NCBI GenBank assembly: GCA_021792095.1
Contig: JAJYVH010000001.1
Coordinates: 317,324-381,323, forward strand
Direction of reading: 5' to 3'
Source: Candidatus Micrarchaeota archaeon
Lineage (GTDB): Archaea > Micrarchaeota > Micrarchaeia > Micrarchaeales > CABMGC01
DNA length: 64,000 nucleotides
Every line of letters starts with the position of its first letter. Positions within the stretch are counted from its first letter, which is position 1. Shown here piece by piece: positions 1 through 64,000 of this stretch. A program made the translations under genes and the position numbers. Under the pieces are notes generated by a model. That model made no database searches. It saw only the letters and a program-made list of their open reading frames with translations, and had not been told where the DNA came from.

Positions 1-658
1 ACGTGTCTGTCTCGATGCCCCTAATGACGGCCTCGGCCACCTCGACCGCCGAGCTGGTCCAGCCCGCCCTGTCGATAGGCTTCCCCTTCAGTTCTGTGTC
101 GTGCACCGTCGGAGGCACTATTTCAAAGACGCGGATGCCGACGGGCTTGAGCTGGTGCCTTAGCGACATTGTGAAAGAGTGCATCGCCGCCTTAGTGGCG
201 CAGTACACCGGAAACGTGGCGAGCGGGACAAAACCAAGGCCGGAGGAGACGTTAATTATGGCGGGGTCCTTTTGCTTTGACAGGAAGGGGATGAACGCTG
301 CAGAGAGATGCACCTGCGCCTTGAAGTTTATGTCTATCTCGTCATCGTTTCCCTCCAGGCCGCGCAGTCCAGACGTCATGTCTATGCGCCTCTGTACGCC
401 TGCGTTGTTGACAAGCATGTTGGTCTCCGGGAACTCCGAGGCTATAGTGTCGTAAAGCGCCCTGCGCTCGTTTTCCTTGGAAATGTCGCACCTTATCGCG
501 CTCAGCCCCTGGAGCCTGCTCCTGGCCTCAGCCAGTTTGCTCTCCCTCCTCCCGCAGATTATCACCTTGTTGCCTGCAGCCGCGAACCTTTCCGTCATGG
601 CGAACCCTATGCCAGTGGCACCGCCTGTTATGAGCACCGTGTTTCCGCTTGTTTTCAT
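1..658 (-). CDS. short-chain dehydrogenase/reductase (SDR); the 3' end of the gene lies beyond the window start
   Basis: Not in the ORF track because no stop falls in the window. My translation of the minus strand from ATG (656-658) gives MKTSGNTVLITGGATGIGFA... This shows the TGxxxGxG Rossmann motif, NNAG, and a YCATK (YxxxK) catalytic motif. Confidence 0.85.
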   Translation of the reverse strand, partial: MKTSGNTVLITGGATGIGFAMTERFAAAGNKVIICGRRESKLAEARSRLQGLSAIRCDISKENERRALYDTIASEFPETNMLVNNAGVQRRIDMTSGLRGLEGNDDEIDINFKAQVHLSAAFIPFLSKQKDPAIINVSSGLGFVPLATFPVYCATKAAMHSFTMSLRHQLKPVGIRVFEIVPPTVHDTELKGKPIDRAGWTSSAVEVAEAVIRGIETDT

Positions 659-698
659 TCTTTCACTCTTAGCGCCAAACCGTAAACAACGAATCGCG

Positions 699-1085
699 TC
701 AATGCGCAAGCAGCCCCGGCACAATGAACACGGCCACCATGAGGTCCACGAACACTATGAGCGTTATGGCTGCGTAGAGCCTGTTCCTCTCGTACGCGAA
801 CACAAGCACCGACATGAGCACGCGGACCACCGGCGTGGCTATCAGCACTATGAGCCCGAGCAGCACAAAATCGGCCCCCTGGAGCGCGAAAATGCCTTGG
901 CTTATTTCCGCAGCCGAGAACATTGACTGGCCAACCACAACATGTCCATTTGCGATCTCGCCCAGCGTAAATCCGTTGCTTCCGTTGTTTGCGAAAATAA
1001 GCGCGACCCCTGCAACCACGAACAGCAGGCTCGCAACAACCCCTGTGATCAGCACGTAAGAGATAGTGTCGTTAATCTCCATCAT
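699..1085 (-). CDS. small integral membrane protein, DUF1634-like
   Basis: 128-aa ORF with 3-4 hydrophobic helices. It overlaps the upstream TauE/SafE gene by 4 nt, which I recall as the usual DUF81-DUF1634 pairing. Confidence 0.6.
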   Translation of the reverse strand: MMEINDTISYVLITGVVASLLFVVAGVALIFANNGSNGFTLGEIANGHVVVGQSMFSAAEISQGIFALQGADFVLLGLIVLIATPVVRVLMSVLVFAYERNRLYAAITLIVFVDLMVAVFIVPGLLAH

Positions 1086-1936
1086 GCAACACCCAATCCT
1101 CTGAGCAGCATCTCGATGCCTATAATGCCGAGCAGCAGCAGGAACAGCAGCCGCACGCTCCTGCTTCCTGTCCTCTGGAGCATTTTGGAGCCGAGGTACG
1201 CCCCGAGCAGTATGCCTATGACCACCGGGGCCGTCACGAAAGGCTGTATGTATCCCAGCGCCCAGTACACTGCGCTGCCAGCTGCAGCAGTAACGCCTAT
1301 CATGAAATCGCTAGTGGAGGTTGTGACCTTGATAGGCAGCTTCATGCCCCAGTCCATGCCTATGACCTTTAGCACCCCTGATCCTATACCCAGCAGGCCT
1401 GACACCAATCCGGCGACGCCCATGACCGCCTCGCCCAGCCACCACCTGTAGCCCGAGTACCTTATCGCCTTCCCCTCCGCCTCGTCGTAGTAGCTGCCGG
1501 AGAGCTGGAAGAAGCTGGTGCTCCAGTCCTTGTGCATCCTGCTCCTGCGGTGCCGCTCATACGCGGCGAACGTGGGGTACAGCATCAGGAGCAGTATTAC
1601 GCCGAACAGCACGAACAGGTAGCTGCTTATGCCGTGCGTGTAAATGTATGCGGCGAGGAGCGCGCCGGCTATGGCGCCGAGCGTTGTGGCGACCTCCAGG
1701 GACATGCCTATCTTTATGTTGGCTAGCCTGTCCTTCACGTAGGCGCTCGCTGCTCCGCTCGACGTGGCTATCGTGGCTATGAGGCTGGCTCCGGCTGCGT
1801 ACTCGAGCGGCACGCCGAAAAGAAGCGTGAGCGCAGGTATCACCACCACCCCGCCGCCCAGTCCGCTCATCGCGCCCACTATGCCGGCCAGGAACCCGGC
1901 AAGCAGCAAGGCGACAAAATAGAGTATGAACAGCAT
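1082..1936 (-). CDS. TauE/SafE (DUF81) family anion/sulfite exporter permease
   Basis: 284-aa polytopic ORF. It has the N-terminal GxxGxxSGLGGGVVxIP motif and internal-repeat architecture typical of TauE/SafE. Confidence 0.8.
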   Translation of the reverse strand: MLFILYFVALLLAGFLAGIVGAMSGLGGGVVVIPALTLLFGVPLEYAAGASLIATIATSSGAASAYVKDRLANIKIGMSLEVATTLGAIAGALLAAYIYTHGISSYLFVLFGVILLLMLYPTFAAYERHRRSRMHKDWSTSFFQLSGSYYDEAEGKAIRYSGYRWWLGEAVMGVAGLVSGLLGIGSGVLKVIGMDWGMKLPIKVTTSTSDFMIGVTAAAGSAVYWALGYIQPFVTAPVVIGILLGAYLGSKMLQRTGSRSVRLLFLLLLGIIGIEMLLRGLGVA

Positions 1937-2011
1937 GCCTTTCAGTGATTATCAGCTGGAATAATTTATATAACAGGGATTTTTCGGCGTGCAGAGCGTC
2001 CTTACCAGCAT

Positions 2012-2575
2012 TCACTTCCAGATCTTGACTACCTCCACCTTGAATATCAGGGTGTCTCCTGCCAAGGGAGGATTGAAGTCTATGGTGGCGTTGGTCGCGT
2101 TCACGGCTGTCACTATCCCCGTGCTCCTGCCGTCCGACACCTGCCTGCCGACAACCGGCGTGCTGTTACCGAACGCGTTTATAGGGAACGAGACGAAAAG
2201 CGATGCGTTGACTTCTCCATAAGCCTCGGCTGGCGGAAGCGTAAGCGTCTTGTTCTCCCCGACCTTCATGCCTATCACGCCCTGGTCGAAGCCCGGTATC
2301 AGCTGCCCAGCCCCCACTGTGAAGTTGAGAGGCTGTCCGCCGAAGTTTGAGCTGAAAACTGTGCCGTTCGTGAAAGCGCCGGTATAGTAAACGCTCACGT
2401 TGTCGCCGATGGCCACCACCTGCGCCGTTCCGAACAGCAGGTAGGCCGCGGCAACAACCACTATGATTATGGTAGCCGCGCCTGCATACAGCCAGTTTGT
2501 TTTAGTGTTGCCTCTCTTCCTGCCTTCGGCAGGCGCCTGTTTGGATGGTGCGTTCGCCGTTGTTTTTTCGTCCAT
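2012..2575 (-). CDS. membrane-anchored FKBP-type peptidyl-prolyl cis-trans isomerase
   Basis: FKBP core sequence GDNVSVYYTGAFTNGTVFSSNFGGQPLNFTVGAGQLIPGFDQGVIGMKVGE. An N-terminal TM helix is present. Start chosen at the internal ATG (2573-2575, MDEKTT); the ORF extends to 2665. Confidence 0.85.
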   Translation of the reverse strand: MDEKTTANAPSKQAPAEGRKRGNTKTNWLYAGAATIIIVVVAAAYLLFGTAQVVAIGDNVSVYYTGAFTNGTVFSSNFGGQPLNFTVGAGQLIPGFDQGVIGMKVGENKTLTLPPAEAYGEVNASLFVSFPINAFGNSTPVVGRQVSDGRSTGIVTAVNATNATIDFNPPLAGDTLIFKVEVVKIWK

Positions 2576-2736
2576 AATTTCACGCGTGCCCTGTGGGTTT
2601 GTTATGGTATGCGCCTTTCGCCTTTTAAAGCATCCTGCTGTGCTTCGGGCCGGATCCAGATGCAAGCGCTAGGAGCGCAAGGTGTGTCCAAGCATATTAT
2701 AAAAAAACGTGTTCTGCGGGAGCAGAACCTGAAGCG

Positions 2737-2750
2737 CATCGCCCGAAGCA
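2737..2750 (+). repeat. att-like direct repeat, distal copy (CATCGCCCGAAGCA)
   Basis: Identical to 6655-6668. The extended alignment 2728-2750 vs 6646-6668 matches at 20/23 positions. Confidence 0.8.
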
Positions 2751-2894
2751 CAAGATGTGCGTGAGGCACATCTCCGACAAGAAGGATTTTTATACCGTCG
2801 ATTTTTAGCCTATTTTGGCATATAAGTGTGTATACCAGATATACATTCATTTAAATGAATTTACACGAGTGTATATCGTTTACATTCATGTATG

Positions 2895-3947
2895 TTATTT
2901 AAAGTATAGTGGGCGTGGGTGCTTGGGCGTGCGTGGTAGGTATGCGTATAGCACTATCGCACCCTTCTCAAGCCTTACGTTTATTCGTTTTATGGCATTT
3001 ACCTTTCCAGGAAGCTCGTTGTATATCTTGTTTCTAAGCGCCCTTGAAAAGGAATACTTGATGATGTCGTCGTCTTCGTAGCGCTCGGAGGTCTTCTTCA
3101 TTAAAGGTATTCTTTCCTTGTAGCTTATGCGTCCATTGGACTGCTTTAAGTTTAACACCTTCATGGCGTCTTTTGAGAGTTCCGCAGTATTTACACTGAT
3201 TTTTATTTTATGAGATGCAAGCTGAGGTTGTTTGAGAGGATGAGGCTTTCCATCCTTGAAGTTCATAAGTTTGTATTCAGTCTTCTTTTTGTTGTAGCTT
3301 GATCCCCAGTGCTCCAGTGACCAGATTGGCAGATGCTGGTCTAGCATGTATATCTTGCTCTTAATCCTGATTCCTGCTGCAACATGCCCAGGGGAGAAAG
3401 CAAAATATATCTCGTTCTTGACATACAGGTTTAAGAGCAGGCATGCTGTCAGCTTTGCATAATCTCTGCATACCCCTAGTTTATACTTTATAACCTTCTC
3501 AACAGGTAGGCTGGGCTGAAGGGAATACCAGACAAACCTGAATAATGTTACAACTTTGTTTTTATCTTCCAGGTTGAAGATATGCGTGTTCCATATTAGG
3601 AGCATGACGATTCCGATGAATGCTGACAAGAACATGCCAAATGTCAGGATAACTAGGTTCCTTATTAGATAGATATCTGCTGTTGAATAGATGGCAGGAT
3701 TAATCGGATGAAAAATTGTGAAGACAGCCCAGACGCAGAATATAAACAGGAACCCGAAGCTTATAATCAAAGACCAAGGAGCAAGGGGCCATCGCTCAGT
3801 CCAAAAGTATATGTTCTTGTCTTGCCACTCTAAAATATTAGTCAGTGTCTCTTTGTCTGAGTTACCTTTGAGCTTTTTGGCTAGGCGCATGACCTCCTTG
3901 TCCTTGAGTTCCTTTAAGGTTGGGTGATATCCAATATCCTTGTCCAT
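2895..3947 (-). CDS. transglutaminase-like (papain-fold Cys-His-Asp core) polytopic membrane protein
   Basis: 350-aa ORF in the AT-rich island. It has a central cluster of TM helices. GVCRDYAKLTACLLLN followed by PGHVAAGIRI resembles the transglutaminase-like core Cys and His. Confidence 0.55.
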   Translation of the reverse strand: MDKDIGYHPTLKELKDKEVMRLAKKLKGNSDKETLTNILEWQDKNIYFWTERWPLAPWSLIISFGFLFIFCVWAVFTIFHPINPAIYSTADIYLIRNLVILTFGMFLSAFIGIVMLLIWNTHIFNLEDKNKVVTLFRFVWYSLQPSLPVEKVIKYKLGVCRDYAKLTACLLLNLYVKNEIYFAFSPGHVAAGIRIKSKIYMLDQHLPIWSLEHWGSSYNKKKTEYKLMNFKDGKPHPLKQPQLASHKIKISVNTAELSKDAMKVLNLKQSNGRISYKERIPLMKKTSERYEDDDIIKYSFSRALRNKIYNELPGKVNAIKRINVRLEKGAIVLYAYLPRTPKHPRPLYFK

Positions 3948-4946
3948 TCATAACGCCCGTCTAATAAATTCGCATTTTTCTCCGAATACAGGATATCTAT
4001 CCATATCGACGAGGGTCTTTGAAATCTTACTAAACGATGTATCTATTTCTTTGTCCTTTTCTTTAATCTTACTAATTAAAGATTCGAGTTCTTTATTTTT
4101 GGCATTAGAAGGTTCCTTCTGTAAAGCCTCGAAGATCGCCGTATATTTCTCTGCCTTTTTCGGGTCGTTAGATATGGCTATCCCACCACTGAACGTGCCA
4201 TTATTTTTAGTTAAAGTGACTTGATATCCCTTTGCCATAGACTGAGTTTCTGGTATGCTCCAGTTCATTTCTTGAATTTTTATCTGTTGGCTCTTATCGA
4301 CGCCAGCCACATAACTAGAGAACAACGCATCAACAAACCAGAGATTTAATACATCTGTGCCTTTGTAGTTGTAATCGATTGTTGTTGACAGACCTGCTTT
4401 CTCGAGTTCTTTCATTGCAAGTTCTTCGATATACTTATGCAGGCCATTAAGCTGCTTCTCAAAATCGTTAACCGTTGTGCAGTAACTATTCCAGTCTCCT
4501 AACAGGTTTTTGTATTTCTCTCCTAGATGATTTTGTGTGAGGTCAGAGTATAGTATATCGTTATTGATATTTTCAGGAGCATACTGCGGTCTAGTAAAGT
4601 TTAATTCGTTTTTCTGGAACTGTGCGCCCATTAGCGGTATAATTTTATAATAAAACCCTTCATTTACACGTTTCCACTCGGCGATGAATTTATGCAGATC
4701 TTCAGAGTGCTTAATCTTAACATCCATAATCAAGGATTCGCTAGAGTAGTATATGCTGAAAGCCGCTATGATGAGCGCTGCCCAAGCAGGAATATCTGTG
4801 AACGGAATCAGACCTAGATACACAACTACTAGTAGTATGACAAAGGCGATAATGGCATAACTTATGTGTTTTGTTAAGAGTGTCATTGGTTTCTCACTTT
4901 TAAAGTAAAATGGTAGCCGCCATATTAATATGTGCACCCGAATCAT
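3948..4946 (-). CDS. hypothetical membrane-anchored protein (element cargo)
   Basis: 332-aa ORF with two N-terminal TM helices and a K/E-rich C-terminal coiled-coil-like tail. I recognise no family. Its ATG overlaps the PCNA stop (ATGA). An alternative start is at MTLLTK (4886). Confidence 0.5.
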   Translation of the reverse strand: MIRVHILIWRLPFYFKSEKPMTLLTKHISYAIIAFVILLVVVYLGLIPFTDIPAWAALIIAAFSIYYSSESLIMDVKIKHSEDLHKFIAEWKRVNEGFYYKIIPLMGAQFQKNELNFTRPQYAPENINNDILYSDLTQNHLGEKYKNLLGDWNSYCTTVNDFEKQLNGLHKYIEELAMKELEKAGLSTTIDYNYKGTDVLNLWFVDALFSSYVAGVDKSQQIKIQEMNWSIPETQSMAKGYQVTLTKNNGTFSGGIAISNDPKKAEKYTAIFEALQKEPSNAKNKELESLISKIKEKDKEIDTSFSKISKTLVDMDRYPVFGEKCEFIRRAL

Positions 4947-5700
4947 TCATCTTTGATGTATGGGGCTATGTAGTGTGCGAAGTCGACTCCGTCCATGTGA
5001 TAGCTGATTTTGAGGGGCTCTTTTGTAGTAAATTGGATGTTTACGGGCGTGTCCTTCTTCAGCACGGTGAGCATGCTTTCGATGAATCGGTGTTGTATCT
5101 AGAGGTTTGTTCCTGTGCGTCCGACTTCAGCTTTACCTCTATCCTATCGAATATCCTGCTGGACTCCTCTTCATCCCTTCCTATCGTTGTCAGCGTAAGA
5201 TTTTCCTTTGTTATTTGAAATGTTGTGTGTCCCTTTTTGCCTACCTTGATAAGTTCGTGGACGCTTTTCTGCAACAGCTTGCCATCAATCTCCGCTTCGG
5301 ACTTGAATGCAACACTCGGCTCCTTCTCCACATACCTTGTGACATTTTCTATTAGGACGCTGCCTACGTGTCCTCCGCATTTCAGATTTAATCTCCTTTT
5401 GCCGTCTTTTTCCAGCACGGTCGCAGTCAGTTCCTTGTCATTCGGCATACCTTCGATAAGCTTTGAAACCCTCTCCAAATCTATACCAAGCTCCTCAGGA
5501 CTGCCAAACCTGTACGAGATGAATTGCGCTTTTGGAATGCGAGCCACGATCATCGCTATTCCGCTTGACTCCATCTGCTTTATTTCGATGCCATTCATAT
5601 CGACCTTGATTAAGGCCTTCTTGTCCCTCCCATCATCTTTGAGGCTGACCGCTCCTTCGATCAGCTCCTTGAATGGCTGGGCGTTTATTACAAGGAACAC
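4943..5700 (-). pseudogene. PCNA-like DNA sliding clamp, interrupted by a 1-nt frameshift
   Basis: Frame A (5059-5700, GTG at 5698-5700) reads (M)FLVINAQPFKELIEGAVSLKDDG...IKVDMNGIEIKQMESSGIAMIVARIPKAQF...SRYNTD. A second frame (4943-~5086) reads FIESMLTVLKKDTPVNIQFTTKEPLKISYHMDGVDFAHYIAPYIKDE*. Together they match a full-length archaeal PCNA layout. Confidence 0.7.
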
Positions 5701-5713
5701 GGTGCCCGTATAA

Positions 5714-5787
5714 CTTATTCCATTCTCGGATTTTGAGGCTCTACTTATTCCATTTTGAGCAGGATTTTGGGCTGCGCTTATTCCATT
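5714..5787. repeat. three 11-bp direct repeats CTTATTCCATT (iteron/operator-like)
   Basis: Copies lie at 5714-5724, 5744-5754 and 5777-5787, spaced 30 and 33 bp apart. They sit between the integrase remnant and the PCNA GTG start. Confidence 0.7.
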
Positions 5788-5789
5788 TT

Positions 5790-6591
5790 TGGTAAGCTCG
5801 AAATAGCGGTTGGAGGTAGCTCCGTGGCCTATGACCCTAAGGAGCTTCCTTGCGGAGTCATCGGTCATAGGCTTATCCTTGCCCTTGCTACTGCCTATCT
5901 GCCTCTAGATTATCTGGTCGTCCCTTAAGTCCTTTATGGCATTCAGGTAGGTTACGGTCAGCGAGACTGACATAAGCAGCGGTACCTTCCTCCAGCCTGT
6001 CTTGCCCGTTATTGTGAGCTTCGCTGGCTGCACTGTCAGGTCTAAGTCTTTCTTCCTGACTCCCATTATCTCCCCTATCCTGCAGCCTGTTTCATATAAG
6101 AGGCTAAGGAAGAACTTGTCCCTGAGGTTTATGGCTGCGTCCAGCATCTTAACGATTTCCTGTTCCGTGAGTATGTTGTCTGGCATAAGGTTCTTTCTGG
6201 TTTTGTTCGTTATTTTCATCCAGGCTGTCACTGGGGGCTGATATACGCCCTCTCCCAACAGCTCCTTGTAGAAAACCTTCCAGACCGCCTGGAAATGGAG
6301 CCTGGATTCCATGCTATATGGCGGATCGCAGGAGTTTATGAACGCTGCGGCCTTTTCCATATCCCGTTTTGTTACCTCCTTTAGGTCTTTGTCATAACCT
6401 AGGGCCTCCATCAGCTTTAGAATGCCGTAAATATGCCGTATAACGCTACGTGGGTGCATATTCTTGGCCTTTAGCAGTGTTACGTGGTCTTCGATATAGC
6501 GCCTATTTTGCGCAATTATACGCACGTCAGCTAAAACCCTGTCATAGAGGCGGTTGGCCAGCCTTTGCCAATAGTCGATGTCGTTTGTCAT
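5790..6591 (-). pseudogene. tyrosine recombinase/integrase, decayed (in-frame TAG and missing catalytic region)
   Basis: ORF 5905-6591 carries the box I motif ETGCRIGEI and LTITGKTGWRKVPL, then stops at TAG. The same frame continues after 12 codons as ...DDSARKLLRVIGHGATSNRY, which resembles the LGH...Y C-terminal box. No HxxR box is present. Confidence 0.7.
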
Positions 6592-6654
6592 CGACGTGAC
6601 ATTGTGCCAGCGATGAATATTTATATCTTGTCCCGTAGGGGTCGTGCTTGAAGG

Positions 6655-6668
6655 CCATCGCCCGAAGC
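6655..6668 (+). repeat. att-like direct repeat, tRNA-proximal copy
   Basis: CATCGCCCGAAGCA. Positions 6658-6668 are the 3' end of tRNA-Asn. Confidence 0.8.
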
Positions 6669-6729
6669 AGGGATCGGACCTGCGACCTACTGGTTAACAG
6701 CCAGCCGCTCTACCGCTGAGCTATTCGGG
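6658..6729 (-). tRNA. tRNA-Asn(GTT)
   Basis: Manual cloverleaf: acceptor GCCCGAA/TTCGGGC, anticodon stem-loop GCTGG-CTGTTAA-CCAGT, T arm GCAGG-TCCGATC-CCTGC. No CCA is encoded. Confidence 0.9.
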
Positions 6730-6740
6730 CATGAAAAGGC

Positions 6741-7418
6741 TTAGCCTTTCAGGAAAGGAAATGGCTCTGCAAGATTAATTACCTTTGCGTATACGTAGGC
6801 GTGGCTCTCCATCGACCTCACGAAGCACAGCGAGTTGTCCTTGTAATCGTACCTCGCGAAGTTGCCCTCCGGCTTTGAGCCTAGCCTGGAGTAGTACACT
6901 GTAAGCTTGTCGTCGGCCAGCGCGCCAAGCGCGTTGAACGCCACTATTCTCTTCGCTCCCGCTCCTGTAGCGTACACGCACGCCATGCTCTCGTCCCTCA
7001 CCGATTTCCTGGCTATGGCCCCTACAAGGTCCTCGGGCTTCTCGACGTTTATCAGCACTATGCCTTTCTTGTCAGGTTCAGCGCTCTCGCGGTATGCGCT
7101 CAGGTCGGCGTGGACGACGTTTATGTAATGCTTGCCCGTTTGGTCTGCGCTGCCCACGAAGCGGGCGCTCTCCCCTGTTTCGCCGTTGCCCGGCTCGTAG
7201 AGCAGTATGGAGCCGTCGCCTCTGGATTCTACGTAGTACGCGAGCTGCGTATCGCCGATGTGCTCTCCGAGCGCGATGAGCCTGTTGCCAGATCTGTGCC
7301 TGTACATGATGAGGGGTTCAGCCGTGAAGTCGAAATTGCACGCATGCCTGCATATGTCCTCCAGCGACGCTGCCTTCACATAAAGCAGTCTGCCCTGTTC
7401 TTGCTTCTTCTTCGGCAT
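6741..7418 (-). CDS. hypothetical protein
   Basis: 225-aa ORF with host-like GC content. No motif recognised. Confidence 0.5.
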   Translation of the reverse strand: MPKKKQEQGRLLYVKAASLEDICRHACNFDFTAEPLIMYRHRSGNRLIALGEHIGDTQLAYYVESRGDGSILLYEPGNGETGESARFVGSADQTGKHYINVVHADLSAYRESAEPDKKGIVLINVEKPEDLVGAIARKSVRDESMACVYATGAGAKRIVAFNALGALADDKLTVYYSRLGSKPEGNFARYDYKDNSLCFVRSMESHAYVYAKVINLAEPFPFLKG

Positions 7419-7427
7419 CTATATCAG

Positions 7428-8279
7428 CTATCGGAATATGAGCCTGTAGGCGTAGTTCAGGGCCAGCATCACCGCGTAAGCAGGCTCGTATATGACCGGC
7501 GAGAGCACAACCCCCTGGCCTGTCGCCATGTAGTCGTTCATGAGGCTCGATTCAGCCACTAGCGTTATGTTGTACGTGTGCTGCAGCAGCGGGCTGGAGG
7601 AAGAGCTTATGGTGAAGTTGAAATGGTAGATGCCCGGCTCGTTTATCAGCACGGGGTACAGGTAGGTGCTGGACGTGGAGTGCTGGGATATGACCTCTAT
7701 GGGTTGGTACCAGCCCGGAATGTTCTGGGCGTTGAGCACGAACGGGTCGTCGGATGCGCCAGTGTTGTTTATCACCACGTTCAGGTTGGACGGCTGCCCC
7801 ACTCCGGCAACAAGGGTGGCCGGGGTTACGTTGGTGATGAACACGTTGGGCGTTACGCGTATGCTTGCGTTGAAAGTAAGGTTTCCGAGCCTAGAGTAGT
7901 TGCCTATGTTGACAGCGCGCAGCTCCATCGTGTATGTGCCGTTGGTCGCGTTCGGTGCTACTGTGACCTTGAGCTTCATCGGGTTCTCGTACGCCGGCGA
8001 GGCCTGCGAGGCCCAGCCTGGCGGCAGTCTGGCGGCCTCCAGCGTGTCCCAGCCTATGTTTATTATAGCCCCCGAAGCGTTGGCCGTGGTCGCCGATGCA
8101 AGCACGTAAAAGCTCTCTCCAGGCCCCACCTTGCCCAGGGCCAGCGTGCCGTTGCCGTAGACCAGCGAAGATACGGGCCCTTCGACTACCAGGTAGCTGG
8201 CGCTAGCGCCCACTATGAGCACCGACATGGCTATCGCGAAGACAGCGTATGCGGATCGCGCAGGAGCCATGCTACCCAA
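7428..8279 (-). CDS. exported, sequon-rich (NxS/T) surface protein with a C-terminal TM anchor
   Basis: 283-aa ORF. It has an N-terminal hydrophobic signal/anchor, more than 10 NxS/T sequons, and a C-terminal hydrophobic segment. Confidence 0.55.
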   Translation of the reverse strand: MGSMAPARSAYAVFAIAMSVLIVGASASYLVVEGPVSSLVYGNGTLALGKVGPGESFYVLASATTANASGAIINIGWDTLEAARLPPGWASQASPAYENPMKLKVTVAPNATNGTYTMELRAVNIGNYSRLGNLTFNASIRVTPNVFITNVTPATLVAGVGQPSNLNVVINNTGASDDPFVLNAQNIPGWYQPIEVISQHSTSSTYLYPVLINEPGIYHFNFTISSSSSPLLQHTYNITLVAESSLMNDYMATGQGVVLSPVIYEPAYAVMLALNYAYRLIFR

Positions 8280-8292
8280 ACGCTTGTTAAAC

Positions 8293-8856
8293 TTAAAATG
8301 CCTTCTCTTTCCCGCTTTCGATGGCTGAGAAGAGCATGCCCGCGTCCCTCTTAAGCTCGCCGAGGCTTCCGGCGCCAGATATTATGTAGTCCGCGCTAGC
8401 GATCGCGCCCCTCACGCCCCACCTCTCCTCCTTCCTGTCTGTATCCCTCACGAACGCGGCAAGGCTTTTCGGCGCGTCGGGCCTGTTCCTCTTCCTAGTG
8501 CGCTCGTACCTTGTCTTGGCCGGGGCGACCACGGCCACAGTGACTATCCTCTCCCTGCTCCCCAGCCGCTTCTTTATGTAATCGAGCTCCTTCCTGCTGC
8601 GGATCCCGACGATTGCCATGTTCTCGTTCCTTCGCACGCTGATCCTGCCCAGCAGCAGCCTCGGCGTCACCACATCGCCGTACCTTCTCCTAAGCCTTTC
8701 TGAGAACGCCCTGTTGCTCTCCGGAGTTATCCTCACCCCGGCCTCATGCATCAGCTGCCTCACTATGTCCCCGAGCTCGTAGACGCTGTAGCCGCGCCTT
8801 TTCAGGACCCTGCCGACCGTGCTCTTTCCGGCGCCGGCGGTGCCTGTTATGCACAC
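8293..8856 (-). CDS. P-loop nucleotide kinase-like protein (UPF0200 / dephospho-CoA-kinase-like family)
   Basis: GTG start. Walker A motif ITGTAGAGKST. The downstream pattern IVGIRS...RYERTRKRNRPDAP...RDTDRKEE resembles the archaeal UPF0200 family as I recall it. Confidence 0.6.
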   Translation of the reverse strand: MCITGTAGAGKSTVGRVLKRRGYSVYELGDIVRQLMHEAGVRITPESNRAFSERLRRRYGDVVTPRLLLGRISVRRNENMAIVGIRSRKELDYIKKRLGSRERIVTVAVVAPAKTRYERTRKRNRPDAPKSLAAFVRDTDRKEERWGVRGAIASADYIISGAGSLGELKRDAGMLFSAIESGKEKAF

Positions 8857-8862
8857 CAGCAG

Positions 8863-9192
8863 TCAATGCACCCTGCTTCCCTGCTCTATCTCGCGGTCCG
8901 GCACCAGTATGGCTAGCGCGCCCTCGTTCTCGGCGGCGAGCAGCATGCCGTTGGACTCCACGTTGCCTATCAGCTTCGGTTCCAGGTTCACTATGCACGC
9001 TATCTTCTTCCCGAGCAGCTCCTCCTGCGTGTACCTGTCCCTTATTCCGGCGACTATCGTGCGCTCGCCAAGCTCCTTGCCCAGGTCCAGCCTGAGTATG
9101 TACATCGGGCTCCGCGCCTTCTCGTGCGCCTGGACGCCGATTATCTTCGCTATCCTTATGTCCATGTTTTTGAATTCTTCTATACTAACCAT
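8863..9192 (-). CDS. stand-alone tRNA-binding domain protein (Trbp111/CsaA/MetRS C-terminal-like OB fold)
   Basis: 109 aa: FKNMDIRIAKIIGVQAHEKARSPMYILRLDLG...IVAGIRDRY...LLGKKIACIVNLEPKLIGNVESNGMLLAA. Confidence 0.8.
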   Translation of the reverse strand: MVSIEEFKNMDIRIAKIIGVQAHEKARSPMYILRLDLGKELGERTIVAGIRDRYTQEELLGKKIACIVNLEPKLIGNVESNGMLLAAENEGALAILVPDREIEQGSRVH

Positions 9193-9235
9193 ATTATCGG
9201 CTTACAATCGTATGTAAGCCTTATTAGTGTTGGTC

Positions 9236-9775
9236 ATGCGCGCATTCATAGCCGTAGACATTCCGGATGACATAAAGGTGAGGCTGCTCGCTGCTGCCGC
9301 CGACCTGCCCGGCGACGGCATCGTCCCGGTAAAAAAAGAGGCGATGCACATAACGCTCCATTTCCTCGGCGAGCTGGACGCGAAGGGCGTGGCATCGGCG
9401 AAGGAGGCGCTGCAGTGCTTGGAGACAAGGCCGTTCGAAGCGGCTCTCGCCGGCGTCTCGTGCTTCAATCCCGACTTCATAAAAATAGTATTCGCGAAGG
9501 TCTCGCAGGGAGCCGAGACGTTCTCCGCGGCGTACGCCTCCCTTGCCGAGGAGCTCTCCGGCCGCGGACTCGCTCTGGAGGGCAGGGCCTACACGCCCCA
9601 CGCGACTCTGGCGAGGGTGAAGTATGTGGCTGACAGGGATGCGCTGCTGGGAGCCATAAGCAGGCTCGACGGCACAGGGTTTGGCTCCTTCCATGTGGGT
9701 TCCATGGCCCTGAAGGAGAGCGTGCTCACCAGACAGGGGCCCGTGTACAACACGCTATACGAACTCCAGCTCTGA
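9236..9775 (+). CDS. thpR: RNA 2',3'-cyclic phosphodiesterase (2H phosphoesterase, ThpR/LigT)
   Basis: Two HxT motifs (HITLHF and HATLAR) at the expected spacing. ATG at 9236 lies within ORF 9227-9775. Confidence 0.85.
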   Translation: MRAFIAVDIPDDIKVRLLAAAADLPGDGIVPVKKEAMHITLHFLGELDAKGVASAKEALQCLETRPFEAALAGVSCFNPDFIKIVFAKVSQGAETFSAAYASLAEELSGRGLALEGRAYTPHATLARVKYVADRDALLGAISRLDGTGFGSFHVGSMALKESVLTRQGPVYNTLYELQL

Positions 9776-10342
9776 CCTCCTCTTCTCGAAATCCTCCGGC
9801 CTTTCCGCATTGGCGAGCTCGTGCGGCCTGTAGATGCGGTCCAGCAGCAGCAGGTCGTAGCACATGCCCTGCCTCGTGTCGAACGCTATGTGCCTCATTT
9901 CGTTCCCGAACAGGTCCACCTCCACGAGCTGCGCCTTCAGCAACGAGTGCAGCCTGCCGACGCATGCCAGCAGGCGGGCGTCGTTTTCCTGCAGGCCTAT
10001 GGCGCGCATCTCCAGGTTGCCCATCCTGCGCTTCCTGACGGTTTCGGCAATCCTCTTCTCCATAGCGCCGCCCAGCTCCTTGCTGGGCCTGAGCAGCACC
10101 GCCTGCGACGTGTTCACGTCGTATATAGTCAAGAGCATGTCTCTGGTTATGCCCTCGGCGAGCACATAGCGGCCTGCCTCGCCGTAGCCCACGGCTTTAA
10201 CCTGGTTCGTCTCTATACGTGTCGAGTAAGCGGCTATGCGCGACAGCGACGTATGGATGCGCTCCCTTGACGCGAGCCGCAGCCTGGACTTGCCGAAATC
10301 CTGGCTGCCCGCCATGCTGCTGTACTCGTTGAACAGCTCCAC
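9755..10342 (-). CDS. hypothetical protein
   Basis: 195-aa ORF with a GTG start. Its convergent 21-nt overlap with thpR is tolerated. No motif recognised. Confidence 0.45.
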   Translation of the reverse strand: MELFNEYSSMAGSQDFGKSRLRLASRERIHTSLSRIAAYSTRIETNQVKAVGYGEAGRYVLAEGITRDMLLTIYDVNTSQAVLLRPSKELGGAMEKRIAETVRKRRMGNLEMRAIGLQENDARLLACVGRLHSLLKAQLVEVDLFGNEMRHIAFDTRQGMCYDLLLLDRIYRPHELANAERPEDFEKRRSELEFV

Positions 10343-10418
10343 GCTCCCACATCGCTAGTTTTATTAAATACGCCAGCGCATGTATAAATAAGGCTGTTGC
10401 CTTATTCCTCCTGATTGG

Positions 10419-10988
10419 ATGAAGGTTAGCGTAATCGAGAACTCACCAATGGCAATGCGCGCCGACATAAGTGGCGTGGACTACAGCTTCGCCAACGCGC
10501 TGCGCAGAGCTGCCACTGCCCTTGTGGAGTGCTTCGCAGTGGACGTGGTCACGTTCTACGAGAACACGAGCGCGATGTTCGACGAGTACATAGCTGAGCG
10601 CATAGGCCTGGTTCCGCTCCTGACGCCGAAAGGCTATACGGAGAAGGACGAGATAGTGTTCTCCCTGGAGGGCGAGGGCCCGGTCACGCTCTACTCCAAG
10701 GACATGAAAAGCAGCGACAAGGAGGTCAAGGTGGCCAACGGCAGCATACCTATAATAAAGCTGGGCGGCGGCCAGAGGCTGCGCGCAGACTGCAAGGCGA
10801 TACTGGGCAACGGCAAGAGGAGCGCCAAGTTCCAGCCCGGGATAGTTAGCTACAAGACAGCGAACGGCAAGGACTTCGAGTTCTACACAGAGTCATTCGG
10901 CCAGATGCCGGCGAACGAGATAATGAAGAGGGCGCTGGGTATAATAAGTTCTGGCTTGAAAGATGCCTACAAGGAGCTGAAGAAGTAG
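10419..10988 (+). CDS. rpoD: DNA-directed RNA polymerase subunit D (Rpo3)
   Basis: 189 aa with the ANALRR motif of alpha-like subunits. It sits in the conserved position upstream of tRNA-Leu and uL13. Confidence 0.85.
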   Translation: MKVSVIENSPMAMRADISGVDYSFANALRRAATALVECFAVDVVTFYENTSAMFDEYIAERIGLVPLLTPKGYTEKDEIVFSLEGEGPVTLYSKDMKSSDKEVKVANGSIPIIKLGGGQRLRADCKAILGNGKRSAKFQPGIVSYKTANGKDFEFYTESFGQMPANEIMKRALGIISSGLKDAYKELKK

Positions 10989-10989
10989 C

Positions 10990-11076
10990 GCGGGGGTGGC
11001 AGAGCTTGGCCAAATGCGCAGGATTGAGGTTCCTGTGGTTTTAGTACCTGCAAGGGTTCAAATCCCTTCCCCCGCA
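10990..11076 (+). tRNA. tRNA-Leu(GAG), class II with long variable arm
   Basis: Acceptor GCGGGGG/CCCCCGC, anticodon stem-loop CAGGA-TTGAGGT-TCCTG, T arm AAGGG-TTCAAAT-CCCTT. Confidence 0.9.
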
Positions 11077-11128
11077 AGGTGCTAAAGGCAAGGAATAAGA
11101 ATGAAGAGCTGTGAAATAGTGAATCTGC

Positions 11129-11566
11129 ATGCAGACAAACGAGCAGGTTATTGACTGCGACTCCCAGATACTCGGGCGCATAGCCAGCAGGGCTGCGAAA
11201 CTGCTCCTCAAGGGATCGAGCGTCGTGCTCGTCAATGCGGAGAAGGCCGCGATAAGCGGGCACGCTGACGACATAGTCGCGGAGTACAAGCAGAAGGTTG
11301 AGTGGAAGGACAAGGCAAACCCGGACCACTCTCCGTACTGGTCGAGGAGGCCCGACATGCTGGTGAAGCGCACTGTGCGGGGCATGCTGCCCTACGACAA
11401 GGCGCGGGGCAGGGACGCTTTCAAGAGGCTCAGGGTGTACGTAGGCGTCCCGGAGGGCATCAGCCCTGCGAAAGCAGAGGAGCGCTCGAAGGGCAAGTTC
11501 GAAGTTTACGAGGGCACGCTGACAGTCAAGGAGCTGTGCGAAAGGCTGGGGTACAGGCTTGGTTGA
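11129..11566 (+). CDS. rpl13: 50S ribosomal protein uL13
   Basis: 145 aa: IDCDSQILGRIASRAAKLLLKG...VVLVNAEKAAISG...MLPY. Conserved cluster context. Confidence 0.95.
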   Translation: MQTNEQVIDCDSQILGRIASRAAKLLLKGSSVVLVNAEKAAISGHADDIVAEYKQKVEWKDKANPDHSPYWSRRPDMLVKRTVRGMLPYDKARGRDAFKRLRVYVGVPEGISPAKAEERSKGKFEVYEGTLTVKELCERLGYRLG

Positions 11567-12114
11567 TGCTTATGGCAGACGAAAAGACCGACAAGGCGCT
11601 CGAGAACCTGAACAAGGAGCTTGCGGGCGTAGTCAAGCAGACGCAGCAGGAAGCGAAGGCCGAGCCCAAGAGGGCGGCGCCGAAGAAAAGGGTGCAGAAG
11701 AAGAGGCTAGTCATAGAGAAGGCGAGGCGGAAGATGGCGATAGCCAGGGCCAGGCTCGTGCAGACCGACAGCAACGCTGCGATAACGATCAACGGGTTCG
11801 ACGTGGGCACCGTGAAGCCCAAGGAAGTGAGGGACTTCATACTGGAGCCGGTCAACATATCAGACGCCACTAAGGCGATAGCCGGCAAGGCGAACATAAG
11901 CATAATGGTCACCGGCGGCGGCTCGAGCGGGCAGGCGCAGGCGGCAAGGAGCGCCCTGGCCAAGGCGATAGCCTCCGCATCGGGCAGTGATTCCGTAAAG
12001 AAGCTCTACCTAGAGTACGACAGGATGCTGCTGGTCGACGACGTAAGGCAGGTCGAGCCGAAGAAGTACAAGGGACCGAAGGCGAGGGCCAGGTTCCAGA
12101 AGTCATACAGGTGA
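11566..12114 (+). CDS. rps9: 30S ribosomal protein uS9
   Basis: C-terminal part of ORF 11302-12114. The start ATG at 11566 overlaps the uL13 stop (TGATG); an alternative ATG is at 11572. The protein ends ...[13 protein letters not shown]. Confidence 0.9.
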
Positions 12115-12118
12115 TGCT

Positions 12119-12319
12119 ATGATGATACCAGTGCGTTGTTTCTCCTGCGGGCAGGTAGTGGCGGACAAGTGGGAGGAATTCAACAAGAGAGCGAACCAGA
12201 ACGGCGAGGACCCGGGCAAGGTGCTCGACGACCTAGGCGTAAAGAGGTACTGCTGCAGGCGCATGCTTATAAGTCACGTCGATCTAATAGACGAGATAAT
12301 CGGCTACGGAAGGAGCTGA
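12119..12319 (+). CDS. rpoN: DNA-directed RNA polymerase subunit N (Rpo10)
   Basis: 66 aa: [13 protein letters not shown]...YCCRRML zinc motif. Confidence 0.95.
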
Positions 12320-12363
12320 TTGGAAGATAGGAATAAGAACATCGTGTGCCTATAGGCTAGCGC

Positions 12364-12452
12364 GGGGCTGTCGGCTAGCTTGGTTAGGCTTTGTGCCTAG
12401 GGCGCACAAGACCCGAGTTCAAAAGTGAAAACTGAAAATCTCGGCGGCCCCG
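12364..12452 (+). tRNA. tRNA-Pro (anticodon reads AGG as sequenced) with a 15-nt intron in the T-loop
   Basis: Acceptor GGGGCTG/CGGCCCC. Anticodon stem-loop TGTGC-CTAGGGC-GCACA. T stem CCGAG/CTCGG encloses TTCAAAAGTGAAAACTGAAAAT. Removing 12424-12438 restores the canonical TTCAAAT loop. The position after rpoN matches the tRNA-Pro synteny I recall from other archaea. Confidence 0.7.
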
Positions 12453-12474
12453 AACGGAAACATGTGGTGAAGGA

Positions 12475-13089
12475 ATGGCTAAGGAAACGCTCATAGAAGA
12501 GACAGAGTATTCGTACTCGCACATACAGTCGGGCACCATGATACGCATGCCGGGCATGAAGAGGTTCATAAGCTCGAGGCGCGGCGACGGGCTGTACCTG
12601 CTTAAGCTCGACGTGATCGACGAAAGGATAAAGGCCGCGGCAAGGATGCTCGCCGCATACGACAGCAAGGGCGTGGTGGTCACAGCTTCCAGGATATACG
12701 CGATAACTCCGGCGAAGAAGTTCGCCGAGCTCACGGGCACGCGCCTGGTGGAGGGCAGGGTGATGCCGGGCACTTTCACGAACCCGAACAGGAAGGATTT
12801 CACCGAGCCGGAGCTCATACTGGTGAGCGACACCAGGAACGAGAGACAGGCGGTGAGGGAGGCCAGCAAGACGAACGTGCCCATAATAGCGCTCTGCGAC
12901 ACAGACAACTGGATAAAGTACGTCGACCTGGTGATACCGTGCAACAACAAGAGCAGGCGCTCGCTCGCGCTCGTCTACTGGCTGCTAGCCAGGGAGTACC
13001 TGAAGGAGAAAGGCCTGATAAAGGGCAACGACGAGTTCAAGCCCAGCATCTCCGACTTCGAGGCGAAGGTAGAGATAAGGATGAAGTAG
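12475..13089 (+). CDS. rps2: 30S ribosomal protein uS2
   Basis: 204 aa: ...EPELILVSDTRNERQAVREASKTNVPIIALCDTDN... Confidence 0.95.
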   Translation: MAKETLIEETEYSYSHIQSGTMIRMPGMKRFISSRRGDGLYLLKLDVIDERIKAAARMLAAYDSKGVVVTASRIYAITPAKKFAELTGTRLVEGRVMPGTFTNPNRKDFTEPELILVSDTRNERQAVREASKTNVPIIALCDTDNWIKYVDLVIPCNNKSRRSLALVYWLLAREYLKEKGLIKGNDEFKPSISDFEAKVEIRMK

Positions 13090-13162
13090 CGGTGCCGCGC
13101 AGCCCCTTGGCGCTTTCCCGGCTTTGTTGCAAGCTTTTTAGCTTTAACCTGGAAATAAGCGC

Positions 13163-13693
13163 ATGCCATCCAGGATGCGCGCGCAGGCTGCCGTAGACTT
13201 CATGGTCTCGTACGGCATAGCGCTGATCATAATAGTGATAGCTGTCGCAGTGATGTACAACATAGCCATAACCTCCCCGGTTCTCGCGACACAGTCGTGC
13301 ACCGCCTCCCCGGGCTTCGCATGCAGCTACTTCGCCCTTAACACCAACGGGCTCCTCACCATGGGCCTGTCGCAGGCGACTGGTGGCGAGATAGTGGTGC
13401 ACGGCATCTCGTGCTCCTCCCAGCAGAACACGACGGGCAGCAAGCCCGCTTACGGGAACATATACGTCACTGCTGCTTCGCAATACTACCTCAGCGGCGA
13501 CTCGCCCGGTTCCGGCGTAAGCATATACAGTGGAAGCAACGCCACGCTGTTCCCTTACTGCTTTAATTCCGGTGGCGCGGCGACGGGCCCGCTGGGCAAC
13601 GGGTTCAACGGCTTCGTCTGGCTGAACTATACAGTGCCCGGATACGGGAACGTGGTCCAGCAGGTGGCATCCCTGGACGTTAAGTACACGTAG
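13163..13693 (+). CDS. archaeal type IV pilin-like protein (class III signal peptide)
   Basis: The N-terminus is MPSRMRAQ|AAVDFMVSYGIALIIIVIAVAV: a short basic leader, a (A)Q cleavage-type motif and a hydrophobic helix. The rest is Cys- and sequon-containing. Confidence 0.7.
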   Translation: MPSRMRAQAAVDFMVSYGIALIIIVIAVAVMYNIAITSPVLATQSCTASPGFACSYFALNTNGLLTMGLSQATGGEIVVHGISCSSQQNTTGSKPAYGNIYVTAASQYYLSGDSPGSGVSIYSGSNATLFPYCFNSGGAATGPLGNGFNGFVWLNYTVPGYGNVVQQVASLDVKYT

Positions 13694-13695
13694 TG

Positions 13696-15342
13696 CTACG
13701 CGTACTTGCGCAGCTTCTCCATCTCATCGGCGGTGAGCTTCGAGAACAGCGGTTTGGGCTCGCGTTCCAGGTCGAGCTCCGTGGCGCCGCTGAGGAGCGC
13801 GAGCGTAGGCTCGGCGACCACCTTGAAATGCGCAAGCAGCTTCCTGCTCGCCTCAGGAGTGAACGGATACAGCATCACGCCGAGCGCGAAGGTTATTGCG
13901 ATCAGGCTTGAGAAGACGTCCTTGGCCTCCCCGGCCGCCTTTGCATCCGTCTTGGCCGCTTTCGCAAGGAGCCACGGCTCCTTCTCGCTCATTATCCTGT
14001 TGCCCTGTTCCGCGAGGCCGACCACCGCCGCTATTGCCTTCTTGAGCTGCAGCTTGCCGAACGCCGCAGTATATTTTTCCAACTCCGCCTTGACCCTCTT
14101 CTCGGATTCGGGGACTATCCCTTGCTCCACCAGCTGCCTGTTGGCGGCGGCCAGCTTCAGCACCCGCTGCGCGAAGTTGCCTATCTTGTCGTTCATTATG
14201 GTGTCAACGGCGTCCGCGAACCCGCGCCGCGTGAAATCGCTGTCTGCCGTTTCTGGATACGCGTACATCAGCGCGAACCTCCAGTAGTCGGCCGGCATTA
14301 TGCGTAACGCCTCGTCGAGCCATATGCCTACCTTGTTGCTCTTCGAGAACTTCTTGCCCTCGAAGTTCAAGAACTGCGATTCCTTTATGGTGTGCGGCAG
14401 CACAAACCCGAGCTTCGAGCCTATGATCATCGCCGGCCAGATTATAGTGTGGAACAGTGTGTTGTCCTTGCCGAGGAACTGCACGAGCTGCGTGTGCTCG
14501 TTCTGCCAGTAGTCGCGCCATTTTCTCGAGTCCCACTCTTTGGTTATTCCTATGTAGCCTCCGACGGCATCGAACCAGACGTAAATCCTGGAATTCTCAT
14601 AGCCAGAGAGCGGAACCTGGAAGCCCCAGTTCATGTTCCTGGTTATGTCCCTGGGCCTGAGCCCCTCCTTTATCATGCTGAGCGACTTGTTCACCGCATC
14701 CCTGCTCCAGTTGTACTTCCCGTTCCTCTTTATGAAATCCCTGAGTTCATCCTGGAGCTTGTTCAGATCGAAGGCGAGGTTCTTCGTCTTCTTGAACGTT
14801 ATGTCGCTTTTGCCGCAGATGGCGCAGAACGGGTCTATTATCTGGGAGGGTTCGAGGAGCCTGTTGCAGCTGTCGCACTGGTCCCCGCGCGCGCTCTTCT
14901 TGTGGCAGTAGGGGCACGTGCCCTGTATAAACCTGTCGGTAAGGAACCTCTTGTCTATGTTGCAGTATGCCTGCATGTCCTCATGTTCCGATATATAGCC
15001 GTTGTTGTAGAGTTCGTTGAAGAAGCTGTACGCCACCTCCTTGTTCTCTTCCGTGTGCGTCTTACCGTAGTAGGTGAATGTGCACTCGTACCTCTCGAAG
15101 AGCGTCTTGATCGTTTGGTGCATCTCATCGGCGAGCACTGCGGGCTCCACTCCTTTCTTCACCGCGGCGAGCTCTATCGGCGTGCCATGCTGGTCCGAGC
15201 CGCAGACGAATATGGCGTCGTCACCGTTCATGCGCAGGTACTTGTAGTATACGTCGGCGGGCAGCACTGAGCCCACGAAGTTGCCGAGATGTGGCACAGA
15301 GTATGCGTACGGCAGCGCAGATGTGACAATGACTCTGGCCAT
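13696..15342 (-). CDS. metG: methionyl-tRNA synthetase (core enzyme, no C-terminal tRNA-binding domain)
   Basis: 548 aa. It has a HIGH-type motif (PHLGN), a zinc knuckle (CPYC...CDSC) and a KFSKS (KMSKS) motif. Confidence 0.95.
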   Translation of the reverse strand: MARVIVTSALPYAYSVPHLGNFVGSVLPADVYYKYLRMNGDDAIFVCGSDQHGTPIELAAVKKGVEPAVLADEMHQTIKTLFERYECTFTYYGKTHTEENKEVAYSFFNELYNNGYISEHEDMQAYCNIDKRFLTDRFIQGTCPYCHKKSARGDQCDSCNRLLEPSQIIDPFCAICGKSDITFKKTKNLAFDLNKLQDELRDFIKRNGKYNWSRDAVNKSLSMIKEGLRPRDITRNMNWGFQVPLSGYENSRIYVWFDAVGGYIGITKEWDSRKWRDYWQNEHTQLVQFLGKDNTLFHTIIWPAMIIGSKLGFVLPHTIKESQFLNFEGKKFSKSNKVGIWLDEALRIMPADYWRFALMYAYPETADSDFTRRGFADAVDTIMNDKIGNFAQRVLKLAAANRQLVEQGIVPESEKRVKAELEKYTAAFGKLQLKKAIAAVVGLAEQGNRIMSEKEPWLLAKAAKTDAKAAGEAKDVFSSLIAITFALGVMLYPFTPEASRKLLAHFKVVAEPTLALLSGATELDLEREPKPLFSKLTADEMEKLRKYA

Positions 15343-15607
15343 TCCCTAGCCTCGTTGTGTGCATATTGCGCGTGCAGGGATTTAAAAATGCGCCGGGCGC
15401 AGCCGCAGCTTGTGCCCATGCTCTCGCTGTTAAGCAGAAGTGGGTGTTAGGTGTGGTGGGTGGGGATCTAAAATAGCACCTAACACGCGAGACAAATTTG
15501 CGCATGAAAGGTTTAAATATTTAACTAACGTCGTCGGTGCTTCCCATAACCCGGTTGTAGCGCTGTTTTATGATGCGTTTAAAGCCTTGAGGCTTCCAAA
15601 GAACCGC

Positions 15608-16186
15608 ATGCAAACTGCAAACGACGCTATGCCCGCCTGGCTGGTGTGCGATGGCATACTGTCCAAGGCGAGGGACGAGCTGCTGTCGCAGGCTATCCGC
15701 ACTATGTACGAGCAGGTAGAGAGGAAAAGGCTGTCGCTCGAGGGCGAACCGCTCAGCGTGAACGAGAGCACCTCGCAGCACGAAAAGGACATGTATTTCC
15801 TCGAGCAGCTCTTGCAGGAACGCGAGCGCATGGAGAAGCGGTTCGCCGAGTACATAGAGGGCGCGAGCATAGGCGAGAAGGACAGGGCGCGCATAGACGA
15901 GCTCCAGCAGTTCCTGCTCGCGCTCAAGCAGATCTCGCTGCTTTACACATACAGCGGCGTGTGCGACGCATGGCTTGTGGACGCCGAGAAGGGGCTGCGG
16001 GAGACGGAGCCGGCAGCCCTGCTCGCAAGCACCGCGGCCCTGGGCGCCCCGGAGAGGAAGGACGTGCTCGCCTATCTTGCCTCAAGCAGGGAGCTGGAGG
16101 GCGAGGGAATATTCACCGACCAAGAAAAGGGCATAATCAAGAAAGCGCTCGGGCTATGCGAAGAGCCTACCAGGGCACATCCTTGA
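15608..16186 (+). CDS. hypothetical protein
   Basis: In-frame ATG within ORF 15440-16186; the start is uncertain. The protein is acidic/helical and no motif was recognised. A TTTAAATA box lies at 15512-15519 upstream. Confidence 0.4.
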   Translation: MQTANDAMPAWLVCDGILSKARDELLSQAIRTMYEQVERKRLSLEGEPLSVNESTSQHEKDMYFLEQLLQERERMEKRFAEYIEGASIGEKDRARIDELQQFLLALKQISLLYTYSGVCDAWLVDAEKGLRETEPAALLASTAALGAPERKDVLAYLASSRELEGEGIFTDQEKGIIKKALGLCEEPTRAHP

Positions 16187-16676
16187 GCCTGGCCCTGTGG
16201 GCTGCCACGTTCGTGAGCCTGTGGAGCACTCCGGTCAGCACCACTATCACCACCAGTCCTATCAACGAGGGGAAATAGGAAAGGCCCAACGGCAGGGCGA
16301 ATAGCAGGGCGAAGATAAAGAACAGGTATTGGTCCATTATTGGCACGTTGGAGCCCTCCTTCGCTCCGGCCCGCCTTTTCACGAAACTGCCGAAGAGGTC
16401 GCCGGCTATGGCACCCGTGGTTAGCGCGGCGCCTAGCGCTAGCGGAACGCCTATGAGCGAGTACTCCAGGCCAGCCACCACAATGCCTCCTGCTATGCCT
16501 GCGGCGGTGCCGCGCACTGTCTTGTGGTCGCCGAAGATGCGCTTGCCCCATAGCCTGCCCCCGAGATCCAGGGGCATCCTGCCCGCGAAGAGCACCGGTG
16601 TTCCGTTCGCCACCCACGCAGGGAGTATGAACAGGATAGGGTAGAAGATGAGCGAGTACAACAGGTTAGTGACCAT
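16167..16676 (-). CDS. carS: CDP-archaeol synthase (CarS, DUF46 family)
   Basis: 169-aa polytopic protein. FGDHKTVRGT and GDLFGSFVKRR motifs match the CarS family as I recall it. Confidence 0.8.
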   Translation of the reverse strand: MVTNLLYSLIFYPILFILPAWVANGTPVLFAGRMPLDLGGRLWGKRIFGDHKTVRGTAAGIAGGIVVAGLEYSLIGVPLALGAALTTGAIAGDLFGSFVKRRAGAKEGSNVPIMDQYLFFIFALLFALPLGLSYFPSLIGLVVIVVLTGVLHRLTNVAAHRARLKDVPW

Positions 16677-16695
16677 GGAACCAGCCGACCGGCAG

Positions 16696-19368
16696 CTACG
16701 CCTGTATCCTCGCTTCTGCGAATTTCATAGAGCCGCCCCCGTTGAACCTGATTCCCTTAAGCTTCGCGTTCATGAAATCCACCGCGCTCCTCTTAGCCGA
16801 AACGCCTGACATGCACACCACGTTGCCCTCCCTGTTGCGGAGCAGCACTGTGCTGCTCTCGTTCCTCTTGACGAGCAGGTCGGCTATCTTTATCAGCATC
16901 TTCCTGTCTACATCGAGCTCCTTCTCCACCAGCTCCTCGTCCTGTATCGCTGCAGCTATGCTTGTCACGAGCGCCTCGCTCCCCTTCGCGCCCGCCTTGC
17001 GCATCTCTGCCAGCTCCTTCTGCAGCTCTTCCACGCGTGCGGGCAACGCGTCCGCGCCCACGTTCAGGGACTTCGACATGCTGTCTATCTGGCTGTGCAT
17101 TGCCTCGAATCTCTTCAGCGCCGCAGGGCCGGCCACGAACTCTATCCTGTCTATGCCGTCGCTTATCCTGGATGTGCCCGTTATGCTCACTATGCCGAGC
17201 AGGCTCTCCCTGCCAACAGCGTGTATGCCTCCGCACGCCTCCGCGTCTATGAGATTGCCCTCCCTGTCCCTGATGGTTATTATGCGCATGCGCTTAGCCG
17301 GCACCCCGTGGCCCTGGTATATTGCAAAGCCGTACCTGCCTTCAGCCTGCCCCCTGGTCAGCTCGTCAGCGCTCACCTTTATGCCGCCGAACAGCCACGC
17401 GTTGACTGTGCCCTCTATCGCCATTACGTCGCGTTCGCTCAGCTTTTCGTAGTGCGCTATGTCTATGTGCGCCTTGTGCGCCTCCTTCTTGGCGCCCTCC
17501 TGCCAGGCGTGCTCGCCGAGCACCTTCCTCGCCGCCGCGCTTATCAGGTGGGTGGCCGTGTGGTGGGCTATTATCGCGTTCCTTCTCTCCCCATCCACTA
17601 CCGCCTCTACGGCGGCGCCCTTCTTCAGCCTGCTGTCCTTCTCGGTGAAGTGCACTATGTGATCGCCGAGCTTCTGCACGTCCACTACCCTGATCCCGTT
17701 TACTGTGCCAGTGTCGGCGGCCTGGCCCCCGCCCTCCGGGTAGAACGGGGTCCTGTCGAGCACCAGGTGCTTGCCCTTCGCGAACAGGACCTTAGCCTTA
17801 GCCCTTACCGTGAAATCGTAGTACAGCCCCTTGGTGGCAGGCAGGCCCTTCGGCAGCGCTATGCCCAATTCCTTCTGTTTCTCCTTCTCCACCAGGTCCC
17901 CTTTCACCATGTCGGTATACGTCCTTTCCGGAAGCTCCAGCTTCACTTTCTTCTCTGCCGCCACCTTTTCTATAAGCTCCGGCGTGGCGCCATTGCTTTC
18001 ATACAGTGTTCGCACCTGCTTCTCGGTCAGCGCGCCGCCCTTCTCCAGCAGGAGCTCCACTGCGCGTTTCGCGCTCTCCCTGGAATGCCTGTACCTGTCG
18101 CTCTCAACGTCCACCACCTTGGCGAAGATGTCTGTTTTCTCGGAGAGCTCAGGATACATGCGCTTGAATTCGCGCGCGACCAGGTCGCCGAGCGTCTTGA
18201 TGTCCAGCGCGAAGCCGTACTGGTCTATGAAATCGAAGGAGCGCCTCAGGAGCAGCCTCAGGTTGTAGCCGCCGCCGACGTTGGAGGGCAGCGAACCGTC
18301 AGATACGGCGAAAAGAAGCGTCCTCGTGTGGTCGAGCAGCGCGTAGGCCGCCTGCATGGGCATTACCCTCTTCCTGTACTCCTCGTGCGTCAGCTTCGCG
18401 CTCTGCAGCACCTTCCTCTCTGATTCCGACAGGTTCTTTACCTCGTCCCTGTTCAGGGCGCCTCCGTACTTGTAGACCCGCGCGAGCAGCTCCTGGTCCT
18501 GGTCGACCCTCAGCTCATCGCGTATCTTGTCGAGCGTCTCCCTGAATACCGCCTCGTACGCGTTGCTGTAGCCGGTGTAGTACCAGAGATTCTTCTCGAA
18601 CGACCAGCCTACGTCCACCACCTTGGAATTCAGCTCTGCCACCTTGCCCTTGGACAGCCCGAACTGCGTGAACACGTTGTTGACGATCTCCAGCCCCCTT
18701 GGGAACGCCTCTATGCTCGGCCCGAAGCCCGAGAAGTCGGGCATGCTCCAGACCTCCTCGTGGTAAATGACATCCTCTTCGGCGACCCCCAGAAGCTTGG
18801 TGAGCAGCTCGAAGTTAAGCGCGATGGTCCTGTCCCTCCAATAGCCCTCCTTCGGGTAGTTGAAGGCGGTCTGGTTCGCCATCATGAACGCAGTGAAATG
18901 GCCGCCCGTGACCCCGACGTTCTCGATATCGTTGAACCTCAGGCAGGGCTGCGGGACCAGAAGGGGATTGGCGCTGTACTCGAAGTTCATGACCCCATTC
19001 TCTATCCTCTGGAAGTCCTGTATGCCCGCTATTGTGAAGTAGAGGTCGGGGCGCCACCTGCTCACTACGGGATAGCGGCCTATTATCTTGTGCCCCCTGC
19101 TCCTGAAGAAATCGGAAAACTTCTCCCAGAATGCGCTGTAGCTTATCGTGCGCGGCTTTTCCCTGAAAAAGCCGTACGGTGTGTGCGCCGAATCGCCGCA
19201 ATTGTCCTTCTCCTGCATGCTCCAGAAATACATGCCGCAAATCTTGCAGCGCTGCCTCTTGAAGCCCTTCTCCTCAAAGAGCTCTGTCGAGTAGTACTCC
19301 TTCGGGTTCTTCCCGAACTCTGCGCGCAGCGCCGGCACGCTCAGTTTGCTTGGGTCTACGCTGAGCAC
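16696..19368 (-). CDS. alaS: alanyl-tRNA synthetase
   Basis: Archaeal AlaRS N-terminus YYSTELFEEKGFKRQRCKICGMYFWS, plus HHTATHL and CGGIH editing motifs. Start placed at GTG 19366-19368, 1 nt after the upstream gene's stop. The R-rich extension to 19470 overlaps that gene and was rejected. Confidence 0.9.
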   Translation of the reverse strand: MLSVDPSKLSVPALRAEFGKNPKEYYSTELFEEKGFKRQRCKICGMYFWSMQEKDNCGDSAHTPYGFFREKPRTISYSAFWEKFSDFFRSRGHKIIGRYPVVSRWRPDLYFTIAGIQDFQRIENGVMNFEYSANPLLVPQPCLRFNDIENVGVTGGHFTAFMMANQTAFNYPKEGYWRDRTIALNFELLTKLLGVAEEDVIYHEEVWSMPDFSGFGPSIEAFPRGLEIVNNVFTQFGLSKGKVAELNSKVVDVGWSFEKNLWYYTGYSNAYEAVFRETLDKIRDELRVDQDQELLARVYKYGGALNRDEVKNLSESERKVLQSAKLTHEEYRKRVMPMQAAYALLDHTRTLLFAVSDGSLPSNVGGGYNLRLLLRRSFDFIDQYGFALDIKTLGDLVAREFKRMYPELSEKTDIFAKVVDVESDRYRHSRESAKRAVELLLEKGGALTEKQVRTLYESNGATPELIEKVAAEKKVKLELPERTYTDMVKGDLVEKEKQKELGIALPKGLPATKGLYYDFTVRAKAKVLFAKGKHLVLDRTPFYPEGGGQAADTGTVNGIRVVDVQKLGDHIVHFTEKDSRLKKGAAVEAVVDGERRNAIIAHHTATHLISAAARKVLGEHAWQEGAKKEAHKAHIDIAHYEKLSERDVMAIEGTVNAWLFGGIKVSADELTRGQAEGRYGFAIYQGHGVPAKRMRIITIRDREGNLIDAEACGGIHAVGRESLLGIVSITGTSRISDGIDRIEFVAGPAALKRFEAMHSQIDSMSKSLNVGADALPARVEELQKELAEMRKAGAKGSEALVTSIAAAIQDEELVEKELDVDRKMLIKIADLLVKRNESSTVLLRNREGNVVCMSGVSAKRSAVDFMNAKLKGIRFNGGGSMKFAEARIQA

Positions 19369-19369
19369 G

Positions 19370-20251
19370 CTACCTACCCTCCCACCACGCCTTGCACTCG
19401 TTGCCGAAGAACTTGCAGAAGTTGCACTTCCATTTCTCCGCCTCCGGCACAGGCTCGGCATGGCGTTCACCCCTCCAGAAGCCCATTGCCTGCATAAGCA
19501 TTCCCTGCATCATACTTGCATCGTAATCTATTTTTATCCTGCTTATCTCCTTGCCGCTGAAGCGGTCCATGTATATTACCTCAAGCCTGTCGCTCAATCC
19601 TGGTATCTTACGGAACATCTCGAAGACCAGGCCCGAAATGGAATACGCGTCCAGGAGTTCATCCTTTACCCCCATGGCCCTGAGTTCGCGCTTGAAAGTA
19701 TCAGATATGCCGTCGTGGCCTATGCCGTACGACTTGACGAAGTTGGAGTGCCCGTATGCGCCGCTCGTTATGTCGCCGAGCAGCTTCCTGTAGAGCATTA
19801 CCTGCACGCGGTGCGGCCTGGTGTACGCCTCGCTGAGCTGCCTCCTTGCGTCGGTGGTCTTCCTCTCTATCACCACCGACCTGCCGGCCTCGACGCGCAT
19901 CTCGTCAATCTTGCCGGATATCTTGTAGCCGTTCACCGACCCGTGGACAGACAGCTCCCTGCAGACCCCCTTCTGAACCAGCGAGAGCAGCGAGCCGTAG
20001 TTCTCGTAGGATATCTTGTACATCACGTCCGCGTACGTCACAGGCTCTATCGTGAGCGGCACATAGACCTCGTTCTGGAGCATCTCGTGGAGCTGTTTGC
20101 CGCGCTCCATGTACTTGGTGTACTTCTTCCCGTACATGTAGTTGTACTCCATCTGGCGTTCGCACCAGAACTGGTTGGCGATGTCCGTAACCGAGATAGA
20201 GCTCTTCCTAAGCTTCTGGAGCACACCACCGTTCTCAGGCATCAAAAACAC
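19370..20251 (-). CDS. Cas4-like PD-(D/E)xK exonuclease with a 4-Cys cluster (DUF83/RecB-family)
   Basis: 293 aa. FWCERQ supplies the first Cys. GKIDEM...VVIERKT supplies D and ExK. The C-terminal KCNFCKFFGNEC supplies CxxCx5C. Confidence 0.7.
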   Translation of the reverse strand: MFLMPENGGVLQKLRKSSISVTDIANQFWCERQMEYNYMYGKKYTKYMERGKQLHEMLQNEVYVPLTIEPVTYADVMYKISYENYGSLLSLVQKGVCRELSVHGSVNGYKISGKIDEMRVEAGRSVVIERKTTDARRQLSEAYTRPHRVQVMLYRKLLGDITSGAYGHSNFVKSYGIGHDGISDTFKRELRAMGVKDELLDAYSISGLVFEMFRKIPGLSDRLEVIYMDRFSGKEISRIKIDYDASMMQGMLMQAMGFWRGERHAEPVPEAEKWKCNFCKFFGNECKAWWEGR

Positions 20252-20347
20252 AGCAATACAACATCAGACCGCCTATCTTTCGTCATCGCAATAGCTCGGC
20301 GATCACCTTTGTCATCACGCAGCTTTTTATTCGCCGAACATTATTAT

Positions 20348-20989
20348 ATGCATATGCGCATACTCGACGCCTACGACGCCTTCATATTCGACTGGGACGG
20401 CACTCTCGTGACTTCCACGCCGCTTGTGGCGCTCGACCAGATCAGGAAGAGGGAGGGCAGGCTGCGCCTTGCAAGGCGGCTCAAGCCGGTGAAGCCGAGC
20501 GCGCGGAGCCTCCGCAGCATGGCCGTGGCCACCGAGACGGGCAGGCTCTATTCGGCGCTAGGAGACCTCTACTGCGCGCTCTTCAAGCCGGTGCTCAAGG
20601 AGGGCAGCGACACTGCGCTCGCGTTCCTCAAAAGCAGAGGCAAGAGGGTGGCGATATTCAGCGACTCCAGGTACTACAGGCTGTTCAGGGAAGTAAGGCA
20701 GCTCAGGATCGCGGCGCGCACCGACTTCGTGCTAAGCGCGCAGTCGATAGGCTACTACAAGCCGGATCCCACGGGCCTGTTTGCCGTCGCGCGCAGGTTC
20801 AGGGTGCCCGCAAGGCGGTGCCTGTACGTCTGCGACATGGCTAGCGACGTGATAACCGCCAGGCTGGCCGGCATGGATGCATGCGCCATCGCTGACGGCA
20901 TAGATTCCGCGGGCGCACTGGAAAAGGAGAGGCCAAGGTATGCGTTCAGGGACATGCGTTCCTTTGCCGAGGCCCTGAGCCGCATATGA
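20348..20989 (+). CDS. HAD-superfamily hydrolase (phosphoglycolate phosphatase-like)
   Basis: The real start is MHMRILDAYDAFIFDWDGTL (DxDGT motif I) within the long chimeric ORF 19346-20989. It also has YKPDP and DMASDV motifs. Confidence 0.8.
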   Translation: MHMRILDAYDAFIFDWDGTLVTSTPLVALDQIRKREGRLRLARRLKPVKPSARSLRSMAVATETGRLYSALGDLYCALFKPVLKEGSDTALAFLKSRGKRVAIFSDSRYYRLFREVRQLRIAARTDFVLSAQSIGYYKPDPTGLFAVARRFRVPARRCLYVCDMASDVITARLAGMDACAIADGIDSAGALEKERPRYAFRDMRSFAEALSRI

Positions 20990-21020
20990 GCCGTACGGGC
21001 CGGGATTCGCAGGATGGGGT

Positions 21021-21611
21021 GTGACGATGCCGCTTTTGGAATACCAGGTCGTGCTCGGCGCGATGGCCGCGTTCATAGGCCTGGCAGGCTATGCGCCCTA
21101 CCTGATTAACGTAGTCAGGAGGCAGACAAAGCCGCACGCGTTCTCCTGGCTGATCTGGGGCCTGCTGCAGTCAATAGTGTTCTTCGCCTCCACTAGCAAG
21201 GGAGGAGGGGCCGGCGCCTGGGCCATAGGCGCTCCGGCGGCCCTGAACCTGCTGATCTTCGCCATCGCGCTGTTCGTAGGGGAGAAGGAGATAACACGGA
21301 TGGACAAGGCCAGCCTGGCGCTCGCGTTCCTTGGAATGGCGCTGTGGGTCGCCACTACTGATCCTGTCTGGAGCGTGATAATACTCACCGGGGTCGACGT
21401 GCTCGGCCTAGTGCCGACCCTGAGGAAGGCCTACGCCAGGCCGGGGGAGGAGTCGATAAGCGTCTTTGCGTTCAGCGCAGTGTCGTTCTTCATTTCGCTG
21501 TTCGCGGTGCAGTCGGTGAGCCTGACCACGGTGCTGTACCCCAGCGCTGTGGCGATCGGCGCCACGGTGCTTGTGGTGATGGTGCTGGCGAGGAGGAGAA
21601 TGCTGTCGTGA
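21021..21611 (+). CDS. hypothetical polytopic membrane protein
   Basis: 196-aa ORF with about 6 hydrophobic helices. Its stop codon lies inside the putative target duplication of the adjacent insertion. Confidence 0.55.
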   Translation: MTMPLLEYQVVLGAMAAFIGLAGYAPYLINVVRRQTKPHAFSWLIWGLLQSIVFFASTSKGGGAGAWAIGAPAALNLLIFAIALFVGEKEITRMDKASLALAFLGMALWVATTDPVWSVIILTGVDVLGLVPTLRKAYARPGEESISVFAFSAVSFFISLFAVQSVSLTTVLYPSAVAIGATVLVVMVLARRRMLS

Positions 21612-21624
21612 GAAGCTTTGTAGT

Positions 21625-21936
21625 TTAAATACCTATAAAACTACAGGTTGAGGAATAAAAATACATCACGCACCGACCATTTGCTTGAAGGCTTCCCAAT
21701 AGGCTCGTTCTTCCGACGCTATCCATATAGTCCTCGTCAAGGTCTCCGTTGTCTTTCAGAGGAACATAGACTTTGGCTTTCTGGAAAGTCTCCTTGTAAC
21801 ATTGCCTGCCATAAGAGTATCTCCATTTAATCTCGTTGATTGCCGACTGCATAAACAGCAGGGTAGTGAGTTTGAACTGACGTTTGGGTATGCACATCAG
21901 CACATTGTCTGTGGCTATGAAGGAAGTTATCTGCAA
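21625..21936 (-). CDS. hypothetical protein (possible gene fragment; TTG start)
   Basis: 103-aa ORF inside the AT-rich insertion. The frame stays open upstream to the stop of the preceding ORF with no ATG. No confident family. Confidence 0.35.
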   Translation of the reverse strand: MQITSFIATDNVLMCIPKRQFKLTTLLFMQSAINEIKWRYSYGRQCYKETFQKAKVYVPLKDNGDLDEDYMDSVGRTSLLGSLQANGRCVMYFYSSTCSFIGI

Positions 21937-22002
21937 GAAGGCATCGCCACTAACAGTAGAAACAGTTATCGTAAGTTTTGGATAGACCTTTGCTCTGTCT
22001 CC

Positions 22003-22317
22003 CTAATCTTCAAATATCTCTCCCACCAGCTCATCTCTTGTCGTATTGTAGGGACTACTAAAAGTGCCATTAGAAGGGTCTTTTAGTGCTGGTTCTAAAA
22101 CAGGTCTATATTTTTTGAGACAGTGTTTGCAAAGATGGAGTTCAATATGCTGTCCGTCTGCAAAATGCATATCTGCAAACAAGCCGTTCTTTCCTTTGTG
22201 TTCATCAGGCCTTCCGCATAAAGAGCATTTGTAGGTTTTCTTGAGTATTCTATCATAGAGATTGATGCTTGTGCTACCTATAGTTAATGCACCAGCTATT
22301 TCCCCAAGCAGGCTCAT
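22003..22317 (-). CDS. hypothetical small zinc-ribbon-like protein
   Basis: 104 aa with CSLCGRP...HLCKHC (CxxC...CxxC). Lies inside the AT-rich insertion. Confidence 0.45.
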   Translation of the reverse strand: MSLLGEIAGALTIGSTSINLYDRILKKTYKCSLCGRPDEHKGKNGLFADMHFADGQHIELHLCKHCLKKYRPVLEPALKDPSNGTFSSPYNTTRDELVGEIFED

Positions 22318-22413
22318 AACAACCTAAAATAAAACTACACAAAGGCTAATAAAACTATAGAAAATCAATTAAACTACAAAGCCGTCGTTAGACATAGCTT
22401 TAAATAGTGGTGA

Positions 22414-22758
22414 ATGTCTAATTCCTCTGCAGTCTTTAAAGCTGCAGAGAAGTATGAAATGTCAGACGAAGATGAAACAGGCGGATATGGAAGAAGAGGC
22501 GGAGGAGACAGGGGAGACAGAGGAGAGAGAAGGGGCATGAACCCTAACTATTTCCTTCCCAAGCCCGTGAAGGTCGGGGATGTTCTGGAGGTTACCATAG
22601 AAGGGTCTGCTTCCAGGGGAGACGGCATAGCAAAGAAGGACGGTTTCGTCATCTTTGTGAAGGGCGCGAAGCCTGGCGACAAGCTGACAGTCAGGGTGAC
22701 TGATGTCAGGACAAGGTTCGCCATAGGAGAGCCCACAAGCGAAGCCCCGAGCGCCTAG
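22414..22758 (+). CDS. TRAM domain-containing (RNA-binding OB) protein with an acidic/RG-rich N-terminus
   Basis: KPVKVGDVLEVTIEGSASRGDGIAKKDGFVIFVKGAKPGDKLTVRVTDVRTRFAIGE. A possible alternative start is at 22459. Confidence 0.8.
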   Translation: MSNSSAVFKAAEKYEMSDEDETGGYGRRGGGDRGDRGERRGMNPNYFLPKPVKVGDVLEVTIEGSASRGDGIAKKDGFVIFVKGAKPGDKLTVRVTDVRTRFAIGEPTSEAPSA

Positions 22759-22894
22759 AAAGCAGAGCACTTTTCCTTATGCGGAAAGTGGTTAGCCTTG
22801 GCTTTGCGCGCGGTTGCGTGACGCACGCGCCATGCGCGCGTTATGGCTGTGGATGACGCCTAGGCCGGGCTGCGGGCCTTGACCGCCTTTATGC

Positions 22895-24433
22895 TCAGGT
22901 GCCCGTAGCCGTGGCGTTCAGGGACGCAGACGCGCCTTCCTGCCCCTGCACAGATATCTTGTAGCTGCCGCTGGCGACAGGGGCGAGCACTATGTGCCCC
23001 TGTGCCATCTGTATTGTGCCGTTGAAGCTCAGCGTTGCAGACTGGCCTGCGCCGAGGCTCAAGCCCTGCCCCTCGAAATCGGCCTCCCCCGAAGGCACGT
23101 ACATTGTGCCGTTGCCCCGCACCAGGAATACTACCATCCTGTAGCTGTGCTGCTCGCTGCCGAACTGCTGCGTCATGTTTGCGAACTCGTTGTTTATTCG
23201 CGAAGTTATGCGCGAGGCGTTGATGTTGTTGCATATGGATGCGTTCAGCGCTATCCCCGCGTTCTCGGCTATGTCGAGCGCGTCGCTTTCGGCCCCGAAC
23301 TGGCCGGATGCGTTCACGCCCCCTCCGGCGCGCGTGCTTATGAGCAGGTTGCCGTTGTCAGTTGACGTGTTGTACTGGCCGCCCAGTGACGTGTTGCCCT
23401 CGGTCTCCGCGAAAACCTGGGGCCTGACGTGCATCATCGATCCCGATGCGCCCCCGCCTCCCGCCCTGATCATAGCGCCATTCATGTCCCCTATCTTGAT
23501 GTTTGTGTAGTTGCCCGAGTTCTCGCCTTCTGGCATGCGTATGTTTGTGTCGTTTATTATGTTGGAGGCGTTGAAGCCGCTGCCGTGGTTCAGCTGCAGG
23601 CAGAAGTTGTACATGTGGGATGCCATTGCCTGCGTGAGCTGCACCTCCCTGTCGCGTAGCGCTGTCAGGTTGAGCTTCACGCTTTCGTTGCCGAAGAGCG
23701 CCACGTTCCTGAGCACGACGCTCCTGTTGGCATTGTTCCTCACTGTTATGGAGATACTGGTCGCGTTGCCCGACGATACTGATAGCGAGGCGCCTGTTAT
23801 GCTTATGTTCGCTGCGGTGGCCTCGAGCTCAAGCCTGTGTCTTTCGGTGAGCGCCACCCTGGCCCCAAGGTTGAGCGTTGTAGAGTTGCTTGCCCCGGCC
23901 ACCACCACTCCCTTCAGCGAAGGTACCATCACGAACACTGTGCTCGTGTTTGTTATTATGCTGGCCACAACAGGCGACAGCTCCAGAAGTATGCTCGAGT
24001 TGCTGCCCAGCGTTGTGCCGCCGTTTATGTGCGCTGTTATCTGGCTGCTCGGCACAGTGACGTTGTATGTCGTGCCGTTTACTGTTATGCTCGCCGATGT
24101 GACGTTGAACCTGACAAGGTTGACGCTGGCGTTTGAAGGCACAGCGGCTGTGCCTATCGTCTGGCTCAGGTTCAGCAGTTCGAGGAGATTCACGCTTCCG
24201 GAGCCGCTTGCCTGGATCCAGCCCGAAGCGTTGTTAGCATTAGAGAGATGCACCTGCAGCGACGAGTAGTTTATTATGAGCGCATGAGTGCCGTTTGGGA
24301 CCTGGGGCGGATCGGTGGGCTGCAGTGCCAGCATGCCGCTCGCGCCGTAAGCGTGGGCCGATTCCAAATACAGGGCTGCTGCAAGTACTACTATTACCGC
24401 TATTATTCCGAGTGCTGCTATTTTGCCTACCAT
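22895..24433 (-). CDS. large exported sequon-rich surface protein (DUF4382-like N-terminal region; S-layer-like candidate)
   Basis: 512 aa with an N-terminal TM/signal and very many NxS/T sequons. It is S/T/N-rich and predicted to be beta-rich. Confidence 0.5.
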   Translation of the reverse strand: MVGKIAALGIIAVIVVLAAALYLESAHAYGASGMLALQPTDPPQVPNGTHALIINYSSLQVHLSNANNASGWIQASGSGSVNLLELLNLSQTIGTAAVPSNASVNLVRFNVTSASITVNGTTYNVTVPSSQITAHINGGTTLGSNSSILLELSPVVASIITNTSTVFVMVPSLKGVVVAGASNSTTLNLGARVALTERHRLELEATAANISITGASLSVSSGNATSISITVRNNANRSVVLRNVALFGNESVKLNLTALRDREVQLTQAMASHMYNFCLQLNHGSGFNASNIINDTNIRMPEGENSGNYTNIKIGDMNGAMIRAGGGGASGSMMHVRPQVFAETEGNTSLGGQYNTSTDNGNLLISTRAGGGVNASGQFGAESDALDIAENAGIALNASICNNINASRITSRINNEFANMTQQFGSEQHSYRMVVFLVRGNGTMYVPSGEADFEGQGLSLGAGQSATLSFNGTIQMAQGHIVLAPVASGSYKISVQGQEGASASLNATATGT

Positions 24434-24517
24434 CCGACCACCCGTGACCTTTCCGTATTGTCCTGCGGCAATTTATAAAGAGTGTGCAACGCTTAGGGTT
24501 CCTGCAGGCTAAGGAGA

Positions 24518-24603
24518 CGCTGGGTGCGAGAATCGAACTCGCGAAGGCCATTTCTAGCCAAACAGCTTAGCAGGCTGCCGCCCTGCCACTAGGCGAACCC
24601 AGC
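24518..24603 (-). tRNA. tRNA-Ser(GCT)
   Basis: Acceptor GCTGGGT/ACCCAGC, anticodon stem-loop GCAGC-CTGCTAA-GCTGT, long variable arm, T arm GCGAG-TTCGATT-CTCGC. Confidence 0.9.
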
Positions 24604-24640
24604 GCGATAACCATTGGCATGCACAAAATAAAAGTCTACG

Positions 24641-25528
24641 CTATTTGCAGGACGCCGCAAACCTGCACACTTCTTTTGCTACCCTGCCTTCCACGCCTTC
24701 GAAGCCGTGGTCTGCGCCATCTAGCACGAGTCCCTCGAACAGTTTGCTCCGCGTTGTGTTTCGCATGCGCTCTATGTAGTGCGATACGCGCTTGTGCGCA
24801 TACTGGTCGTTCGTGCCGAAGACGGCAAGAATCGGCACTGTTATGCTTCCGAACTCGGATAACCCGCCCTCGTATTCGAACAGCCTGGCTTCGACGTTCC
24901 CCAGGTCAGCGATCGAGAGAAACCTGTTCGGCGAGTAGCGCATCGACAGCTTAGTGCAGAACAGGTCGCCGTTCCCGTTTGAAGCTACAGCCTTCGCCAC
25001 CCTGACCTTTTTATTAAATTCCTTTCCCAGAGTCTTCATTTCGTCCTCGTAATCGCTCACAGGGGCGAGCAGCACTATGCCTGACACGCTCTTGTTCCTC
25101 CTTGCGTACTGGTAGTATGCCGCCTTCTGGCAGCCCGTGCTGTGGCCGCAGAGGATGAAGGAGCTGAAGCCCATGCCTTTAAGCGCCTTTATAGCGGCGT
25201 CCACGTCGAGCACAGAATCCTCGAACCTCTCCACGGCCGTGCCCCCGATGTAGTAGCTCTGCCTGCCGTCGGCGACCCGCGTTATGTTGGCGAGCACATC
25301 GTGGCCCCTGGTGTCCATGGAGAATAGCGCCATGCCTGCCTTCTTGGCGCGCTCGGCTATGACCATTGGCATAGGGCTCTCGTGGAAGTTGCCCTCCATG
25401 CCGTGCAGGAATATGATGCACCTGCTCGCCCCTTTCGGAGAGACCAGGAAACCCTCGAGCTCCAGCCCGTCGCCTGTCCTGAACTGCACAAGCTTGCCAT
25501 CTATCGGATCGTACACGTTACCACGCAT
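24641..25528 (-). CDS. alpha/beta-fold hydrolase
   Basis: GHSTG nucleophile elbow and FLHGMEGNF. Start at the internal ATG 25526-25528 (MRGNVYD); the ORF extends to 25606. Confidence 0.75.
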   Translation of the reverse strand: MRGNVYDPIDGKLVQFRTGDGLELEGFLVSPKGASRCIIFLHGMEGNFHESPMPMVIAERAKKAGMALFSMDTRGHDVLANITRVADGRQSYYIGGTAVERFEDSVLDVDAAIKALKGMGFSSFILCGHSTGCQKAAYYQYARRNKSVSGIVLLAPVSDYEDEMKTLGKEFNKKVRVAKAVASNGNGDLFCTKLSMRYSPNRFLSIADLGNVEARLFEYEGGLSEFGSITVPILAVFGTNDQYAHKRVSHYIERMRNTTRSKLFEGLVLDGADHGFEGVEGRVAKEVCRFAASCK

Positions 25529-25791
25529 GCAGCAGGAGCCCGCTTTGCCACGCGCATATGCGCAAGGTTGTCTACGCTTCTGCTCCGCCCTGTATCTACA
25601 GAGCACAGCGACATATATTTAGGGTTGCTCCTTCCGGCCTGGCCCGGTTCGTACATGATACCGCCACTGTAGGCAGGGCATCGACGCTTCGGCGCAGGTC
25701 TCGCGCACGTGCGCGCGACGCCGTTGGCATCCGGCCCGCCTGAAGGGGATTTGCGGAAAGGGAAACCCCTAGCTTCCCGCCTTCCTGCTGC
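25529..25791 (-). ncRNA. candidate signal recognition particle RNA (7S/SRP RNA)
   Basis: The minus strand of 25622-25645 reads GGGCCAGGCCGGAAGGAGCAACCC: a GGAA tetraloop with AGG/AGCA flanks, like SRP helix 8. A 9-bp terminal helix pairs GCAGCAGGA (25783-25791) with UCCUGCUGC (25529-37). Nested long-range pairing is present. A TATA-like TTCTTAAA lies ~26 nt upstream of the predicted 5' end. Confidence 0.55.
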
Positions 25792-25843
25792 GGGTATAAT
25801 GGGCGCCAAGAGTTTAAGAAAGGGCGCCCCGGCTCCGAATGCC

Positions 25844-25851
25844 TTTATTAA
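25844..25851 (+). promoter_or_regulatory. TATA-box-like element (TTTATTAA) for aIF2-beta
   Basis: Its centre lies 26-27 nt upstream of ATG 25874, which implies a leaderless mRNA. Confidence 0.45.
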
Positions 25852-25873
25852 CCTGCTAAGCCAATGCTACAGC

Positions 25874-26293
25874 ATGCCACAGGATTACAACTACGAGCGG
25901 CTGCTGGACAGGGCCTTCGCCTCTGTGCCTGAGCTCGCTAACGAGAACGTGGATTTCAAGATACCCGAGGCGGACTCCATAGTGCAGGGCAACAAGACAA
26001 TACTGAGGAACTTCTCGCAGATAGCAGACGTGGCTAGGCGGGATCCGGCGGACATAGCCAAGTACCTGAGCAAGGAGTTCGCGGCCCCCACGAGCACCGA
26101 CGACCAGAAGCTAACCATAAGCGCAAAGGTGCAGCAGCAGGTCCTGAACGAGCGCATAAGGAAGTATTTCGAGGTTTATGTGATATGCAGGGAGTGCCGC
26201 AAGCCGGACACTCGGATAGAGGAGACGTCAAGGGGCTACGTAACAATTGTCTGCGAGGCGTGCGGTGCCAGGTACACTATAAAGAGGTCATGA
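25874..26293 (+). CDS. eif2b: translation initiation factor aIF2 beta subunit
   Basis: MPQDYNYERLLDRAF... with a C-terminal zinc ribbon (CRECRKPDT...CEACG). Confidence 0.9.
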   Translation: MPQDYNYERLLDRAFASVPELANENVDFKIPEADSIVQGNKTILRNFSQIADVARRDPADIAKYLSKEFAAPTSTDDQKLTISAKVQQQVLNERIRKYFEVYVICRECRKPDTRIEETSRGYVTIVCEACGARYTIKRS

Positions 26294-26294
26294 G

Positions 26295-26630
26295 ATGGCG
26301 TTCAGGAGGAAGAACAATCCGGGAAGGCGCGGCCACGTGCGCGGGGTGAGCGAGCAGTATGCGCTCCGCATGCCGCAGCCTGGAGAGATAGTGGGTGTTG
26401 TTGTGCACGTGCAGGGGGCGTCGCTCTTCAAAATCAGGTGCGCAGACAACTTCGAGCGCGTCTGCGCGATACCAGGGAGGCTCAGGAGGAGGTTCTGGAT
26501 AAAGGAGAAGGACATAGTGCTCGTCAAGCCGTGGGTGGTGCAGAGCAACGAGCGCGGTGACATAGTCTGGCGCTACAGCATAGGGGACAGGGACAGGCTC
26601 ACTGCCAGGGGCATAACAGTGCCGCTGTAG
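26295..26630 (+). CDS. eif1a: translation initiation factor aIF1A
   Basis: 111 aa with an S1-like OB fold: GEIVGVVVHVQGASLFKIRCADNFERVCAIPGRLRRRFWIKEKDIVLVKPW. Confidence 0.9.
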   Translation: MAFRRKNNPGRRGHVRGVSEQYALRMPQPGEIVGVVVHVQGASLFKIRCADNFERVCAIPGRLRRRFWIKEKDIVLVKPWVVQSNERGDIVWRYSIGDRDRLTARGITVPL

Positions 26631-26634
26631 GCAG

Positions 26635-27411
26635 TCATGCAGTGAACTCGCTCAGCTTCCTTGCGGCTTCGAACGCGGTCTCTGCATCGGCGCCGAGCGC
26701 GTATCTTTTGTTGAAGAAAGAGGTTATGTTACCTATGTCCCTGCGCAGCAGGTCCGTGGCGTTCGGGTGCTCCACGCTCACTGCCTGGCCGAAGTCGATC
26801 AGGTACGGGACATCGCCCTTCATCAGGACGTTGTATTCGCTAAGGTCGGCGTGCACTAGCCCGGTTTCCAGCAGCCTTCCCACGTCCTCCATTATCGCTC
26901 GCAAGGTCGATGCCGGGTTGCCCAATTCGGTTTCGCGCAGCCTCGCGGAAGGCTTGCCGCCGGTGCCAACGAACTCCATGGCGAGCACGTTGCCGCTGAA
27001 CGCATAGGGTTTTGGCGCGTGCACACCTCCGGCGTTCGCGAGCTGCAGGTTCGCGTACTCCTTCTTGCACCACTCTCCCACTATGCCTGTCAGGGTCTCC
27101 CTGACCTTGCCGAAACGGGGATCGCCGTGTATGTAGGCCACGCGCCTGCGGAAGTTGGACGTCTCGATCCTGAATATTTTCAGCGCGACCACATCCGAGT
27201 CGACCCTGTCGCCCGGCATCGCTGCGTATATGTCTGCCTCCTTCCCCCTGGCTATTATGAATTCCATGCTGGATATTATGCCCGCGTTGAAGAGCTTGCC
27301 AAGCCTCAGCATAGTGCGAGGCTCGAATACGCCCTCCTCTATCTTGAGCTTCTCCTTCAGCCTGTAGTCCTCCCTGCTCGGCTGCTTCTCCCTGCTCCTG
27401 CGTCTTGCCAT
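26635..27411 (-). CDS. rio1: RIO-type serine/threonine protein kinase (Rio1-like)
   Basis: GKEADIY, VALKIFR, LVHADLSEYNVL and IDFGQAV. No N-terminal wHTH domain. Confidence 0.85.
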   Translation of the reverse strand: MARRRSREKQPSREDYRLKEKLKIEEGVFEPRTMLRLGKLFNAGIISSMEFIIARGKEADIYAAMPGDRVDSDVVALKIFRIETSNFRRRVAYIHGDPRFGKVRETLTGIVGEWCKKEYANLQLANAGGVHAPKPYAFSGNVLAMEFVGTGGKPSARLRETELGNPASTLRAIMEDVGRLLETGLVHADLSEYNVLMKGDVPYLIDFGQAVSVEHPNATDLLRRDIGNITSFFNKRYALGADAETAFEAARKLSEFTA

Positions 27412-27535
27412 GCAGTATTTTATTCATGGCAGCTATATCAATATTCTGCAAGTGCCCGCTTGCCGCTTGCGTTCCGCAGGGCAACGGGTCGTGAGCTGGG
27501 AAGTGGGGCAGATGGCAATCCCTTGGGCGCTGTAG

Positions 27536-28183
27536 GTGGACGAAATCAAGATAATAGCAGACAACAGGGAACGCAACCTCGACATACTGGAGGGCCTTTC
27601 GGGCTCGGGCATACTGCTGAGCTTCGCCCAGCTGCCAGTGGGCGACTACGTGCTTTCCGAACGGATGTGTGTGGAGCGCAAGACGGTACGCGATTTCGAG
27701 AGCTCAATAATCAGCGCCAGGCTCTTCGACCAGCTGGAGCGGCTCGGCGGAGCGTACGGTAAGCCCATACTCCTGCTCGAGGGAGACGACTCAGAGTTCA
27801 CGATGGGCCGGAACGTTATACTCGGCGCCATAATAAGCGTATACAGCGACTACAACGTGCAGGTGATAAGGTCCAAGGATTCCAAGGAGACAGTGAGCGT
27901 CCTGGCCAGGCTTGCGGAGAGGGAGCAGGGGGAGAAGCGTGTCCCGCGCATGCTGGGCTCGAAGAGGGCGTTCACGAACTCGCAGTGGCAGGTGCTCATC
28001 CTAAGCTCCATACCCGGCATAGGCCCGAAGCTTGCGAAATCGCTGATAAGCCGCTTCAAGACTATAAAGAACGTGGTGTCCGCGGAGCCGGACGAGCTTA
28101 TGAAAGTCGACAAGATAGGCGAGAAGAAGGCTGAGAAGATATACGAAATATTAAACGCTGAGTTCAGCGAAAGCGATGGTTGA
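27536..28183 (+). CDS. short XPF/ERCC4-type structure-specific endonuclease (nuclease domain + HhH2)
   Basis: GTG start. IIADNRE...GDYVL...VERKT ERCC4 motif, and a C-terminal IPGIGPKLAKSLI helix-hairpin-helix. Confidence 0.85.
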   Translation: MDEIKIIADNRERNLDILEGLSGSGILLSFAQLPVGDYVLSERMCVERKTVRDFESSIISARLFDQLERLGGAYGKPILLLEGDDSEFTMGRNVILGAIISVYSDYNVQVIRSKDSKETVSVLARLAEREQGEKRVPRMLGSKRAFTNSQWQVLILSSIPGIGPKLAKSLISRFKTIKNVVSAEPDELMKVDKIGEKKAEKIYEILNAEFSESDG

Positions 28184-28672
28184 TGTGCAATACCTCGACG
28201 GGAATGGGGAGAGAGAGGCGATGCGTCGTTTCCAGGAGGCCGCGGGGGCCGCCTCCAACGCCACCTGCGAAAGGCACAGGTACGGGAGTGTAATAGTCAG
28301 CGGGGTGAAGTGATAGGCAGCGGGTTCAATTCCCCTCCTGCGAACAGGGAGGACCAGAGGCGGTGCTCGGTTCCGAAGGAGACATACAACAAAAAAGTCA
28401 CAGACAAGACGTGTTGCATGCACGCCGAACAGAGGGCCATAATGGACGCTCTCAGGAACAATCCTGCGAAGCTGCCCGGCTCCATGATGTATGTCGCAAG
28501 GCTGGACGGCGAAGGCCACCAGGAAAGGCTGCTGGGCAAGCCGTACTGCACCTTATGCAGCAAGATGGCGCTGGATGCCGGCATAGGTGAGTTCGCGCTC
28601 CTGTGCGAGGATGGCGTCAGGGTGTACGACACCGCCGAGTACAACAAGCTCTCTTTCCAGTACAGTGGGTAA
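28176..28672 (+). pseudogene. CMP/dCMP-type cytidine/deoxycytidylate deaminase interrupted by a frameshift in a G4 run
   Basis: Frame 1 (28176-28313) reads MVDV...ATCERHRYGSVIVSGVK*. Frame 2 (from 28304) reads GEVIGSGFNS...CMHAEQRA...PYCTLCSKM (HAE and PCxxC zinc motifs). Adding one G at 28302-28305 fuses them. Confidence 0.75.
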
Positions 28673-28686
28673 TTGCAGCCAGCAAG

Positions 28687-29133
28687 TTATCGTGCGTCCA
28701 GTTCTGTGGCAGCCACGCTGCCCGCCTCCCCGAAGTCGAGCTTCAGCTCGATCCTTTTCTTTACGCTTAGCCCCGCTTCCTTGGAGAACGCGGCGAACAG
28801 CTTCCTGCTCGACGCGAACACCACAAACCCCTTCTCGCTCTTGGCACCGCACGACGCCAGTGCGGCGCCTATGTTCATCGTGCCGCACACGAACAGCAGC
28901 ATCTCCATCTGCAGGCTCCTGCTCCTTGACACCTTTCCCCTGACCCTTACGGTGGCGTTGGCGAAAGCGGGCAGCAGCCGTTTCTCTATCCCGGGCTTCG
29001 GCGCAAGAAGGAGCACCACATCGCCGTGCGCGGGCAGCTCCTTGCTGAGTTCGACGAGCCTCCCGATGTCGAACCCGCTGGAGCAGAGCGCGGCTACAGG
29101 CTGGCCCACTAATCCTATCGTGTCCCTGCGCAT
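28687..29133 (-). CDS. hypothetical protein, possibly KEOPS subunit Cgi121-like
   Basis: 148 aa. The segment SLQMEMLLFVCGTMNIGAALASCGAKSEKGFVVFA resembles my recollection of archaeal Cgi121. This is a weak, memory-based call. Confidence 0.35.
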   Translation of the reverse strand: MRRDTIGLVGQPVAALCSSGFDIGRLVELSKELPAHGDVVLLLAPKPGIEKRLLPAFANATVRVRGKVSRSRSLQMEMLLFVCGTMNIGAALASCGAKSEKGFVVFASSRKLFAAFSKEAGLSVKKRIELKLDFGEAGSVAATELDAR

Positions 29134-29197
29134 GCAGTAGTCATCGACGGATAAAGCTTTATAAGCAGCAAGCAGCCTAATAGTGAGCTGTGATGCT

Positions 29198-29596
29198 ATG
29201 AGTCAATTCGGTGCGCAGCTGCACGGCAAGCCCGACAGGGCCGCTAGCGGCAGCGGCAAGCTAAAGAACAAGTTCAGGGACAAGCGCAGGAGCGAGATGG
29301 GAGGCTATTTCGCCGAGGCCAAGGCAGGGCCCGAGCAGCAGGTCAACGCCACCAGGGCCAGGGGCGGCAACGTCAAGAACGTGCTCAAGCACGCCGCTTT
29401 CGCCAATGTGCTGACGAAGCAGGGCTACAGGAAGGCGAAGATAACCAGGGTGGAGGAGTCCAGGGACAACAGGAACTTCGCGAGGCTGGGCATAATGACC
29501 AAGGGTACAGTCATAAGCACAGAGCTGGGCAAGGCGCGAGTGGTGAACAGGCCGGGGCAGGAAGGCTGCATAAACGCTGTGCTGATAGAGGCCTGA
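29198..29596 (+). CDS. rps8e: 30S ribosomal protein eS8
   Basis: MSQFGAQLHGKP...RARGGNVKN...NRPGQEGCINAVL. ATG 29198 lies within ORF 29183-29596. Confidence 0.9.
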   Translation: MSQFGAQLHGKPDRAASGSGKLKNKFRDKRRSEMGGYFAEAKAGPEQQVNATRARGGNVKNVLKHAAFANVLTKQGYRKAKITRVEESRDNRNFARLGIMTKGTVISTELGKARVVNRPGQEGCINAVLIEA

Positions 29597-29600
29597 GCGC

Positions 29601-30065
29601 ATGCCTGCCAGGGTGTACGTGCTGGACGCCGCTGAGGCTCCGGCGCTGAAGAAGATGCTCGAGTACGACCCCTACCTTGACCAGAACGCGATACCCAAGA
29701 TGCCCAAGGAATGGGGTGACGCGAAGTACAGGGGCGCGCACCCCGAGCTCGCGCAGCAGATAGAGGCCAAGGAGAAGGAGATAGCGCAGGCGCTGGGCAG
29801 GCTCAAGAACGACAGGGAGATGAACATAATCTTCGCCAGGCAGGATTACCAACTCAAGGACGGCATAAGCCTCGGCCTGGACAGGGAGAAGAGCTACCTC
29901 TACCTCTCCGCCAACGACCAATTCCTCGACGGGGCTGACGCGAAGCTGAGGAAGAACTTCAAGAGCATACAGCGGGCCGACGCGGCCACGGAGCAGAAAA
30001 TTATAGGCATGATAGACGAGGAGAAGAGCCGCGCGGACGCCGGGATGGGCCTGATATTCGGATAG
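29601..30065 (+). CDS. hypothetical protein with a ribosomal-stalk-like C-terminal tail
   Basis: 154-aa ORF ending ...EEKSRADAGMGLIFG. No family recognised for the body of the protein. Confidence 0.5.
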   Translation: MPARVYVLDAAEAPALKKMLEYDPYLDQNAIPKMPKEWGDAKYRGAHPELAQQIEAKEKEIAQALGRLKNDREMNIIFARQDYQLKDGISLGLDREKSYLYLSANDQFLDGADAKLRKNFKSIQRADAATEQKIIGMIDEEKSRADAGMGLIFG

Positions 30066-30066
30066 C

Positions 30067-30957
30067 ATGCATTTCCTGAGCGCTGCCGATTTCTCGAAGC
30101 AGCAGTACGAGGGCGTTTTCGGCATAGCAGACACGATAAACTCGGGCACGCACCTGTCGCTCGGCAGGCTCAGCACCCTTGCGATACTCTTCGAGGGTTC
30201 CAACCCTCGCGAACGCATATCCTTGGAGAACGCCGCCGCGCTGCTCGGCAGCAAGAGTGTGTACGTGGATGCATGCGGCTCCGGCGGCGATCCGGCAGCG
30301 GCGCTCGCGAGAGCGGAGAAGCAGTTCGGAGTTAGCGCAGACGTCGTGGCTGCGGTTACGCTGCGCCACTCCGACCTTGTAGATTTCGCGCGCTCGTCCA
30401 AGGTACCTGTCATAAACGTGCTCACCGATTTGGAGAGGCCGGTGCAGGCGCTGAACGACGCCTACACGATAGCTGGCTTCAAGGGAGGCCTGGGCCGGCT
30501 CAGGATCGCCTGCATAGGCAACGGGGCCAAGAATTCGGTAAGCTCTTTCATGCTTGCAGCGACGAGATTGGGTGCTGACATTGTGCTTGTGGGACCCGGC
30601 TCCGAGGTTCCGGGAAGCAAATACCTAAAGGCAGCCAGGAGGTACGGCTCGGTGGAGATATGCGATGACATGGCCGAAGGTCTCGCGGAGGCGGATGTCG
30701 TGTATGTGGCCGCCCAGGGTCCCGGAGGGGCACGCCAGGGCAAGCAGCCCAACGAATTTTCGCGCTACCAGATTAACGGCAAGACGCTACGCTACGCAGG
30801 CAAGGACGCCATAATCGTGCACCCTATGCCGGCCTTCAGGGGCGTGGAGATAACGGCCGATGTTATCGACGGCCCCAGGAGCGTGGTCTGGATGGAGACC
30901 AAGAACAAGGTGCGGGTGGAGCAGGCGCTGATAAAGTACGTTGTGGACGGCGCCTAG
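30067..30957 (+). CDS. aspartate/ornithine carbamoyltransferase-fold protein with degenerate carbamoyl-phosphate motifs
   Basis: 296 aa, colinear with ATCase/OTCase. It has SNPRER in place of STRTR, ERPVQ in place of HPxQ, and VHPMPAFRG (ATCase-like HPLPR). Confidence 0.65.
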   Translation: MHFLSAADFSKQQYEGVFGIADTINSGTHLSLGRLSTLAILFEGSNPRERISLENAAALLGSKSVYVDACGSGGDPAAALARAEKQFGVSADVVAAVTLRHSDLVDFARSSKVPVINVLTDLERPVQALNDAYTIAGFKGGLGRLRIACIGNGAKNSVSSFMLAATRLGADIVLVGPGSEVPGSKYLKAARRYGSVEICDDMAEGLAEADVVYVAAQGPGGARQGKQPNEFSRYQINGKTLRYAGKDAIIVHPMPAFRGVEITADVIDGPRSVVWMETKNKVRVEQALIKYVVDGA

Positions 30958-30960
30958 TGA

Positions 30961-31332
30961 TCACGTTCGCGAGACGTACGCTGTGCCGTTCATTTCCTCT
31001 ATGTTTATGCCGGCAGTGACTCCGTCCGGGCAGAAGGCGTTGCCCGCAAGCGCGACGGGGGCCACAAGCGCGAATGCGCCGTAGGCAGTCTCAAGCTGCC
31101 CGTGCTGCGCCCCGGTGGGGCAGAGCCCAGTGGGCAGATACATGCTGCCGTTCCCGTAGGCCCCCGAAACAAGCCTCCCGTTCAGCTGCTCCACGAACTG
31201 CGATATCCCGTACGCCCTTATGGCGTAGCCAGCCTTTGCAAGCGGCGCGCTCGCTGCGTGCAGCACGATGGCCAGCGAGACGCAGGCGAGCGCAAGGTAC
31301 ACGAGCAGCTCCAGCGAGAGCTGTGCCCTCAT
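30961..31332 (-). CDS. archaeal type IV pilin-like protein
   Basis: MRAQ|LSLELLVYLALACVSLAIVL class III signal peptide. Last gene of the pilus operon. Confidence 0.65.
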   Translation of the reverse strand: MRAQLSLELLVYLALACVSLAIVLHAASAPLAKAGYAIRAYGISQFVEQLNGRLVSGAYGNGSMYLPTGLCPTGAQHGQLETAYGAFALVAPVALAGNAFCPDGVTAGINIEEMNGTAYVSRT

Positions 31333-31599
31333 CTATACGCCGTTGGCTGTGAGCGAACCCAGTTCGCTGCCTATGGCGTTGGCTATCCCAGTGCTTGTGC
31401 CGTTTATGCTCACATTGCTCACTACTGCACCCTTCAGTTTCACCACCATGGCCAGCGCGAGCACTATCACGATGCTGGCGGCGGCCACCATCATTATGTA
31501 CTCCAGCGAGCCCTGCGCCTTTTTGCTCCTCGCGAGCGCGAGGAACGCTGCCGCGTGCGCAGGCAGCAGCCTGTCGGTTATTTTTCCTATTCTTTGCAT
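31333..31599 (-). CDS. small type IV pilin-like protein with a long leader
   Basis: Its ATG is preceded by GGTGA. ...SKKAQG|SLEYIMMVAAASIVIVLALAMV follows a 29-aa leader. This is an internal start within ORF 31333-31749. Confidence 0.6.
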   Translation of the reverse strand: MQRIGKITDRLLPAHAAAFLALARSKKAQGSLEYIMMVAAASIVIVLALAMVVKLKGAVVSNVSINGTSTGIANAIGSELGSLTANGV

Positions 31600-31607
31600 T
31601 TTTTCAC

Positions 31608-32171
31608 CTAAAGCGTGTTGGCGATGAGCGCCCATGAGGATAGCGCAGTGATTACGGATGCGGCGAAATAAGGTATGGACCGGAGCGCGTTGGACGCCGT
31701 GCTGCGCTCCGGGTGCGCGAACGATGCCGAGATCAGCAGTATGATGCACGAGTATGCGAGCGCCATGGCGACCATCCTGAAAGATGCCACCTGCGCCTGC
31801 CCCGGCATCGCCCCGAAGGTGCTCGAGACTATGCTGGCGCTTATGCTCGCGAAGAGCGGGAAGAAGAAGGACATGCCTATGTATGTTAGGGTCTGCATGC
31901 TGCCCATCCTGGCCCTTATGCTGTCCGCTATCTCGTGCTCGTTCTCGAGCCTCGCCAGCAGCATCCTGAGCGAGTGCTTCGCGCTCGCGCCGCTCTCTAC
32001 GGCGAAGCCGACTATGCCGAGCATATCTCCATCCCCGCAGCCTTCGCGCGCTCCGCCCATCCGCAGCCTCTTCGCCGCGCGCTCGTAGACCTTGCTTCCC
32101 TTGGCCGCACCCGCAAGCGATTTCATAAGCAGGCCGCTCTCCTCGTAGGCAGCGAGCAGCCGGCCTGCCAT
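31608..32171 (-). CDS. TadC/FlaJ/PilC-like (T2SS-F-type) pilus platform membrane protein, half-size
   Basis: A helical cytoplasmic part followed by TM helices. Positioned downstream of the secretion ATPase. Start at internal ATG 32169-32171. Confidence 0.55.
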   Translation of the reverse strand: MAGRLLAAYEESGLLMKSLAGAAKGSKVYERAAKRLRMGGAREGCGDGDMLGIVGFAVESGASAKHSLRMLLARLENEHEIADSIRARMGSMQTLTYIGMSFFFPLFASISASIVSSTFGAMPGQAQVASFRMVAMALAYSCIILLISASFAHPERSTASNALRSIPYFAASVITALSSWALIANTL

Positions 32172-32220
32172 TAGCAGCTCCCGCGGGCCCTGCGCGGCGT
32201 CGGCCTTTGGCAGTAAAAAA

Positions 32221-32922
32221 CTAGCCAAGCAATCTCCTCCACATGAGACCGGTGCCGAGCGAGTATGCAATGGGCACCACGGAAAGCAGGCCTACCGAAA
32301 GGAGGAGCAGCCCGCTCGCGGATTGCGCCAGCACGTAGTCCCCTATGAATGCGAATATCATGAAGCTCGGGAGTATGGTGGACACGAACATGCCGAGCGT
32401 TGCGTACCGCTGCGCAGCTTCGTCTATCCTGCTCCTGCGCGATTTCTCGGCTAGCATGTAAGCCGCGACCCTGGATTCAGCGTCCCGCTTCGTGGAGCAG
32501 CCGCCCAGGACCCCGGCCTCCTGCTCGCTGCCGAAGCCCGAGTACATGAAGCGCATCCTCAGTTCCTTCGCGATCCTGCCCCTCAGTTCCCTGCTGGCTA
32601 CGCTTCCCAGCGCCCTGCGCATGGCCAGCGCGAACGAGCCCGACTTGCTCTTGCCGTACACGGAGCGGTAGAGGTAGTCGACGAGCTGCGTCCTGGATGC
32701 CCTTTCAGCGTGGAGCTCCGCGTTCCTGGAGAGCACCGCGCCTATCGCCAGCATCTCCGTCGCCGAGAGCGCGAAGAAGGCTGCAGCCAATTCGGCGTTC
32801 CATGCGCCGTTCACGAAGCAGAGCAGTGCCGTGAGCGCTCCGGCCGCGGCAAGCAAGACCAGCTTTCCTGCCGCCTTCCCGGCAGCCCCTGCATGCCTAG
32901 GATCAGGCGCAGCCATGCTCAT
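32221..32922 (-). CDS. TadC/FlaJ/PilC-like pilus platform membrane protein, half-size
   Basis: Only the C-terminal 233 codons of ORF 32221-33684 are credible. The ATG at 32920-32922 overlaps the ATPase stop (ATGA). TM helices are present at both ends. Confidence 0.55.
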   Translation of the reverse strand: MSMAAPDPRHAGAAGKAAGKLVLLAAAGALTALLCFVNGAWNAELAAAFFALSATEMLAIGAVLSRNAELHAERASRTQLVDYLYRSVYGKSKSGSFALAMRRALGSVASRELRGRIAKELRMRFMYSGFGSEQEAGVLGGCSTKRDAESRVAAYMLAEKSRRSRIDEAAQRYATLGMFVSTILPSFMIFAFIGDYVLAQSASGLLLLSVGLLSVVPIAYSLGTGLMWRRLLG

Positions 32923-34466
32923 TTCCACCCGTACGTCTGTATCGCCTCTGCGAGCGCGGCCGCATCGCCGTTGGAGGCGTAGAGCTCCTCGAGGTACGAG
33001 GCGCGCTTGTCCAGCTCCTTCAACGCCAGCCTCGCGGAGATGCCGCTCTTCCTGGAGAACGCTTCGATGACCTTGGATTTCTGGAGCGCCGCCCTGTCGA
33101 GCTCGCCGTTCCTCACGACAGTGGAAACATCCACCGAATCTGATTCTGCTACGACGCTGCCCAGCTCCATGGTCTCGGCATTGCTCAGCCATCTGTACTC
33201 GTATACGGCCGACAGCAGCCTCCTTGACAGGTCGGCGTGCCTCATATACAACGCAATGTCCAGGGCGCCTATCGCCCCGGCCTGGACCGCCATGGGCTTT
33301 ATCATGAGCTTCTTCACTATGTCGGTGCCCTCCTCGTTGCTGTGCATTGTCGTCATGAAAGGCACGCCGAGGCTGGCGCCGGCGAACAGTTCCTGCGCCT
33401 CGGCGCCGCGCAGCTCGCCGACAACGATCCTGTCGGGTCGCATGCGGAGCGCGTTTATCACCTGTTCGCGCGTGGTGGTTACGGCGCCCATGTACCTGGA
33501 GCCGTAGAGCTCGACAGTGTTGTTTATGTCTATCTTGGCCTTGAGCTCGTTCACGTCCTCCTCTATTGTTATCAGCCGCTCGGATCTCGGTATGAACGAG
33601 AACAGGGCGCTCATCAGCGTCGTCTTCCCGCTCGCCGGAGAGCCTGCTACGAGCACGTTCATGCCCGCGTCCATGACCATCCACAGGTACGCAAGCGTAT
33701 CGAAGCTAGTGGTGCGCTTCCTGATCAGGTAGTCGAAGCACACAGTCTTCTGGTCGCCTATTCGTATCGATGCGGCGGCCCCGCTGAGCGCGTAGGGCCG
33801 CATCTGAGCGTGTACCCTCGCATCCTCCACCTGCGCGTCTATTATGGGGCTGTCATCGCTCAGCTCCTTGTCGGCCTCGTAGATCATCCTGTTTATGCAG
33901 TGCCTGAACTCGCGCTCTCCCCTGAAGCTCAGGTTCGTCTCGCACCTCCCGTAGTCCACATGGAAGACGCTTATGCTGGCGTCAGGCGCGTTTATCTCTA
34001 TCTCTTCGAGCTTCTGCTTGTCCTCCAGGAGCATGCTTATGGGCCCATAGCCTACGGTATCGTGGGCCACGATGTATGAAACGAGGTTCGAGCGCTCGGG
34101 AGCCATGCGCGCTGCCAGGAAGCCCTGCGCCGTCTCCTTCGCCCTGCCGAAGAGGCGCATGCCAATTTCCTCGGCGCCCTCCGCCAGGCTCTCCACGACC
34201 AGAGCCTTCGCCTCCTCCGCGTAATCTTCCTCCTGCCGTGTCAGGCGCGCCAGGTCCCCGGCCACCACGTAGAGCATCTTGCTGCCCCTCTTGCCTATCG
34301 CCCTGGGCACGATGCCGAAGGATCTGGAAACTGTCTCGTATTCCATGGCGAGGTCCATGGAGAAGCCGAGCTTCGCTCTGCGCTGTTCCTGGCGCGCAGC
34401 CGGGTCAAGGCGCGTGCCCGCGACTCTATTTACTATGCTACTTATTCTTTTACTTAAGTATAACAT
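32919..34466 (-). CDS. type II/IV secretion system ATPase (archaeal FlaI/PilB/TadA-like)
   Basis: 515 aa with Walker A VAGSPASGKTT, RPDRIVVGELRG, and a His-box region. Confidence 0.9.
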   Translation of the reverse strand: MLYLSKRISSIVNRVAGTRLDPAARQEQRRAKLGFSMDLAMEYETVSRSFGIVPRAIGKRGSKMLYVVAGDLARLTRQEEDYAEEAKALVVESLAEGAEEIGMRLFGRAKETAQGFLAARMAPERSNLVSYIVAHDTVGYGPISMLLEDKQKLEEIEINAPDASISVFHVDYGRCETNLSFRGEREFRHCINRMIYEADKELSDDSPIIDAQVEDARVHAQMRPYALSGAAASIRIGDQKTVCFDYLIRKRTTSFDTLAYLWMVMDAGMNVLVAGSPASGKTTLMSALFSFIPRSERLITIEEDVNELKAKIDINNTVELYGSRYMGAVTTTREQVINALRMRPDRIVVGELRGAEAQELFAGASLGVPFMTTMHSNEEGTDIVKKLMIKPMAVQAGAIGALDIALYMRHADLSRRLLSAVYEYRWLSNAETMELGSVVAESDSVDVSTVVRNGELDRAALQKSKVIEAFSRKSGISARLALKELDKRASYLEELYASNGDAAALAEAIQTYGWK

Positions 34467-34550
34467 ATTGTAGTTTGTGTACGCAATAGGTTATTATTAC
34501 TTTCTGAATGAACGCACATACAAAGGAGAGGCGCCTGCTTCCTGCTCACA

Positions 34551-34558
34551 TTTAAATA
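34551..34558 (+). promoter_or_regulatory. TATA box TTTAAATA
   Basis: Its centre lies 26-27 nt upstream of ATG 34581 (leaderless pattern). Confidence 0.5.
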
Positions 34559-34580
34559 GTTTGAGATAGGATTAAGTCTG

Positions 34581-34919
34581 ATGGCCAGGAGGGAAAAGGG
34601 AGAGGACAAAATCTGGATGATCAGGAAGCTCATGAGCAGGCCCAACTTCGCGGTGCTCAAGCTGCTCATGGAGAAGTCCCCGAGGACCACCAGGGAGCTC
34701 TACGCCATGCTGGGCAAGAGCTTCACAAGGAAGACGCTCATAATAACGCTCAGGAACCTCTCAATGAACCTGAACGTGCTCCAGCCGACGCACATAAGGA
34801 CGGAGCACGGCTATGACCTGGGCTACGGCATAAACCCGAGGCTCAAGGACGTTATAAAGATGGTAGAGAAGAGCGAGAGCATAGTGGAGAACATAGCCTC
34901 CAACCCCAAGAGCGGCTGA
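34581..34919 (+). CDS. winged-helix (ArsR/MarR-like) DNA-binding protein
   Basis: 112 aa. NFAVLKLLMEKSPRTTRELYAMLGKSFTRKTLIITLRNL shows an HTH pattern. It is divergent from the pilus operon. Confidence 0.55.
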   Translation: MARREKGEDKIWMIRKLMSRPNFAVLKLLMEKSPRTTRELYAMLGKSFTRKTLIITLRNLSMNLNVLQPTHIRTEHGYDLGYGINPRLKDVIKMVEKSESIVENIASNPKSG

Positions 34920-34961
34920 CCAGGCAGGCAGCGGCCGCTGCGCAGCGGCTAAGGTCGTTTG

Positions 34962-35675
34962 ATGATAATAAAGAAGGAGTACGTTCTAGCGGGCATAAAC
35001 CACAGCACTAAGGACGTTACTGTCTTCTCATTCAAGTCCGCCGACGGGACGAAGGTGGACTTCGTGCCAGGCATGTTCGCCATGCTGTTCTACAAGAACC
35101 AGGCCACGGGCGAGGAGATAGGCAGGGCGTTCTCGATAGCCAACGCGCCGCCCTCGGACAGCTTCGAGTTCATGATCGCGATGGTGCACGGCAGGCTAAC
35201 CTCCAAGCTCGAGGAGGCGAAAGTGGGCGACGTGTACAGGATATCCGCCCCCTACGGGGCGCTGAAGCTGGATCTCGGCACAGGTAGCAAGTTCCTGTTC
35301 CTCGCCGGAGGCACCGGGGTGGCGCCTTTCTTCTCCATGATAAGGTACATGCGGGCCAACAACGACAGGATCGATGTGAACATGCTCTACAGCGTAAGGT
35401 ACCCGTACGAGATAATAGAGAAGCAGGAGCTGGAGGAATTCGGGGCCGAGGGCTGCAAGGTCACAGTGACTGTCACGAGGCCCCAGCCTGGCGACGGCTG
35501 GAGCGGGCAGACGGGGCACATAGACGCGGAGATGATAAAGAGGTATGCGCCTGACTTCGCGGAGCGCGTGCCGTACATATGCGGCCCCCCGAAGTTCGTG
35601 CAGGCCATGAAGGATGCGCTGGTAAGCCTGGGCGTACAGGAGCGCGCCATAAAGGCGGAGATGTGGGGGGAGTAG
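34962..35675 (+). CDS. ferredoxin-NADP reductase-like FAD/NAD(P)-binding oxidoreductase
   Basis: RAFSIAN (RxYS-type FAD motif) and LFLAGGTGVAPFFSMI (NAD-binding motif). ATG 34962 lies within ORF 34959-35675. Confidence 0.75.
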   Translation: MIIKKEYVLAGINHSTKDVTVFSFKSADGTKVDFVPGMFAMLFYKNQATGEEIGRAFSIANAPPSDSFEFMIAMVHGRLTSKLEEAKVGDVYRISAPYGALKLDLGTGSKFLFLAGGTGVAPFFSMIRYMRANNDRIDVNMLYSVRYPYEIIEKQELEEFGAEGCKVTVTVTRPQPGDGWSGQTGHIDAEMIKRYAPDFAERVPYICGPPKFVQAMKDALVSLGVQERAIKAEMWGE

Positions 35676-35745
35676 CGCCGGCCCGCAAAACAGCAGCGTA
35701 TGCCAATCTTTTTAATATCAGCCAGCGTAAATGTAGAGTGATGGC

Positions 35746-36414
35746 GTGTCAACCCTGCTAGATGCCGCTGCGATTGTCGTTATAATAATAGTTGCCGCGA
35801 TAGTGCTCACCTTCAACATGCTCATAGGGAAGCGCAACCGCGTCCAGGACGCGTGGGCGCAGATAGACGTGCAGCTCAAGCGGCGCTACGACCTGATACC
35901 CAACCTCGTGGAGACGGTGAAGGGCTACATGAAGTACGAGCGGGACGTGCTCACGAAGGTGACGCAGCTTAGGGCATCCATAGTTTCGGGCTCTGTGCAG
36001 GACAAGGCCCAGGCGAACAACATGCTCAGCCAGGCGCTTAAGAGCCTGTTTGCTGTGGCAGAGAACTACCCCGACCTTAAGGCGTCGCAGACATACCAGA
36101 ACCTCCAGGCCGAGCTCGAGAACACAGAGAACAAGATATCGTTCGTGCGCACCTCGTACAACGACTACGTGCTTGACTACAACAACGCAATACAGCAGTT
36201 CCCAGGCAACCTGCTCGCCGGGCCGATGGGCATGAAGCGCCAGGACTTCTTCCAGGCGCCCGAGGAGGAGAAGGCAGCGATCAAAGTGGACCTGACCAGC
36301 GATTCGGCCACTGGCGCAACGCCGCAGGCTCCGGCCTCAGGCGGCAAGCCGGCTGGGTCCGGCAGCTCAGCCAAGCCCAAGCCGAAGGCGCCCAAGGGCG
36401 CAGGCAAGCAGTAG
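35746..36414 (+). CDS. lemA: LemA family protein
   Basis: N-terminal TM helix, then NRVQDAWAQIDVQLKRRYDLIPNLVETVKGY...NYPDLKASQ. The C-terminus is an A/G/K/P-rich tail. Confidence 0.85.
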   Translation: MSTLLDAAAIVVIIIVAAIVLTFNMLIGKRNRVQDAWAQIDVQLKRRYDLIPNLVETVKGYMKYERDVLTKVTQLRASIVSGSVQDKAQANNMLSQALKSLFAVAENYPDLKASQTYQNLQAELENTENKISFVRTSYNDYVLDYNNAIQQFPGNLLAGPMGMKRQDFFQAPEEEKAAIKVDLTSDSATGATPQAPASGGKPAGSGSSAKPKPKAPKGAGKQ

Positions 36415-36420
36415 ATTCCG

Positions 36421-37320
36421 ATGGCCAGTTTCTTCGATGAGATAGCGGCCAACAGGCTGAAGTCCTTCGTCCTCATGCTGGTCTTTGCCCTTTTCTTCAT
36501 CGCCATAGTCTACGCGGTGGTGCTCCTGCTCGGCGGCGGCCTGATAGCGTTCGCCGTAGGCGTGCTGTTGGTCCTTCTCTACGCCGCCTTCACCTACTTC
36601 AAGGGCGCGAGCGTGGTGCTCGCCGTCTCAAGGGCCAAGCCTGCCGACGAAAAGCAGTACGCCAACCTCTACGCCTCCGTCGAGGGCCTGTCTTCGGCGA
36701 TGCAGATCAGGATGCCCAAGGTTTATGTGATAGACGATCCCAACCCTAACGCGTTCGCTACGGGCAGGAGGAAGCAGCCGTCGATAGCGTTCACGAGCGG
36801 TCTCCTTGCGACAATGAACAGGGACGAACTCGACGGCGTAATAGCGCACGAGCTGTCGCACGTGTACGACAACGACATACTGCTCATGACGCTCGCCATA
36901 GCGTTCGCCGGAGCGATAGGACTGGTGGCCGCATACCTCCGCATGTCGCTCTTCTTCGGCTTCGGCTTCGGCAGGCGCGGAGGCGGCAGCTCCGGCATAC
37001 TGCTTCTTGTGGCCCTCGTCGTGGGCCTGCTCGCCCCGCTCTTCGCCCTGCTGATAAGGCTTGCCATATCCAGGAAGCGCGAGTACATGGCGGACGCGAA
37101 CGGCGCAAGGGTGACCAGGAACCCCGCGGGGCTGGCCTCGGCGCTGAAGAAGATACAGGCGTACGCGGCCAAGCCAGATTCAAAGCCAGTGGCGAGCGCC
37201 AGCGAGGTCACAGCTTCGCTCTACTTCGCCAACCCATTCAAGAAGGGCAGCCTCGCCAACCTCTTCTCCACGCACCCGCCTATAGAGGAGAGGATAAAAA
37301 GGTTGCAATCCATGTACTAG
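36421..37320 (+). CDS. htpX: zinc metalloprotease HtpX (M48)
   Basis: HELSHV zinc motif, 4 TM helices, and a C-terminal THPPIEERI. Confidence 0.9.
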   Translation: MASFFDEIAANRLKSFVLMLVFALFFIAIVYAVVLLLGGGLIAFAVGVLLVLLYAAFTYFKGASVVLAVSRAKPADEKQYANLYASVEGLSSAMQIRMPKVYVIDDPNPNAFATGRRKQPSIAFTSGLLATMNRDELDGVIAHELSHVYDNDILLMTLAIAFAGAIGLVAAYLRMSLFFGFGFGRRGGGSSGILLLVALVVGLLAPLFALLIRLAISRKREYMADANGARVTRNPAGLASALKKIQAYAAKPDSKPVASASEVTASLYFANPFKKGSLANLFSTHPPIEERIKRLQSMY

Positions 37321-37321
37321 C

Positions 37322-37720
37322 ATGGCAGGCGCGGAGTTTCACGCAAACCTACTGAGCAGCGAGTTCGTCAGCACAGATTTCCTTGCGAAATACAGGATAC
37401 TGGCCAAGCGAATCAACGGCGACTGGACGCACTATATAGTCTCGATACCCGAGGAGCAGCTGGAAGCCGCTGTAGAGGAGATCAAGTCAAACCTCATCCC
37501 GCTGATGTTCTACGCCCACGTGTACAACGAGGACGGCAGCAGGGTGATAGTAATATTTCCCAACAAGGTGTTCGAGCTGCCCTTCGACGACAGGATCGGA
37601 TGGGAGAATGTGAACTCCTACATGGAGGAGTGCCAGATACCGCGCAGCCAGCGGGACCCAAATCCAAAGAAGTTCAGCGACGAGGAGGCTTATTATTCTG
37701 ACAAGCCGCCTGTCGGCTAG
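37322..37720 (+). CDS. hypothetical protein
   Basis: 132-aa ORF with host-like composition. No motif recognised. Confidence 0.45.
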   Translation: MAGAEFHANLLSSEFVSTDFLAKYRILAKRINGDWTHYIVSIPEEQLEAAVEEIKSNLIPLMFYAHVYNEDGSRVIVIFPNKVFELPFDDRIGWENVNSYMEECQIPRSQRDPNPKKFSDEEAYYSDKPPVG

Positions 37721-37730
37721 GCGCGTTGCC

Positions 37731-37952
37731 ATGCAGCTCAGCGTGCGTGTCACGCCGAACGCCGCCCGTGCTGAGGTGACCGGGACCGGAGCCGGGGCGT
37801 ACAGGGTCAGGGTGGACGCCAGACCTGAGAGAGGCAGGGCGAACGAGCGGCTCATAGAGATACTCGCGGAGCATTTTTCCGTGCCCAGATCCTCGGTGCG
37901 CATCCTGCGCGGAGCGCGCGGCAGGGACAAGGTGGTGAGCATAAGCCCGTAG
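37731..37952 (+). CDS. DUF167/YggU-family protein
   Basis: 73 aa: VRVTPNAARAEV...RVRVDARPERGRANERLIEILAEHFSVPRSSVRILRGARGRDK. Confidence 0.75.
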   Translation: MQLSVRVTPNAARAEVTGTGAGAYRVRVDARPERGRANERLIEILAEHFSVPRSSVRILRGARGRDKVVSISP

Positions 37953-37977
37953 CCAGCCATGAGCATGTTGTATTAAT

Positions 37978-38946
37978 ATGATCGGTCCAATTTTACAGGA
38001 TGGTGGTAGCCTGGAGAAATCCATAGTCTCTTTCGCCGACATATCCCTCGGCGAGTTCTATCCTTTGATCGAAAGCGCAGCGAGGCTGAAGGCCGCAATA
38101 AAGTCTGGCAGGCAGCTGCACACGCTTGACGGCAAGATAGTGGGCCTGCTCTTCGAGAAGCCCTCGACAAGGACGAGCACCTCTTTCGAGGTGGCGACGA
38201 TAAGGCTGGGGGGCAAGCCTCTCTACTTCTCAGCCGGCGAGCTGCAGCTGAAGCGCGGTGAGCCCATAAAGGACACGGCCAGGATACTCGGCAGCTACCT
38301 GGACGCCATAGTGGCAAGGGTGTTCTCCAACGACACTGTCGAGCAGTTCGCCAAGGAGTCGGGAGTGCCCGTGATAAACGCGCTCAGCGACCTGGAGCAC
38401 CCGACGCAGATGATATCAGACATGCTGACTGTGTACGAGGCGAAGGGGAGGATCAAGGGCATAAACATGGCCTATATAGGCGACGGCAACAATGTCGCCA
38501 ACAGCCTGCTGCTGGCGTGCGCTACCGGGGGCGCGAACCTCACGATCGCGTGCCCAAAGGGCTACGAGCCCGGCCCTGCTTTCGTGTCCAAGGCGAGGAA
38601 GCTGGCCGACAAGACTGGCTCAAGGATAAGCGTCGTGCGCGACCCGCAGGGCGCCGCTTTCGGCGCCGACGTGCTGTACACTGACGTATGGGTGAGCATG
38701 GGCGAGGAGGACGAGGCCGAGAAGCGCATGGCTGCGTTCGAGGGCTACCAGATAAACTCGAAGCTCGTGCGCATGGCCAAGAAGGACGCGATAGTGATGC
38801 ACTGCCTGCCGGCGCACAGGGGCCTGGAGATAACAAACGAGGCGCTAGAAGGCAAGCAGTCTGTGGTTTGGCAGCAAGGGGAGAACAAGCTCTACGGCGC
38901 GGCGGCCGCGCTGGAGTTCGTGCTTGCAGCTAAGAAGCAGCAGTGA
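37978..38946 (+). CDS. argF: ornithine carbamoyltransferase
   Basis: FEKPSTRTSTSFE, SDLEHPTQ, DVWVSMG and HCLPAHRGLEIT. Confidence 0.85.
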   Translation: MIGPILQDGGSLEKSIVSFADISLGEFYPLIESAARLKAAIKSGRQLHTLDGKIVGLLFEKPSTRTSTSFEVATIRLGGKPLYFSAGELQLKRGEPIKDTARILGSYLDAIVARVFSNDTVEQFAKESGVPVINALSDLEHPTQMISDMLTVYEAKGRIKGINMAYIGDGNNVANSLLLACATGGANLTIACPKGYEPGPAFVSKARKLADKTGSRISVVRDPQGAAFGADVLYTDVWVSMGEEDEAEKRMAAFEGYQINSKLVRMAKKDAIVMHCLPAHRGLEITNEALEGKQSVVWQQGENKLYGAAAALEFVLAAKKQQ

Positions 38947-38950
38947 CCCG

Positions 38951-39919
38951 ATGAGACTGCTGCTCGCTCTGGGGGGTAATGCGATACTGAGAGAGGGGGA
39001 GCGCGGCACCTACGAGCAGCAGGAACGCAACATAGGGCGCACGGCAAGCAGGATAGCCGCCATAGTGGGCATGGGGCACGACGTGATACTGACACACGGC
39101 AACGGGCCGCAGGTGGGCGACATACTGCTGCGGAACGAGCTGGCCAGGAAGCGCCTGCCCGCGATGCCGCTGCATGTCTGCGGCGGCGAGAGCCAGGGCA
39201 TGCTCGGCTACATGCTGGCCCAATCGCTCGCGAACAGCCTGCGCAGGCGGGGCATCGGCAAGGAGGTGGCGTGCGTGCTTACGCAGACTGTAGTGGACAG
39301 GAGCGACCCGGGCTTCAGGAAGCAGTCGAAACCGATAGGGCCCTTCTACGGCGCCAGCGCAGCCAGACGACTGGCCAAAGAGTATGGCTGGCACATGGTC
39401 AGGGAGCAGGGAAAGTACAGGCGCGCGGTTGCTTCGCCTTCCCCCGTGGCTGTGGTGGAGCTGGACGCTATACGCGACCTGTCGTCGCTGGGCAGGGTTG
39501 TGGTGTGCGCGGGCGGCGGGGGAGTGCCCGTGGTGAAGCGGGGCAGGTCGCTGAGCGGCGTCGACGCGGTCGTGGACAAGGACCTCACGTCCTCGCTGCT
39601 GGCCGTGCAGCTGAAGGCCGACAGACTGGTCATACTTACTGATGTGAGCGGCGTGTTCCTCAACTACGGCAAGAGGGGGCAGCGCAGGCTTTCCACGCTA
39701 ACGGCATCGGAGTGCGAACGCTACCTGGCCGACAGGCAGTTCGGCGAAGGAACCATGAGGCCGAAGATCGAGGCGTCGCTGCAGTATGTGCGCGCCACGG
39801 GCAGGGATGCTGTCATCGCCCCGCTCGAGCAGGCGGAGGCCGCTGTGCTGGGCAAAGCTGGAACTAGGATAACAGCAAACGGGCGCCGGGCAGCCCCGCG
39901 TAAGGCCAGTGCAGCCTAG
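38951..39919 (+). CDS. arcC: carbamate kinase
   Basis: MRLLLALGGNA..., THGNGPQVG and CAGGGGVPV. The internal ATG of ORF 38924-39919 is used. Confidence 0.85.
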   Translation: MRLLLALGGNAILREGERGTYEQQERNIGRTASRIAAIVGMGHDVILTHGNGPQVGDILLRNELARKRLPAMPLHVCGGESQGMLGYMLAQSLANSLRRRGIGKEVACVLTQTVVDRSDPGFRKQSKPIGPFYGASAARRLAKEYGWHMVREQGKYRRAVASPSPVAVVELDAIRDLSSLGRVVVCAGGGGVPVVKRGRSLSGVDAVVDKDLTSSLLAVQLKADRLVILTDVSGVFLNYGKRGQRRLSTLTASECERYLADRQFGEGTMRPKIEASLQYVRATGRDAVIAPLEQAEAAVLGKAGTRITANGRRAAPRKASAA

Positions 39920-40056
39920 CCGCCGATCTTGAACATCTTCGTGCCGCAGACGGGGCAGACGCCGGTCGCAGCCTTCTTTCCGTTCTTCATAGTTACCTGC
40001 TTCGCGTCCTTCATCTCCCGCTTCTGCTTGCACTTAACACAATACGCTTCTACCAT
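39916..40056 (-). CDS. small zinc-ribbon protein (DUF5679-like)
   Basis: Not in the ORF track (46 aa). My translation: MVEAYCVKCKQKREMKDAKQVTMKNGKKAATGVCPVCGTKMFKIGG*. Confidence 0.65.
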   Translation of the reverse strand: MVEAYCVKCKQKREMKDAKQVTMKNGKKAATGVCPVCGTKMFKIGG

Positions 40057-40168
40057 GCAACCACAGACTAAAGGCGTAGAACAGCAATAAAAACCCCTCG
40101 CCTACGCTTAGGCCGGCCGCCACGCGCCGCTCGCAGGGGCTAATAAGCTTTTTTGCGGAAAGAAATCA

Positions 40169-40243
40169 GGGCCCGTAACTCAGTTTGGCCAGAGTAGCGG
40201 CCTTTTAAGCCGACAGTCGTGGGTTCAAATCCCACCGGGCCCG
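40169..40243 (+). tRNA. tRNA-Lys(TTT)
   Basis: Acceptor GGGCCCG/CGGGCCC, anticodon loop CTTTTAA, T arm GTGGG-TTCAAAT-CCCAC. Confidence 0.9.
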
Positions 40244-40269
40244 CCTGAACTATCGCTGCGCGCGCCGGT

Positions 40270-41550
40270 TCATGCGCCTGCGCCCTGCTTCTTGAGCATT
40301 CGCGCCTCGTACCTCGCGTAGTTCTTCACGTCGCGCTTCGTGTCTGCCTCTACGGCGCCCGGGTCCTTCCTTACCGTAGCTATCCCCATGTCCACGGCCG
40401 TCCTGGCCACGGCCCCTGCAACCTTCGCCGCCAGCGTCATCGCCGCCTTCCTGTCCGTGGGGTCCGGGACTATCATGTCAACGCCGGCCTTCCTGCCTAC
40501 GAATCTGGCTATGGCCTTGGCGGCCGCTATGCTCATCTCAGGCTCAGCGCGCGTTGGCCTGGTCTCGAGCAGCCCCCTTATCATACCTGGGAACGCGAGC
40601 AGGTTGTTGACCTGGTTCGGCCTGTCGCTCCTTCCTGTGGCCACTATGAACGCGCCAGCCGCCTTCGCCTCCTCGTAGTCTATCTCGGGCTCGGGGTTGG
40701 CGAGTGCGAACACGATAGGCTTCCCGGCCATGGATTTTACCATCTCCGCAGTGAATGCGCCCCTGGCCGACACGCCTATGAGCACGTCGGCGCCCCTTGC
40801 GAGTTCCTGCAGCGTGCCCTTTTCCATCCTTGGGTTGGTCTCCGCCGCTATCTCCTCCTTCGCGCCGTTCATGCGCTCCGCCCTTCCCTTATAGAGCGCC
40901 CCCGCCGTGTCCACGAGCACCATGTTCTCAGCGCCGGCGCGCGCAAGCAACCTCGCTATGCCTATGCCAGCGGCGCCTGCGCCGTTTATCACTATCTTGG
41001 CCTCCCCCATCGCCTTTCCGGCCAGCTTGAGCGCGTTGATGAGCCCCGCAAGCGTTACTATGGCGACGCCCTCGCTGTCGTCGTGGAATACCGGTATGCC
41101 CATACTGCTCCTGAGCCTCGCCACTATGTTCAGGCACTTCGGCGTCTCTATGTCCTCTATGTTCACAGCTCCGAACGTGGGCTCCATCGCCTCGACTATG
41201 CGCACTATCTCGTCCTCTCCGTGCGCTGAGAGGCAGACCGGTATGGCGTCGACGCCGGCGAACTTCTTGAGAAGCAGCGCCTTGCCTTCCATGACGGGCA
41301 TGCCGGCCTCCGGCCCGATATTGCCAAGCCCGAGGATGCGCGTACCGTCAGTTATTATCGCCGCAGTCCTTCCCCTGAGCGTGTACTCGAACGACTTTTC
41401 CTTGTCCTCCTTTATGGCCAGGCACGGATACGCCACTCCGGGCGTGTAGTATGTGGAAAGCTGCTCCTTCGTGGCCACAGGAACCAGTCCCGTTATCTGT
41501 ATCTTCCCGTTCTTCTCCCTGTGCGCCTCTATGGCTGTTTGTTTGTCCAT
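40270..41550 (-). CDS. NAD(P)-dependent malic enzyme
   Basis: YYTPGVAYPC, DGTRILGLGNIGPEAGMPVMEGKALL and INGAGAAGIGIA. ATG at 41548-41550; the ORF extends to a TTG at 41580. Confidence 0.9.
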   Translation of the reverse strand: MDKQTAIEAHREKNGKIQITGLVPVATKEQLSTYYTPGVAYPCLAIKEDKEKSFEYTLRGRTAAIITDGTRILGLGNIGPEAGMPVMEGKALLLKKFAGVDAIPVCLSAHGEDEIVRIVEAMEPTFGAVNIEDIETPKCLNIVARLRSSMGIPVFHDDSEGVAIVTLAGLINALKLAGKAMGEAKIVINGAGAAGIGIARLLARAGAENMVLVDTAGALYKGRAERMNGAKEEIAAETNPRMEKGTLQELARGADVLIGVSARGAFTAEMVKSMAGKPIVFALANPEPEIDYEEAKAAGAFIVATGRSDRPNQVNNLLAFPGMIRGLLETRPTRAEPEMSIAAAKAIARFVGRKAGVDMIVPDPTDRKAAMTLAAKVAGAVARTAVDMGIATVRKDPGAVEADTKRDVKNYARYEARMLKKQGAGA

Positions 41551-41672
41551 GAACTCACGTGCGGTTGTATTTGCGACCAAATATCTTATGCTTTACTGCG
41601 CAAGCGCCGTGTTTGCGCTGCGCCAGAGCAAAACAATATTATAGGAAACGTTGAAAATATGCCGGATACCTG

Positions 41673-43226
41673 ATGGAGCAGCATAATAAGAGCGAACTGA
41701 GGGACAAGCACTGGTCGGAGCTGCTGGCCGATCGCGTCATAAGCGAGAAGAAGCCGCCCTACATCGTGACGGGAGGCATGACGACGAGTGGGCCCGCGCA
41801 CCTTGGCACCGTCTGCGAATTTCTCTACCCTGCGATGCTTGGAGATGTGCTGAAAGGCAAGGGCCATGGCGTCAAAGTGTTCTTCGTGGCGGACATACTG
41901 GATGCCTTTGACGGAATACCTGTTGAGATGCAAGAGTATGCGAAAGAGCTGGAGCCCGAATTGGGCAAGCCGCTGTCCGATGTGCGCGACCCGTTGGGGT
42001 GCCACCAGTCTTTCGGGGAGCACTACCTGTCGCAGGCGCTGGAGATAATGAAGCTGATGCGGCTCGAGCTTACCGTAGTCAGGGCGCCAGAGCTCTACAC
42101 CAGCGGTGCTTTTGACGGCTACACAAGGCTATTCTTGACGGAGGAGAAAAAGACCAAGGAGGTGGTGGCGCGGACCTCCTTCAGGAAGGTCGAGGACTTC
42201 AAGGACTGGAGCCCGATAATGCCTGTTTGCGAGAAATGCGGCAAGATAGCCACTACTAGAGTGACGTGGCATTCCGAAGACGAGTACGAGTATGTCTGCG
42301 ACCGCGACGTGAAGTACACCAAGGGCTGCGGCTACAGGGGCAGGGCGAGGATAAGCGACCACAGGTACAAGCTGCAATGGAGGCTGCACTGGCCGTGCTG
42401 GCAGGCGCACTTCGAGTCCAGCATCGAGGGCAGCGGTGTCGACCACATGACGCGCGGAGGGAGCGCGGACACAGCGATCGCAGTCCACAGGGAGCTGTTC
42501 AACAGGGAGCCGCTGATACTGTTCAAGTACGGCTTCGTGCTCTTCGAGGGCAAAAAATTCTCCAAGTCCAAGGGCATAGGCATGGGTGCCCTCGAACTCC
42601 TGCGCTTCCTGCCACCCGAACTGCTGAAGTACCTGCTCGTGGTGCCCAACGTGCAGCAGAACAAGGACATCAACCCCACCGGCGACAGCATGCTCAGGCT
42701 CTACGAAGACGCGGAGCGCATAAGCAGGCTCGAGAAGCCCGAGGACAGGGCCGACGAGAAGAAGATGCAGGCTTTCGGGTTCGCGGTGAAGAGGCTGGCG
42801 TGGCGTGCGCCCTTTGTCGACATGCTGCTCAACTACCAGATCTACAGGGACTGGGGCAAGGTGGGAGAACTGCTCGGCGACAGGGAGGGTGTTGCGTATC
42901 TAGCGCCGTACATAACAGAATGGCTCTCGCGCGGCATGGCGCCCGAGCAGTACAACTTCGCGCTCAAGCAGGGCAGGGTGGACGCTGACGAGCAGAAAAT
43001 CGCAATAGCCGTGCTGATAGGCAAGCTCAAGGACGGGATGGATGCGGTGCAGGTGCACAATCTCATATACGAGGCCGCAGAGGAGAGCGGCGTCGGCGCC
43101 GAAGTGCTGTTCGCCGCTGTTTACAAGGCCATGATAGGCAAGGAAAAGGGCCCGAGGCTGGGAAAACTCATAGTTGCCGTCGGCGTTTCGAAAACAAAAG
43201 ACATGCTTGCGACTGCGACTGCCTAG
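41673..43226 (+). CDS. lysK: lysyl-tRNA synthetase, class I
   Basis: HWSELLADRV...SGPAHLGT (HIGH-type motif), KFSKSKGIG (KMSKS motif), and the zinc site CEKCGK. Confidence 0.9.
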   Translation: MEQHNKSELRDKHWSELLADRVISEKKPPYIVTGGMTTSGPAHLGTVCEFLYPAMLGDVLKGKGHGVKVFFVADILDAFDGIPVEMQEYAKELEPELGKPLSDVRDPLGCHQSFGEHYLSQALEIMKLMRLELTVVRAPELYTSGAFDGYTRLFLTEEKKTKEVVARTSFRKVEDFKDWSPIMPVCEKCGKIATTRVTWHSEDEYEYVCDRDVKYTKGCGYRGRARISDHRYKLQWRLHWPCWQAHFESSIEGSGVDHMTRGGSADTAIAVHRELFNREPLILFKYGFVLFEGKKFSKSKGIGMGALELLRFLPPELLKYLLVVPNVQQNKDINPTGDSMLRLYEDAERISRLEKPEDRADEKKMQAFGFAVKRLAWRAPFVDMLLNYQIYRDWGKVGELLGDREGVAYLAPYITEWLSRGMAPEQYNFALKQGRVDADEQKIAIAVLIGKLKDGMDAVQVHNLIYEAAEESGVGAEVLFAAVYKAMIGKEKGPRLGKLIVAVGVSKTKDMLATATA

Positions 43227-43284
43227 TCTCAGCTACGCTGTTCCACAACTCAATGCTTATAAAAGAGCTGTGCAAAAGCACATC

Positions 43285-43941
43285 ATGGGAGTTGTGGAGG
43301 AGGAAAGGGCGTTTAGTCTCATTTGCGGTCAGTTCGGTAAAGTAGCAAAGGGCAGGAGGCTGAAGATAGGTATAGATGTAGACGATACTGCTGCTGATGT
43401 TACCGGGCTGCTTGGACCTATGCTCGCGAAGCGCCACGGTGCTGCTTTCTCAAGTCTCAGGAACAGGTTTGACCTGTCCGGTTTGGGGATAAGCAGAGTG
43501 GACGGCCAAGGTGCATACGCTAGTGTATGGAACGAGAAGCGCAACGAGATAAAGCCGCTGCTCAGCAGGCGTGCTTTCATGATGCTCAAAGAGATTGCTG
43601 TGCCTTCGTTCGTTGCCGCCAGACCCAAGGGTGCGGAGGGAGCGCTCAGGGAGTGGGTGGAGCACCACTACGGCGGGGACGCAAGGGTTGATGTCCTGCC
43701 TCCTGGCCCGACCAGCGCGCACGGAGCAAAGAAGCTAGGAAAGGGCTACGATATACTAATAGACGACGCGCCGCATGTGGCGGCAAGCATGAAGCTGCCG
43801 ATCGCACGTGACCGCGCCCTGCTGCTTGTAGATAAGTGGAAGGAGGCGAAGGCTAACGTCAACAAGGCCAATACTGCCATAGTTGCGAACGCCGAGCACG
43901 CGGCTGACCTCATCTTCGAGGCGCACGAGCTCGCCGAGTGA
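43285..43941 (+). CDS. HAD-fold 5'(3')-deoxyribonucleotidase-like (NT5C-like) protein
   Basis: The internal ATG of ORF 43174-43941 is used. IGIDVDDTAAD (DxDxT motif) and ILIDDAP. Confidence 0.5.
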   Translation: MGVVEEERAFSLICGQFGKVAKGRRLKIGIDVDDTAADVTGLLGPMLAKRHGAAFSSLRNRFDLSGLGISRVDGQGAYASVWNEKRNEIKPLLSRRAFMMLKEIAVPSFVAARPKGAEGALREWVEHHYGGDARVDVLPPGPTSAHGAKKLGKGYDILIDDAPHVAASMKLPIARDRALLLVDKWKEAKANVNKANTAIVANAEHAADLIFEAHELAE

Positions 43942-43967
43942 GAGGCTGCGTTTACCAGCGCCAACTT

Positions 43968-43989
43968 TTCCCAACGCAATCATTAAATA
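43968..43989 (+). promoter_or_regulatory. duplicated promoter module, copy 1 (TTCCCAACGCAAT-CA-TTAAATA)
   Basis: 20/22 identical to 44415-44436. The TATA-like TTAAATA is centred ~27 nt upstream of the ORF start at 44013. Confidence 0.5.
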
Positions 43990-44012
43990 CGCCCTAGACG
44001 CATGGCAGGTCG

Positions 44013-44393
44013 GTGCGTTCTATGGTCATGGGATTTGGGGGTGCGCTTGAAGCAAATGGTTCTGTTTTGGCAGACATCGCAGACGATTCGGGTCTCCTGA
44101 AATTCAGGAAAGTTCAGAAAGCAATAGACGATGCTGGTTTTGTCGAAGGCCTTGGGTTTCAGGAGTGGGTGCAGTTCGCAAAAGACAGCGGTCCATTAAT
44201 CGAGCTAAAACGGCCTGGATGCGGAAAACTGCTCGATGCCTCCACGAAAAGCGAATTGCGCCAGCATGTCGGAGATGCGATCAGCGTATTGGATAACGAG
44301 ATAGTTGTTCGCCCTTTTGAAAGCTCAAAGGCAGTAGGGGGCGTGTGGCTTGCTGCCGATCTTGTGAGAAGCGCCCTGTCCAGACAGAAGTAA
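44013..44393 (+). CDS. hypothetical protein, paralog A
   Basis: 126-aa ORF (GTG start; ATG at 44022). KAIDDAGFVEGLGFQEW is similar to EAVKDAGLERMGFRTEW of the next ORF. Confidence 0.45.
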   Translation: MRSMVMGFGGALEANGSVLADIADDSGLLKFRKVQKAIDDAGFVEGLGFQEWVQFAKDSGPLIELKRPGCGKLLDASTKSELRQHVGDAISVLDNEIVVRPFESSKAVGGVWLAADLVRSALSRQK

Positions 44394-44414
44394 GGGTAGC
44401 GCGCTGCATCGCCG

Positions 44415-44436
44415 TTCCCAACGCAATTGTTAAATA
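44415..44436 (+). promoter_or_regulatory. duplicated promoter module, copy 2
   Basis: TTCCCAACGCAAT-TG-TTAAATA upstream of ORF 44466. Confidence 0.5.
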
Positions 44437-44465
44437 AGTCGAAATGCATGACGTAATGGTGTATT

Positions 44466-44960
44466 GTGATGAACGGGCACGTGTGTATTGATGAGAAAGA
44501 GAGGGAGCTGCAGAGTGCGATAAAGCCCAACGACAGGAATACGTTCGTTGCGCTAAGGCGCGAGGATTTGATAAGGGAGGCCGTGAAAGATGCCGGATTG
44601 GAGAGAATGGGCTTCAGGACCGAATGGGGCGGCGGCAGGACTGGAGATAACGGCTTGGTGATATGGAGAAGGAATGCGGAGCAGATACTGAGCGATAAGG
44701 CTAGGGAAGAACTGGGCCTAGACATAATCGAGGACGACGCATACTACCTAGAAAAGAGAGAGGATCTGACCGGCGATTCGCTGTTCATGATTAAGAGAAG
44801 CGCGACCCACGAGAATGTGCTCGGCCTGGAACGCAACCAGTTTACCGTGTACGCACCGTTTGAAACAGATGTTGCTGACTGGATGCAGCTGCTGGCTGAC
44901 GCGATCGATGCTCAAGGCGAGCTGCACGGCGCCGCCTCGAAAAGCAAACGTGTTGGCTAA
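44466..44960 (+). CDS. hypothetical protein, paralog B
   Basis: 164-aa ORF that shares an N-terminal region with paralog A. Confidence 0.45.
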   Translation: MMNGHVCIDEKERELQSAIKPNDRNTFVALRREDLIREAVKDAGLERMGFRTEWGGGRTGDNGLVIWRRNAEQILSDKAREELGLDIIEDDAYYLEKREDLTGDSLFMIKRSATHENVLGLERNQFTVYAPFETDVADWMQLLADAIDAQGELHGAASKSKRVG

Positions 44961-45061
44961 CGTAAGTGGCCGACCCCGCTCTTTCGGCTAAAGATTCGGC
45001 GCCATACGTTGGCGGAGTGGACGCGACCAGCGGTATAAAGATATATAAATGTCATTTGAGA

Positions 45062-45254
45062 TGGATGCCCAAACAGGAGGCGCACCGACAGTGCGGGCAT
45101 ATAGTGTGCGGGTGCCAATGGGTTGTGTTCCTGTTCGCTATAACCCGTGCGAAATGTCCCGGAAGGGACGGTCGCGTTTACATGCCCTGCAACCGCGGAA
45201 CCCACGCACTTTAGACGCGTGGGATGTCGCATAAGCTGCTGCATTATTGGTATG
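45062..45254 (+). ncRNA. candidate structured RNA / long leader directly abutting tRNA-Ser(GGA)
   Basis: A TATA-rich box (TATAAAGATATATAAAT, 45034-45050) is followed by ~190 nt of GC-rich sequence with nested hairpins: CGCAC-CGACA-GTGCG, GGGTT...AACCC, GTCCC-GGAA-GGGAC and CCCACGC...GCGTGGG. A long-range GGGCAT/ATGCCC pairing is also present. Only spurious ORFs fall here. Confidence 0.3.
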
Positions 45255-45350
45255 AGCCAGGGTGGCGGAATCCGGTAACGCGCGCGCCTGGAAAGCATTC
45301 CCGCAAGCGCGTGCCCTTCGGGGCTTTTGGGTTCAAATCCCAACCCTGGC
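45255..45350 (+). tRNA. tRNA-Ser(GGA) with a 12-nt intron after position 37
   Basis: Acceptor GCCAGGG/CCCTGGC. Anticodon stem CGCGC/GCGCG encloses CTGGAA-[AGCATTCCCGCA]-A, and the anticodon GGAA pairs with intron TTCC. Variable arm GCCC-TTCG-GGGC. T arm TTGGG-TTCAAAT-CCCAA. Confidence 0.85.
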
Positions 45351-45496
45351 GTTTTTATTCGTGAGGCAAGAAAACGCATATAAACACCAACTGCCAATTA
45401 CTGCCTTGCTTAAGAAACAGGCGCTTCAGGCTGTGCTCGGGTGCACGCTTGTCCTGAGCTCATGTTCTTAAATGGTTGAAAAGATAGAGTGTACGC

Positions 45497-46156
45497 ATGG
45501 CGGAAGAGCAGCAGGCAAAGCCAAAGGGCCAAGAAGGCAGGAAGGCCAGCGAAGCGATAAGCATAGTCAGGCTCGCGGGCAGGGACATAGACGGCAGGCT
45601 GCCAGTCTTCAGGGCGCTCCGCCAGATAAAGGGCATAGGGCAAGGCATGGCGAATGCGATGGCCGAGGCTACCGAGAGAAGCCAGGGCATAAGCAGGGTC
45701 AAGCAGATAGGCGCGCTGAGCGAGGAGGAGATGGCGAAGCTGGAGTCGGTCATAAGGAGCCCGGAGAAGTTCGGAGTGCCGCAGTTCATGCTCAACAGGC
45801 AGAAGGACGCGGAGGCGAACGCCAGCATACACGTGGTTGGCACGGATCTGGTGATAAAGACAAGGCAGGACATGGACAATTCTATTAAGCAGCAGACCTG
45901 GATAGGCTTCAGGAGGCAGTACGGCCAGAAAGTGAGGGGCCAGAGAACCAGGGCGACGGGCAGGACCGGCGAGACCGTGGGAGTGGCCAAGAAGAAGGTG
46001 GAGGAGGCAGAGAAGGCGGCCAGGGCGCCGAAGGGCGCCGCAGGGCCGGCGAAGCCTGGGACCGCTCCGGCAGGGGCTGCGCCAGGCGCGCCTGCGGCAG
46101 GGGCCCCGGCTGCCGAAGCAGCGCCGAAGGCGGCTGCGAAGCAGGAGCAGAAGTGA
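45497..46156 (+). CDS. rps13: 30S ribosomal protein uS13 with an A/P/G/K-rich C-terminal extension
   Basis: IVRLAGRDIDGRLPVFRALRQIKGIG...RGQRTRATGRTG. A ~55-aa low-complexity tail follows. Confidence 0.9.
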   Translation: MAEEQQAKPKGQEGRKASEAISIVRLAGRDIDGRLPVFRALRQIKGIGQGMANAMAEATERSQGISRVKQIGALSEEEMAKLESVIRSPEKFGVPQFMLNRQKDAEANASIHVVGTDLVIKTRQDMDNSIKQQTWIGFRRQYGQKVRGQRTRATGRTGETVGVAKKKVEEAEKAARAPKGAAGPAKPGTAPAGAAPGAPAAGAPAAEAAPKAAAKQEQK

Positions 46157-46165
46157 GGTGTTTGA

Positions 46166-46780
46166 ACGGGCGCGCCTAAGAGGACAAGGAAGAAGTACGA
46201 AACGCCCACCATAATGTGGGATTCAGCAAGGATACAGAAGGAGCACGGGCTCAAGGAGAAGTACGGGCTCAAGAACCTGAGGGAGCTGTGGATGCTTGAT
46301 AGCGAGCTCAGGAGGGTGAAGCAGAACGTAAGGAACGTTCTTTCGGGCAAGGCCAGCGAGGAGACAGGAAGCAGTATAATGTCGAGGCTCGCAAGGTACA
46401 ACGTGGTCGGCCGGGACGCGAAGCTCGACGACCTTCTCGTGCTCGATGTGGAGAGCCTGCTGGAGAGGCGCCTCGAGACCGTAGTGCTCAGGAAGGGGCT
46501 GTCGAGGACGATGAAGCAGGCCAGGCAGTTCGTGGCCCACGGTCTCATAACTGTCGCGGGCAGGCGTATGACTTCCCCTGGCTATCTGGTCAAGGCCAAC
46601 GAGGAGGATTCGGTGGCGTACTACAAGCTCATAAAGCTCAATGAGCCGGAGCAGCAGGTGCAGGTCTTGGCCACCCAGGCGGGGCACGCCGCGGCCACAG
46701 AGACAGTGACCGCGCAGCAGGAGACCGAAACAAAGCAGGAGCAGCAGGCGGGCGCAGAGCGGAAGGAAGGGGGTGCTTGA
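46166..46780 (+). CDS. rps4: 30S ribosomal protein uS4 (conserved N-terminus begins at an ACG codon; first ATG is at 46214)
   Basis: In-frame translation from 46166 reads (ACG)GAPKRTRKKYETPTIMWDSARI..., matching the archaeal S4 N-terminus MGDPKRxRKKYETP as I recall it. TGA lies immediately upstream. The ORF-track version starts at 46214. Confidence 0.85.
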   Translation, partial: TGAPKRTRKKYETPTIMWDSARIQKEHGLKEKYGLKNLRELWMLDSELRRVKQNVRNVLSGKASEETGSSIMSRLARYNVVGRDAKLDDLLVLDVESLLERRLETVVLRKGLSRTMKQARQFVAHGLITVAGRRMTSPGYLVKANEEDSVAYYKLIKLNEPEQQVQVLATQAGHAAATETVTAQQETETKQEQQAGAERKEGGA

Positions 46781-47284
46781 TTGGCTAAGGGCAAGAAGGA
46801 GAAGAGCGCGGAAGTGAAGGTCGAGCAGCCGAGCAAGAAGCAGGAAGAGACCTCTTACGAGGCCGCAGTGCAGGAGGCCGCGCAGAAGTACAAGCCGAAG
46901 GGCATAAGGTGGGGCGTCGCCCACATATTGTCTTCAAAGAACGACACAATAATAACGCTCACAGACCTTACTGGCGCCGAGACGATAGCGATAGGCAGCG
47001 GCGGCATGATAGTGGACGCGGACCGCGAGGAAGGCTCTCCCTATGCGGCTACGCAGGCCACGTACAAGGTTGCTGCCATAGCGGTGGAGAAGGGCATAAC
47101 GCACATCAACATAAAGATAAGGGCGCCGGGAGGCCATGGGCCTAAGACGCCGGGCCCTGGCGCGCAGGCAGTGGTGAGGGCCCTGGCAAGGAGCGGCTTC
47201 ACGATAGGGAGCATAGAGGACGTGACGCCTGTGCCCACCGACACCACGAAGAGGCCGGGCGGCAGGAGGGGCAGGAGGGTATAG
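46781..47284 (+). CDS. rps11: 30S ribosomal protein uS11 with a ~40-aa K/E-rich N-terminal extension (TTG start)
   Basis: [23 protein letters not shown]...[12 protein letters not shown] immediately follows the uS4 stop. Confidence 0.9.
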
Positions 47285-47407
47285 GCCCGTCTACCTCCTG
47301 GTTTTTAGCAATTCTGTAGGGTACAGGCAGAGGCCCTGCCTGATTTTCTCCATCACGAGTCTCTCTTGGCTTCAAGCGGAAGTTTCAGGCGAGAATCTGC
47401 CATTCTG

Positions 47408-48304
47408 TTAGGCTATCAACGCCAGCACTGCGGTAAGTACGACCGAGGTGTCAAAGTTGTCGTCGAGGTGCAGGGGCAGGCTCTCCACTATGGCGCCCAG
47501 CGCCGCAACGAGCAGCCCCAACATGCCAACGAACGGCACGGAGACTGCCGCCGCAGCGGCGAAATACGCCAGCGTGCCTGTCACGCTCTTGTCCTTGTTG
47601 TACGGGAGCGCCATGGGGTAGCGCGTGCCCGCCAGGGTCGCTACAGCGTCGCCCAGTATTATGGCGGCAAGCACCGGCAGCACTAGCTCCGCCGGCAGGA
47701 ACGAGACTGCGACAAGGGTGCCTGTCGCGAGCCACATGGCCCCCTGCCCGAAGGCCGCTCCCTCGCGCTCGAGCGAGCGCAGGAAAGCGGAGACTCTGCT
47801 CTTGCGTCCGCTGGCAGCGTAGTTGGCCAGCAGCGATGCCGCCAGTATCGCGTACACTGCCGCATACTCGGCAGCAGAGGCTCCTGTGATCGCGAATATG
47901 GCCACGAAGCAGATTCCCAGCGCCGCCTGCGCTATGTCCCTGTTCGTCTCCAGCGCAGGGTTCGACCTGTGCGCGCGCCTCGCGAAGAGGTACGCGCTGC
48001 TGAGGAAGCCGAGCAGCATCGCCTGCGCGGCAAGCTGTGCTGCGCTCTGCATGAACAGGACGAACATGGCTGCTAGAGCGAGGTAGAGATAATTGTTCCT
48101 GGTTCCGTAGCTGTGTGCCAGGCCGTTGAATATTAGCAGACCCAGCAGCATAGTAACTATGCTCGTTCCCTCCACGTATGCGAGCCCGGCGGCGGCTATG
48201 CCCGCAGCGAGCAGGAAAAGCAGCTCCCTACGCTTTGCGCAGCCAACCCTGTACGCCAGCAGCAGGATAGCGATCGCGCCAAGTATTATTCCGCTCGCCA
48301 GCAT
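47408..48304 (-). CDS. polytopic membrane protein, dolichol/polyprenol kinase-like (CdsA superfamily)
   Basis: The C-terminal GDAVATLAGTRYPMALPYNKDKSVTGTLAYF resembles the CTP-dependent kinase/cytidylyltransferase motif. Its ATG overlaps the upstream stop (TGATG). Confidence 0.5.
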   Translation of the reverse strand: MLASGIILGAIAILLLAYRVGCAKRRELLFLLAAGIAAAGLAYVEGTSIVTMLLGLLIFNGLAHSYGTRNNYLYLALAAMFVLFMQSAAQLAAQAMLLGFLSSAYLFARRAHRSNPALETNRDIAQAALGICFVAIFAITGASAAEYAAVYAILAASLLANYAASGRKSRVSAFLRSLEREGAAFGQGAMWLATGTLVAVSFLPAELVLPVLAAIILGDAVATLAGTRYPMALPYNKDKSVTGTLAYFAAAAAVSVPFVGMLGLLVAALGAIVESLPLHLDDNFDTSVVLTAVLALIA

Positions 48305-50148
48305 CAAACCACGTATATTACCCACGCAGCTATAACGAACGCAGCCAGCACAAGGCCCGGGGTTGCGTACTTTATCCTTGTCCTGACTTCCTTGCTCGCG
48401 CGCTCGATTATCGCTCCGGCGTCCTCCCCCCACACGGCGAAGTCCTTCATCAGCGTGCGCTTGTAGGCGTAGCTCACGGGCTCCATTCCGCGCAGCGCGT
48501 CGTCTATCAGCTGGTCGAGCGCCGGCATTATGCTGCCCGCGTGCGTCTGCCTGCCGAGGCAGTTGCTGGCCGACGAGTTTATGGCGTTTACCGAGTGCGT
48601 GTCGGTGGTGCAGACCTCCACATCCATCCTGTACTTCTTCTTAATATGTGTCATGACCTCGTCCCTGAAGCCGGGCAGCATGTTGTTAGCGTCGAAGTAT
48701 ACCAGGCAGAACCTCCGCCCGCCGTAGCCGAAAACGCCCACGCTCGTGTAGCCGTCGCCCAGATCGCCGGGCCAGCCCAGCGCGCTCGCGAGCACTCTGT
48801 GCGCGGCGCCGAAGGACAGCGGATGCTTCCTGCCGTTCCTGCCGGCCGCCTCCAGTATCGCGCGCTCGTACATGCCTGCGTATGCGCTGCCTATGCCCAC
48901 TCCCTTGAGCTCGTTCGGTCCGGCCGACTCGAACCTTGTGTTGTGCGCGTCCACGATTATAGCCCTGCCGCCGGTCCCGCGCTCCGCCACCTCCTTCAGC
49001 CTTGTGCCTACGCGCTTGTCTATGTCTTCGGTGACCAGCGGTGCCTTGCTCAGCAGGAACAGGTTCGCGCCGCCCATAGATATGTCTATGGCATTGCATG
49101 CGCCTTCGCCTCCGAAAGAGACGGCCCCGTAAGCCCTGCTGAAACGCCCCATGTTCTCGAGCCATGCGGATATGCTGTTGGAGAGCGCGTACACCTGCCC
49201 TGTGCTTACCGGGTTGTCCCTTAGGTCCAGCGCGCCGTGCAGCACGAACGGGGACGCCGAGTACTTGCCCGCTATCATCCTGCCTATCTGCCGCGTGGCT
49301 ATGCTGCCCCCGGCCCCATGGAACGGGCCGAAGTGTATGTCCGGGTTCACGAATATGCCCTTGTAGCCGTCCTTGCCCCTCAGCGCAAGCATCTCCACCT
49401 CAAGGTCCCGTTTGCCGCTGGCGCCGCTCCCTATCACGCTCACGTCGCTCTCGATGTCGAAGAGCCACTCGCTGACCAGGTTCATGAATATGCCCACGCC
49501 GCTCGCCGCCATGTGCCTCTTGGCCGGCCTGTCCACCATGAACAGGAACAGGTAGCTCGCCACCAGGAAGACGAGCATGCCGGACGCGAGCTTCACCATG
49601 GTCAGGGTCAGCGGCTCGCCGAGGCCGAGGATATACTTGCCGAGCGGCAGGTAGAAGAGCATGTTAAGCACCGGCTGCACTGCCGCGATCACCACTATGC
49701 TTCTCTTCATGCCTGTCACGAACCTGCCTATGACGAGCCAGTAGCCGTAGATGCCCGCGTTCACCAGGAGCAGGAACACGTAGGCGAGTGAGGCGTAACC
49801 TATGAGCGCGAACGCAGAGGAGCCCAGTGCGAGCAGCGCCGCGTACGGCACTGTTATTAGCAGCGTTGCCATGAGCGCGTGCTTGAGCAGCATGCGCCTC
49901 TTCACCATCTTCAATGCCGCTGCGGTGAGAAGCGCCGGCAGGCTTATGACTATGGCTCCGGCGGCCACTCCGCTGACCACCACCTGCAGGTACGCTGAGG
50001 CTAGTGAGCTCGCGTGTATTATTACGCTTGCCAGCCCGCCGGCCGCCGCACCAAGGAAGAGCAGCACCAGCGCCTGCAGGGCGGCGCTGGGCGCCTGTAT
50101 GGTGAAATATTTCGCATAACGCATAAGACGGAACTTGCGCTTGGGCAT
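48304..50148 (-). CDS. large membrane protein with a C-terminal soluble domain (DUF2070-like)
   Basis: 614 aa with ~7 N-terminal TM helices, a soluble domain, and a terminal TM helix. The family assignment is from memory only. Confidence 0.45.
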   Translation of the reverse strand: MPKRKFRLMRYAKYFTIQAPSAALQALVLLFLGAAAGGLASVIIHASSLASAYLQVVVSGVAAGAIVISLPALLTAAALKMVKRRMLLKHALMATLLITVPYAALLALGSSAFALIGYASLAYVFLLLVNAGIYGYWLVIGRFVTGMKRSIVVIAAVQPVLNMLFYLPLGKYILGLGEPLTLTMVKLASGMLVFLVASYLFLFMVDRPAKRHMAASGVGIFMNLVSEWLFDIESDVSVIGSGASGKRDLEVEMLALRGKDGYKGIFVNPDIHFGPFHGAGGSIATRQIGRMIAGKYSASPFVLHGALDLRDNPVSTGQVYALSNSISAWLENMGRFSRAYGAVSFGGEGACNAIDISMGGANLFLLSKAPLVTEDIDKRVGTRLKEVAERGTGGRAIIVDAHNTRFESAGPNELKGVGIGSAYAGMYERAILEAAGRNGRKHPLSFGAAHRVLASALGWPGDLGDGYTSVGVFGYGGRRFCLVYFDANNMLPGFRDEVMTHIKKKYRMDVEVCTTDTHSVNAINSSASNCLGRQTHAGSIMPALDQLIDDALRGMEPVSYAYKRTLMKDFAVWGEDAGAIIERASKEVRTRIKYATPGLVLAAFVIAAWVIYVV

Positions 50149-50159
50149 GCAAACACAGT

Positions 50160-50888
50160 TCAGGTGCCGAAACGCCGCTGCCTGTTGGCGTACTCGACAA
50201 GCGCCCTATCGAGGTCGCGCTTGGTGAAATCCGGCCAGAGCTTCTTTGTGAAGTAGAGCTCTGCGTATGTGCTCTGCCAGGGCATGAAGCCAGACAGCCT
50301 CTCCTCTCCGGAAGTCCTTATTATGAGGTCTATGTCAGGCACCTGGTTGGAGAAGAGGTATGTCCTGAAGAGTGCGTCGCTAACATTCCTGAGCCTGCTC
50401 TTTACCGCCTGCTTTACAAGCAGTTTCGCGGCATGGAGTATGTCGTCCTTGCCTCCGTACGCTATGAGCATGTTTATCACGCGCTCCTTGTAGGCGCCAG
50501 TCTCCTCCTCCACCCTGTGGAGCGCGCTCGCCAGGTCCTTCGGCAGGAGCGCCTTGTTGCCTATCACGTTGAACCTAGTCTTGTTGCTGTGCAGCCTGTC
50601 TATTATGCTCTTGTCAGTGGCGACGCGCCTGTAAATGCCGAACAGCGTGTTCATCTCGGCCGCGGGCCTGCTGAAGTTCTCTGTGGAAAAGGCCCACACC
50701 GTTATGTTATCAACCCCGTAATCCTTGCACCACTCTGCAAAGTCTATGAACTTCTCGACGCCCCTGCTGTAGCCCCTGAAGAAGTTGAGCGCGTGGTGCT
50801 TCGCCCATCGCCTGTTGCCATCGGGGATAAGTGCCAGGCTCTTGGGCGCCTTGTCTATTCTCATGCAATCCGTGCCGTTGGTTAGCAT
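50160..50888 (-). CDS. uppS: cis-prenyltransferase (undecaprenyl/di-trans,poly-cis-polyprenyl diphosphate synthase)
   Basis: LALIPDGNRRWAK, AFSTENFSR and DLIIRTSGEERLSGFMPWQ. Confidence 0.9.
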   Translation of the reverse strand: MLTNGTDCMRIDKAPKSLALIPDGNRRWAKHHALNFFRGYSRGVEKFIDFAEWCKDYGVDNITVWAFSTENFSRPAAEMNTLFGIYRRVATDKSIIDRLHSNKTRFNVIGNKALLPKDLASALHRVEEETGAYKERVINMLIAYGGKDDILHAAKLLVKQAVKSRLRNVSDALFRTYLFSNQVPDIDLIIRTSGEERLSGFMPWQSTYAELYFTKKLWPDFTKRDLDRALVEYANRQRRFGT

Positions 50889-51058
50889 AAGCTAAGCATC
50901 TAAGCTTTATAAAAGAATTCTTTACTGTGGCAACCGCTCCGCATAGGGCTTTCGGCTCAGGCACCCGCAGGTAGGAGTGCAGGAGGCGCATCTGTTTGTT
51001 CGCAGAGCAGTGCCTTGTCCCGACCCGCCTGGGCTTGGTCGACCCGCCTCCAGCAACG

Positions 51059-51066
51059 TATATAAA
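51059..51066 (+). promoter_or_regulatory. TATA box TATATAAA, candidate 23S rRNA promoter
   Basis: The only strong TATA-like element between uppS and the 23S processing stem. It lies ~180 nt upstream of the stem. Confidence 0.4.
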
Positions 51067-51264
51067 CCTGTTGCAACAGATACTATGCTGGTGCTTTGAT
51101 GAGCACACAGAGTCTTTAAAGGCGCCTTTTCGAGAGCAGGCTCTGCGCTTTTGCTTGATGAAAACTGGTCTGTTAGGTTTAACAATCTAACGCTGCCTTT
51201 ACTCTGCCCGTGAGATTGCACTTGATGCAATTGATTTGAGGAGAAGCAAGCTTGTAATGTATGT

Positions 51265-54073
51265 ATATAAACCATCTAGGGGATGACTTGGCTCTAGCAG
51301 CGACGAAAGTCGTGGCAAGCTGCGATAAGCCCAGGGTAGGCGCATGTCAACCCTTGAACCTGGGATTACTGAATTGTGCGCCTTGAATAGAGGCGCACGC
51401 AGACGCGGGGAATTGAAGCATCTTAGTACCCGCAGGAGAAGAAAGCAAACGCGATGCTATTAGTAACGGCGAGTGAAAGTAGCACAGGGCGAGCCGAATT
51501 CCCGCTTGCAAAAGCGGGTAGATGTGGCGCAGGGGCACCTCCATGCCATTAGCCGAAGGCGCTGGGAAGCGCCGCCAAAGAGAGTTACAGCCTCGTAGGC
51601 GGAAGCGGCATGGAATTCCTTGCAGGAGAGTAGCACGGCCTCAATACGTCGTGCGAATACGGGGGCACTGAACCCCAACCCTAAATATGGGCTAGAGACC
51701 GATAGCGAACAAGTAGTGCGAACGAAAGTTGAAAAGAACCCGCACGTGCGGGTGTGAAAAGACCTGAAACTAGGTGGTTACAAGAAGGTAGTGGCGCGAG
51801 GAGATGACGCACGCAAGTGCTAATCAGCGTTCTATCTTTCTTCTAAAAGCAAGAGCCAGGGAGTGTACGGTAGTGGCAAGTATCAAAGCGTAGCGAAAGC
51901 GAGTGCGTCCGCAAGGGCGCCGGGTATGAAAATGCCCCAGCCACTATTGTACGACCCGAAGCCATTGTGAACTACTCGCGGGCAAGGCGAAGCCGAGTTT
52001 ACGCTCGGTGGAGGCCTGCAACCTGTCATGGTATATCCTGTTGGGTGACCTGCGAGTAGGGGCGATAGACCATTCGAACATGGCAATAACGGGTCCCCTT
52101 CGAAGTATCTTTAGGATAGCCTTAGGTAGCTTGCGCGCGCGGTAGAGCGACCGATTCTTTGGTGCGTTCCGAAAGGAACGGCCTTGGAGTCAAACTCCGA
52201 ATGTGCGCGCTGCATAGCCTGGGAGTCGGCTGCACTGGGTAAGCTAGTGCAACGAGACTCGAAGAAGAGTGACTGGTGTTAAGGTCCCAAAATCGCTGTT
52301 GAGTGCTATTGAAAGAGGATAGTGCCATAGACACCCGGGAGGTAGGCTTAGAAGCAGCCATCCTTCAAAAAACGCGTAACAGCGTACCGGTTGAGGCACA
52401 ATTCTCTGAAGATGGACGGGGCTAAACAGCGTACCGAGACACCGGAGGCGCTAGCAATAGCGTCTGGTAGGAGGGCGAGCTGCATAGCAAGAAGTGCCGC
52501 TTTGAGGCGGCATCGACCATGCAGCGGTGAAAATCCTGGTGTAAGTAACAGCAAATACTGGTGAGAATCCAGTACGCCTGAAGCACACGGTTTTCCCTGT
52601 CATAATCGTTAGCGGGGAGTTAGCCGGTCCTAAGTCGGGAGCCAATCACTACCCGACAAAAGGGAAGCATGTCAAAATTCATGCGCCCGATATGTAGGTG
52701 TGGCGACACAAGGTATATTCCTGACGCTTGGGGATAGGTCACTAGAAACGTGCAAATGGCTGCAGAGTCTCGTTGTGAGGAGAAGCAGCTAAATGAACTT
52801 TGACCAAATTCCTGAGCCCGTGAAAAGGGAATATGCAGCGATCATATCGGACCGTACCTAGAACTAGTACAAGTGCTGCTGGCTGAGAAGGCCAAGGCGT
52901 GCCGGGGTTAAACCGGGTTAGGGAAATCGGCAAGTTAGTAGCGTAAGTTATCGACAAGCTATGTCTGTGCCTGGCTAGGCGCAGATTGCAATAACAAGGA
53001 GGGAGCGACTGTTTCGTTAAGACACAACTCACCGCAAAGCCGAAAGGCCTAGTACAGTGGGTGACGCCTGCTCACCGCTAGTACGCGAAACCCCGTTTCA
53101 ACGGGACTAAGCGCTAGCAAAGAGCGGGTCTAACTCTGAGACTCTTTAGGTAGCGTAATACCTCGTCGCTTAATAGGCGACTTGCATGAATGGCGTAACG
53201 ACTCCCACACTGTCCCAACCTGGTGCCTGGTGAACTCACTGCGCGGTGAACATGCCGCGTACTCTCAGTGGGAAATGAAGTCTCCATGAAGCTTGACTAC
53301 AGTCTGTTGTTGTTGTGCGGCGGATGCTGCAGAGCGTAAGTGGGAGCGTCGATGCGCCGGCTCCGGCCGGCGCGGAGCGAAAGTGTAACACCACTCTACG
53401 TTCGCTACGCAACTTACCATCATATGGGACAGCTGCAGATGGGTAGTTAGACTGGGCGGTTGCTTTCGATAAGGAAACGAAAGTGACTAATGCTCTGCTT
53501 ATCCGGGTTGGAAACCCGGAGTGAAGCTTAAAGGCAAATGCAGGGCTGACTGTGCAGCGAAAAGCGGGCTGCGCAGACTGGAAACAGGAGCTTACCGAGC
53601 TTTGGAAGTCCTTTTAGTGGGACTCCAAACTGTCAGAAAAGTTACTCTGGAGGTAACCGGTTCGTGGCTGGTGAGAGTTCACATCGACCCAGCCGTTTGA
53701 TACACCGATATGGGCTTAGGTCATCCCGGCGGCGCAGGAACCGCCAAGGGTCGGGCTGCTCGCCCGTTAAAGACCTACATGAGCTGAGTTAAGTCCGCCG
53801 CGAGGCAGGACGGTGATATCTACTGGGAGTGTTAATGTCAGAGGATAAGGTGCCGTTAGTACGAGAGGAATATGGCATCGGCGCCACTAGTTTACCGGTT
53901 GTCAATGCATTGCCGGGTAGCCACGCGCTAAGGGATAAGTCCTGAAAGCATCTAAGGACGAAGCCCGATCCGAAACGAGACATTATGGCGATCCTAATAC
54001 AGGATCTTGATAGGGCAGGGGTGTAAGCGGAGAGCGCAAGCGATCCGTGAGCCCACTGCTACTAACGCATGAC
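51265..54073 (+). rRNA. 23S ribosomal RNA (approximate mature ends), unlinked to 16S/5S
   Basis: 5' region GGGGATGACTTGGCTCTAGCAGCGACGAAAGTCGTGGCAAGCTGCGATAAGCC. Sarcin-ricin loop AGTACGAGAGGAA at 53858-53870. Flanked by a complementary ~26-bp stem (51238-51264 / 54074-54099). Confidence 0.9.
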
Positions 54074-55303
54074 ACGTATGTTGCAAGCTGCTTCTCTTCC
54101 TCCTTTCCTGAAATGCCTGGGGTCAGCCACGCTCGTGCCAGGCTTGAGCACAAGCAGCTCACGCCCAACGACCTGGTCGGGGCGCAGGTATACGAGTTGC
54201 TCGTTTTTAACGTGAGAGAAGCCCACTCTGGCGTAGCCCATGCCGGCGAGTTCCCCGACCACAGGCAGGTGCACCAGCCCCTGCCGCGATTTCCAGACGG
54301 GCACGGCCAGGCAGCAGCGCGCGTCGGGTCCAAGCTGGCCCCTCAGGTTGCTCAGGAACCTCTTAGCGACGTAGTCGCAGTCGGCCACTATCTTCTTCAT
54401 GCGCTCCTCCTCAGGTGGCTTGGTGAGCGAAGGCCCGAGGAATGTTTCGCTGACCACGCGCTCGACCCTTTTCCAACTGTATTTCGTGGAGTCGGCGCAG
54501 ACGAGCTTGTACGATATGCCGATGCCGTACTCCTTCGCAAGCCAGTCGAGGTTGGCTTTCGTCGCCGATACCATCTCCGGCCTTATGTCTATGCCCATAA
54601 CCCTGCAGTGCCTCAGTGCGGCCTCCATCAGGATCATGCCTGTGCCGCAGAACGGGTCTGTGACATTCGAGCCCGGCGTGACCTTGGCCAGGTTCAGCAT
54701 CATCTGCGCCAGTTTCGGGGGCAGCATGCCTATCCACGCATCCCTCCGTGGCCTGCCGTAGTCGCGCTTGGAGTAGCTGTCTATATCTTGCACCGATACC
54801 GTCCTGGCTATGTATGTCATTCCCCTGCCCGCTATTACTAGGAACTCGAACCCGTTCCCGCCGGTGAGCTTGTTGTTGATCACCTGTGCGCTGTTCAGCA
54901 CAGGGTCCTTGCCGGTCACTACCCTGACCTGTATCCCTCTTTCCTTCAGCCTCCTCTTGATCGCGAACCCGAGCAGCAGCACCTCCTTCTGGCTTGCGTG
55001 CACGCCATACAGGCTTACGCCGATGGCGACCTTGTGCGCCGGCGTGCCCTGCCCGGCCGTCGCGCTGTCAATCGCCCTGTCGAAGACAGCCGCTGAAACC
55101 TTGTTCCACTTGTAAGTGGGCACTGTGCCCACCACTTCGGCCATCTTGATCACACCACCGAGATCGCTTTGCTGAGGCATGTCTGGGCCGTCAGTTATGA
55201 TTGCGTATCCGTTGCCTGTAGGCACGACCCGTTCAGGACCCACAACCGCTTCGAGCTCGGCGATTCCAAGCTCGGGCTGGCGCCCGAGTATGCAGATTAG
55301 CAT
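54062..55303 (-). CDS. SAM-dependent methyltransferase, Trm11/UPF0020-like (putative RNA guanine-N2 MTase)
   Basis: 413 aa with the motif I sequence VTDPFCGTGMILMEAAL and an N-terminal THUMP-like region. The last ~12 codons overlap the 23S 3' stem. Confidence 0.55.
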   Translation of the reverse strand: MLICILGRQPELGIAELEAVVGPERVVPTGNGYAIITDGPDMPQQSDLGGVIKMAEVVGTVPTYKWNKVSAAVFDRAIDSATAGQGTPAHKVAIGVSLYGVHASQKEVLLLGFAIKRRLKERGIQVRVVTGKDPVLNSAQVINNKLTGGNGFEFLVIAGRGMTYIARTVSVQDIDSYSKRDYGRPRRDAWIGMLPPKLAQMMLNLAKVTPGSNVTDPFCGTGMILMEAALRHCRVMGIDIRPEMVSATKANLDWLAKEYGIGISYKLVCADSTKYSWKRVERVVSETFLGPSLTKPPEEERMKKIVADCDYVAKRFLSNLRGQLGPDARCCLAVPVWKSRQGLVHLPVVGELAGMGYARVGFSHVKNEQLVYLRPDQVVGRELLVLKPGTSVADPRHFRKGGREAACNIRVMR

Positions 55304-55337
55304 AGTATGCTTTGGTCCCGGCTCTTTTTATATCCAA

Positions 55338-56060
55338 TCAGAGCTCTTTCATGCGCCTGTAACTGGCCATCAGGGATTTCATGCGCCTATCTGCAGGCAC
55401 CTTGGGCGCTATGCGCTCCAGCATTTCCTCCTTGTCCATGCCTTTAGAGCAAAGCAGCACAACTGTATCGGCATGGTCTGTCTGGACCTTGTACACGTTG
55501 AAGTTTCTTTTCAGCCTGCGCCCGAAGCCGAGCCAGTGCAGCAGGCCCTGCGGGCTCATCGTGTAGTTTACTGCCAGCACGCCTTTCGCGTGTAGTATCC
55601 TTTTGGCGTTCCCCACGAAGCTCCCGCTGAAGAAGCCGCCCGGCACCGAAGCGTTCCTCCAGTATGCGTCCAGCACGATCATGTCGTACCCGGACCTTGT
55701 TTCCGCAACGTAATCGCAGCCGTCCGCGATGATTAGCCTGTCCGGCATTGCTTCTGGCGCATTGCGCCTTGCAAGGTCCGCCACTTTCCCATCTATCTCG
55801 ACAGCATCAACTTTCGTCTTCCTGCCGAGCAGCCTGTGCAGCTGGTATGAGGTGGTGCCAAGGCCGAGACCTATCATGAGCACCCTCGGCTGCGTGTACG
55901 CATAGGCCATCGGTATGAAGTAATCCCAGTAGCCGTTGGCGTACACAGATCTCTTGCCGATTACCGAATGGGTGGCGCCGTCAAGCTTGAACATCTTCTT
56001 CTGCCGCGTCTCCGATACCTGCAGCTTCATAAAATGCGTGTAGGCTGTCTCTTGCCTCAT
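55338..56060 (-). CDS. spermidine synthase-like (polyamine aminopropyltransferase fold) protein
   Basis: VLMIGLGLGTTSYQL...VDAVEIDGKVADLAR...YDMIVLDAY. Confidence 0.6.
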   Translation of the reverse strand: MRQETAYTHFMKLQVSETRQKKMFKLDGATHSVIGKRSVYANGYWDYFIPMAYAYTQPRVLMIGLGLGTTSYQLHRLLGRKTKVDAVEIDGKVADLARRNAPEAMPDRLIIADGCDYVAETRSGYDMIVLDAYWRNASVPGGFFSGSFVGNAKRILHAKGVLAVNYTMSPQGLLHWLGFGRRLKRNFNVYKVQTDHADTVVLLCSKGMDKEEMLERIAPKVPADRRMKSLMASYRRMKEL

Positions 56061-56068
56061 GGTAAGCG

Positions 56069-57382
56069 CTAGGGCAGGAGCCTGTCAGGAGTGCGCGGGA
56101 ATGCTGTGGTTTCCTTTATGTTTTCAATGTTCAGCAGCTGCGCTGTGAAGCGCTCTATGCCTATGCTGAAGCCGCCGTGCGGCGGCGCGCCGTATTTGAA
56201 GAAGTCGGTGAACCACCTTAGCTTCTCCGCGTCGAGCTGCTTCTCGCCTATCTGGCTTATTATCTTCTCGTACCTGTGCTCCCTCTGGCCCCCGCTGCTG
56301 AGCTCCAGGCCCCTGTATATTAGGTCTATGCTCCTCGCCCACTGCGGGCTGTCGTCGACTTTCATCACGTAGAACGGCTTGACTGCGAACGGGAACCTGT
56401 CCACGAAGAAGAAGTCGCTGCCGTACTTCTCCTTGACGTACCTGCCCAGCGCCTCCTCGCCGCTCCTGTCGTAATCGCCGCCCCTCTCCGCCTTCACGCC
56501 GAGCTCCTCCAGTATGTCGTATATCTTCGGGAACTTCAGCACAGGGAACGGCACCTTCGGCGCATCGAGCTCTACGCCAAGAGTCTTCAGCTCCTCGCCG
56601 CATCTCCTTATCACGTTCTTCACTACTGCTACGGCGACATTCTGCTCGGCCTTGATCACATCCCGCTCGTCCTTTATGAAGGAGAGCTCGGCCGCGCACG
56701 TCCTGTGCTCCGTCAGGTGCCTCGGCGTGTTGCTGCGCTCCGCCCTCCAGCTCGGCCCCACCTCGTATACCTTCTCGAAGCCGGCGAGCATGAGGAGCTG
56801 CCTGTGCAGCTGCGGGTCCTGCCTCAGGTATGCAGTCTTGCCGAAGTGCTCCAGCGAGAATACCTCGGAGCCTCCCTCCGAGGGCATGCCCATCAGGCTG
56901 GGCGTGAATACCTGCATGAAGCCGTGGGACGAGAGGTACCTGTGCATTCCCTCGAGCACCGCCGATTCGACAAGGAATATCGCGGTCTGCGACTGGTTCC
57001 TGAGGTCCAGGGCGCGCCAGTCGAGCCTCTTGTCGAAGCTGCTCTCCGTGTGCCCCTCTATGTCTATGGGAGACGGCTCGAGCGCCTTGCCCACCACCAT
57101 TATGCTCTCCGGAATCAGCTCGGGGTACTGCTTGCTCTCCCTCGTTCCCGGCACGGTGCCTTCCACCACCACAAAATCGTTGGGCGAGAGCGCGTTGGCA
57201 GCGCCCATCGCCTGCTCGGGCGCCTTCCCCTTGATCGCAGTTACCTGGATGGTGCCCGTGATGTCGCGCACCCAGACGAACCTGCCTATCTTGAGCTCGC
57301 TTATCCTGATCACCCTGCCGCCTATCCTGAGCCTGCTTCCCGGCTCGGTCGCGGCGTCCCTTATGTATGTTACTCTTAACAT
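56069..57382 (-). CDS. aspS: aspartyl-tRNA synthetase (archaeal type)
   Basis: An N-terminal OB fold, then WRAERSNTPRHLTEH (motif 2) and GAPPHGGFSIGIERF (motif 3). Confidence 0.9.
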   Translation of the reverse strand: MLRVTYIRDAATEPGSRLRIGGRVIRISELKIGRFVWVRDITGTIQVTAIKGKAPEQAMGAANALSPNDFVVVEGTVPGTRESKQYPELIPESIMVVGKALEPSPIDIEGHTESSFDKRLDWRALDLRNQSQTAIFLVESAVLEGMHRYLSSHGFMQVFTPSLMGMPSEGGSEVFSLEHFGKTAYLRQDPQLHRQLLMLAGFEKVYEVGPSWRAERSNTPRHLTEHRTCAAELSFIKDERDVIKAEQNVAVAVVKNVIRRCGEELKTLGVELDAPKVPFPVLKFPKIYDILEELGVKAERGGDYDRSGEEALGRYVKEKYGSDFFFVDRFPFAVKPFYVMKVDDSPQWARSIDLIYRGLELSSGGQREHRYEKIISQIGEKQLDAEKLRWFTDFFKYGAPPHGGFSIGIERFTAQLLNIENIKETTAFPRTPDRLLP

Positions 57383-57391
57383 TCAACCCCT

Positions 57392-58690
57392 CTATGGGTA
57401 GAGCCTGTTGCTCATCCTAGGGAACGGTATGGCGTCGCGTATGTGGTCCAGGTTCAGCAGCCACTTTATCACGCGCTCCATGCCCATTCCGAAGCCGGAA
57501 TGCGGCACAGAGCCGTACCTCCGCAGGTCAAGCCACCACTCGTAGTTGGCCATGTTGAACTTCACGCCAGTGCTCTTCTCCACGTCGCGCATTCGCTGCA
57601 TAAGCACATCGAGCCTCCACTCCCTCTGCGTGCCGCCTATTATCTCCCCGTGCCCGTGCGGGGCCTGCATGTCATCGGACAGCACGGTGCGCGTATCCTT
57701 CGGGTTCACGTACGCGTAGAACGCCTTTATCTCCTTGGCCCAGTCTGTTATGAATATCGGCTTCTTCTCGTCCTCGGTGAGCATCATCTCCTCCTTGACG
57801 CCGAAGTCGTCGCCCCACTTCAGCTTGGCTCCCTTGCTGTTCAGCAGCTCTATCGCCTGCTCGTAGCTCATCCTTTTGAAGGGCGGCTTTATGCCGGCGA
57901 GTTCCTTCCTGTCCAGCCCCAGGAGCTCTATTATATCGGCTTCTTCCTTCACGAACCTTTGGGCTATGTGGCTTACCATGCGCTCCTGCAGCTTCATGCT
58001 CTGCTCGCTGTCGTAGTACGCCATCTCCGGCTCGAGCATCCAGAGCTCGGCGAGGTGCTTGGTGGTCCTCGACTGCTCCGCCCTGTAAGCGGGCACGAGG
58101 CTGTACACGTTCTCGAGCACAGGCACCATGGCCTCGGCGTAGAGCTGCGATGACTCTGTCAGGTACGCCTTCCTGCCGAAGTATGACACCTCGAAGAGGT
58201 TGGAGCCCGTCTCCCCCCCGGCCAGCGTTATAGTGGGCGGCGTAATCTCGAAGAAGCCCTCTCCGTCAAGGAACTCGCGCGCGTACCTGAATATGTGCGC
58301 CCTTGCTATCATCACTCCTGTCATCTTCCTGCTCCTGAGCCAGAGGTGCCGCTTGTCCAGCAAAAGCTCAGTGCTCTGGTACTCGGTTATCGGGAACGGC
58401 TCCGAGACCTGCACGTTCTCGAGTGCCGTGGCCTCCAGCTCGTAGCCCGAGGGGGCCCTGGGGTCCTTCTTCACCACTCCCTCCACCTTGACGCTGGACT
58501 CTACCGTGGTGTTTTCCGCGGCCTGCCACGAGCGAGCGTCCACGTTGTTCTTCTTCACGGCTACCTGCAGTATGCCCGTCCTGTCCCTTATTATCACGAA
58601 CACTATGCCTCCGCTGGATCGCTTCCTGTGCACCCAACCGGCGAGCTCTACCCTTTTGCCCGTTTCCTTTTCGGCCTCCTTGATGTGCAT
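57392..58690 (-). CDS. asnS: asparaginyl-tRNA synthetase
   Basis: YRAEQSRTTKHLAELWMLEPEMAY, YEWWLDLRRYGSVPHSGFGMGMERV. Internal ATG 58688-58690 is used (MHIKEAE). Confidence 0.9.
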   Translation of the reverse strand: MHIKEAEKETGKRVELAGWVHRKRSSGGIVFVIIRDRTGILQVAVKKNNVDARSWQAAENTTVESSVKVEGVVKKDPRAPSGYELEATALENVQVSEPFPITEYQSTELLLDKRHLWLRSRKMTGVMIARAHIFRYAREFLDGEGFFEITPPTITLAGGETGSNLFEVSYFGRKAYLTESSQLYAEAMVPVLENVYSLVPAYRAEQSRTTKHLAELWMLEPEMAYYDSEQSMKLQERMVSHIAQRFVKEEADIIELLGLDRKELAGIKPPFKRMSYEQAIELLNSKGAKLKWGDDFGVKEEMMLTEDEKKPIFITDWAKEIKAFYAYVNPKDTRTVLSDDMQAPHGHGEIIGGTQREWRLDVLMQRMRDVEKSTGVKFNMANYEWWLDLRRYGSVPHSGFGMGMERVIKWLLNLDHIRDAIPFPRMSNRLYP

Positions 58691-58829
58691 GGTGTACCTG
58701 TCTGCTTTGCGCTGCGCAAGCTTATCTATTTTTTGTCTCTGCCCCAGGGCCCGAAAGCGCCTTGTATGCGCAGGCAAGATGCCGAGAGCAAATGGTAATA
58801 GGATATGCGTGCCAATACGTTATCTGTAT

Positions 58830-59414
58830 ATGGTCATGGAGGAAGATGAGCTGCTAAAGAAGTACAACACGCTCTACCTAGAGATACTGATGCGCTACAA
58901 GGATGAGATAGAGAAAGGCGAGACGCTCTACGTCGCGGAGCTGCCCAAGCTCGTCACGCCCCAGGACGAGTCCGTGCTCGCCGTTGTGAACAACATAAAG
59001 AGCAGCTTCGCCGCTTATTCGTTAGATGACAACTTCTACGACGCCGCTATGAAGGCCCAAGCCTACATCAACACCTCGGTGTCCGGCATCTCGGTCCCGG
59101 TGCAGTTCTGGCTTACGCCCAGCGAGGTCATAAGGATGGGGGCCGGCGACGTCTTCGACAAGACGGTGCTGTTGTGCAGCATTCTGATAGGCCTCGGCAA
59201 CCTCACGGCAAGGATAGTCACCGTAGTGAAGGGGTCGGGCAGCGAATCGGCAGTGTACTGCGAGTTCCACAGCAAGCTGCTGCTCCTCAGGGCCGACGGC
59301 CGGATGGGCGAGTTCGACGGGAAGCAGGGGCTGCTGGCTGCAATGGGCTTCTCAGACGACCCCGGCACTACTGCCTACGAGTTCAACGACAAGATGTACA
59401 GCAGCATTGCCTGA
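58830..59414 (+). CDS. hypothetical protein (transglutaminase-like fold lacking the catalytic Cys); its 3' end is remodelled by a cassette insertion
   Basis: Internal ATG of ORF 58488-59414. GAGDVFDKTVLLCSILIGLGN resembles a transglutaminase core with Cys replaced by Val/Phe. An ancestral-looking C-terminus copy lies at 60014-60057. Confidence 0.5.
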   Translation: MVMEEDELLKKYNTLYLEILMRYKDEIEKGETLYVAELPKLVTPQDESVLAVVNNIKSSFAAYSLDDNFYDAAMKAQAYINTSVSGISVPVQFWLTPSEVIRMGAGDVFDKTVLLCSILIGLGNLTARIVTVVKGSGSESAVYCEFHSKLLLLRADGRMGEFDGKQGLLAAMGFSDDPGTTAYEFNDKMYSSIA

Positions 59415-59506
59415 AGGAACTATAATCATATTATGTACATAAATGATACACAAATGAAACATATTTAAATCACCCTACTGTAATGTAATAGCAATGGTGA
59501 GATTTA

Positions 59507-59749
59507 GTGAACGTTAATCTAAGGGGCAGAGCCAGGCAGATCCTTGAGGTAATGGTCAAAGAGGGGTATGCCAACACAAGATCAGAGGCCGTAAGACTTG
59601 CAATAATTAATTTTGGAGACAAACATGCTGAAGACCTCTTGGTGGAGAAGAAACTCGATAAGATTGACGCACTGATAAAAGGAGGGAAAAGGAAGCTATT
59701 GGATTCTCATGATGCTCTGGGTGAATACGCTAAATATCTCAAGGGATAG
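59507..59749 (+). CDS. ribbon-helix-helix (CopG/ParD-like) antitoxin
   Basis: 80 aa with a GTG start. VNLRGRARQILEVMVKEGYANTRSEAVRLAIINF shows the RHH pattern. Confidence 0.6.
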   Translation: MNVNLRGRARQILEVMVKEGYANTRSEAVRLAIINFGDKHAEDLLVEKKLDKIDALIKGGKRKLLDSHDALGEYAKYLKG

Positions 59750-59751
59750 GT

Positions 59752-60009
59752 ACGTACACCGCAGAGTTCGACCAAGGATGGCCAGAGTATTTTCAGTCGT
59801 TAGACAAAGGTATCAGAGCAAGAATCGCGAAGAAAATAGAGAAGATCCTGATGCATCCTGAAAAGAGGCATCTGATGAGGAGCTCGTTCTTCGTTGACGA
59901 AGTAGGGCAGTACAGACTCGTTTACAGGATCTTCGAAGAAAATAAAGTCAGGTTCTATTTTGTCGGGGCTCATAAAGAGTATGAGAAGTGGTACAAGCAA
60001 GGATTCTGA
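59752..60009 (+). CDS. RelE/ParE-family toxin (no canonical start; ACG at the Met position)
   Basis: Not in the ORF track. My translation: (ACG)YTAEFDQGWPEYFQSLDKGIRARIAKKIEKILMHPEKRHLMRSSFFVDEVGQYRLVYRIFEENKVRFYFVGAHKEYEKWYKQGF*. It begins 2 nt after the antitoxin stop. Confidence 0.6.
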   Translation, partial: TYTAEFDQGWPEYFQSLDKGIRARIAKKIEKILMHPEKRHLMRSSFFVDEVGQYRLVYRIFEENKVRFYFVGAHKEYEKWYKQGF

Positions 60010-60060
60010 CACCTTGATGTACGAGTTCAACGACAAGATGTACGGCAGCCTGGCGTAGCT

Positions 60061-61119
60061 CTAGACCCAGGAGCTCATTCCTTTCTGCCCCGCTGCAGAC
60101 CTGTATCCTACCAGCATGTCTGCGAACTTCGCGACCCTTTCCTTGGAGAAGCCGTGCTCCGTGCACATGAACCTGAGGAGCGCCTCCCTGTCTGGCTTTG
60201 CGTCCTTGAGCAGCGAGTTGAACTCGCCCTGCTCCATCTCCCTCACTTCGGGGTTCAGGAAAATTGACTCTATCTCCTCGGGGTCCGCCTCGAACGATGC
60301 GCCGTACTTGGCTTCCGCAGCGCTCACCACTTCCTGCAGGCTGCTCTTGTCCCTGACCAGCTTCAGCGCTGTCTTGGCCCCAACGCCAGGCACGCCTTCG
60401 TTGAAGTCTGTGCCGACGAGCATGCCGAGCCACACCAGCTGCTCGTGCGTTATGCCCAGGCCGGAGAGCAGCCTCTTCAGCTCTATGCGCTCCGGGCGTA
60501 TTTCTACGAACACGTTCTTCCTGGGCAGCTTGCGCCTGCCCGTTATCGTAAGGTTCCTCACCGCTATCGGCGAACCGAACAGGAAAAGGTCGTAGTCCTG
60601 GCTGGCGCTCGCATAGACGCGGCCGTCCGCAGCCAGCCTGGACGCCTGGGCCTCGCCCTCGCTGGGCGCCTGTATGTGCGCTATGCCCATAAGGTCCAGC
60701 AGCCTCTTCGAGCTCTCCACTATCTCCTTGTTTATCCTTGTGCTGGCCATGGCGTGCTGCCTCGCCTCCTCCAGCATGCCCTTCTTCAGCGCCTCGCTCC
60801 ACTCCTTTGCCGCCTCCTCGCGCCTCCGGACCCTGGCCTCTATTGTGCGCTGCTTGAGCGCTGGCGGCATGCCGTCGAATACGAAGACGGGCGTTATCTT
60901 GTGCTCGAGGAGGCTCGCGGTGCGGTAGAACAGGCCAGACAGGTGGCTGGTTGTGGCGCCGTTCTGGTCCCTGAGCGGCATGCCGTCCGGCCCCCTTATT
61001 ATCGACAGGAACTGGTAGATTGTGTTGTAAGCGTCGACAGCGATGATCCTGTTCGACAGCTGGTCGAGCGATATCTCCTCCTTGGCTCCTGCGACAAGGG
61101 GCCCGAGCTCTACGGCCAC
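60061..61119 (-). CDS. fen: flap endonuclease 1 (FEN-1)
   Basis: IAVDAYNTIYQFLSIIRG...TSHLSGLFYRT...PVFVFDG and H3TH GVPGVGAKTALKLV. Confidence 0.95.
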   Translation of the reverse strand: MAVELGPLVAGAKEEISLDQLSNRIIAVDAYNTIYQFLSIIRGPDGMPLRDQNGATTSHLSGLFYRTASLLEHKITPVFVFDGMPPALKQRTIEARVRRREEAAKEWSEALKKGMLEEARQHAMASTRINKEIVESSKRLLDLMGIAHIQAPSEGEAQASRLAADGRVYASASQDYDLFLFGSPIAVRNLTITGRRKLPRKNVFVEIRPERIELKRLLSGLGITHEQLVWLGMLVGTDFNEGVPGVGAKTALKLVRDKSSLQEVVSAAEAKYGASFEADPEEIESIFLNPEVREMEQGEFNSLLKDAKPDREALLRFMCTEHGFSKERVAKFADMLVGYRSAAGQKGMSSWV

Positions 61120-61602
61120 TTACTCGTCCCCGCCTTTCTCCGGCTTTATCATGTCCCCGAGCGTTATCCTGTCAGGTTCGCGCTGCGGCTGCCTGGCGCT
61201 CGCGGGCACCTTGACTATCAGCCTTATGCCCAGCTCCCTCTCCAGCTTCTTCCTGGTCTTTTCGCTGGGCAGAGTCTCCTGTTTCTCGACCTTGGCGAGC
61301 GTGCTCTCCTTCTCGCTTATGCGCTCCGCGAGCACCTTCAGCGGAAGGGACATGCGCTCCCTGGCGCTCCTGATGAGCTCCCCGTAGTTCTCCGCAAGCT
61401 CCTCGCTCATCGCCTCCTGCTCCTGCTGCGCAGCCTGCCTCCCGCCTTGGGGCGTGGGCTGCTTCTTCTGCCCGAGCACGCCTATGACCTGCCTGCCCCT
61501 GGCGCACTTCTCGCAGGCCAGCGTCCGCACTCCCTCGAAATCTATCTCGTAGACTACCTCGGCTCGCTTGCCGCAAATCTCGCACTCCTGCATTCCCGAC
61601 AC
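61120..61602 (-). CDS. mbf1: archaeal multiprotein bridging factor 1 (zinc ribbon + XRE-type HTH)
   Basis: CEICGKRA...CEKC, followed by an HTH segment IRSARERMSLPLKVLAERISEKESTLAKVE. Confidence 0.8.
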   Translation of the reverse strand: MSGMQECEICGKRAEVVYEIDFEGVRTLACEKCARGRQVIGVLGQKKQPTPQGGRQAAQQEQEAMSEELAENYGELIRSARERMSLPLKVLAERISEKESTLAKVEKQETLPSEKTRKKLERELGIRLIVKVPASARQPQREPDRITLGDMIKPEKGGDE

Positions 61603-61644
61603 ACCTAGCCTAATATACCTGAGCTAAGATAAAAAGGTGATGCT

Positions 61645-63108
61645 ATGGCCAGGAGCGGCGATGCCAGAAAGGTGGGCAAACCGGGCGCAGCTCAGAAGGC
61701 TGCGGTGACTGTGTCGGTGGCCGCGGCCTCGGTCCTGGCGCTGGCGTTCCTGGCACTTTACAACGGAGACCTGGTGGTCAGGGTGCTGGCCGCCCTGCTG
61801 GTGCTGGTCGTTTCCGGAAGGATGATAGCCAGGGCGAATGGAGTAAAGGATTCCTATGGTGCATACATGCTCGGCGGTAGGCGCGGCATAAGGGCGATAG
61901 AGTCGCTGTCCAAATGGAGGCCTAGAGCATGGCTGGCTTTTGCGGACTGGGGGCTCGCATTCAGCTTCGGCGCAGCCTCGCTGCTCATGTTCAGGAACAG
62001 GCTGAGCAGGAAGGCGATACTCGCCGGCATCATAAGCATAGTGCTCATACTCGTGTTCGTCTTCCCATACCTGTCGCTCGTGCTAGATTTCATCACAATA
62101 CCGCAGATAACATCGCATCTGTCTGCAGCCTCGGCGAGCGCAGGGCCCAGCGTAGTTTTCTACCTGCTCGTGCTCATCAGCGTGCTCGGCGGGTTCAGCG
62201 CCGCGACCATATTCCTGATATTCTACAGCGGCGTGTCCATACTCTACGAAACGCTCCTCTTCGTCTTCGGCCTGCTGACGCAGCACCCCAATCCATCGCT
62301 GCTCACGAGCCAGGTGCCCGGCGTAGCGCCGCTCATACCCGGACTGACGATACCGCTCTTCGCAGGCCTGGCGACGCTGATAATACTGCTCGTGGTGCAC
62401 GAGTTCTCGCACGGCGTCCTCGCGAAGATAGCCAGGATAAGGATAAAGTCTATAGGCGCCATACTCTTCGGGATAGTGCCCCTTGGCGCTTTCGTGGAGC
62501 CTGACGAGAAGCAGGTGAAGAGGCTGGGCAAGCAGGCGCAGGACCGCATCTCCGTAGCCGGTGTCTCGGCCAACATGCTAGTGTGCCTGTTCTTCTTCGT
62601 CCTCTCGCTTGCCACGATCTACTTCGTGCTCCCTGGCATAAGCACCGACGGCGTGCTTGTCACGCAGACCGTGAAGGGCTACCCCGCATACGGCGTCATA
62701 CCGAACGGCACTGTGATAACAGGCTGGAACAACGTGAGCATAGCCAACTCGTACGACCTCGCCCGCGTGGAGGCCGCGTACGTGGCAGGCGCGCACGTGG
62801 TCCTGCGCACGGGCAGCGGCGCCATAGGCATAGTCCCCGAAAGCACGGGCGAGCTGGGCATACTCACCGCGCCAGCGGTGCAGACCGCCGGCTATCAGGT
62901 GGCCGACTTCTTCTTTGCTGTTTTCGCGCTGTCCTTCGGCCTCAACTTCTTCGTGGCAATCTTCAACCTGCTGCCGCTCCCGCTCTTCGATGGCTGGCGC
63001 ATCTACCAGAACAGCATAAGGAACAAGCGCGCTCTCAACGCGCTCGCCGCGCTTGTGATAGTGTCGATACTGCTCAACATACTGCCCTGGTTCTGGAGCG
63101 CCGCCTGA
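61645..63108 (+). CDS. site-2 protease family (M50) membrane metalloprotease
   Basis: HEFSHGVLAK (HExxH) and NLLPLPLFDGWRIY (NxxPxxxLDG). Polytopic, with a central PDZ-like insert. Confidence 0.85.
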   Translation: MARSGDARKVGKPGAAQKAAVTVSVAAASVLALAFLALYNGDLVVRVLAALLVLVVSGRMIARANGVKDSYGAYMLGGRRGIRAIESLSKWRPRAWLAFADWGLAFSFGAASLLMFRNRLSRKAILAGIISIVLILVFVFPYLSLVLDFITIPQITSHLSAASASAGPSVVFYLLVLISVLGGFSAATIFLIFYSGVSILYETLLFVFGLLTQHPNPSLLTSQVPGVAPLIPGLTIPLFAGLATLIILLVVHEFSHGVLAKIARIRIKSIGAILFGIVPLGAFVEPDEKQVKRLGKQAQDRISVAGVSANMLVCLFFFVLSLATIYFVLPGISTDGVLVTQTVKGYPAYGVIPNGTVITGWNNVSIANSYDLARVEAAYVAGAHVVLRTGSGAIGIVPESTGELGILTAPAVQTAGYQVADFFFAVFALSFGLNFFVAIFNLLPLPLFDGWRIYQNSIRNKRALNALAALVIVSILLNILPWFWSAA

Positions 63109-63185
63109 ACCTCCTGCGCCCTCGCCCCGCAGCCAAATGTCTTTTAATCTTTCTTGCGCATAGAGAACAGGCGACCGGGAATTTC

Positions 63186-64000
63186 ATGGCGGAGGAATTT
63201 GTTTCGCAGGACGACGAGGAACTACTTAAGTTCATAGAGTCGTCAAAGCCGAAGATATACATAGTCGGTGCAGGGGGCAGCGGCTCCAACACAATAACCA
63301 GGATGGCGGAGTCCAACATAGAGGGAGCTACGCTGGTCGCGGCCAACACAGACGCGCAGCACCTCCTCAGGACAAGGTCGCAGCGCAAGCTGCTTATAGG
63401 TAAGAAGACCACGCGGGGCCTCGGGGCGGGCAGCGACCCGAGAGTGGGCGAGGAGGCGGCCCACGAGACCAAGGACGAGATAAGGCACGCGATAGGCGAC
63501 GCCCAGCTCGTTTTCGTTACATGCGGGCTCGGAGGCGGCACTGGCACAGGCGCAGCGCCGATAATAGCGCACGAGGCCAAGGAGACGGGCGCGCTCACAA
63601 TCGGCATAGTCACGCTCCCGTTCTCGACCGAGGGCAGGGCGCGGATGCGCGTCGCCGTGGAAGGCCTGCAGAAGCTCAGGCGCGCCACGGACACGACCAT
63701 AATAATACCCAACGACAAGCTGCTCAACATAGCGCCCGACCTGCCGCTCAACATGGCGTTCAAGGTCAGCGACGAGGTGCTCGCCAGCGCGGCCAAGGGG
63801 ATAGTGGAGATGGTCACGAAGCCGGGCATGGTGAACATAGACTTCGCCGATCTCAGGAGCGTGCTAAAGGACTCCGGCTACGCAGTGATAGGCGTGGGCG
63901 AGAGCAGCAACATGCAGAGCAAGGACAGGGCAGTTATAGCCGTGGAGAACACGCTGAAGAGCCCGCTGCTCGACGTTGACCTCACCACTGCCAAGAAGGC
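63186..64000 (+). CDS. ftsZ: cell division protein FtsZ (3' end beyond window)
   Basis: Not in the ORF track because no stop falls in the window. My translation from ATG 63186: ...IYIVGAGGSGSNTI...NTDAQHL...GLGAGSDP...CGLGGGTGTGAAP (tubulin signature). Confidence 0.95.
   Translation, partial: MAEEFVSQDDEELLKFIESSKPKIYIVGAGGSGSNTITRMAESNIEGATLVAANTDAQHLLRTRSQRKLLIGKKTTRGLGAGSDPRVGEEAAHETKDEIRHAIGDAQLVFVTCGLGGGTGTGAAPIIAHEAKETGALTIGIVTLPFSTEGRARMRVAVEGLQKLRRATDTTIIIPNDKLLNIAPDLPLNMAFKVSDEVLASAAKGIVEMVTKPGMVNIDFADLRSVLKDSGYAVIGVGESSNMQSKDRAVIAVENTLKSPLLDVDLTTAKK

Follow-up and report, generated by a model that had tools for sequence, protein, structure and literature searches.

The segment at positions 2728-6669 of the window, the 64-kb stretch of DNA analysed here, is very probably a cryptic integrated element of a Micrarchaeota (DPANN) archaeon that has decayed from a ~13-kb ancestor like the element found in the related contig L021. 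The window element itself is ordinary, a dead integrated element; its locus exposes an element family, undescribed so far, which is built around an integrase and a fusion of a winged helix to the sliding clamp PCNA (wHTH-PCNA). The features on which the following discussion draws are these:

6658-6731, minus strand: tRNA-Asn(GTT), the integration target (ARAGORN; Rfam RF00005, 70 bits, at 6659-6730)
6647-6669, minus strand: tRNA-proximal att core (attL), TGCTTCGGGCGATGGCCTTCAAG, with the exact 14-mer at 6656-6669
5824-6591, minus strand: integrase stump, corresponding to codons 1-256 of a tyrosine recombinase of 408 aa (PF00589 and comparison with intact integrases)
5824-5837, minus strand: deletion junction with microhomology GGGTCATAGGCCAC (nucleotide comparison with the intact int of L020/L021 and the wHTH-PCNA gene of L021)
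4943-5823, minus strand: wHTH-PCNA remnant, comprising the wing of the wHTH, a linker and the full PCNA domain (PF00705 match, three-frame translation)
5714-5792, minus strand: three AATGGAATAAG repeats, spaced 33/30 bp apart, that encode the NGIS x3 linker, with synonymous sites conserved across the family
3948-4946, minus strand: ORF332, an intact membrane/coiled-coil protein whose likely true start is 4886 (312 aa)
2895-3947, minus strand: ORF350, an intact DUF553 transglutaminase-like membrane protein (PF04473, E = 1.3e-21)
2751-2945, minus strand: conserved AT-rich distal arm with palindromes (blastn and alignment; DNA fold z = -4.0)
2728-2750, minus strand: distal att core (attR), TGCTTCGGGCGATGCGCTTCAGG, which matches both the family consensus and unoccupied attB sites perfectly

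An integrated element at tRNA-Asn

The segment has the hallmarks of an element integrated at a tRNA gene, being bounded by direct repeats, one of them reaching into the 3' end of a tRNA gene that remains intact. Within the 64-kb window, the 14-mer CATCGCCCGAAGCA is confined to the two ends of the segment, with exactly two copies (2737-2750 and 6656-6669) even when one mismatch is tolerated, and the expectation in shuffled sequences is 0.06, with at least two copies in 0 of 100 shuffles. The original prediction had found this pair, and its left copy stands; its right copy, given as 6655-6668, was one base off. Likewise, the 20 identical positions out of 23 in the extended repeat were counted correctly, and the right-hand member of that alignment lies at 6647-6669 instead of 6646-6668. 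The core is 23 nt long, not 14. Given the position of the 14-mer and the end of tRNA-Asn, the right copy takes in the final 11-12 nt of the gene, according to the Rfam or ARAGORN placement, together with its trailer, in agreement with the prediction. The interior (2751-6646) has a computed GC content of 43.2% versus 58.3% in the remaining window, of which it is the deepest GC trough, and this bears out the claim of an AT-rich interior between GC-rich flanks. Four co-oriented genes had been predicted inside, and all four (the integrase fragment, the PCNA_N-bearing ORF, ORF332 and ORF350) do lie on the minus strand; the HMM searches that had been recommended for them gave matches to PF00589, PF00705 and PF04473.

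At the same tRNA-Asn, related contigs from Micrarchaeota contain intact elements of ~13 kb, with the same core at both ends. In L021, L022 and L023, the tRNA-Asn lies at 1678-1751 and cores at 1740 and 14875 delimit 13.1 kb that hold int408, hsdRMS, wHTH-PCNA and a homologue of ORF332; in L025, wHTH-PCNA is followed by a DUF553 homologue, and the cargo of L044 includes GmrSD and a type I R-M system. The layout of an intact element thus runs from a 408-aa integrase next to the tRNA, through defence genes on the opposite strand, to a 345-aa wHTH-PCNA; between one and three variable genes come next, and a conserved arm of 200 bp precedes the core. Close relatives with the same genes at this locus and no repeat would have told against integration; what is found instead is that the same core at the same tRNA-Asn bounds elements with different cargo (L003, L004-L006, L021-L023, L025 and L029). 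Each of the three conditions that the original prediction had set against itself thus turned out in its favour. From this anatomy and these relatives, we suggest that an element-borne tyrosine recombinase joined a 23-bp attP core to an identical attB, made up of the last 11 nt of tRNA-Asn and 12 nt of trailer, which would leave direct repeats at both ends and the tRNA intact, and that the ancestor of the window copy would have resembled the intact ~13-kb relatives.

Unoccupied sites were found in distant relatives, and none was recovered in close ones; nor was a circular or attP junction found. In two distant contigs, whose flank protein is 24-35% identical, tRNA-Asn and the core are followed directly by PPDK and an aaRS gene (L030) or by AHSA1, a Na/H exchanger and an ABC transporter (L033). 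In the two nearest species genomes (L001/L002), the contigs end ~470 bp past the tRNA and diverge right after it, and among same-strain assemblies no empty allele was recovered. Allele differences in the population include homologous-recombination mosaics, as in L009, and therefore not all variation at the site is due to site-specific recombination.

Lesions, surviving cargo and the distal arm

The integrase ATG lies at 6591, 64 bp from the repeat (~65 bp had been predicted). The encoded fragment belongs to the PF00589 family, which it matches with 37.2 bits (cut-off 27.1) over profile positions 2-75 of 172 only, and to which the intact relatives also belong; it also matches the PHROG 1 integrase with E = 1e-17. 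Read against the intact integrases of P0012, P0014 and L021, it carries a nonsense mutation (TGG>TAG, W229*, at 5905-5907); the integrase of L014, from the same host strain, keeps the TGG, is undeleted and runs on as '...RVIGYRAGITKPINPHAFR'. R171 and the Lys hairpin (TGKTGWRKVPL) are retained, the sequence ends at H256, and H267-x-x-R270, W292, Y301/302 and the Zn ribbon are missing, such that the window copy lacks the complete catalytic set R...K...H-x-x-R...H/W...Y; P0012, P0014 and P0022 have the full set (R171, H267xxR270, W292, Y301/302). With these catalytic residues lost and W229* present, what the window contains is a pseudogene derived from a PF00589 family member, and because the active site of the recombinase (HxxR, W, Y) is gone, the element cannot excise or integrate by itself.

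SSV-type 'suicidal' integrases have attP inside int, and their integration splits the gene into int(N) and int(C). The window resembles them in that an integrated archaeal element has an N-terminal integrase fragment at one of its ends; we nevertheless rejected this candidate, since the fragment starts at an ATG of its own that lies outside the core, stops at a deletion junction inside the element and has no int(C) counterpart at the other end, and since integrated relatives, unlike the SSV-type, keep an undivided 408-aa int. The family is similar to the pNOB8-type (non-suicidal, 'type II') integrases (PMC8371274) in that the att core lies outside the int gene, 64 bp upstream of the ATG, in that the gene is unsplit upon integration, and in that the target is a tRNA 3' end. 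It differs from them in being at most 35% identical to any annotated archaeal integrase and in its C-terminal CxxC...CxxC zinc ribbon (the word 'zinc' is absent from that review), and the window copy differs further in lacking the catalytic C-terminal half.

At the junction, int codon 256 is fused in frame to wHTH-PCNA codon 53, at a point where both parents read VIGH. Going by this comparison with the parental sequences, the element is a deletion derivative and not merely point-mutated. A deletion between short similar VIGH-encoding sequences would have removed ~7.6 kb, a size that presumes an L021-like ancestor, with cargo varying among relatives, and the W229* nonsense mutation and the PCNA frameshift probably followed it. 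The predicted clamp gene is indeed PCNA; it is actually the remnant of a wHTH-PCNA fusion gene, in frame with the integrase stump. A 1-nt deletion (-1 frameshift) at ~5086-5088 puts the last 47 codons (4943-5086) off-frame, and once one base is restored, the PCNA is full-length and can be aligned to P0013 and P0016. The claim that both the integrase and the clamp gene are damaged is thus borne out by the nonsense codon, the deletion and the frameshift, which are not assembly errors because independent assemblies of the same strain share them at 99-100% identity.

The intact fusion protein has 345 aa and consists of an N-terminal MarR/HTH_5-type winged helix that the NGIS x3 linker joins to PCNA. 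The PCNA_N match in the window has E = 4e-5, and positions 100-345 of the family profile align to residues 10-249 of P. furiosus PCNA with E = 2.7e-21, a full-length, two-domain homology that places the protein in the PCNA sliding clamp family (PF00705/PF02747), the window copy carrying its -1 frameshift. An AlphaFold model, with pLDDT 53, was too poor for fold confirmation. Among 1.84 billion representative proteins, only two cluster representatives contain the full-length fusion; this hallmark protein of the family appears to be undescribed so far. As with the PCNA genes that stand alone in archaeal viruses and plasmids (Kazlauskas et al. 2016, PMC4889955), a full-length PCNA occurs here with no DNA polymerase; unlike those, it is fused through the linker to a winged helix, and the nearest viral/plasmid PCNAs are 23-24% identical and unfused.

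The two distal genes match genes that follow wHTH-PCNA in relatives: ORF332 is 74% identical to that of L021/L024 (dN/dS 0.07) and ORF350 is 85% identical to that of L025 (dN/dS 0.16). For int-N and PCNA, dN/dS is also low (0.06-0.22). These values make the lesions young compared with the divergence and indicate constraint on the cargo genes; we conclude that ORF332 and ORF350 are still under purifying selection, with the low values largely reflecting selection before the lesions. In the distal arm, a hairpin, AGATGTGC-N5-GCACATCT at 2754-2774, abuts the core. The arm is 83-87% identical to element arms in much more diverged hosts, and horizontal spread is apparent from the fact that the arm and the int 5' end are 83-87% identical where host flanking genes are only ~63% identical.

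Mobility, domestication and affiliation

In its present state, the element is incapable of self-excision or integration and retains two intact cargo genes, ORF332 and ORF350. The original prediction that it is immobilised thus holds for self-movement, there being no active site; mobilisation in trans may still be possible, since the distal arm and the two att cores are undamaged. That the remnant does still move as a non-autonomous element, excised or re-integrated by the intact 408-aa integrase of a related element in the same cell or population, we regard as unlikely, although several observations would suit it: the distal core is perfect, the proximal one matches at 20/23 positions and the arm is intact; the same host strain and the same samples also yielded alleles with intact integrases (L014, L020, L023); and same-strain short-read contigs break at both att copies while L042/L043 start with a variant arm on the same host flank, from which it follows that the site is polymorphic. 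However, tRNA sequence shared between species can also account for contigs that break inside the tRNA, allele replacement as in L009 can come from homologous recombination, and neither an empty-site nor a circular-junction sequence of the strain was recovered. Moreover, one tRNA-Asn site per genome is seen, and a helper would therefore have to be in tandem or extrachromosomal.

It is considerably less probable still that the remnant was domesticated, such that selection keeps the locus because the host makes use of the in-frame fusion of Int(N) to PCNA or of the two intact cargo genes. Two independent deletions, in the window and in L009, fuse int to wHTH-PCNA in frame, and the L009 fusion ORF of 540 codons is fully open; yet the window fusion has a nonsense codon and a frameshift in all same-strain assemblies, a third relative (L004) shows an out-of-frame int-PCNA deletion, and two in-frame events out of three are compatible with chance. 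The intact ORF332 and ORF350 with their low dN/dS would also fit host service, but that signal comes mostly from selection before the lesions. Descent from a known archaeal virus or plasmid family (pleolipovirus-like, pNOB8/pT26-2-like) is hardly credible. The best annotated integrase matches, which belong to pleolipoviruses of Archaeoglobi and to plasmids of haloarchaea, reach only 22-35% identity and do not extend beyond the integrase; Pfam, PHROGs and PADLOC searches of the window and of intact relatives revealed neither capsid or spike genes nor any for Rep or conjugation; and in IMG/VR the arm and core pattern has no match and the integrase and wHTH-PCNA no relative.

The original prediction of an integrative plasmid or provirus at a tRNA was right as to the integrative element and less accurate as to plasmid or provirus. 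Virion or packaging genes were not found in the window and intact relatives in Pfam, PHROGs and PADLOC searches, in which many ORFs have no family and may include distant homologues; nor were there matches to Rep, primase, helicase or VirB/VirD4, wHTH-PCNA being the only replication-related gene. 'Cryptic integrated element' is more accurate because no virion or Rep genes were found. Protein searches of phage and plasmid collections gave no close relative of the integrase or of wHTH-PCNA. The cryptic integrated elements of Thaumarchaeota (2.6-98 kb, with integrase, wHTH proteins and R-M cargo) offer the closest parallel in a tyrosine (XerC/D-like) integrase at a tRNA target, short direct repeats, wHTH proteins, type I R-M cargo, a size within the same range and no recognisable virion, conjugation or Rep genes (Krupovic et al. 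2019, PMC6563490). The present family differs in its host phylum and in its wHTH-PCNA hallmark (PCNA has 0 occurrences in that paper), and the window copy in being a deletion derivative without a functional integrase. A literature search by phylum name, with PMC13573593 and PMC12647753 left out, returned no paper describing integrated elements of Micrarchaeota.

A possible role for wHTH-PCNA

Tentatively, and with more doubt than confidence, we propose that wHTH-PCNA is the replication or maintenance module of this undescribed, Rep-less integrative family of Micrarchaeota, in which a sequence-specific winged helix would tether the clamp to the DNA of the element, and the clamp would in turn bring in the replisome of the host. 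The promoter palindrome TGACATTCTATAAAAACATTGTCC is a candidate site for the winged helix, as are the three AATGGAATAAG repeats within its own gene, which lie about three helical turns apart and whose synonymous sites are frozen. The window carries only a dead copy of the wHTH-PCNA gene.

Taken together, the locus provides a defined att site, the 23-bp core at tRNA-Asn, for a little-known mobilome, along with a family backbone of int, defence cargo, wHTH-PCNA and arm. It also provides a decay series, from intact 13-kb elements through in-frame int::PCNA fusions and the 3.9-kb stump to integrase-less islands, which shows how elements wear down and how defence genes reshuffle at one hot spot. 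Finally, wHTH-PCNA suggests, in a form open to testing, how a clamp encoded by an element may be targeted to that element's DNA and, if true, this would answer, for one family, how the PCNA of a mobile element tells its own DNA from that of its host.

The att repeat and its tRNA-Asn target

The window element (2728-6669) belongs, in decayed form, to an integrative family of Micrarchaeota specific for tRNA-Asn, and elements of this kind are well known; the observation and the interpretation behind the original prediction of an integrative element at a tRNA are both supported. The 14-mer said to bound it, CATCGCCCGAAGCA, has exactly two copies in the 64-kb window, one at each element end (2737-2750 and 6656-6669), and no more than these two when one mismatch is tolerated, with 0.06 copies expected from shuffles, none of 100 of which reached two. 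The predicted extension to 23 nt with 20 of 23 positions identical also stands, the only correction being that the right-hand copies had been placed one base too low (6655-6668 for the 14-mer and 6646-6668 for the extended match).

2728-2750: distal copy of the 23-nt core
6647-6669: tRNA-proximal copy of the core
6658-6731, minus strand: tRNA-Asn(GTT), Rfam 70 bits, sole Rfam match in the region

Because the tRNA occupies these positions, the right copy contains its last 11-12 nt together with 12 nt of trailer. GC content in the interior is 43.2% versus 58.3% in the rest of the window, the deepest trough there, as expected from the AT-rich interior and GC-rich flanks described originally; two milder dips (about 49% versus about 58%) lie at 22001-23000 and 59001-60000.

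Upstream of the FKBP gene, the host flank contains TGTGCTTCGGGC (2639-2650, plus strand), which repeats in perfect inverted form the junction, 90 nt away at 2741-2752, between the core and the arm that adjoins it. This copy carries the arm-specific TG, not the tRNA's CC, and is missing from all other loci checked; it may be left over from an earlier rearrangement or be an Int-binding site.

Lesions in the window element and its sister alleles

The interior holds four minus-strand ORFs, co-oriented as had been claimed. The first is an integrase fragment, its PF00589 match covering only profile positions 2-75 of 172, which confirms the predicted integrase-type gene; another bears PCNA_N, ORF350 has a DUF553 transglutaminase-like domain, and ORF332 was assigned no family by Pfam or PHROGs. 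For ORF332 the probable start is the ATG at 4886, which gives 312 aa, as in its homologue in L021, an intact relative; it therefore would not overlap the PCNA stop at 4943 (region 4886-4946).

The parents of the damaged genes were found by searching with a 540-codon ORF from L009, a sister allele. One is a 408-aa tyrosine integrase (P0012, P0014, P0022) with R171, H267-x-x-R270, W292, Y301/302 and a C-terminal CxxC...CxxC zinc ribbon; the other is a 345-aa winged-helix/sliding-clamp fusion (wHTH-PCNA). Damage to the integrase and clamp genes, also predicted, could thus be located precisely:

5905-5907, minus strand: TAG in int, window frame 0 (W229 to stop), after which the same frame runs on into the PCNA ORF
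5824-5837, minus strand: deletion at a 13-14-nt microhomology, joining int codon 256 in frame to wHTH-PCNA codon 53
about 5086-5088, minus strand: one-base deletion, leaving the last 47 PCNA codons in a different frame; adding one base back gives full-length PCNA

At the second lesion, ...RKLLRVIGH/RAGITKPINPHAFR of the intact integrase and ...MEKRGWVIGH/GATSNRYFEL of wHTH-PCNA have become ...RKLLRVIGHGATSNRYFEL, which costs Int its HxxR, W, Y and zinc ribbon and the clamp gene its promoter and helix-turn-helix; if the ancestor was L021-like, about 7.6 kb would have been lost. The window copy is consequently unable to move by itself, as the prediction of an immobilised element had it. Exact-protein look-ups recovered the same strain in many independent assemblies (99-100% nucleotide identity) with the same ORF pattern of 228/269/43/332/350 aa, so the broken int and PCNA genes are genuine and not assembly errors. 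L014, a 2-kb contig of the same host strain, retains TGG as codon 229 along with the undeleted ...RVIGYRAGITKPINPHAFR.

The host part of L009 is 100% identical to the window down to about 6418, past which identity drops to 90% and then to 50-80% in a patchwork that we read as a homologous-recombination mosaic. Its 540-codon ORF (8828-10450) is a single, fully open int::wHTH-PCNA fusion made by an in-frame deletion whose junction, QIGSSK/RMEKRGW, is unlike the window's, and the two deletions are therefore independent. A third, larger and out-of-frame deletion, in the related locus L004, joins int (window 6401) to the PCNA tail (window 5013). Calculated by NG86, dN/dS is 0.06-0.09 for the N-terminal part of int, 0.16-0.22 for the window PCNA against three relatives, 0.07 for ORF332 and 0.16 for ORF350; with values this low, the disabling lesions are recent relative to divergence. 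ORF332 and ORF350 are intact and constrained.

Intact relatives, unoccupied sites and classification

Three relatives (L021, L022 and L023) carry an element of 13.1 kb arranged as follows:

core at 1740, next to tRNA-Asn
int408
on the opposite strand: 381-aa gene, hsdS/M/R, 142-aa RHH-like gene
wHTH-PCNA
312-aa ORF332 homologue (74%), then a 623-aa and a 231-aa gene
second core at 14875

In L025, hsdRMS cargo is followed by wHTH-PCNA and directly by a DUF553 gene that shares 85% identity with ORF350, and the cargo of L044 additionally includes GmrSD and DUF4365. All distal ends have TGCTTCGGGCGATGCGCTTCAGG in common; ahead of it come the hairpin AGATGTGC-N5-GCACATCT, which in L006 shows a single compensatory variant, and an AT-rich arm of about 200 bp with palindromes (alignment A2). 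Comparison of the window with L003/L004 gives 83-87% identity in the arm and the 5' end of int, whereas host flanking genes reach only about 63%, from which it follows that the family spread horizontally more recently than its hosts diverged.

Serial core copies lie downstream of one tRNA-Asn in L004/L006 (12881, 13725, 14062, 14530) and L003 (4130, 5119), one of them carrying a 42-nt tRNA 3' half, which indicates tandem accretion of several elements. A Micrarchaeota-like contig, L029, has a 3.2-kb integrase-less island (3938-7207; AbiEii, a DUF1905/OmdA protein and Fic) between two cores at tRNA-Asn. tRNA-Asn is a reused integration hot spot.

A contig scan with the flanking 225-aa protein matched two species genomes (83-88% identity), both labelled Candidatus Micrarchaeota. 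No empty site was found in close relatives, the contigs of both nearest species stopping about 470 bp past the tRNA; exact-protein look-ups with the two host flank genes returned the same strain from many samples, always occupied or on contigs broken at att copies; and a metagenome scan for T-arm, core and trailer gave no matches. With a relaxed core pattern, the metagenome scan yielded five loci, in distant relatives only (flank protein 24-35% identical). Two are unoccupied tRNA-Asn sites, with host genes directly after the core:

L030, core 6441-6463: then PPDK/PEP synthase and aminoacyl-tRNA synthetase
L033, core 2968-2990: then AHSA1, Na/H exchanger and ABC transporter genes

The post-core sequence of L033, TTCTACTCCCAC, is similar to the window's TTCTGCTCCCGC. 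The 12-nt trailer ATGCGCTTCAGG is kept at both sites and absent from the two closest species genomes (L001/L002, about 10760). An integrase-like similarity downstream of the tRNA in L002 proved spurious, the ORF being a P-loop protein on the other strand. The predicted attB junction is tRNA-Asn...TGCTTCGGGCGATGCGCTTCAGGTTCTGCTCCCGC, and the predicted attP junction ...GCACATCTTGTGCTTCGGGCGATGGCCTTCAAGCACGACC.... Same-strain short-read contigs break at both att copies, and some open with a variant arm that is joined to the same host flank; this indicates polymorphism at the site, although it falls short of proof of excision. IMG/VR, scanned with wHTH-PCNA, the integrase and arm plus core, contained no relative or match, and in protein searches of phage and plasmid collections the integrase and wHTH-PCNA had distant matches only (annotated integrases at 35% identity or less; PCNAs at 23-24% and unfused).

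An SSV-type split integrase is rejected, the att site lying outside the gene; since the core is outside int, the family integrase is instead non-suicidal and pNOB8-like (PMC8371274). Searches with Pfam, PHROGs and PADLOC gave ORF332, ORF350 and the relatives' unknown genes no replication, virion or known defence function, PADLOC giving no match to any of this cargo. The element fits the "cryptic integrated element" category described for Thaumarchaeota, whose members target a tRNA with a XerC/D-like integrase, have short repeats, carry wHTH and R-M cargo and lack recognisable genes for Rep, virions or conjugation (PMC6563490).

The wHTH-PCNA fusion

In wHTH-PCNA, an N-terminal MarR/HTH_5-type winged helix is connected by a conserved three-NGIS linker to a full PCNA domain (alignment A3). 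Profile positions 100-345 align to P. furiosus PCNA residues 10-249 (E = 2.7e-21) in a profile-against-PDB sequence search, used in place of a structure model, an AlphaFold model from a 13-sequence alignment (pLDDT 53) having been judged unusable. The fusion forms only two full-length clusters among 1.84 billion representative proteins, where N-terminally extended PCNAs of other sorts do occur. Many metagenomic PCNA homologues are extended at the N terminus, by as much as 697 aa (P0035, P0039, P0048, P0066, P0085 and P0149, among others), and fusion of PCNA to other domains may be a more widespread theme.

The linker is encoded by three exact AATGGAATAAG repeats at 33/30-bp spacing (window 5714-5792), which recur in every family member (e.g. 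L021 10193-10266, L025, L044, L048 and L009) and nowhere else in the elements. Third-codon-position identity is 0.8-0.9 over wing and linker versus 0.4-0.6 in the PCNA body, an excess that persists where amino-acid identity is equally high, which may reflect either a DNA element acting in cis within the gene or a block of recombination. Upstream of the gene, in a region deleted from the window, a conserved palindrome surrounds the TATA box:

L021 9959-10000, and upstream of the gene in L025, L044 and L048: TGACATTCTATAAA(A/T)AC(A/G)TTGTCCGCC, inverted repeat flanking the TATA box of the promoter

This repeat is a likely operator for autoregulation by the wHTH domain. Judged from sequence, the linker repeats, synonymous conservation and promoter palindrome together suggest candidate cis-acting DNA sites and autoregulation; the same features would fit, as we infer, a clamp directed to the DNA of the element.

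No earlier description appears to exist of the family, of its 23-bp att site or of its wHTH-PCNA hallmark, and the idea of a targeted clamp, if borne out, would address the puzzle of stand-alone viral PCNAs posed previously (PMC4889955).

Follow-up and report, generated by a model that had tools for sequence, protein, structure and literature searches.

The window analysed here, the whole stretch of 64,000 nucleotides, holds an island of about 3.9 kb (positions 2730-6669) beside a tRNA-Asn gene, in which the remains of a tyrosine integrase gene run directly into those of a PCNA-like gene. The features that we assign to it are listed below, each with the evidence used.

2730..2750, no strand: distal att-like direct repeat TGAAGCGCATCGCCCGAAGCA, the far border of the low-GC island (19/21 match to 6649-6669)
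2895..3947, minus: DUF553 / transglutaminase-like protein, 350 aa, an intact cargo gene (Pfam DUF553, E 1e-21)
3948..4886, minus: intact 312-aa gene, conserved downstream partner of the PCNA-like gene, start ATG 4886-4884 (homologue alignment)
4943..5086, minus: C-terminal piece of the PCNA-like domain in the -1 frame, FIESMLTVLKK...YIAPYIKDE and stop (translation)
5061-5059, minus: premature TGA, the end of the main frame in domain 2 (translation)
5059..5700, minus: PCNA-like domain 1, interdomain loop and most of domain 2 (Pfam PCNA_N; alignments with PCNAs in the PDB; 87% identity to the homologue P0001)
5084..5088, minus: frameshift site, plus-strand GAATC against GAATTC in an intact relative, a 1-nt deletion (comparison with relatives)
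5701..5823, minus: remaining wHTH wing and linker (repeats; homologue alignment)
5824..5837, minus: deletion junction with 14-nt microhomology GGGTCATAGGCCAC, an in-frame fusion (parents and junction read directly)
5838..6591, minus: tyrosine integrase, front ~256 codons (408 aa in relatives; Pfam Phage_integrase and comparison with the element L003)
6649..6731, minus: tRNA-Asn(GTT), 6658-6731, with the proximal att-like repeat, 6649-6669, at its 3' end (ARAGORN; repeat search)

An earlier note on this DNA had placed the PCNA-like gene on an integrated element, and we found the hallmarks of a tRNA-targeting tyrosine-recombinase element at the locus, namely an integrase by a tRNA 3' end, border repeats and a deviant base composition. 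The att-like repeats (repeat family D6) have a 14-nt exact core (BLAST E 2e-4), the proximal copy overlapping the 3' end of the tRNA, and GC content between the repeats is 39-47% compared with 57-60% outside. Window positions 2727-2933 also match the end of the intact L003 element at 86%. By synteny, the chromosome that carries the island is probably that of a Micrarchaeota (DPANN) archaeon. The position of the PCNA-like gene, in an integrase-bearing island ahead of the 312-aa gene or the DUF553 gene, is shared with L003, L011 and L012; the DUF553 gene is 85% identical to the gene found after the wHTH–PCNA-like gene in L011, and the 312-aa gene matches L003 11094-12032 along its full 312 residues at 74% identity, with the alignment starting at M21 of a 332-aa ORF. 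As the downstream gene, like its homologues, therefore starts at ATG 4886-4884, the overlap of a TGA with an ATG at 4943-4946, which had been read as the junction with the next gene, is incidental. It had also been pointed out that clamp clients are encoded in the same window. Genes for FEN-1 (60064-61119) and a short XPF (27536-28180) do exist, but they are ordinary chromosomal genes lying 55 and 22 kb from the relic and have no specific link to it; the host FEN-1 has a C-terminal PIP box, QKGMSSWV.

On the minus strand the main frame of the broken gene is open from ATG 5868 (and also from GTG 5700-5698) to TGA 5061-5059, reading ...SRYNTDSSKACSPC up to the stop, and the -1 frame reads FIESMLTVLKKD...APYIKDE before stopping at TGA 4945-4943. 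The stretches 5700..5059 and 5086..4943 together make up one PCNA-like gene, broken in two by the loss of a single base at plus-strand positions 5084-5088. The second piece corresponds to helix αB2, strands βG2-βI2 and the C-terminal tail (positions taken from a model of the relative P0002, see below), all of which the 1-nt deletion cuts off from an otherwise continuous coding sequence; it is 87% identical to P0001 residues 299-345 and also aligns to the C-terminus of Pyrococcus furiosus PCNA. All 13 of the 13 homologues run uninterrupted over the junction with both pieces contiguous, which bears out the proposed 1-nt frameshift, and an alignment with the locus L002 (891 nt against 892 nt) leaves the window exactly one base short.

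Adding one base in minus-strand GATTC (plus-strand GAATC, 5084-5088) does give a single 252-codon ORF from the GTG, as the earlier note had stated, although the AA run at 5085-5086 that it favoured is the less likely site. The closest intact relative reads ACC GAA TTC ATC at this point, which makes a T of plus-strand GAATTC (position 5087) a likelier candidate for the lost base than either A of the AA run; the restored residue would then be E and not D. Nor is the native product a PCNA-size protein of 252 aa. The GTG at 5698-5700 encodes a Val inside a longer gene and is not its start, and the native protein is a fusion of ~345 aa comprising a MarR/ArsR-type winged-helix (wHTH) DNA-binding domain (~70 aa), a ~25-aa linker and a complete two-domain PCNA-like module (~250 aa).

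This architecture defines a family of wHTH–PCNA-like fusions that is apparently undescribed. Ten of the 15 homologues are 342-350 aa long with precomputed MarR/HTH_5/HTH_24 hits at the N-terminus; P0001 gives ArsR/MarR-type HTH matches at residues ~2-72, and a distant member, P0016, matches Pfam HTH_5/MarR_2 at residues 5-59. The repaired window sequence is 87% identical to P0001 over its whole length and has the linker together with a PCNA-like module ending in the YYxAPY(I/M)E tail; of the wHTH it keeps only the last ~15 residues (GHGATSNRYFELTKNG), and it is thus a truncated derivative. The linker consists of three (N/S)GIS repeats, and three exact 11-nt repeats, AATGGAATAAG (5714-5724, 5744-5754 and 5777-5787), encode (K/Q/E)NGIS. 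When up to one mismatch was allowed AATGGAATAAG gave four matches against 0.45 expected, the three exact ones all falling in 5701..5823. A role for AATGGAATAAG as iterons or operators was considered and rejected, as at every locus the repeat is confined to the linker-coding stretch of the gene and has no copies in the rest of the elements or of the window. With the exception of P0016, every full-length homologue conserves the peptide repeats, and AATGGAATAAG is best read, from these comparisons, as the DNA image of the peptide repeat.

The missing wHTH is accounted for by a deletion. The sequence GGGTCATAGGCCAC is common to the integrase gene and the wHTH–PCNA-like gene, and BLAST equates window 6785-5824 with L003 1638-2585 (integrase) and window 5837-3961 with L003 10143-12019. 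The deletion, ~7.5 kb in size, took with it not only the catalytic half of the integrase but also a type I restriction-modification system, a 142-aa ribbon-helix-helix-like (RHH-like) gene and the promoter, start codon and first ~50 codons of the wHTH domain, and its product is an in-frame integrase'-'PCNA-like chimera. The integrase fragment that now replaces the 5' end of the PCNA-like gene covers only positions 2-75 of the 172 in the Pfam Phage_integrase profile and carries a TGG→TAG nonsense mutation at 5907-5905, a codon that is TGG in L003. The HxxR and Tyr catalytic motifs are gone (the L003 integrase, of 408 aa, reads NPHAFRKAR just past the junction), and no complete integrase with the R...HxxR...Y residues required for mobility is present in the island. 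A sequence at the start of the long ORF, LLRVIGHGATSNRY, was considered as the catalytic Tyr motif and rejected; comparison with L003 and L001 resolves it as a chimera of integrase ...LLRVIGH and wHTH GHGATSNRY. Three lesions in all, the frameshift, the deletion and the nonsense codon, inactivate the gene, and the element can no longer move. We conclude that the island is an immobile fossil and that the PCNA-like feature is, very probably, a pseudogene, the remnant of a wHTH–linker–PCNA-like gene in a decayed element at tRNA-Asn.

The earlier note had left three explanations for the break, and of these genuine decay is the one that stands. The frameshift is common to at least six independent assemblies, the motif GAATC being found also in L001 and in L017-L021; in five of these assemblies, from different samples, the frameshift occurs together with the junction and the TAG, and two of the five show 1-1.5% divergence in other places. 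An exact copy of the 269-aa broken ORF is present on 11 contigs, its identity in all retrieved assemblies following from the exact-match look-up by which they were found, and for the same reason these contigs are uninformative about polymorphism between strains in relic and intact cargo. Nothing of substance speaks against reading the gene as a relic, although the 269-aa fragment may be expressed. In L001 the frameshift is present and the upstream wHTH is intact, and the frameshift therefore predates the deletion; dN/dS between the window and L002 is 0.13, from which it follows that inactivation was recent.

A sequencing or assembly error in an organism that really has an intact clamp gene is extremely improbable: the break does amount to one base in a dinucleotide run, and two related low-coverage MAGs also have single-base breaks in their own copies, but the identical lesion recurs in L001 and five further assemblies made from different samples and strain variants with different assemblers, runs of 2 nt seldom attract errors of this kind, and with the frame restored the gene would still be without its start and wHTH and joined to a nonsense-bearing integrase fragment. 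We give equally little credence to a programmed -1 frameshift or a deliberate split yielding a full-length or two-piece clamp; both pieces are still open and well conserved and the broken allele persists in several strains, but C-GAT-TCA(-TCG) does not fit the slippery heptamer pattern X XXY YYZ, the shift is seen in 0 of 13 homologues (among them one with 89% DNA identity, where the dN/dS value above fits recent inactivation), and the upstream part of the gene has been destroyed as well.

That the gene is PCNA-like, as first proposed, was borne out. Residues 6-248 of the repaired protein are colinear with P. furiosus PCNA (1iz4/1ge8, E 8e-10), and the match continues over the repair site. Of the profile checks that had been suggested, Pfam PCNA_N passes (24.2 bits against a threshold of 20.3), but PCNA_C was not detected in the window protein by the Pfam scan. 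The NCBIfam archaeal sliding-clamp models align over their full length with residues 97-345 of P0001 (E 5e-25), the score being 88 bits against cut-offs of 207-293. Judged by these scores the family is a PCNA homologue and not an orthologue.

The suggested structural comparison was made through P0002, which is 81% identical to the repaired window protein. A full-length prediction from the 13-sequence family alignment was confident only for the wHTH, modelled as a three-helix bundle with a β-hairpin wing (overall pLDDT 41), and after this shallow run the PCNA-like domain was predicted alone with a deeper alignment. The resulting AF2 model, for which the alignment contained ordinary PCNAs, has pLDDT 94.4 and pTM 0.91 and shows a predicted two-domain PCNA protomer fold with an interdomain loop; in a Foldseek search of the PDB its best 50 matches are all PCNAs (TM 0.80-0.87; for the best matches TM 0.82-0.87 and rmsd 2.2-3.0 Å). 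Between 11 and 14 of the 14 family members retain the universally conserved PCNA positions G37, D44, F60, P128, P229, A246 and P247 (P0002 numbering). Among these are the prolines of the interdomain loop and of domain 2 and the C-terminal Ala-Pro, which in canonical PCNA line the client groove. The channel helices of the family carry a net positive charge, and the F-D in strand βD2 is invariant; these two features are indirect hints at a head-to-tail trimer ring on DNA. The residues that form the trimer-interface ion pairs in P. furiosus are not conserved, as judged from the alignment of the repaired protein with P. furiosus PCNA.

We found the intact family only in integrase-bearing islands of Candidatus Micrarchaeota MAGs; a scan of IMG/VR gave no family match, and searches of JGI metagenome contigs with a DNA pattern over the frameshift and with protein patterns found nothing. 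The islands have no recognisable replication gene and carry variable defence cargo, in which we saw type I and MmeI-like restriction-modification, SLFN/AlbA_2, HerA, PIN and PD-(D/E)XK genes. As the wHTH–PCNA-like gene is conserved while the defence cargo varies, it behaves as part of the element backbone rather than as cargo. Values of dN/dS within the family are 0.07-0.23, a pattern indicating that the family is functional and under purifying selection. Divergence is much greater in the PCNA-like part than in the wHTH part; diversifying selection on the former was rejected on the same dN/dS values, and the contrast with the conserved 5' block sits in dS, which points to recombination mosaicism.

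What the intact protein does can be stated only tentatively. The reading that we prefer, to which we give a little over one chance in three, is that it serves as a clamp-like platform directed to the DNA of the element itself. Its PCNA-like module would form a ring or platform of the clamp type that keeps the binding of PIP-box clients, the wHTH on its flexible linker would anchor or target the platform to a specific site on the element DNA, and the element would in this way recruit polymerase and flap-processing enzymes of the host. The proposed recruitment fits the fact that the element encodes no recognisable replication protein; a hidden one was also sought among the conserved element proteins of 623, 381, 312 and 231 aa with PDB, Pfam and PHROGs, and not found. 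The more specific picture, in which the intact members would be sequence-targeted clamps (PCNA-type rings with up to three wHTH domains, each on a flexible linker), is possible but rather unlikely. If it were true, an element without replication genes would gain a replication or maintenance module by way of the host polymerase, FEN-1 and ligase.

Several observations count against such a mechanism. A MarR/ArsR-type wHTH is typical of plain transcription regulators, and the P. furiosus interface ion pairs, as noted above, are not kept. No repeated candidate wHTH binding site was found in the loci or the window, AATGGAATAAG being confined to its own linker-coding stretch, and a scan of the element proteins for a PIP-box partner gave no convincing terminal motif.

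An alternative, possible but rather unlikely, is that the protein is a plain transcription regulator of the element, repressing for example integrase, excision or cargo genes, with the PCNA-like module serving only as an oligomerisation ring. The MarR/ArsR/Csa3-type wHTH at the N-terminus would suit such a role, as would the arrangement in intact elements, where the gene is divergently paired with the RHH-like 142-aa gene, and the position of the gene against the integrase in the most distant member. Proteins of the PCNA fold are also known to act in transcription, for example T4 gp45 (late transcription) and poxvirus G8, which is predicted to be PCNA-like. However, the universal PCNA positions and the positive channel helices are kept, and a mere scaffold would not need these.

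A part in anti-host or inter-element conflict, for example as a decoy or poison subunit that would mix with host PCNA or titrate its clients, or as a sensor component of the accompanying defence cargo, is improbable. The islands are full of defence genes, the PCNA-like part has diverged much further than the wHTH, and the near-neutral charge of the domain differs from the -10 of ordinary PCNAs, but no PADLOC defence model matched beyond generic wHTH, the constancy of the gene amid variable defence cargo marks it as backbone, and the family dN/dS fits old divergence with recombination and not an arms race.

The window copy by itself only documents the decay of an element by a microhomology deletion, a nonsense codon and a frameshift that are fixed in the lineage. 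As a fossil the island is unremarkable: it has the tRNA site, far-border repeat, GC content and lesions in common with other decayed tRNA-integrated elements with a truncated tyrosine integrase, and what is particular here is the in-frame integrase'-'PCNA-like chimera. Our literature searches turned up little on mobile elements of Micrarchaeota (DPANN), and those described here carry varied defence cargo.

Compared with canonical archaeal PCNA (P. furiosus 1GE8, A. fulgidus 1RWZ), the family has in common the predicted fold (TM 0.85-0.87), a colinear full-length alignment and the G, D, F, P, P and A-P positions; however, identity is only 18-20%, the net charge of the PCNA-like domain is about 0 where ordinary PCNAs average -10, and the canonical proteins have no added N-terminal DNA-binding domain. 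With MarR/ArsR-type regulators it shares the N-terminal ~70 residues, which match HTH_5, MarR, MarR_2 and HTH_24, but those regulators dimerise through their own helices and lack a clamp module, whereas here a single small wHTH is carried on a PCNA-like body.

Extra PCNA copies on archaeal viruses and elements are already well known. Stand-alone homologues include PCNA2 (TK0582) of the TKV3 element in Thermococcus kodakarensis and those of PCNA-only haloarchaeal tailed viruses, and the role proposed for these copies is recruitment of the host replisome (PMC3914693; bioRxiv 10.1101/2025.02.15.638363; PMC4889955). The present family resembles them in being an extra, divergent, non-core copy whose carrier has no polymerase of its own. 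It differs in falling far below orthologue cut-offs (88 bits against 207), in being seen only in Micrarchaeota MAGs and in that the window copy is non-functional; moreover, the stand-alone proteins are plain clamps of ~250 aa, whereas this family adds an N-terminal wHTH and a repeat linker. A clamp as such lacks any means of recognising the genome that encodes it, and Kazlauskas et al. ask how a stand-alone viral clamp could tell its own DNA from cellular DNA (PMC4889955). A wHTH joined to a complete PCNA-like backbone module under purifying selection offers a concrete test of own-genome recognition and, if the targeted-clamp reading is true, would answer that question of how element clamps discriminate between self and host DNA.

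Translation of the minus strand gave an ORF running from ATG 5868 to TGA 5061-5059, with GTG 5700-5698 in the same frame and a C-terminal sequence of ...AQEQTSRYNTDSSKACSPC, while the -1 frame continued as FIESMLTVLKKDTPVNIQFTTKEPLKISYHMDGVDFAHYIAPYIKDE to a stop at 4945-4943. As the earlier note had stated, adding one base, in minus-strand GATTC (plus GAATC, 5084-5088), produced a single 252-codon ORF from GTG. This repaired protein (residues 6-248) and P. furiosus PCNA (residues 9-246) could be aligned at E 8e-10 without a break at the repair site; the protein passed the Pfam PCNA_N threshold, and tblastn found no further PCNA-like locus in the window. We therefore conclude that the two frames are one PCNA-like gene broken by a 1-nt frameshift, as had been proposed, and not unrelated ORFs lying side by side by chance. 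Two details of that proposal have to be revised: GTG 5698-5700 is not the start that it was taken for but a Val codon (NVFLVIN) inside a longer gene, and the TGA/ATG overlap with the next gene at 4943-4946 is incidental, since the true start of that gene is ATG 4886. The frameshift site is uninterrupted in all 13 aligned homologues. Here the closest intact one (L002, 89% DNA identity to the window) has ACC GAA TTC ATC and the window ACC GAT TCA TCG; a base of GAATTC is missing from the window, which in its alignment with L002 falls short by exactly one base.

Fifteen relatives were found among 5.8 billion proteins searched, ten of them 342-350 aa long with an N-terminal MarR/ArsR-type winged-helix (wHTH) domain before the PCNA-like part. 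The full-length homologues are arranged as follows:

About residues 1-70: wHTH domain
Between the wHTH domain and the PCNA-like module: linker with three (N/S)GIS repeats
About residues 96-345: PCNA-like module, with C-terminal end YYLAPYIEDE

In 1.84 billion representative proteins, searched exhaustively by HMM, the full-length fusion clusters were limited to a few (P0012 and P0016, plus fragments); ordinary PCNAs ranked after them, from E 1e-29 downwards. Scanning 185,579 species, with one genome for each, identified three family loci, all in Candidatus Micrarchaeota MAGs, and an IMG/VR scan gave no match to the family. No published description of a wHTH–PCNA fusion was met in a full-text literature search, where absence is not proof of novelty.

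AlphaFold supplied with 13 family sequences alone predicted the wHTH domain confidently but not the remainder. We instead modelled P0002, a 252-aa homologue that has no domain besides the PCNA-like one and shares 81% identity with the repaired window protein, with a 72-sequence alignment. On this stand-in the PCNA match was borne out (pLDDT 94.4, pTM 0.91): the best PDB matches, at TM 0.82-0.87, were all PCNAs, namely those of P. furiosus, A. fulgidus, T. gammatolerans, yeast and human. The frameshift maps to the start of helix αB2 of the model; this helix is therefore missing from the broken product together with strands βG2-βI2 and the C-terminal tail, so that a complete second domain cannot form.

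All positions at least 90% conserved across the 72 PCNA-like sequences are kept by the family. Its whole PCNA-like domain is near neutral (net charge -4 to +4, where 58 ordinary PCNAs average about -10; alignment A3), and its four channel helices carry about +2 versus +0.5 in ordinary PCNAs. Helix αA2 is +3 in the family and slightly negative in ordinary PCNAs; this difference and that of the whole domain might reflect direct DNA affinity or an altered subunit interface. In its Q-x-G-[IM]-S pattern the linker repeat (S)QNGIS(RAS) (window 5714-5792) is similar to the opening half of QKGMSSWV, the PIP box at the C-terminus of host FEN-1, but has no aromatic pair; it is conceivable that it docks as a pseudo-PIP on the protein's own groove, and the likeness could equally be coincidence. 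Among otherwise ordinary PCNAs, P0022, P0026, P0035 and P0073 are extended at the N-terminus by 100-380 aa of Lys/Glu-rich low-complexity sequence, and P0125 bears a DUF6884 domain; PCNAs with something added at the N-terminus seem to be less rare than is generally supposed.

The broken gene lies in a region, between about 2700 and 6700, where GC is 39-47% compared with 57-60% outside. The features of this island are:

6658-6731, minus strand: tRNA-Asn
6649-6669 (over the tRNA 3' end) and 2730-2750: 21-nt direct repeat, 19/21 identical
5905-6591: tyrosine integrase adjoining the tRNA, front part only (Pfam profile positions 2-75 of 172)
From ATG 4886: intact 312-aa gene, downstream of the broken gene
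Following it (both genes within 2895-4886): intact DUF553 transglutaminase-like gene, 350 aa

The long ORF opens with MTDDSARKLLRVIGH, which belongs to the integrase. In a Candidatus Micrarchaeota MAG (L003/L008, DAHWXM010000006.1) the syntenic site holds an intact relative of this element, with the order integrase (408 aa), type I restriction-modification system, 142-aa RHH-like gene, wHTH-PCNA-like gene, 312-aa gene and further genes. BLAST matched it to the window in these blocks:

Window 6785-5824: L003 1638-2585, 90% identity
Window 5837-3961: L003 10143-12019, 75% identity
Window 2933-2727: L003 14692-14898, 86% identity

The first two blocks share 14 nt, GGGTCATAGGCCAC, near-identical and in the same reading register in both parent genes (integrase and wHTH-PCNA-like); a deletion of about 7.5 kb has therefore joined integrase codon ~256 in frame to wHTH-PCNA-like codon ~50. 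The integrase part also carries a nonsense change, TGG to TAG, at 5907-5905. The window copy is non-functional and the element unable to move. The 312-aa and DUF553 genes may have been kept by the host after the element's death; their proteins are 74-85% identical to homologues in active-looking elements, and differences between strain variants cluster in DUF553 and at the element end.

Genuine decay, a homopolymer sequencing error and a programmed frameshift had all been entertained for the break. The exact 269-aa chimeric frameshifted ORF is present on 11 contigs, and the frameshift, junction and TAG all recur in five assemblies checked, from different samples and two assembly sources (two of the five differ from the window by 1-1.5% elsewhere), which effectively excludes a sequencing error. 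A programmed shift is contradicted by the site, which has no slippery sequence, and by the homologues, none of which shows the shift. A JGI contig (L001, 99.8% identical) has the frameshift with the wHTH intact upstream and without the deletion, and the frameshift therefore came before the deletion. The dN/dS of the window copy against L002 is 0.13, like the 0.07-0.23 among intact members, and inactivation is thus recent relative to divergence. We conclude that the gene has genuinely decayed and its lesions are fixed in the lineage; the window feature itself is an ordinary pseudogene. Two further copies, in other Micrarchaeota MAGs, are damaged: in L009 (2060-2075) one nucleotide is missing from the last eight codons (CTGGCCCCG to CTGCCCCG), which truncates the APYIEDE tail, and L010 (10001-10524) is without residues 1-173 and shifts frame around codon 318. 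As coverage is only ~2× in either MAG, this damage could be error.

The earlier note had also linked the clamp to clients encoded in the window, and both are present:

60064-61119: FEN-1 (XPG_N/XPG_I)
27536-28180: short XPF (ERCC4 plus HhH)

The link itself fails, as these are ordinary chromosomal genes far from the island and the relic, being dead, cannot serve them.

The family gene is always found within integrase-bearing islands, abutting the integrase in the most divergent member, and the cargo varies. Defence cargo surrounds a shared backbone at:

L003 3400-9301
L011 949-7168
L012 1532-7974

It is of four kinds: type I restriction-modification systems; an MmeI-like type IIG enzyme with C5 methylase, HerA/DUF87 and a PD-(D/E)XK protein; an SLFN/AlbA_2 protein matching Argonaute-associated PADLOC models; and PIN. 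The islands look like mobile defence islands of DPANN archaea, and no element protein matched known replication proteins. The 142-aa gene (L003 9305-9733; RelB/CopG/RepB-regulator-like N-terminus), divergent from the wHTH-PCNA-like gene in intact elements and deleted in the window, is a conserved module that moves on its own; four genes stand between the two in L011.

A sharp mosaic boundary lies inside the fusion gene (L003 9961-10285; surviving part, window 5701-5837). In the stretch that starts ~40 nt ahead of the ATG and reaches codon ~95, covering the wHTH domain and the linker, third positions are 80-93% identical between elements (dS 0.2-0.5); once the PCNA-like domain begins, and from there on, they are ~50% identical (dS 1-4.3). 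This suggests recombination that exchanges modules where the two domains meet. Of the PCNAs that lack an HTH domain, the closest is P0021 (253 aa, L015 1108-1869; E 1e-29; tail YYLAPYMET), encoded in a series of about 19 small ORFs that all lie on one strand and have almost no Pfam matches. As this contig is viral-looking, the PCNA-like module may descend from a clamp lineage borne by mobile elements and not from a host gene.

The most economical reading of the intact proteins, offered tentatively, is a clamp-like recruitment platform on the element's own DNA. The PCNA-like module, with clamp-type and client-groove features, would be tethered to a sequence-type DNA-binding domain and so aimed at the element, making host PIP-box enzymes reachable for an element without replication genes. 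The main rival, held to be nearly as likely, sees in the protein an ordinary regulator of the element, in which the PCNA fold would serve for oligomerisation alone. Less likely is a part in conflict or as a decoy, because the gene behaves as backbone and is under purifying selection.

An extra "shell" PCNA on archaeal integrated elements is well documented (TKV3/TK0582; PMC3914693), and PCNA-only haloarchaeal viruses are known (bioRxiv 10.1101/2025.02.15.638363). Kazlauskas et al. asked what role stand-alone viral clamps have, since clamps are unable to distinguish viral DNA from that of the cell (PMC4889955), and this small wHTH–PCNA-like family bears on the question of what mobile-element clamps do. 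The family is a variation on known mobile-element PCNA copies in which the fusion itself is, apparently, undescribed.

Follow-up and report, generated by a model that had tools for sequence, protein, structure and literature searches.

The closest described systems are found in the ARMAN archaea. The pre-tRNA-Pro of ARMAN-2 carries T-loop introns at tRNA positions 53/54 and 59/60, arranged in the strict hBHBh' form of what is termed a BHB (bulge-helix-bulge) motif (Fujishima et al. 2011; PMC3239211, Fig. 1C). The same study reported tRNA-Pro(AGG) and tRNA-Leu(AAG) in ARMAN-4 and ARMAN-5, where the G34 synonyms were reported lacking (PMC3239211). Reviews state that Archaea have no tRNA genes with adenosine at anticodon position 34 (A34) and lack inosine at this position (I34) (PMC11066159, PMC8879553). 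According to the studies of Boren 1993 and Chen 2002, in so far as they are cited in PMC11066159, unmodified A34 can read U-ending codons, and C-ending ones less well.

In the BHB motif, 4 bp lie between two 3-nt bulges, and cleavage takes place at the second nucleotide of the bulge (PMC5829648). In archaeal BHB splicing the exons are joined by the ligase RtcB; the epsilon2 type of splicing endonuclease (EndA) is known in ARMAN-1, ARMAN-2 and Mancarchaeum (PMC5829648). The three-unit epsilon2 EndA of ARMAN-2 cuts the 13-nt 59/60 intron of pre-tRNA-Cys in vitro (PMC3239211). Structures of epsilon2 splicing endonucleases have been described (PMC3488258, PMC12397907).

The gene considered here lies in a window of 64 kb, which is the whole stretch of DNA that was analysed; all coordinates are positions in this window and refer to the + strand unless marked otherwise. 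Positions 12364-12452 are a real, conserved gene for tRNA-Pro in an archaeon of the Micrarchaeota (DPANN), located between genes of the transcription and translation machinery in the order rpoD, tRNA-Leu(GAG), rpl13, rps9, rpoN, tRNA-Pro, rps2. The gene, its immediate neighbours and the parts of the tRNA needed first are as follows.

12119..12319, + strand: rpoN, RNA polymerase subunit N, the upstream neighbour (ORF list; PF01194 on the identical locus)
12332..12339, + strand: putative archaeal TATA box AATAAGAA, at -32 to -25 (A/T conservation)
12364..12452, + strand: pre-tRNA-Pro(AGG) gene, 89 nt (sequence; ARAGORN after in-silico splicing; identical copy in four assemblies)
12364..12423, + strand: 5' exon, tRNA positions 1-59 (BHB cleavage rule, PMC5829648)
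12399..12401, + strand: anticodon AGG, with A34 at 12399 and G37 following at 12402 (sequence, relatives, metagenomes)
12413..12417, + strand: 5' strand CCGAG of the T stem, which is the outer helix h of the BHB motif (pairs with 12440-12444; 100% paired, two covarying pairs)
12439..12452, + strand: 3' exon, comprising U60, the 3' strands of the T stem and of the acceptor stem, and G73 (sequence, splicing)
12440..12444, + strand: 3' strand CUCGG of the T stem (sequence and covariation)
12475..13089, + strand: rps2, ribosomal protein uS2, the downstream neighbour (ORF list; PF00318)

The proteins most closely related to uS2 of the window carry the labels Micrarchaeota or Micrarchaeia, and a copy with 100% identity sits on a contig of 772 kb; the window thus belongs to a DPANN (ARMAN-2-like) archaeon. 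This agrees with the preliminary description, in which non-canonical intron positions had been said to be known mainly from Thermoproteales and ultrasmall (ARMAN/DPANN) archaea. For comparison, 80 species-representative Micrarchaeota loci were fetched with a uS2 profile, and 76 of these have a tRNA-Pro(AGG) gene upstream of rps2. Two of the four loci without the gene end just upstream of rps2, and locus L017 is therefore unscorable; L058, L071 and L080 have no tRNA-Pro(AGG) within 700 nt upstream of rps2.

Across 75 orthologous upstream regions the A/T fraction reaches 0.9-1.0 at -32 to -25, and a second conserved A/T patch, resembling a proximal promoter element, occupies -13 to -6 (12351-12358) in the 75 loci. 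This pattern of base composition suggests that the tRNA-Pro gene has its own TATA-type archaeal promoter inside the ribosomal-protein cluster.

Other parts of the window have further features. Just upstream of the rpoD/tRNA/ribosomal-protein cluster are located a gene of the LigT/2H-phosphoesterase (2'-5' RNA ligase) family (9227-9775, +) and a small tRNA_bind gene (PF01588; ~8863-9192, -). A phage-integrase-family ORF (5905-6591, -) adjoins tRNA-Asn (6658-6731, -), an arrangement typical of integrated elements, and the ORFs flanking this integrase-family ORF have no Pfam matches. The SRP RNA (25531-25789, -) is matched best by the Bacteria_large_SRP model, at 73 bits, just over the gathering score, and not by an archaeal SRP model. 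An archaeal LSU rRNA (51255-54083, +) stands alone, no SSU or 5S rRNA being found in the 64 kb; compared with the archaeal model it has lost several helices and falls short by about 160 nt. A class I LysRS gene is located at 41673-43226 (+), and two class II tRNA-synt_2 (D/K/N-type) genes, presumably AspRS and AsnRS, lie in tandem at 56069-57382 (-) and 57392-58777 (-).

The pre-tRNA-Pro spans tRNA positions 1-73, and CCA is not encoded. Its acceptor stem has 7 bp (GGGGCUG at 12364-12370 with CGGCCCC at 12445-12451) and is followed by G73 at 12452; in the D stem GGCU/GGCU two of the pairs are G-U, the anticodon stem UGUGC/GCACA surrounds the loop CUAGGGC (12397-12403), and the variable region is AGAC (4 nt). 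The tertiary positions U8, A14, G18, G19, U54, U55, C56 and A58 are all in place. The T stem CCGAG/CTCGG encloses 22 nt and not 7, as had been read from the sequence earlier. An 8-bp acceptor stem with C(-1) pairing to G73, which ARAGORN draws, was dropped, since the orthologues do not retain this pair.

The unspliced stretch 12364-12452 receives no tRNA call from ARAGORN with intron mode on or off, and the Rfam tRNA model is silent both at the gathering score and at E<=10. Such a failure of tRNA finders is expected from an intron in the T-loop and is thus no evidence against the gene. After deletion of 12424-12438, ARAGORN calls the 74-nt product as tRNA-Pro(agg), and it does the same for 76/76 spliced orthologues. 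The preliminary description had regarded rejection of the fold by covariance models as a point against the gene; this applies only to the unspliced form, which the Rfam model misses, and the spliced product is called by ARAGORN. In an alignment of 35 distinct orthologous sequences, the mature cloverleaf is 95.8% paired, seven pairs have changed on both sides, and 0/500 shuffles equal the observed result, which, together with the ARAGORN call, upholds the original identification of the gene as tRNA-Pro. In folding, the gene has a z-score of -2.45 and the T-arm one of -2.79.

This tRNA-Pro family has a weak D stem: pair 10-25 is U.U in 31/35 distinct orthologues and G.U in the window, and pair 13-22 is always U.G in the alignment of 35 distinct orthologues. 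This echoes the D-arms with a single Watson-Crick pair reported for ARMAN-2 tRNA-Pro(CGG/UGG).

The anticodon is AGG in all 76 related genes (76/80 species-level loci), and A34, G35, G36 and G37 are invariant in the 35 distinct sequences. The identical 89 nt occur in four independent assemblies obtained from different samples. Scanning of metagenomes with the anticodon arm, position 34 being left free, gave 48 matches, all of them with A34; the scan found the body of this tRNA in no version with G34. Of the two options considered at the outset, a base-call error is excluded by these assemblies, relatives and metagenome matches, and the same three lines of evidence speak for a genuinely odd decoder. 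A34 is near-universal among the sampled Micrarchaeota, and a literature search found no earlier report of this. The tRNA-Leu gene of the same neighbourhood has the anticodon GAG, both in the window itself and at 70 loci, so A34 here is specific to proline. No second tRNA-Pro was found in the window, by ARAGORN or by the BHB screen described below, or in the 80 loci.

Loop positions 32 and 38 (12397 and 12403) co-vary: C32/C38 is found in 12 genes including that of the window, U32/A38 in 57 and U32/G38 in 6. These combinations may tune decoding by an A34 anticodon.

The tRNA-Pro(AGG) would serve as the decoder of CCU and probably also of CCC. As to the state of the wobble base, A34 is probably left unmodified, and this reading is favoured over its conversion to inosine. 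Within the window, a Pfam scan of the 57 ORFs (64 kb, about 8% of the genome) detected no CDA-fold domain, tblastn and phmmer searches with E. coli TadA (an approximate query) gave nothing significant, and neither did a six-frame scan for the [HC]AE...PCxxC motif.

Alternatively, A34 could be deaminated to inosine by a horizontally acquired TadA-like or an unrecognised deaminase, and the resulting IGG anticodon would, like that of eukaryotes, read CCU, CCC and CCA. This possibility, which is judged rather unlikely, concerns nothing but decoding and leaves the description of the gene and of its intron as it stands. CCC accounts for 213/766 proline codons in the window (28%) and for 1067/5685 over all loci. 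With 28% of the proline codons being CCC, some tRNA must read this codon well. Its frequency is awkward for unmodified A34, whose best partner is U; it would be easier to reconcile with inosine, by which CCC would be read well. The CCC reader could be a tRNA with inosine, with A-C wobble (precedents are cited in PMC11066159) or a U34 isoacceptor.

When the eight four-codon boxes are compared, U/(U+C) is highest for proline in 49/81 loci. This skew is not diagnostic, because leucine, read by a GAG anticodon, comes second, and genomes with a GGG tRNA avoid CCC similarly. A comparable proline codon skew is seen in E. coli, where a GGG tRNA is present.

Further evidence on inosine concerns the enzyme. 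The absence of a CDA-fold ORF or of the zinc-site motif from the window stands against deamination, and so does the substrate range of the bacterial enzyme, since TadA of bacteria is specific for the Arg ACG loop. The ortholog group K11991 (tadA) was scored in 2/43 Micrarchaeota/Parvarchaeota genomes, with the column identities presumed and divergent enzymes possibly missed (PMC5864196, supplement file 2). Genes similar to tadA are therefore not wholly absent from these lineages, which favours inosine to that extent; against it, K11991 is missing in 41/43 genomes (PMC5864196), and reviews say that Archaea lack I34 (PMC8879553, PMC11066159). A narrower proposal starts from A34 as a trait that is fixed in the sampled Micrarchaeota, and so extends beyond ARMAN-4 and ARMAN-5, no G34 form of this tRNA having been found; that such an A34 is converted to inosine by a deaminase other than orthodox TadA is doubtful. 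If true, it would give the first archaeal wobble-inosine system, and the use of IGG for proline, known from eukaryotes, would have originated independently.

Irrespective of the state of A34, the T-arm contains the elements of a BHB motif.

12418..12421, + strand: 5' strand UUCA of the central helix H, T-loop positions 54-57 (pairs 4/4 with 12433-12436)
12422..12424, + strand: 5' bulge AAA, predicted cut 12423/12424 (sequence; 3-nt bulge in all orthologues)
12424..12438, + strand: 15-nt intron at tRNA position 59/60, A GUGAAAAC UGAA AA (splicing in silico, orthologues, BHB screen)
12425..12432, + strand: inner helix h' (G-C, U-A) closing a GAAA tetraloop (sequence; minimum-free-energy fold of the T-arm)
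12433..12436, + strand: 3' strand UGAA of helix H, on the intron side (sequence, orthologues, covariation)
12437..12439, + strand: 3' bulge AAU, predicted cut 12438/12439 (sequence, orthologues, PMC5829648)

The helix UUCA/UGAA with the bulges AAA and AAU had been recognised in the preliminary description and is read in the sequence at the same positions. The motif had been called relaxed there, and this has to be corrected. The pairs G12425-C12432 and U12426-A12431 form the inner helix h', which closes the GAAA tetraloop at 12427-12430. In a strict motif h and h' have at least 2 bp each, and here h is the 5-bp T stem and h' has 2 bp; with the T stem as h and with h' closed by the GAAA loop, this is a strict hBHBh' motif. 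The rule that cleavage occurs at the second nucleotide of a bulge (PMC5829648) places the cuts at 12423/12424 and 12438/12439 and the intron at 12424-12438, tRNA position 59/60. Deletion of 15 nt starting from 12421, 12422, 12423 or 12424 gives an identical product with the T-loop UUCAAAU, the starts at 12421-12423 being equivalent to 12424 because of the run of A. The minimum-free-energy fold contains the T stem and the inner hairpin and is devoid of the 4-bp helix H. A/U-rich BHB helices are usually absent from thermodynamic folds; the absence of helix H is thus usual, yet it is not positive support.

The window was also screened for BHB motifs on both strands; a site had to have a helix of 4 bp with bulges of 3 nt, no fewer than 2 bp in the outer helix, and an intron between 11 and 110 nt long. 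Splicing of the 33,287 BHB-like candidates in silico, followed by ARAGORN, gave a single new tRNA, the one with the intron 12424-12438. Four other matches were artefacts within already-called tRNA-Leu and tRNA-Ser genes.

The geometry of the motif is retained among relatives. In the 72 intron-bearing genes (that of the window and 71 orthologues), helix H has 4/4 bp and both bulges have 3 nt without exception. The intron strand facing UUCA is UGAA, UGGA or UGAG in the orthologues, all of which can pair. The 59/60 intron varies from 11 to 33 nt in length, its sequence is free, and h' ranges from 0 to 10 bp. The predicted mature T-loop is UUCAAAU in 75/75. Pairing of the hBHBh' structure amounts to 99.7% in the 22 orthologues whose intron has 21 nt, 0/500 shuffles reach its score, and slid controls give 28-49%; in these genes each of the five h' pairs has undergone compensatory double changes and H is 100% paired. 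The earlier suggestion that symmetric cleavage removes 12424-12438 and restores the UUCAAAU loop is thus backed by the constant geometry in 72/72 intron-bearing genes and by formal covariation.

The number of introns differs between orthologues. One gene (L029) is intron-less, two (L028, L076) have an intron at 53/54 only, and about 15 (L013, L023, L035 and L050 among them) carry introns at both 53/54 and 59/60. In two metagenome orthologues, L094 (~916-942, -) and L123 (~3604-3630, -), the 53/54 intron is tandemly duplicated (ATTAAACGGGA-ATTAACGGGAA). This duplication may be a snapshot of intron expansion.

The following route to the mature tRNA is proposed; its splicing, its enzymes and the use of the upstream box are what we infer from the features above. 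The gene would be transcribed as an 89-nt precursor carrying the 15-nt intron at 59/60. In this precursor the T stem (h), the UUCA/UGAA helix (H), the two 3-nt bulges and the 2-bp/GAAA hairpin (h') would form a strict BHB. An archaeal splicing endonuclease, probably of the broad-specificity epsilon2 type as in ARMAN-1 and ARMAN-2, would cut each bulge just behind its second nucleotide, at 12423/12424 and 12438/12439. RtcB would ligate the exons into a 74-nt tRNA with the T-loop UUCAAAU, and CCA would be added later.

The Pfam scan of the 57 ORFs in the 64-kb window found no splicing endonuclease (no tRNA_int_endo match), RtcB, Trm5 or ProRS. A 387-aa ORF at 60445-61605, which has the length of the ARMAN-2 EndA, was rejected as EndA, having no PDB (E<=1) or Pfam (E<=0.1) match. 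The supplements of PMC12892359 contain no deaminase or EndA entries.

Retention of the 15 nt, which would leave the mature tRNA with a 22-nt T-loop or an extra hairpin, is very improbable. The GU/AC-GAAA inner hairpin is the stable part of the minimum-free-energy fold, which speaks for retention; the insert is, however, free in length and sequence (0 or 11-33 nt), whereas the BHB register is exact in 72/72 genes. The spliced product is the same in 75/75, and L029 lacks the intron altogether. The T-loop fold, onto which G18 and G19 dock, would be disrupted by additional nucleotides at 59/60. In addition, a 59/60 intron is an in-vitro substrate of the ARMAN-2 EndA (PMC3239211).

The idea that this tRNA-Pro is a decaying pseudogene, or its A34 an assembly or base-call artefact, is scarcely credible: the standard tRNA finders give no call and reviews state that archaeal tRNA genes are without A34 (PMC11066159, PMC8879553), but the same sequence stands in four independent assemblies, the gene is kept across 76 species-level genomes with compensatory stem changes, A34-G37 is invariant with A34 in 48/48 metagenome matches, and the upstream A/T box is conserved.

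The best explanation of the locus as a whole, held with high confidence, is a tRNA-Pro(AGG) gene with a T-loop BHB intron and a genuine A34, for which we infer splicing and expression. Since ARAGORN and Rfam miss the gene, Micrarchaeota seem to have no decoder of CCU/CCC unless intron-aware tools are used. The reviews deny archaeal A34 genes, yet tRNA-Pro(AGG) is present in 76/80 species-level Micrarchaeota and in 48/48 environmental matches. The tRNA-Pro family, with its 0, 1 or 2 introns, also offers a clean natural series in which introns were gained, lost and duplicated at two neighbouring sites of the T-loop. Co-cultures of Micrarchaeota exist, which makes the choice between archaeal wobble inosine and a lineage-wide unmodified A34 in a four-codon box testable.

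Both halves of this finding are precedented, as a T-loop intron at 59/60 and an archaeal tRNA-Pro(AGG) were both described in PMC3239211. The pre-tRNA-Pro of ARMAN-2 (Candidatus Micrarchaeum acidiphilum) is similar to the gene of the window in phylum, amino acid, the 59/60 site and the strict hBHBh' motif. It has two introns, whereas the window gene has the 59/60 intron only. The ARMAN-2 gene was labelled Pro(GGG) (PMC3239211), in contrast to AGG in the window and its 76 relatives; every relative with two introns has AGG, in the loop UUAGGGG.

The ARMAN-2 pre-tRNA-Cys(GCA) shares the 59/60 site and has an intron of similar size (13 nt), cut in vitro by the epsilon2 EndA (PMC3239211), so that removal of a T-loop intron by an EndA of Micrarchaeota has a precedent in experiment. 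Its motif is relaxed hBH, unlike the strict hBHBh' of the window intron. In principle, a strict motif could be cut by any type of EndA, though a site outside the anticodon loop is non-canonical; such sites are within reach of the epsilon2 and (alpha-beta)2 types.

The tRNA-Pro(AGG) of ARMAN-4 and ARMAN-5 represents, like the window gene, a genomic A34 in DPANN archaea. However, these organisms are Parvarchaeota, another phylum, and have A34 also in tRNA-Leu(AAG), whereas in the lineage of the window A34 is found in tRNA-Pro and tRNA-Leu has GAG.

Eukaryotic tRNA-Pro (AGG converted to IGG) shares with the window gene an A34 encoded in the proline four-codon box and G37. The eukaryotic I34 requires the heterodimeric ADAT2/ADAT3 of the CDA family, and in the window no such enzyme was found. 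Mycoplasma tRNA-Thr(AGU) and the A34 mutant of Salmonella tRNA-Pro, whose A34 is unmodified by nature or by experiment, resemble the window gene in that their A34 belongs to a four-codon box and no deaminase for it is known. They come from bacteria and concern single species or laboratory mutants, whereas the A34 described here is fixed in dozens of species-level archaeal genomes.

Follow-up and report, generated by a model that had tools for sequence, protein, structure and literature searches.

Plant Pack-MULEs are non-autonomous DNA transposons that capture fragments of genes, and MULE transposases carry SWIM fingers and make 9-bp duplications. The mobile elements of DPANN archaea are known mostly from automated counts. 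Among insertion sequences, two kinds of derived non-autonomous elements have been described, the mobile insertion cassettes (MICs) and the MITEs (PMC3129680). The inverted repeats of IS903B (GGCTTTGTTGAATAAATC) start with GGCTTTGT, and its direct repeat has a length of 9 bp (PMC10569121). IS903 has the target consensus WTTYA-N9-TRAAW and the target-site duplication (TSD) of Mu is 9 bp long (PMC2577343).

These systems were compared with an AT-rich element found in a 64-kb stretch of Micrarchaeota DNA, which is referred to as the window. Searches with the flanking proteins assigned the host to Candidatus Micrarchaeota (DPANN). The element is very probably a non-autonomous derivative of an archaeal IS5-family insertion sequence that resembles a MIC or a MITE, and in ISfinder terms the closest class is a mobile insertion cassette from an IS903-like IS5-family element. 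As in a MIC, terminal inverted repeats (TIRs) of the IS type and a TSD surround ORFs, none of which is a transposase. The difference is that the ORF which was kept is one that the parent IS family itself conserves, not an obvious passenger of benefit to the host, and that an apparently captured gene fragment is present in addition. MITEs share the TIRs, the TSD and the lack of a transposase, but the window element is larger (770 bp) and coding, with a gene of 104 codons. The first eight terminal bases of IS903B and the length of its duplication are matched by the window element. In contrast to IS903 and IS903B, however, the window copy lacks a transposase and possesses subterminal repeats, one direct-repeat and one palindromic end and an extra zinc-ribbon ORF, and its insertion site does not match the IS903 target consensus. 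The likeness to Pack-MULEs is one of analogy only: a transposase is missing, the ends are intact and a piece of an unrelated gene of host type lies inside, whereas the window element belongs to the DDE_Tnp_1/IS5 superfamily, has a prokaryotic host and is a single example. The features of the locus are collected in the table.

Table. Features of the element and of its host locus (positions are counted from the first letter of the window).
Feature	Position	Strand	Remarks
Host membrane-protein gene	21021-21611	+	196 aa; TGA stop at 21609-21611, inside the left TSD copy
Left TSD copy, GTCGTGAGA	21605-21613		includes the TGA stop of the 21021-21611 gene
AT-rich element	21614-22383		770 bp, between the TSD copies
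Left end module	21614-21654	+	palindromic; terminal repeat A-GCTTTGTAGTTTAA (21614-21628) and inverted subterminal TAAAACTACA (21636-21645)
S-subunit pseudogene fragment	21666-22002	-	3' third of a gene of the two-repeat PF01420 family
ORF104	22003-22317	-	104 aa; CxxC...CxxC (zinc-ribbon-like); stop TAG at 22003-22005
Right end module	22318-22383	-	direct-repeat; terminal repeat GGCTTTGTAGTTTAA (22369-22383) and two further TRTAGTTTTA copies, 19-20 nt apart
Right TSD copy, GTCGTTAGA	22384-22392		one G>T in comparison with the left copy and the empty site of L011
Host TRAM-domain gene	22393-22758 (including upstream sequence)	+	PF01938, E = 2.6e-16

Base composition, terminal repeats and a flanking duplication delimit the element. 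Its GC content is 0.404, as opposed to 0.599 and 0.577 in the 2-kb flanks, a jump of 0.19. The sequence GCTTTGTAGTTTAA at 21615-21628 recurs in exact reverse complement at 22369-22382; the inverted repeat scored 14 of 15 bp, with A as the outermost base of the left arm and G as that of the right arm, and the ends of the element read (A/G)GCTTTGTAGTTTAA (AGCTTTGTAGTTTAA on the left, GGCTTTGTAGTTTAA on the right). The 9-mers GTCGTGAGA and GTCGTTAGA that flank these ends agree at eight of nine positions. No further copy of GCTTTGTAGTTTAA was found in the 64-kb window when up to two mismatches were allowed, nor does this window contain a second copy of the element, and a search against Rfam gave no match in 21300-22700. 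A repeat of 14 bp is not rare by itself, as four perfect 14-bp inverted repeats within 2 kb were counted in the window and composition-preserving shuffles yielded 0.74 per window, and the case therefore rests on other evidence. The repeat is significant because it coincides with the composition boundaries and with an adjacent 9-bp duplication, and because a relative has an empty site and the end of 14 to 15 nt recurs at unrelated loci.

The empty site was identified in a related Micrarchaeota species (L011), which is the closest other species in the genome collection, with a membrane protein that is 70% and a TRAM protein that is 90% identical. There, the two genes abut (...GCTGTCGTGAAACATAGATTTAAATAGTGG...), the TRAM promoter follows immediately on the end of the membrane-protein orthologue (...RRRALS*), and GTCGTGAAA is present only once. 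After removal of 21614-22392, the window aligns to L011 with no gap across the junction; therefore, the insertion comprised 770 bp and was accompanied by a duplication of 9 bp. The right TSD copy has changed from G to T at one position since the insertion. Both the host stop codon and the TRAM promoter remained intact, and the TATA-like sequence CATAGCTTTAAATA at 22393-22406 upstream of the TRAM gene was left undamaged. A search with the TRAM protein yielded contigs with the filled locus; the TIR is present in all ten that were listed, and the nine checked contigs that span the locus carry identical copies of the element. L012 and L013, in which the TRAM gene is not a neighbour, did not provide additional empty sites. 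An earlier note on this DNA had described an AT-rich insertion with 14-bp TIRs and a 9-bp near-duplication whose left copy contains the stop codon of the upstream membrane-protein gene, and had proposed to look for further copies of the TIR or the unit and for relatives with an uninterrupted site. The insertion and the position of the stop codon are borne out, copies do exist at other loci and the orthologous locus of L011 does not contain the sequence. Empty site, TSD and copies with a cognate transposase together provide a cleanly documented transposition in a DPANN genome.

The two ends of the element differ in their architecture. With up to one mismatch, the motif TAAAACTACA has nine matches in the window where 1.28 are expected, and six of these lie inside the element (21619 on the minus strand, 21636, 21656, 22330, 22350 and 22369). 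Three copies spaced by 19 to 20 nt form the right end of the element, which thus has direct repeats (22330-22378), while the arrangement at 21619-21645 is palindromic. The copies of the AAAACTACA motif, whose repetition had already been noticed, belong to the subterminal repeats that are typical for the transposon family. The right end module is probably also the promoter and leader of ORF104.

Copies of the same terminus were detected at other loci, and diverged copies of the element reside on the metagenome contigs L105, L106, L108 and L212. In L105, the terminus, the three repeats and a homologue of ORF104 recur within flanking DNA that is not that of the window. L107 encodes a 432-aa transposase with SWIM and DDE_Tnp_1 domains that runs convergently to ORF104, and the stop codons of the two genes are 1 nt apart. 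L212 is a deletion derivative in which the stop of a host gene is followed by GGCTTTGTAGTTTAATTCAGATAAAACTACAGATTAAGGA and then by the last ~30 codons of an L107-type transposase (87% nucleotide identity); the 40-nt left-end module, which reaches to 21654, is common to L212 and the window. Downstream of the transposase stop, at a distance of 250 to 280 bp, L229/L230 and L231-L240 have the exact 15-mer TTAAACTACAAAGCC, and the interval is occupied by a short convergent ORF with CxxC (72 or 74 aa) that is unrelated to ORF104. L105, L229 and L231 all preserve the module of ~58 nt between the terminus and the start codon, which is degenerate in L106. Two of these contigs come from metagenomes that also contain contigs of the window organism (L229 with L010 and L233 with L008). 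A scan of metagenomes with a 17-nt terminus gave at least 120 matches, most of them random singletons; among the matches listed, only L212 was informative and the window's own locus was absent. No archaeal copy was recovered that is complete, with an intact transposase between both ends: the transposase of L231 is 5'-truncated, and the left terminus was found neither in L107 nor within the 4 kb examined for L229.

Complete relatives were obtained from viral contigs. Scans of these contigs with the terminus, with both end modules and with a single transposase query returned chance matches or nothing. An alignment query (IMG/VR) identified 36 distant relatives with 38-50% identity. Among them, seven complete elements of 3.1-4.4 kb, which carry several passenger ORFs, terminate in GGCTTTG...CAAAGCC and are flanked by perfect duplications of 9 bp. 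In the four that were read closely (L244, L253, L263 and L271), one end has a direct subterminal repeat and the other end an inverted (palindromic) one. Which of these end types lies on which side of the transposase is not the same in the archaeal copies as in the distant relatives.

The cognate transposase has ~400 aa, contains SWIM and DDE_Tnp_1 (PF01609) domains and belongs to the IS5 family. At E <= 1e-20, 2,685 homologous proteins were retrieved, some of which are named 'IS5 family transposase [Ca. Micrarchaeales]'. The best NCBIfam model for the archaeal transposases is NF033579 (IS5 family) with 126-129 bits, just below the curated cutoff of 140, and the IS903B transposase reaches 356 bits on the same model. 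A BLASTP comparison of the archaeal transposase with that of IS903B gave 25% identity (E = 4e-15), and the archaeal enzyme differs from the latter by an N-terminal SWIM zinc finger. No transposase is encoded inside the element, as the earlier note had stated, and tblastn with the cognate transposase found none in the 64-kb window. The window copy is therefore non-autonomous (MIC/MITE-like). The suggestion of a non-autonomous element with passenger genes was likewise supported by the occurrence of the same terminus at L105, at L212 and beside IS5-family transposases. An IS6-family derivative was considered as well, given a length of ~770 bp, GG ends, an open frame of ~230 codons and IS240-type transposases near S-subunit homologues in L090 and L092; it was rejected, as the cognate transposase is of the IS5 type and the TSD is 9 bp and not 8 bp long.

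The element contains two minus-strand ORFs, as noted earlier, which we found to lie in one frame and to be split by a single TAG codon. The CxxC ORF (ORF104) has four diverged homologues (L105-L108) with 58-77% amino acid identity. All five copies share the position of the stop codon, which is TAA in L106 and L108 and TAG in L105 and L107, and the sequences downstream of the stop in the homologues are four different ones. With dN values of 0.15-0.25 and saturated dS, ORF104, previously reported as a small ORF, is a genuine conserved gene borne by the element and kept under purifying selection. Searches of NCBIfam, PADLOC, PHROGs and PDB returned nothing meaningful for ORF104, and Pfam gave only a sub-threshold match to DUF4428. 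The AlphaFold model (mean pLDDT 57.8) is too uncertain for use. Alignment with hhalign to the 72-aa and 74-aa CxxC ORFs revealed a likeness that is limited to the CxxC motifs. The probable targets of ORF104 are the repeats of the element itself or its promoter. Purifying selection has retained it in copies without a transposase and even in copies with decayed ends, so that it might exert an independent activity, either selfish or of benefit to the host. That ORF104 and the 72-aa and 74-aa genes are interchangeable element factors, which bind the TGTAGTTTTA repeats and control transposition or target choice, possibly within a two-component IS, seems unlikely to us; if true, such a two-component architecture would be one that is not described for the IS5 family.

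The second ORF had been listed as a fragment without ATG. It has indeed no start codon of its own and is what is left of the 3' part of a restriction-modification specificity (S) subunit gene, a dead, 5'-truncated and frameshifted relic and not a working subunit. The region 21715-22002 encodes a segment with 62% identity to the C-terminal repeat of PF01420 proteins of ~320 aa, and a profile of 97 S homologues matches the window only at profile positions 206-300 of 317 (166 bits). This match begins only after the TAG codon, and no signal was obtained with any ORF104 sequence. A single frameshift is located at ~21714; the corrected tail ...YWEAFKQMVGA* (21713-21669) is followed by the original TGA stop at 21666-21668 and a T-rich tract. 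The C-terminal repeat is common to the window fragment and the S subunits of BcgI-like type IIB and type I-like systems (PADLOC 'Specificity_II'). In L089-L094, two-repeat S homologues are encoded immediately downstream of PF02384 N6-adenine methyltransferases of 470-660 aa, whereas the window piece is partial, frameshifted and without a partner, no homologue of the methyltransferase being found in the window. The fragment takes up precisely the place of the transposase in L107, from the first base past the ORF104 stop to the left-end module. Its position in frame with ORF104 is due to chance. It may have arrived by illegitimate recombination or by a deletion in the donor genome. For annotation, two 'hypothetical' ORFs would become an IS accessory gene and an S-subunit pseudogene.

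The reading of both ORFs as one gene, encoding a zinc-ribbon and S-like protein, was the one first adopted. Either the TAG would be read through (recoding or pyrrolysine) or a recent change from AAG to TAG would have inactivated the gene; the ORFs share a frame, a BLASTP alignment to S proteins crossed the stop with the TAG opposite a conserved Lys, and 96 codons without a stop follow downstream. The reading was abandoned in view of the ORF104 homologues and the S profile and is now considered extremely improbable: the stop falls on the same codon in all five ORF104 homologues, two of which use TAA, four different sequences follow it, the S-family profile has signal only past it, and the S piece is itself frameshifted. 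Evidence also bears on the idea that nothing was inserted at all and that the AT-rich segment is a native intergenic region, in which the inverted repeat arose by chance or represents paired promoter (TTTAA) elements and the direct repeat is coincidental. The number of 14-bp inverted repeats that chance alone would give and the probable promoter function of the right end module are in its favour, but it is contradicted by the L011 empty site, by the jump in GC content and by an identical terminus at unrelated loci and beside transposase genes, which leave it a negligible probability. The explanation of the TIR as paired promoter elements, which the earlier note had mentioned, is thereby not the case.

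The alternative of a novel small mobile unit, also raised in that note, found no support. In that case, the element would be autonomous and ORF104 would move it alone, as a recombinase or transposase of a new and very small type, and it is true that ORF104 is the sole gene kept in the window copy and in L105-L108, that it is under purifying selection and that it lies behind a conserved end module. However, the protein has only 104 residues and no match to a catalytic family in Pfam, NCBIfam, PADLOC, PHROGs or PDB, unrelated CxxC ORFs of 72 and 74 aa fill the same slot beside a canonical DDE transposase, and the 9-bp TSD and the GGCTTTG ends belong to the DDE family, which makes this explanation highly improbable. 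A different question is how the S fragment came to be inside the element. It could be the remnant of restriction-modification cargo in a larger transposon of the same family that lost its transposase and the greater part of this cargo in an internal deletion, rather than a later capture from outside, and we regard this as possible, if somewhat doubtful. Complete relatives do carry several passenger ORFs at lengths of 3.1-4.4 kb, and L229 has an R-M-S cluster directly upstream of its transposase. Nevertheless, the S protein of L229 is of a different S family, and the window fragment is read in the direction of the palindromic end, the reverse of the arrangement in L229. In L107, the transposase stop is separated by 1 nt from that of ORF104, and precisely this point is the start of the S fragment in the window; no element was found with an intact S gene of this type within these termini.

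The preferred explanation remains a derivative of an IS5-family element that was presumably mobilized in trans. Cognate elements have GGCTTTGTAGTTTAA ends and subterminal TGTAGTTTTA repeats, and behind one of the ends they carry a small ORF for a zinc-ribbon protein; both ends and ORF104 have been kept by the window copy, which has the dead 3' third of an S gene where related copies have the transposase. A transposase supplied by a full-length copy would have bound the terminal and subterminal repeats of both ends, cut the target with a 9-bp stagger and joined the element between the membrane-protein stop codon and the TRAM promoter, and gap repair would then have duplicated GTCGTGAGA. The S fragment could have entered when the transposase was replaced via illegitimate recombination or gene-fragment capture, or it could have been left by a deletion inside a larger cargo-carrying relative. 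The element is of an ordinary kind and current understanding is not overturned; the main points of note are the slot for a zinc-ribbon gene, the captured gene fragment and a possible targeting close to promoters. A large and mostly unnamed SWIM-DDE transposase family is tied to IS903-like ends and 9-bp duplications by these data, and this family keeps a small zinc-ribbon gene behind a conserved end/promoter module. The window copy further offers a prokaryotic example of a defective transposon with a fragment of an unrelated gene.

Three insertion sites hint at a preference for positions just upstream of archaeal TATA boxes. The 14-mer CATAGCTTTAAATA, which is unique in the window, is found 9 nt outside the direct-repeat end both in the window and in L229/L230, and L231 has AAGACTAAATAC at the same offset outside this end. 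The apparent target preference is ~12 nt upstream of TTTAAATA, and to steer insertion upstream of TATA boxes would be one conceivable role of ORF104-type factors.

The sequence immediately outside the direct-repeat end, the right terminus of the main element, was found to be shared between insertions. The insertion of the window and that of L229/L230, a locus carrying a SWIM-DDE transposase beside the same terminus, are independent of each other and belong to different genomes. In both, the 14-mer CATAGCTTTAAATA lies exactly 9 nt beyond the direct-repeat terminus, without a single difference. A third insertion, likewise accompanied by a SWIM-DDE transposase (L231), contains the similar TATA-like AAGACTAAATAC at an equal offset. 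This constant position in three insertions may indicate that the element has a promoter-proximal target preference.

Just inside the terminus, sister elements contain a slot between the transposase stop codon and the conserved end module of approximately 58 nt, which is filled in L229, L231 and the window by one small CxxC...CxxC ORF each (72, 74 and 104 aa, respectively), the three being without mutual sequence relationship. L229 and L230 represent one locus in two samples, and comparison with L230 revealed a 39-bp duplication of the end module in L229 that yields two TTAAACTACAAA... copies, which shows that the subterminal repeats differ in length between strains. At L107, where a homologue of the 104-aa ORF is convergent with a transposase, an N-terminal fragment of an IS630-type transposase (NF033545, E = 6e-20) takes the expected place of the 5' end of the homologue and of the end module. 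This arrangement suggests that a nested insertion truncated the homologue to 71 codons.

Restriction-modification genes were also detected near transposons. Directly 5' of the SWIM-DDE transposase of L229 is a cluster encoding an NmeDI_C-like endonuclease, a 750-aa N6_Mtase/Eco57I protein and a 360-aa S subunit; no left terminus was found in L229, and the cluster may or may not be cargo of the element. In L090 and L092-L094, rve/DDE_Tnp_IS240-type transposase genes are located 0.4-1.3 kb 5' of methyltransferase and S (M+S) pairs, and no S proteins are more closely related to the S fragment of the window than those of these pairs. Restriction-modification modules of this M+S type therefore seem to travel often with transposons from other families.

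In L011, the relative with an empty insertion site, about 1.2 kb of additional DNA containing ORFs of 242 and 110 aa separates the TRAM and DUF4382 genes and is absent from the window.

Besides that of the main element, the window contains three further perfect inverted repeats of 14 bp whose arms lie within 2 kb of each other. These pairs are all GC-rich and located in coding DNA, in keeping with the 0.74 per window expected by chance. Another AT-rich island (GC 0.39-0.47) adjoins tRNA-Asn(GTT) and resembles an integrated element whose integrase has been split or truncated.

Coordinates of the features discussed in the text
Feature	Locus	Position	Strand	Remark
CATAGCTTTAAATA	window	22393-22406
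	L229	5498-5511
	L230	1542-1555
AAGACTAAATAC	L231	5162-5176
CxxC...CxxC ORFs	L229	5203-5421
	L231	4869-5093
	window	22003-22317
End module compared	L229	5435-5488
	L230	1518-1532
IS630-type fragment	L107	139-573
Restriction-modification cluster	L229	1-3714
IS240-type transposase genes	L090	2611-3732
	L092-L094	1417-2718
Additional DNA	L011	7061-8151
Inverted-repeat pairs	window	38381/39544; 24833/26611; 8081/8524
AT-rich island	window	2700-6731
tRNA-Asn(GTT)	window	6658-6731		borders island
Tyrosine integrase, N-terminal 228 aa	window	5908-6591	minus	covers only positions 2-75 of the 172 in the PF00589 profile
PCNA_N-like protein	window	5062-5868		within island
Transglutaminase-like DUF553 protein	window	2898-3947		within island
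Uncharacterised 332-aa protein	window			within island
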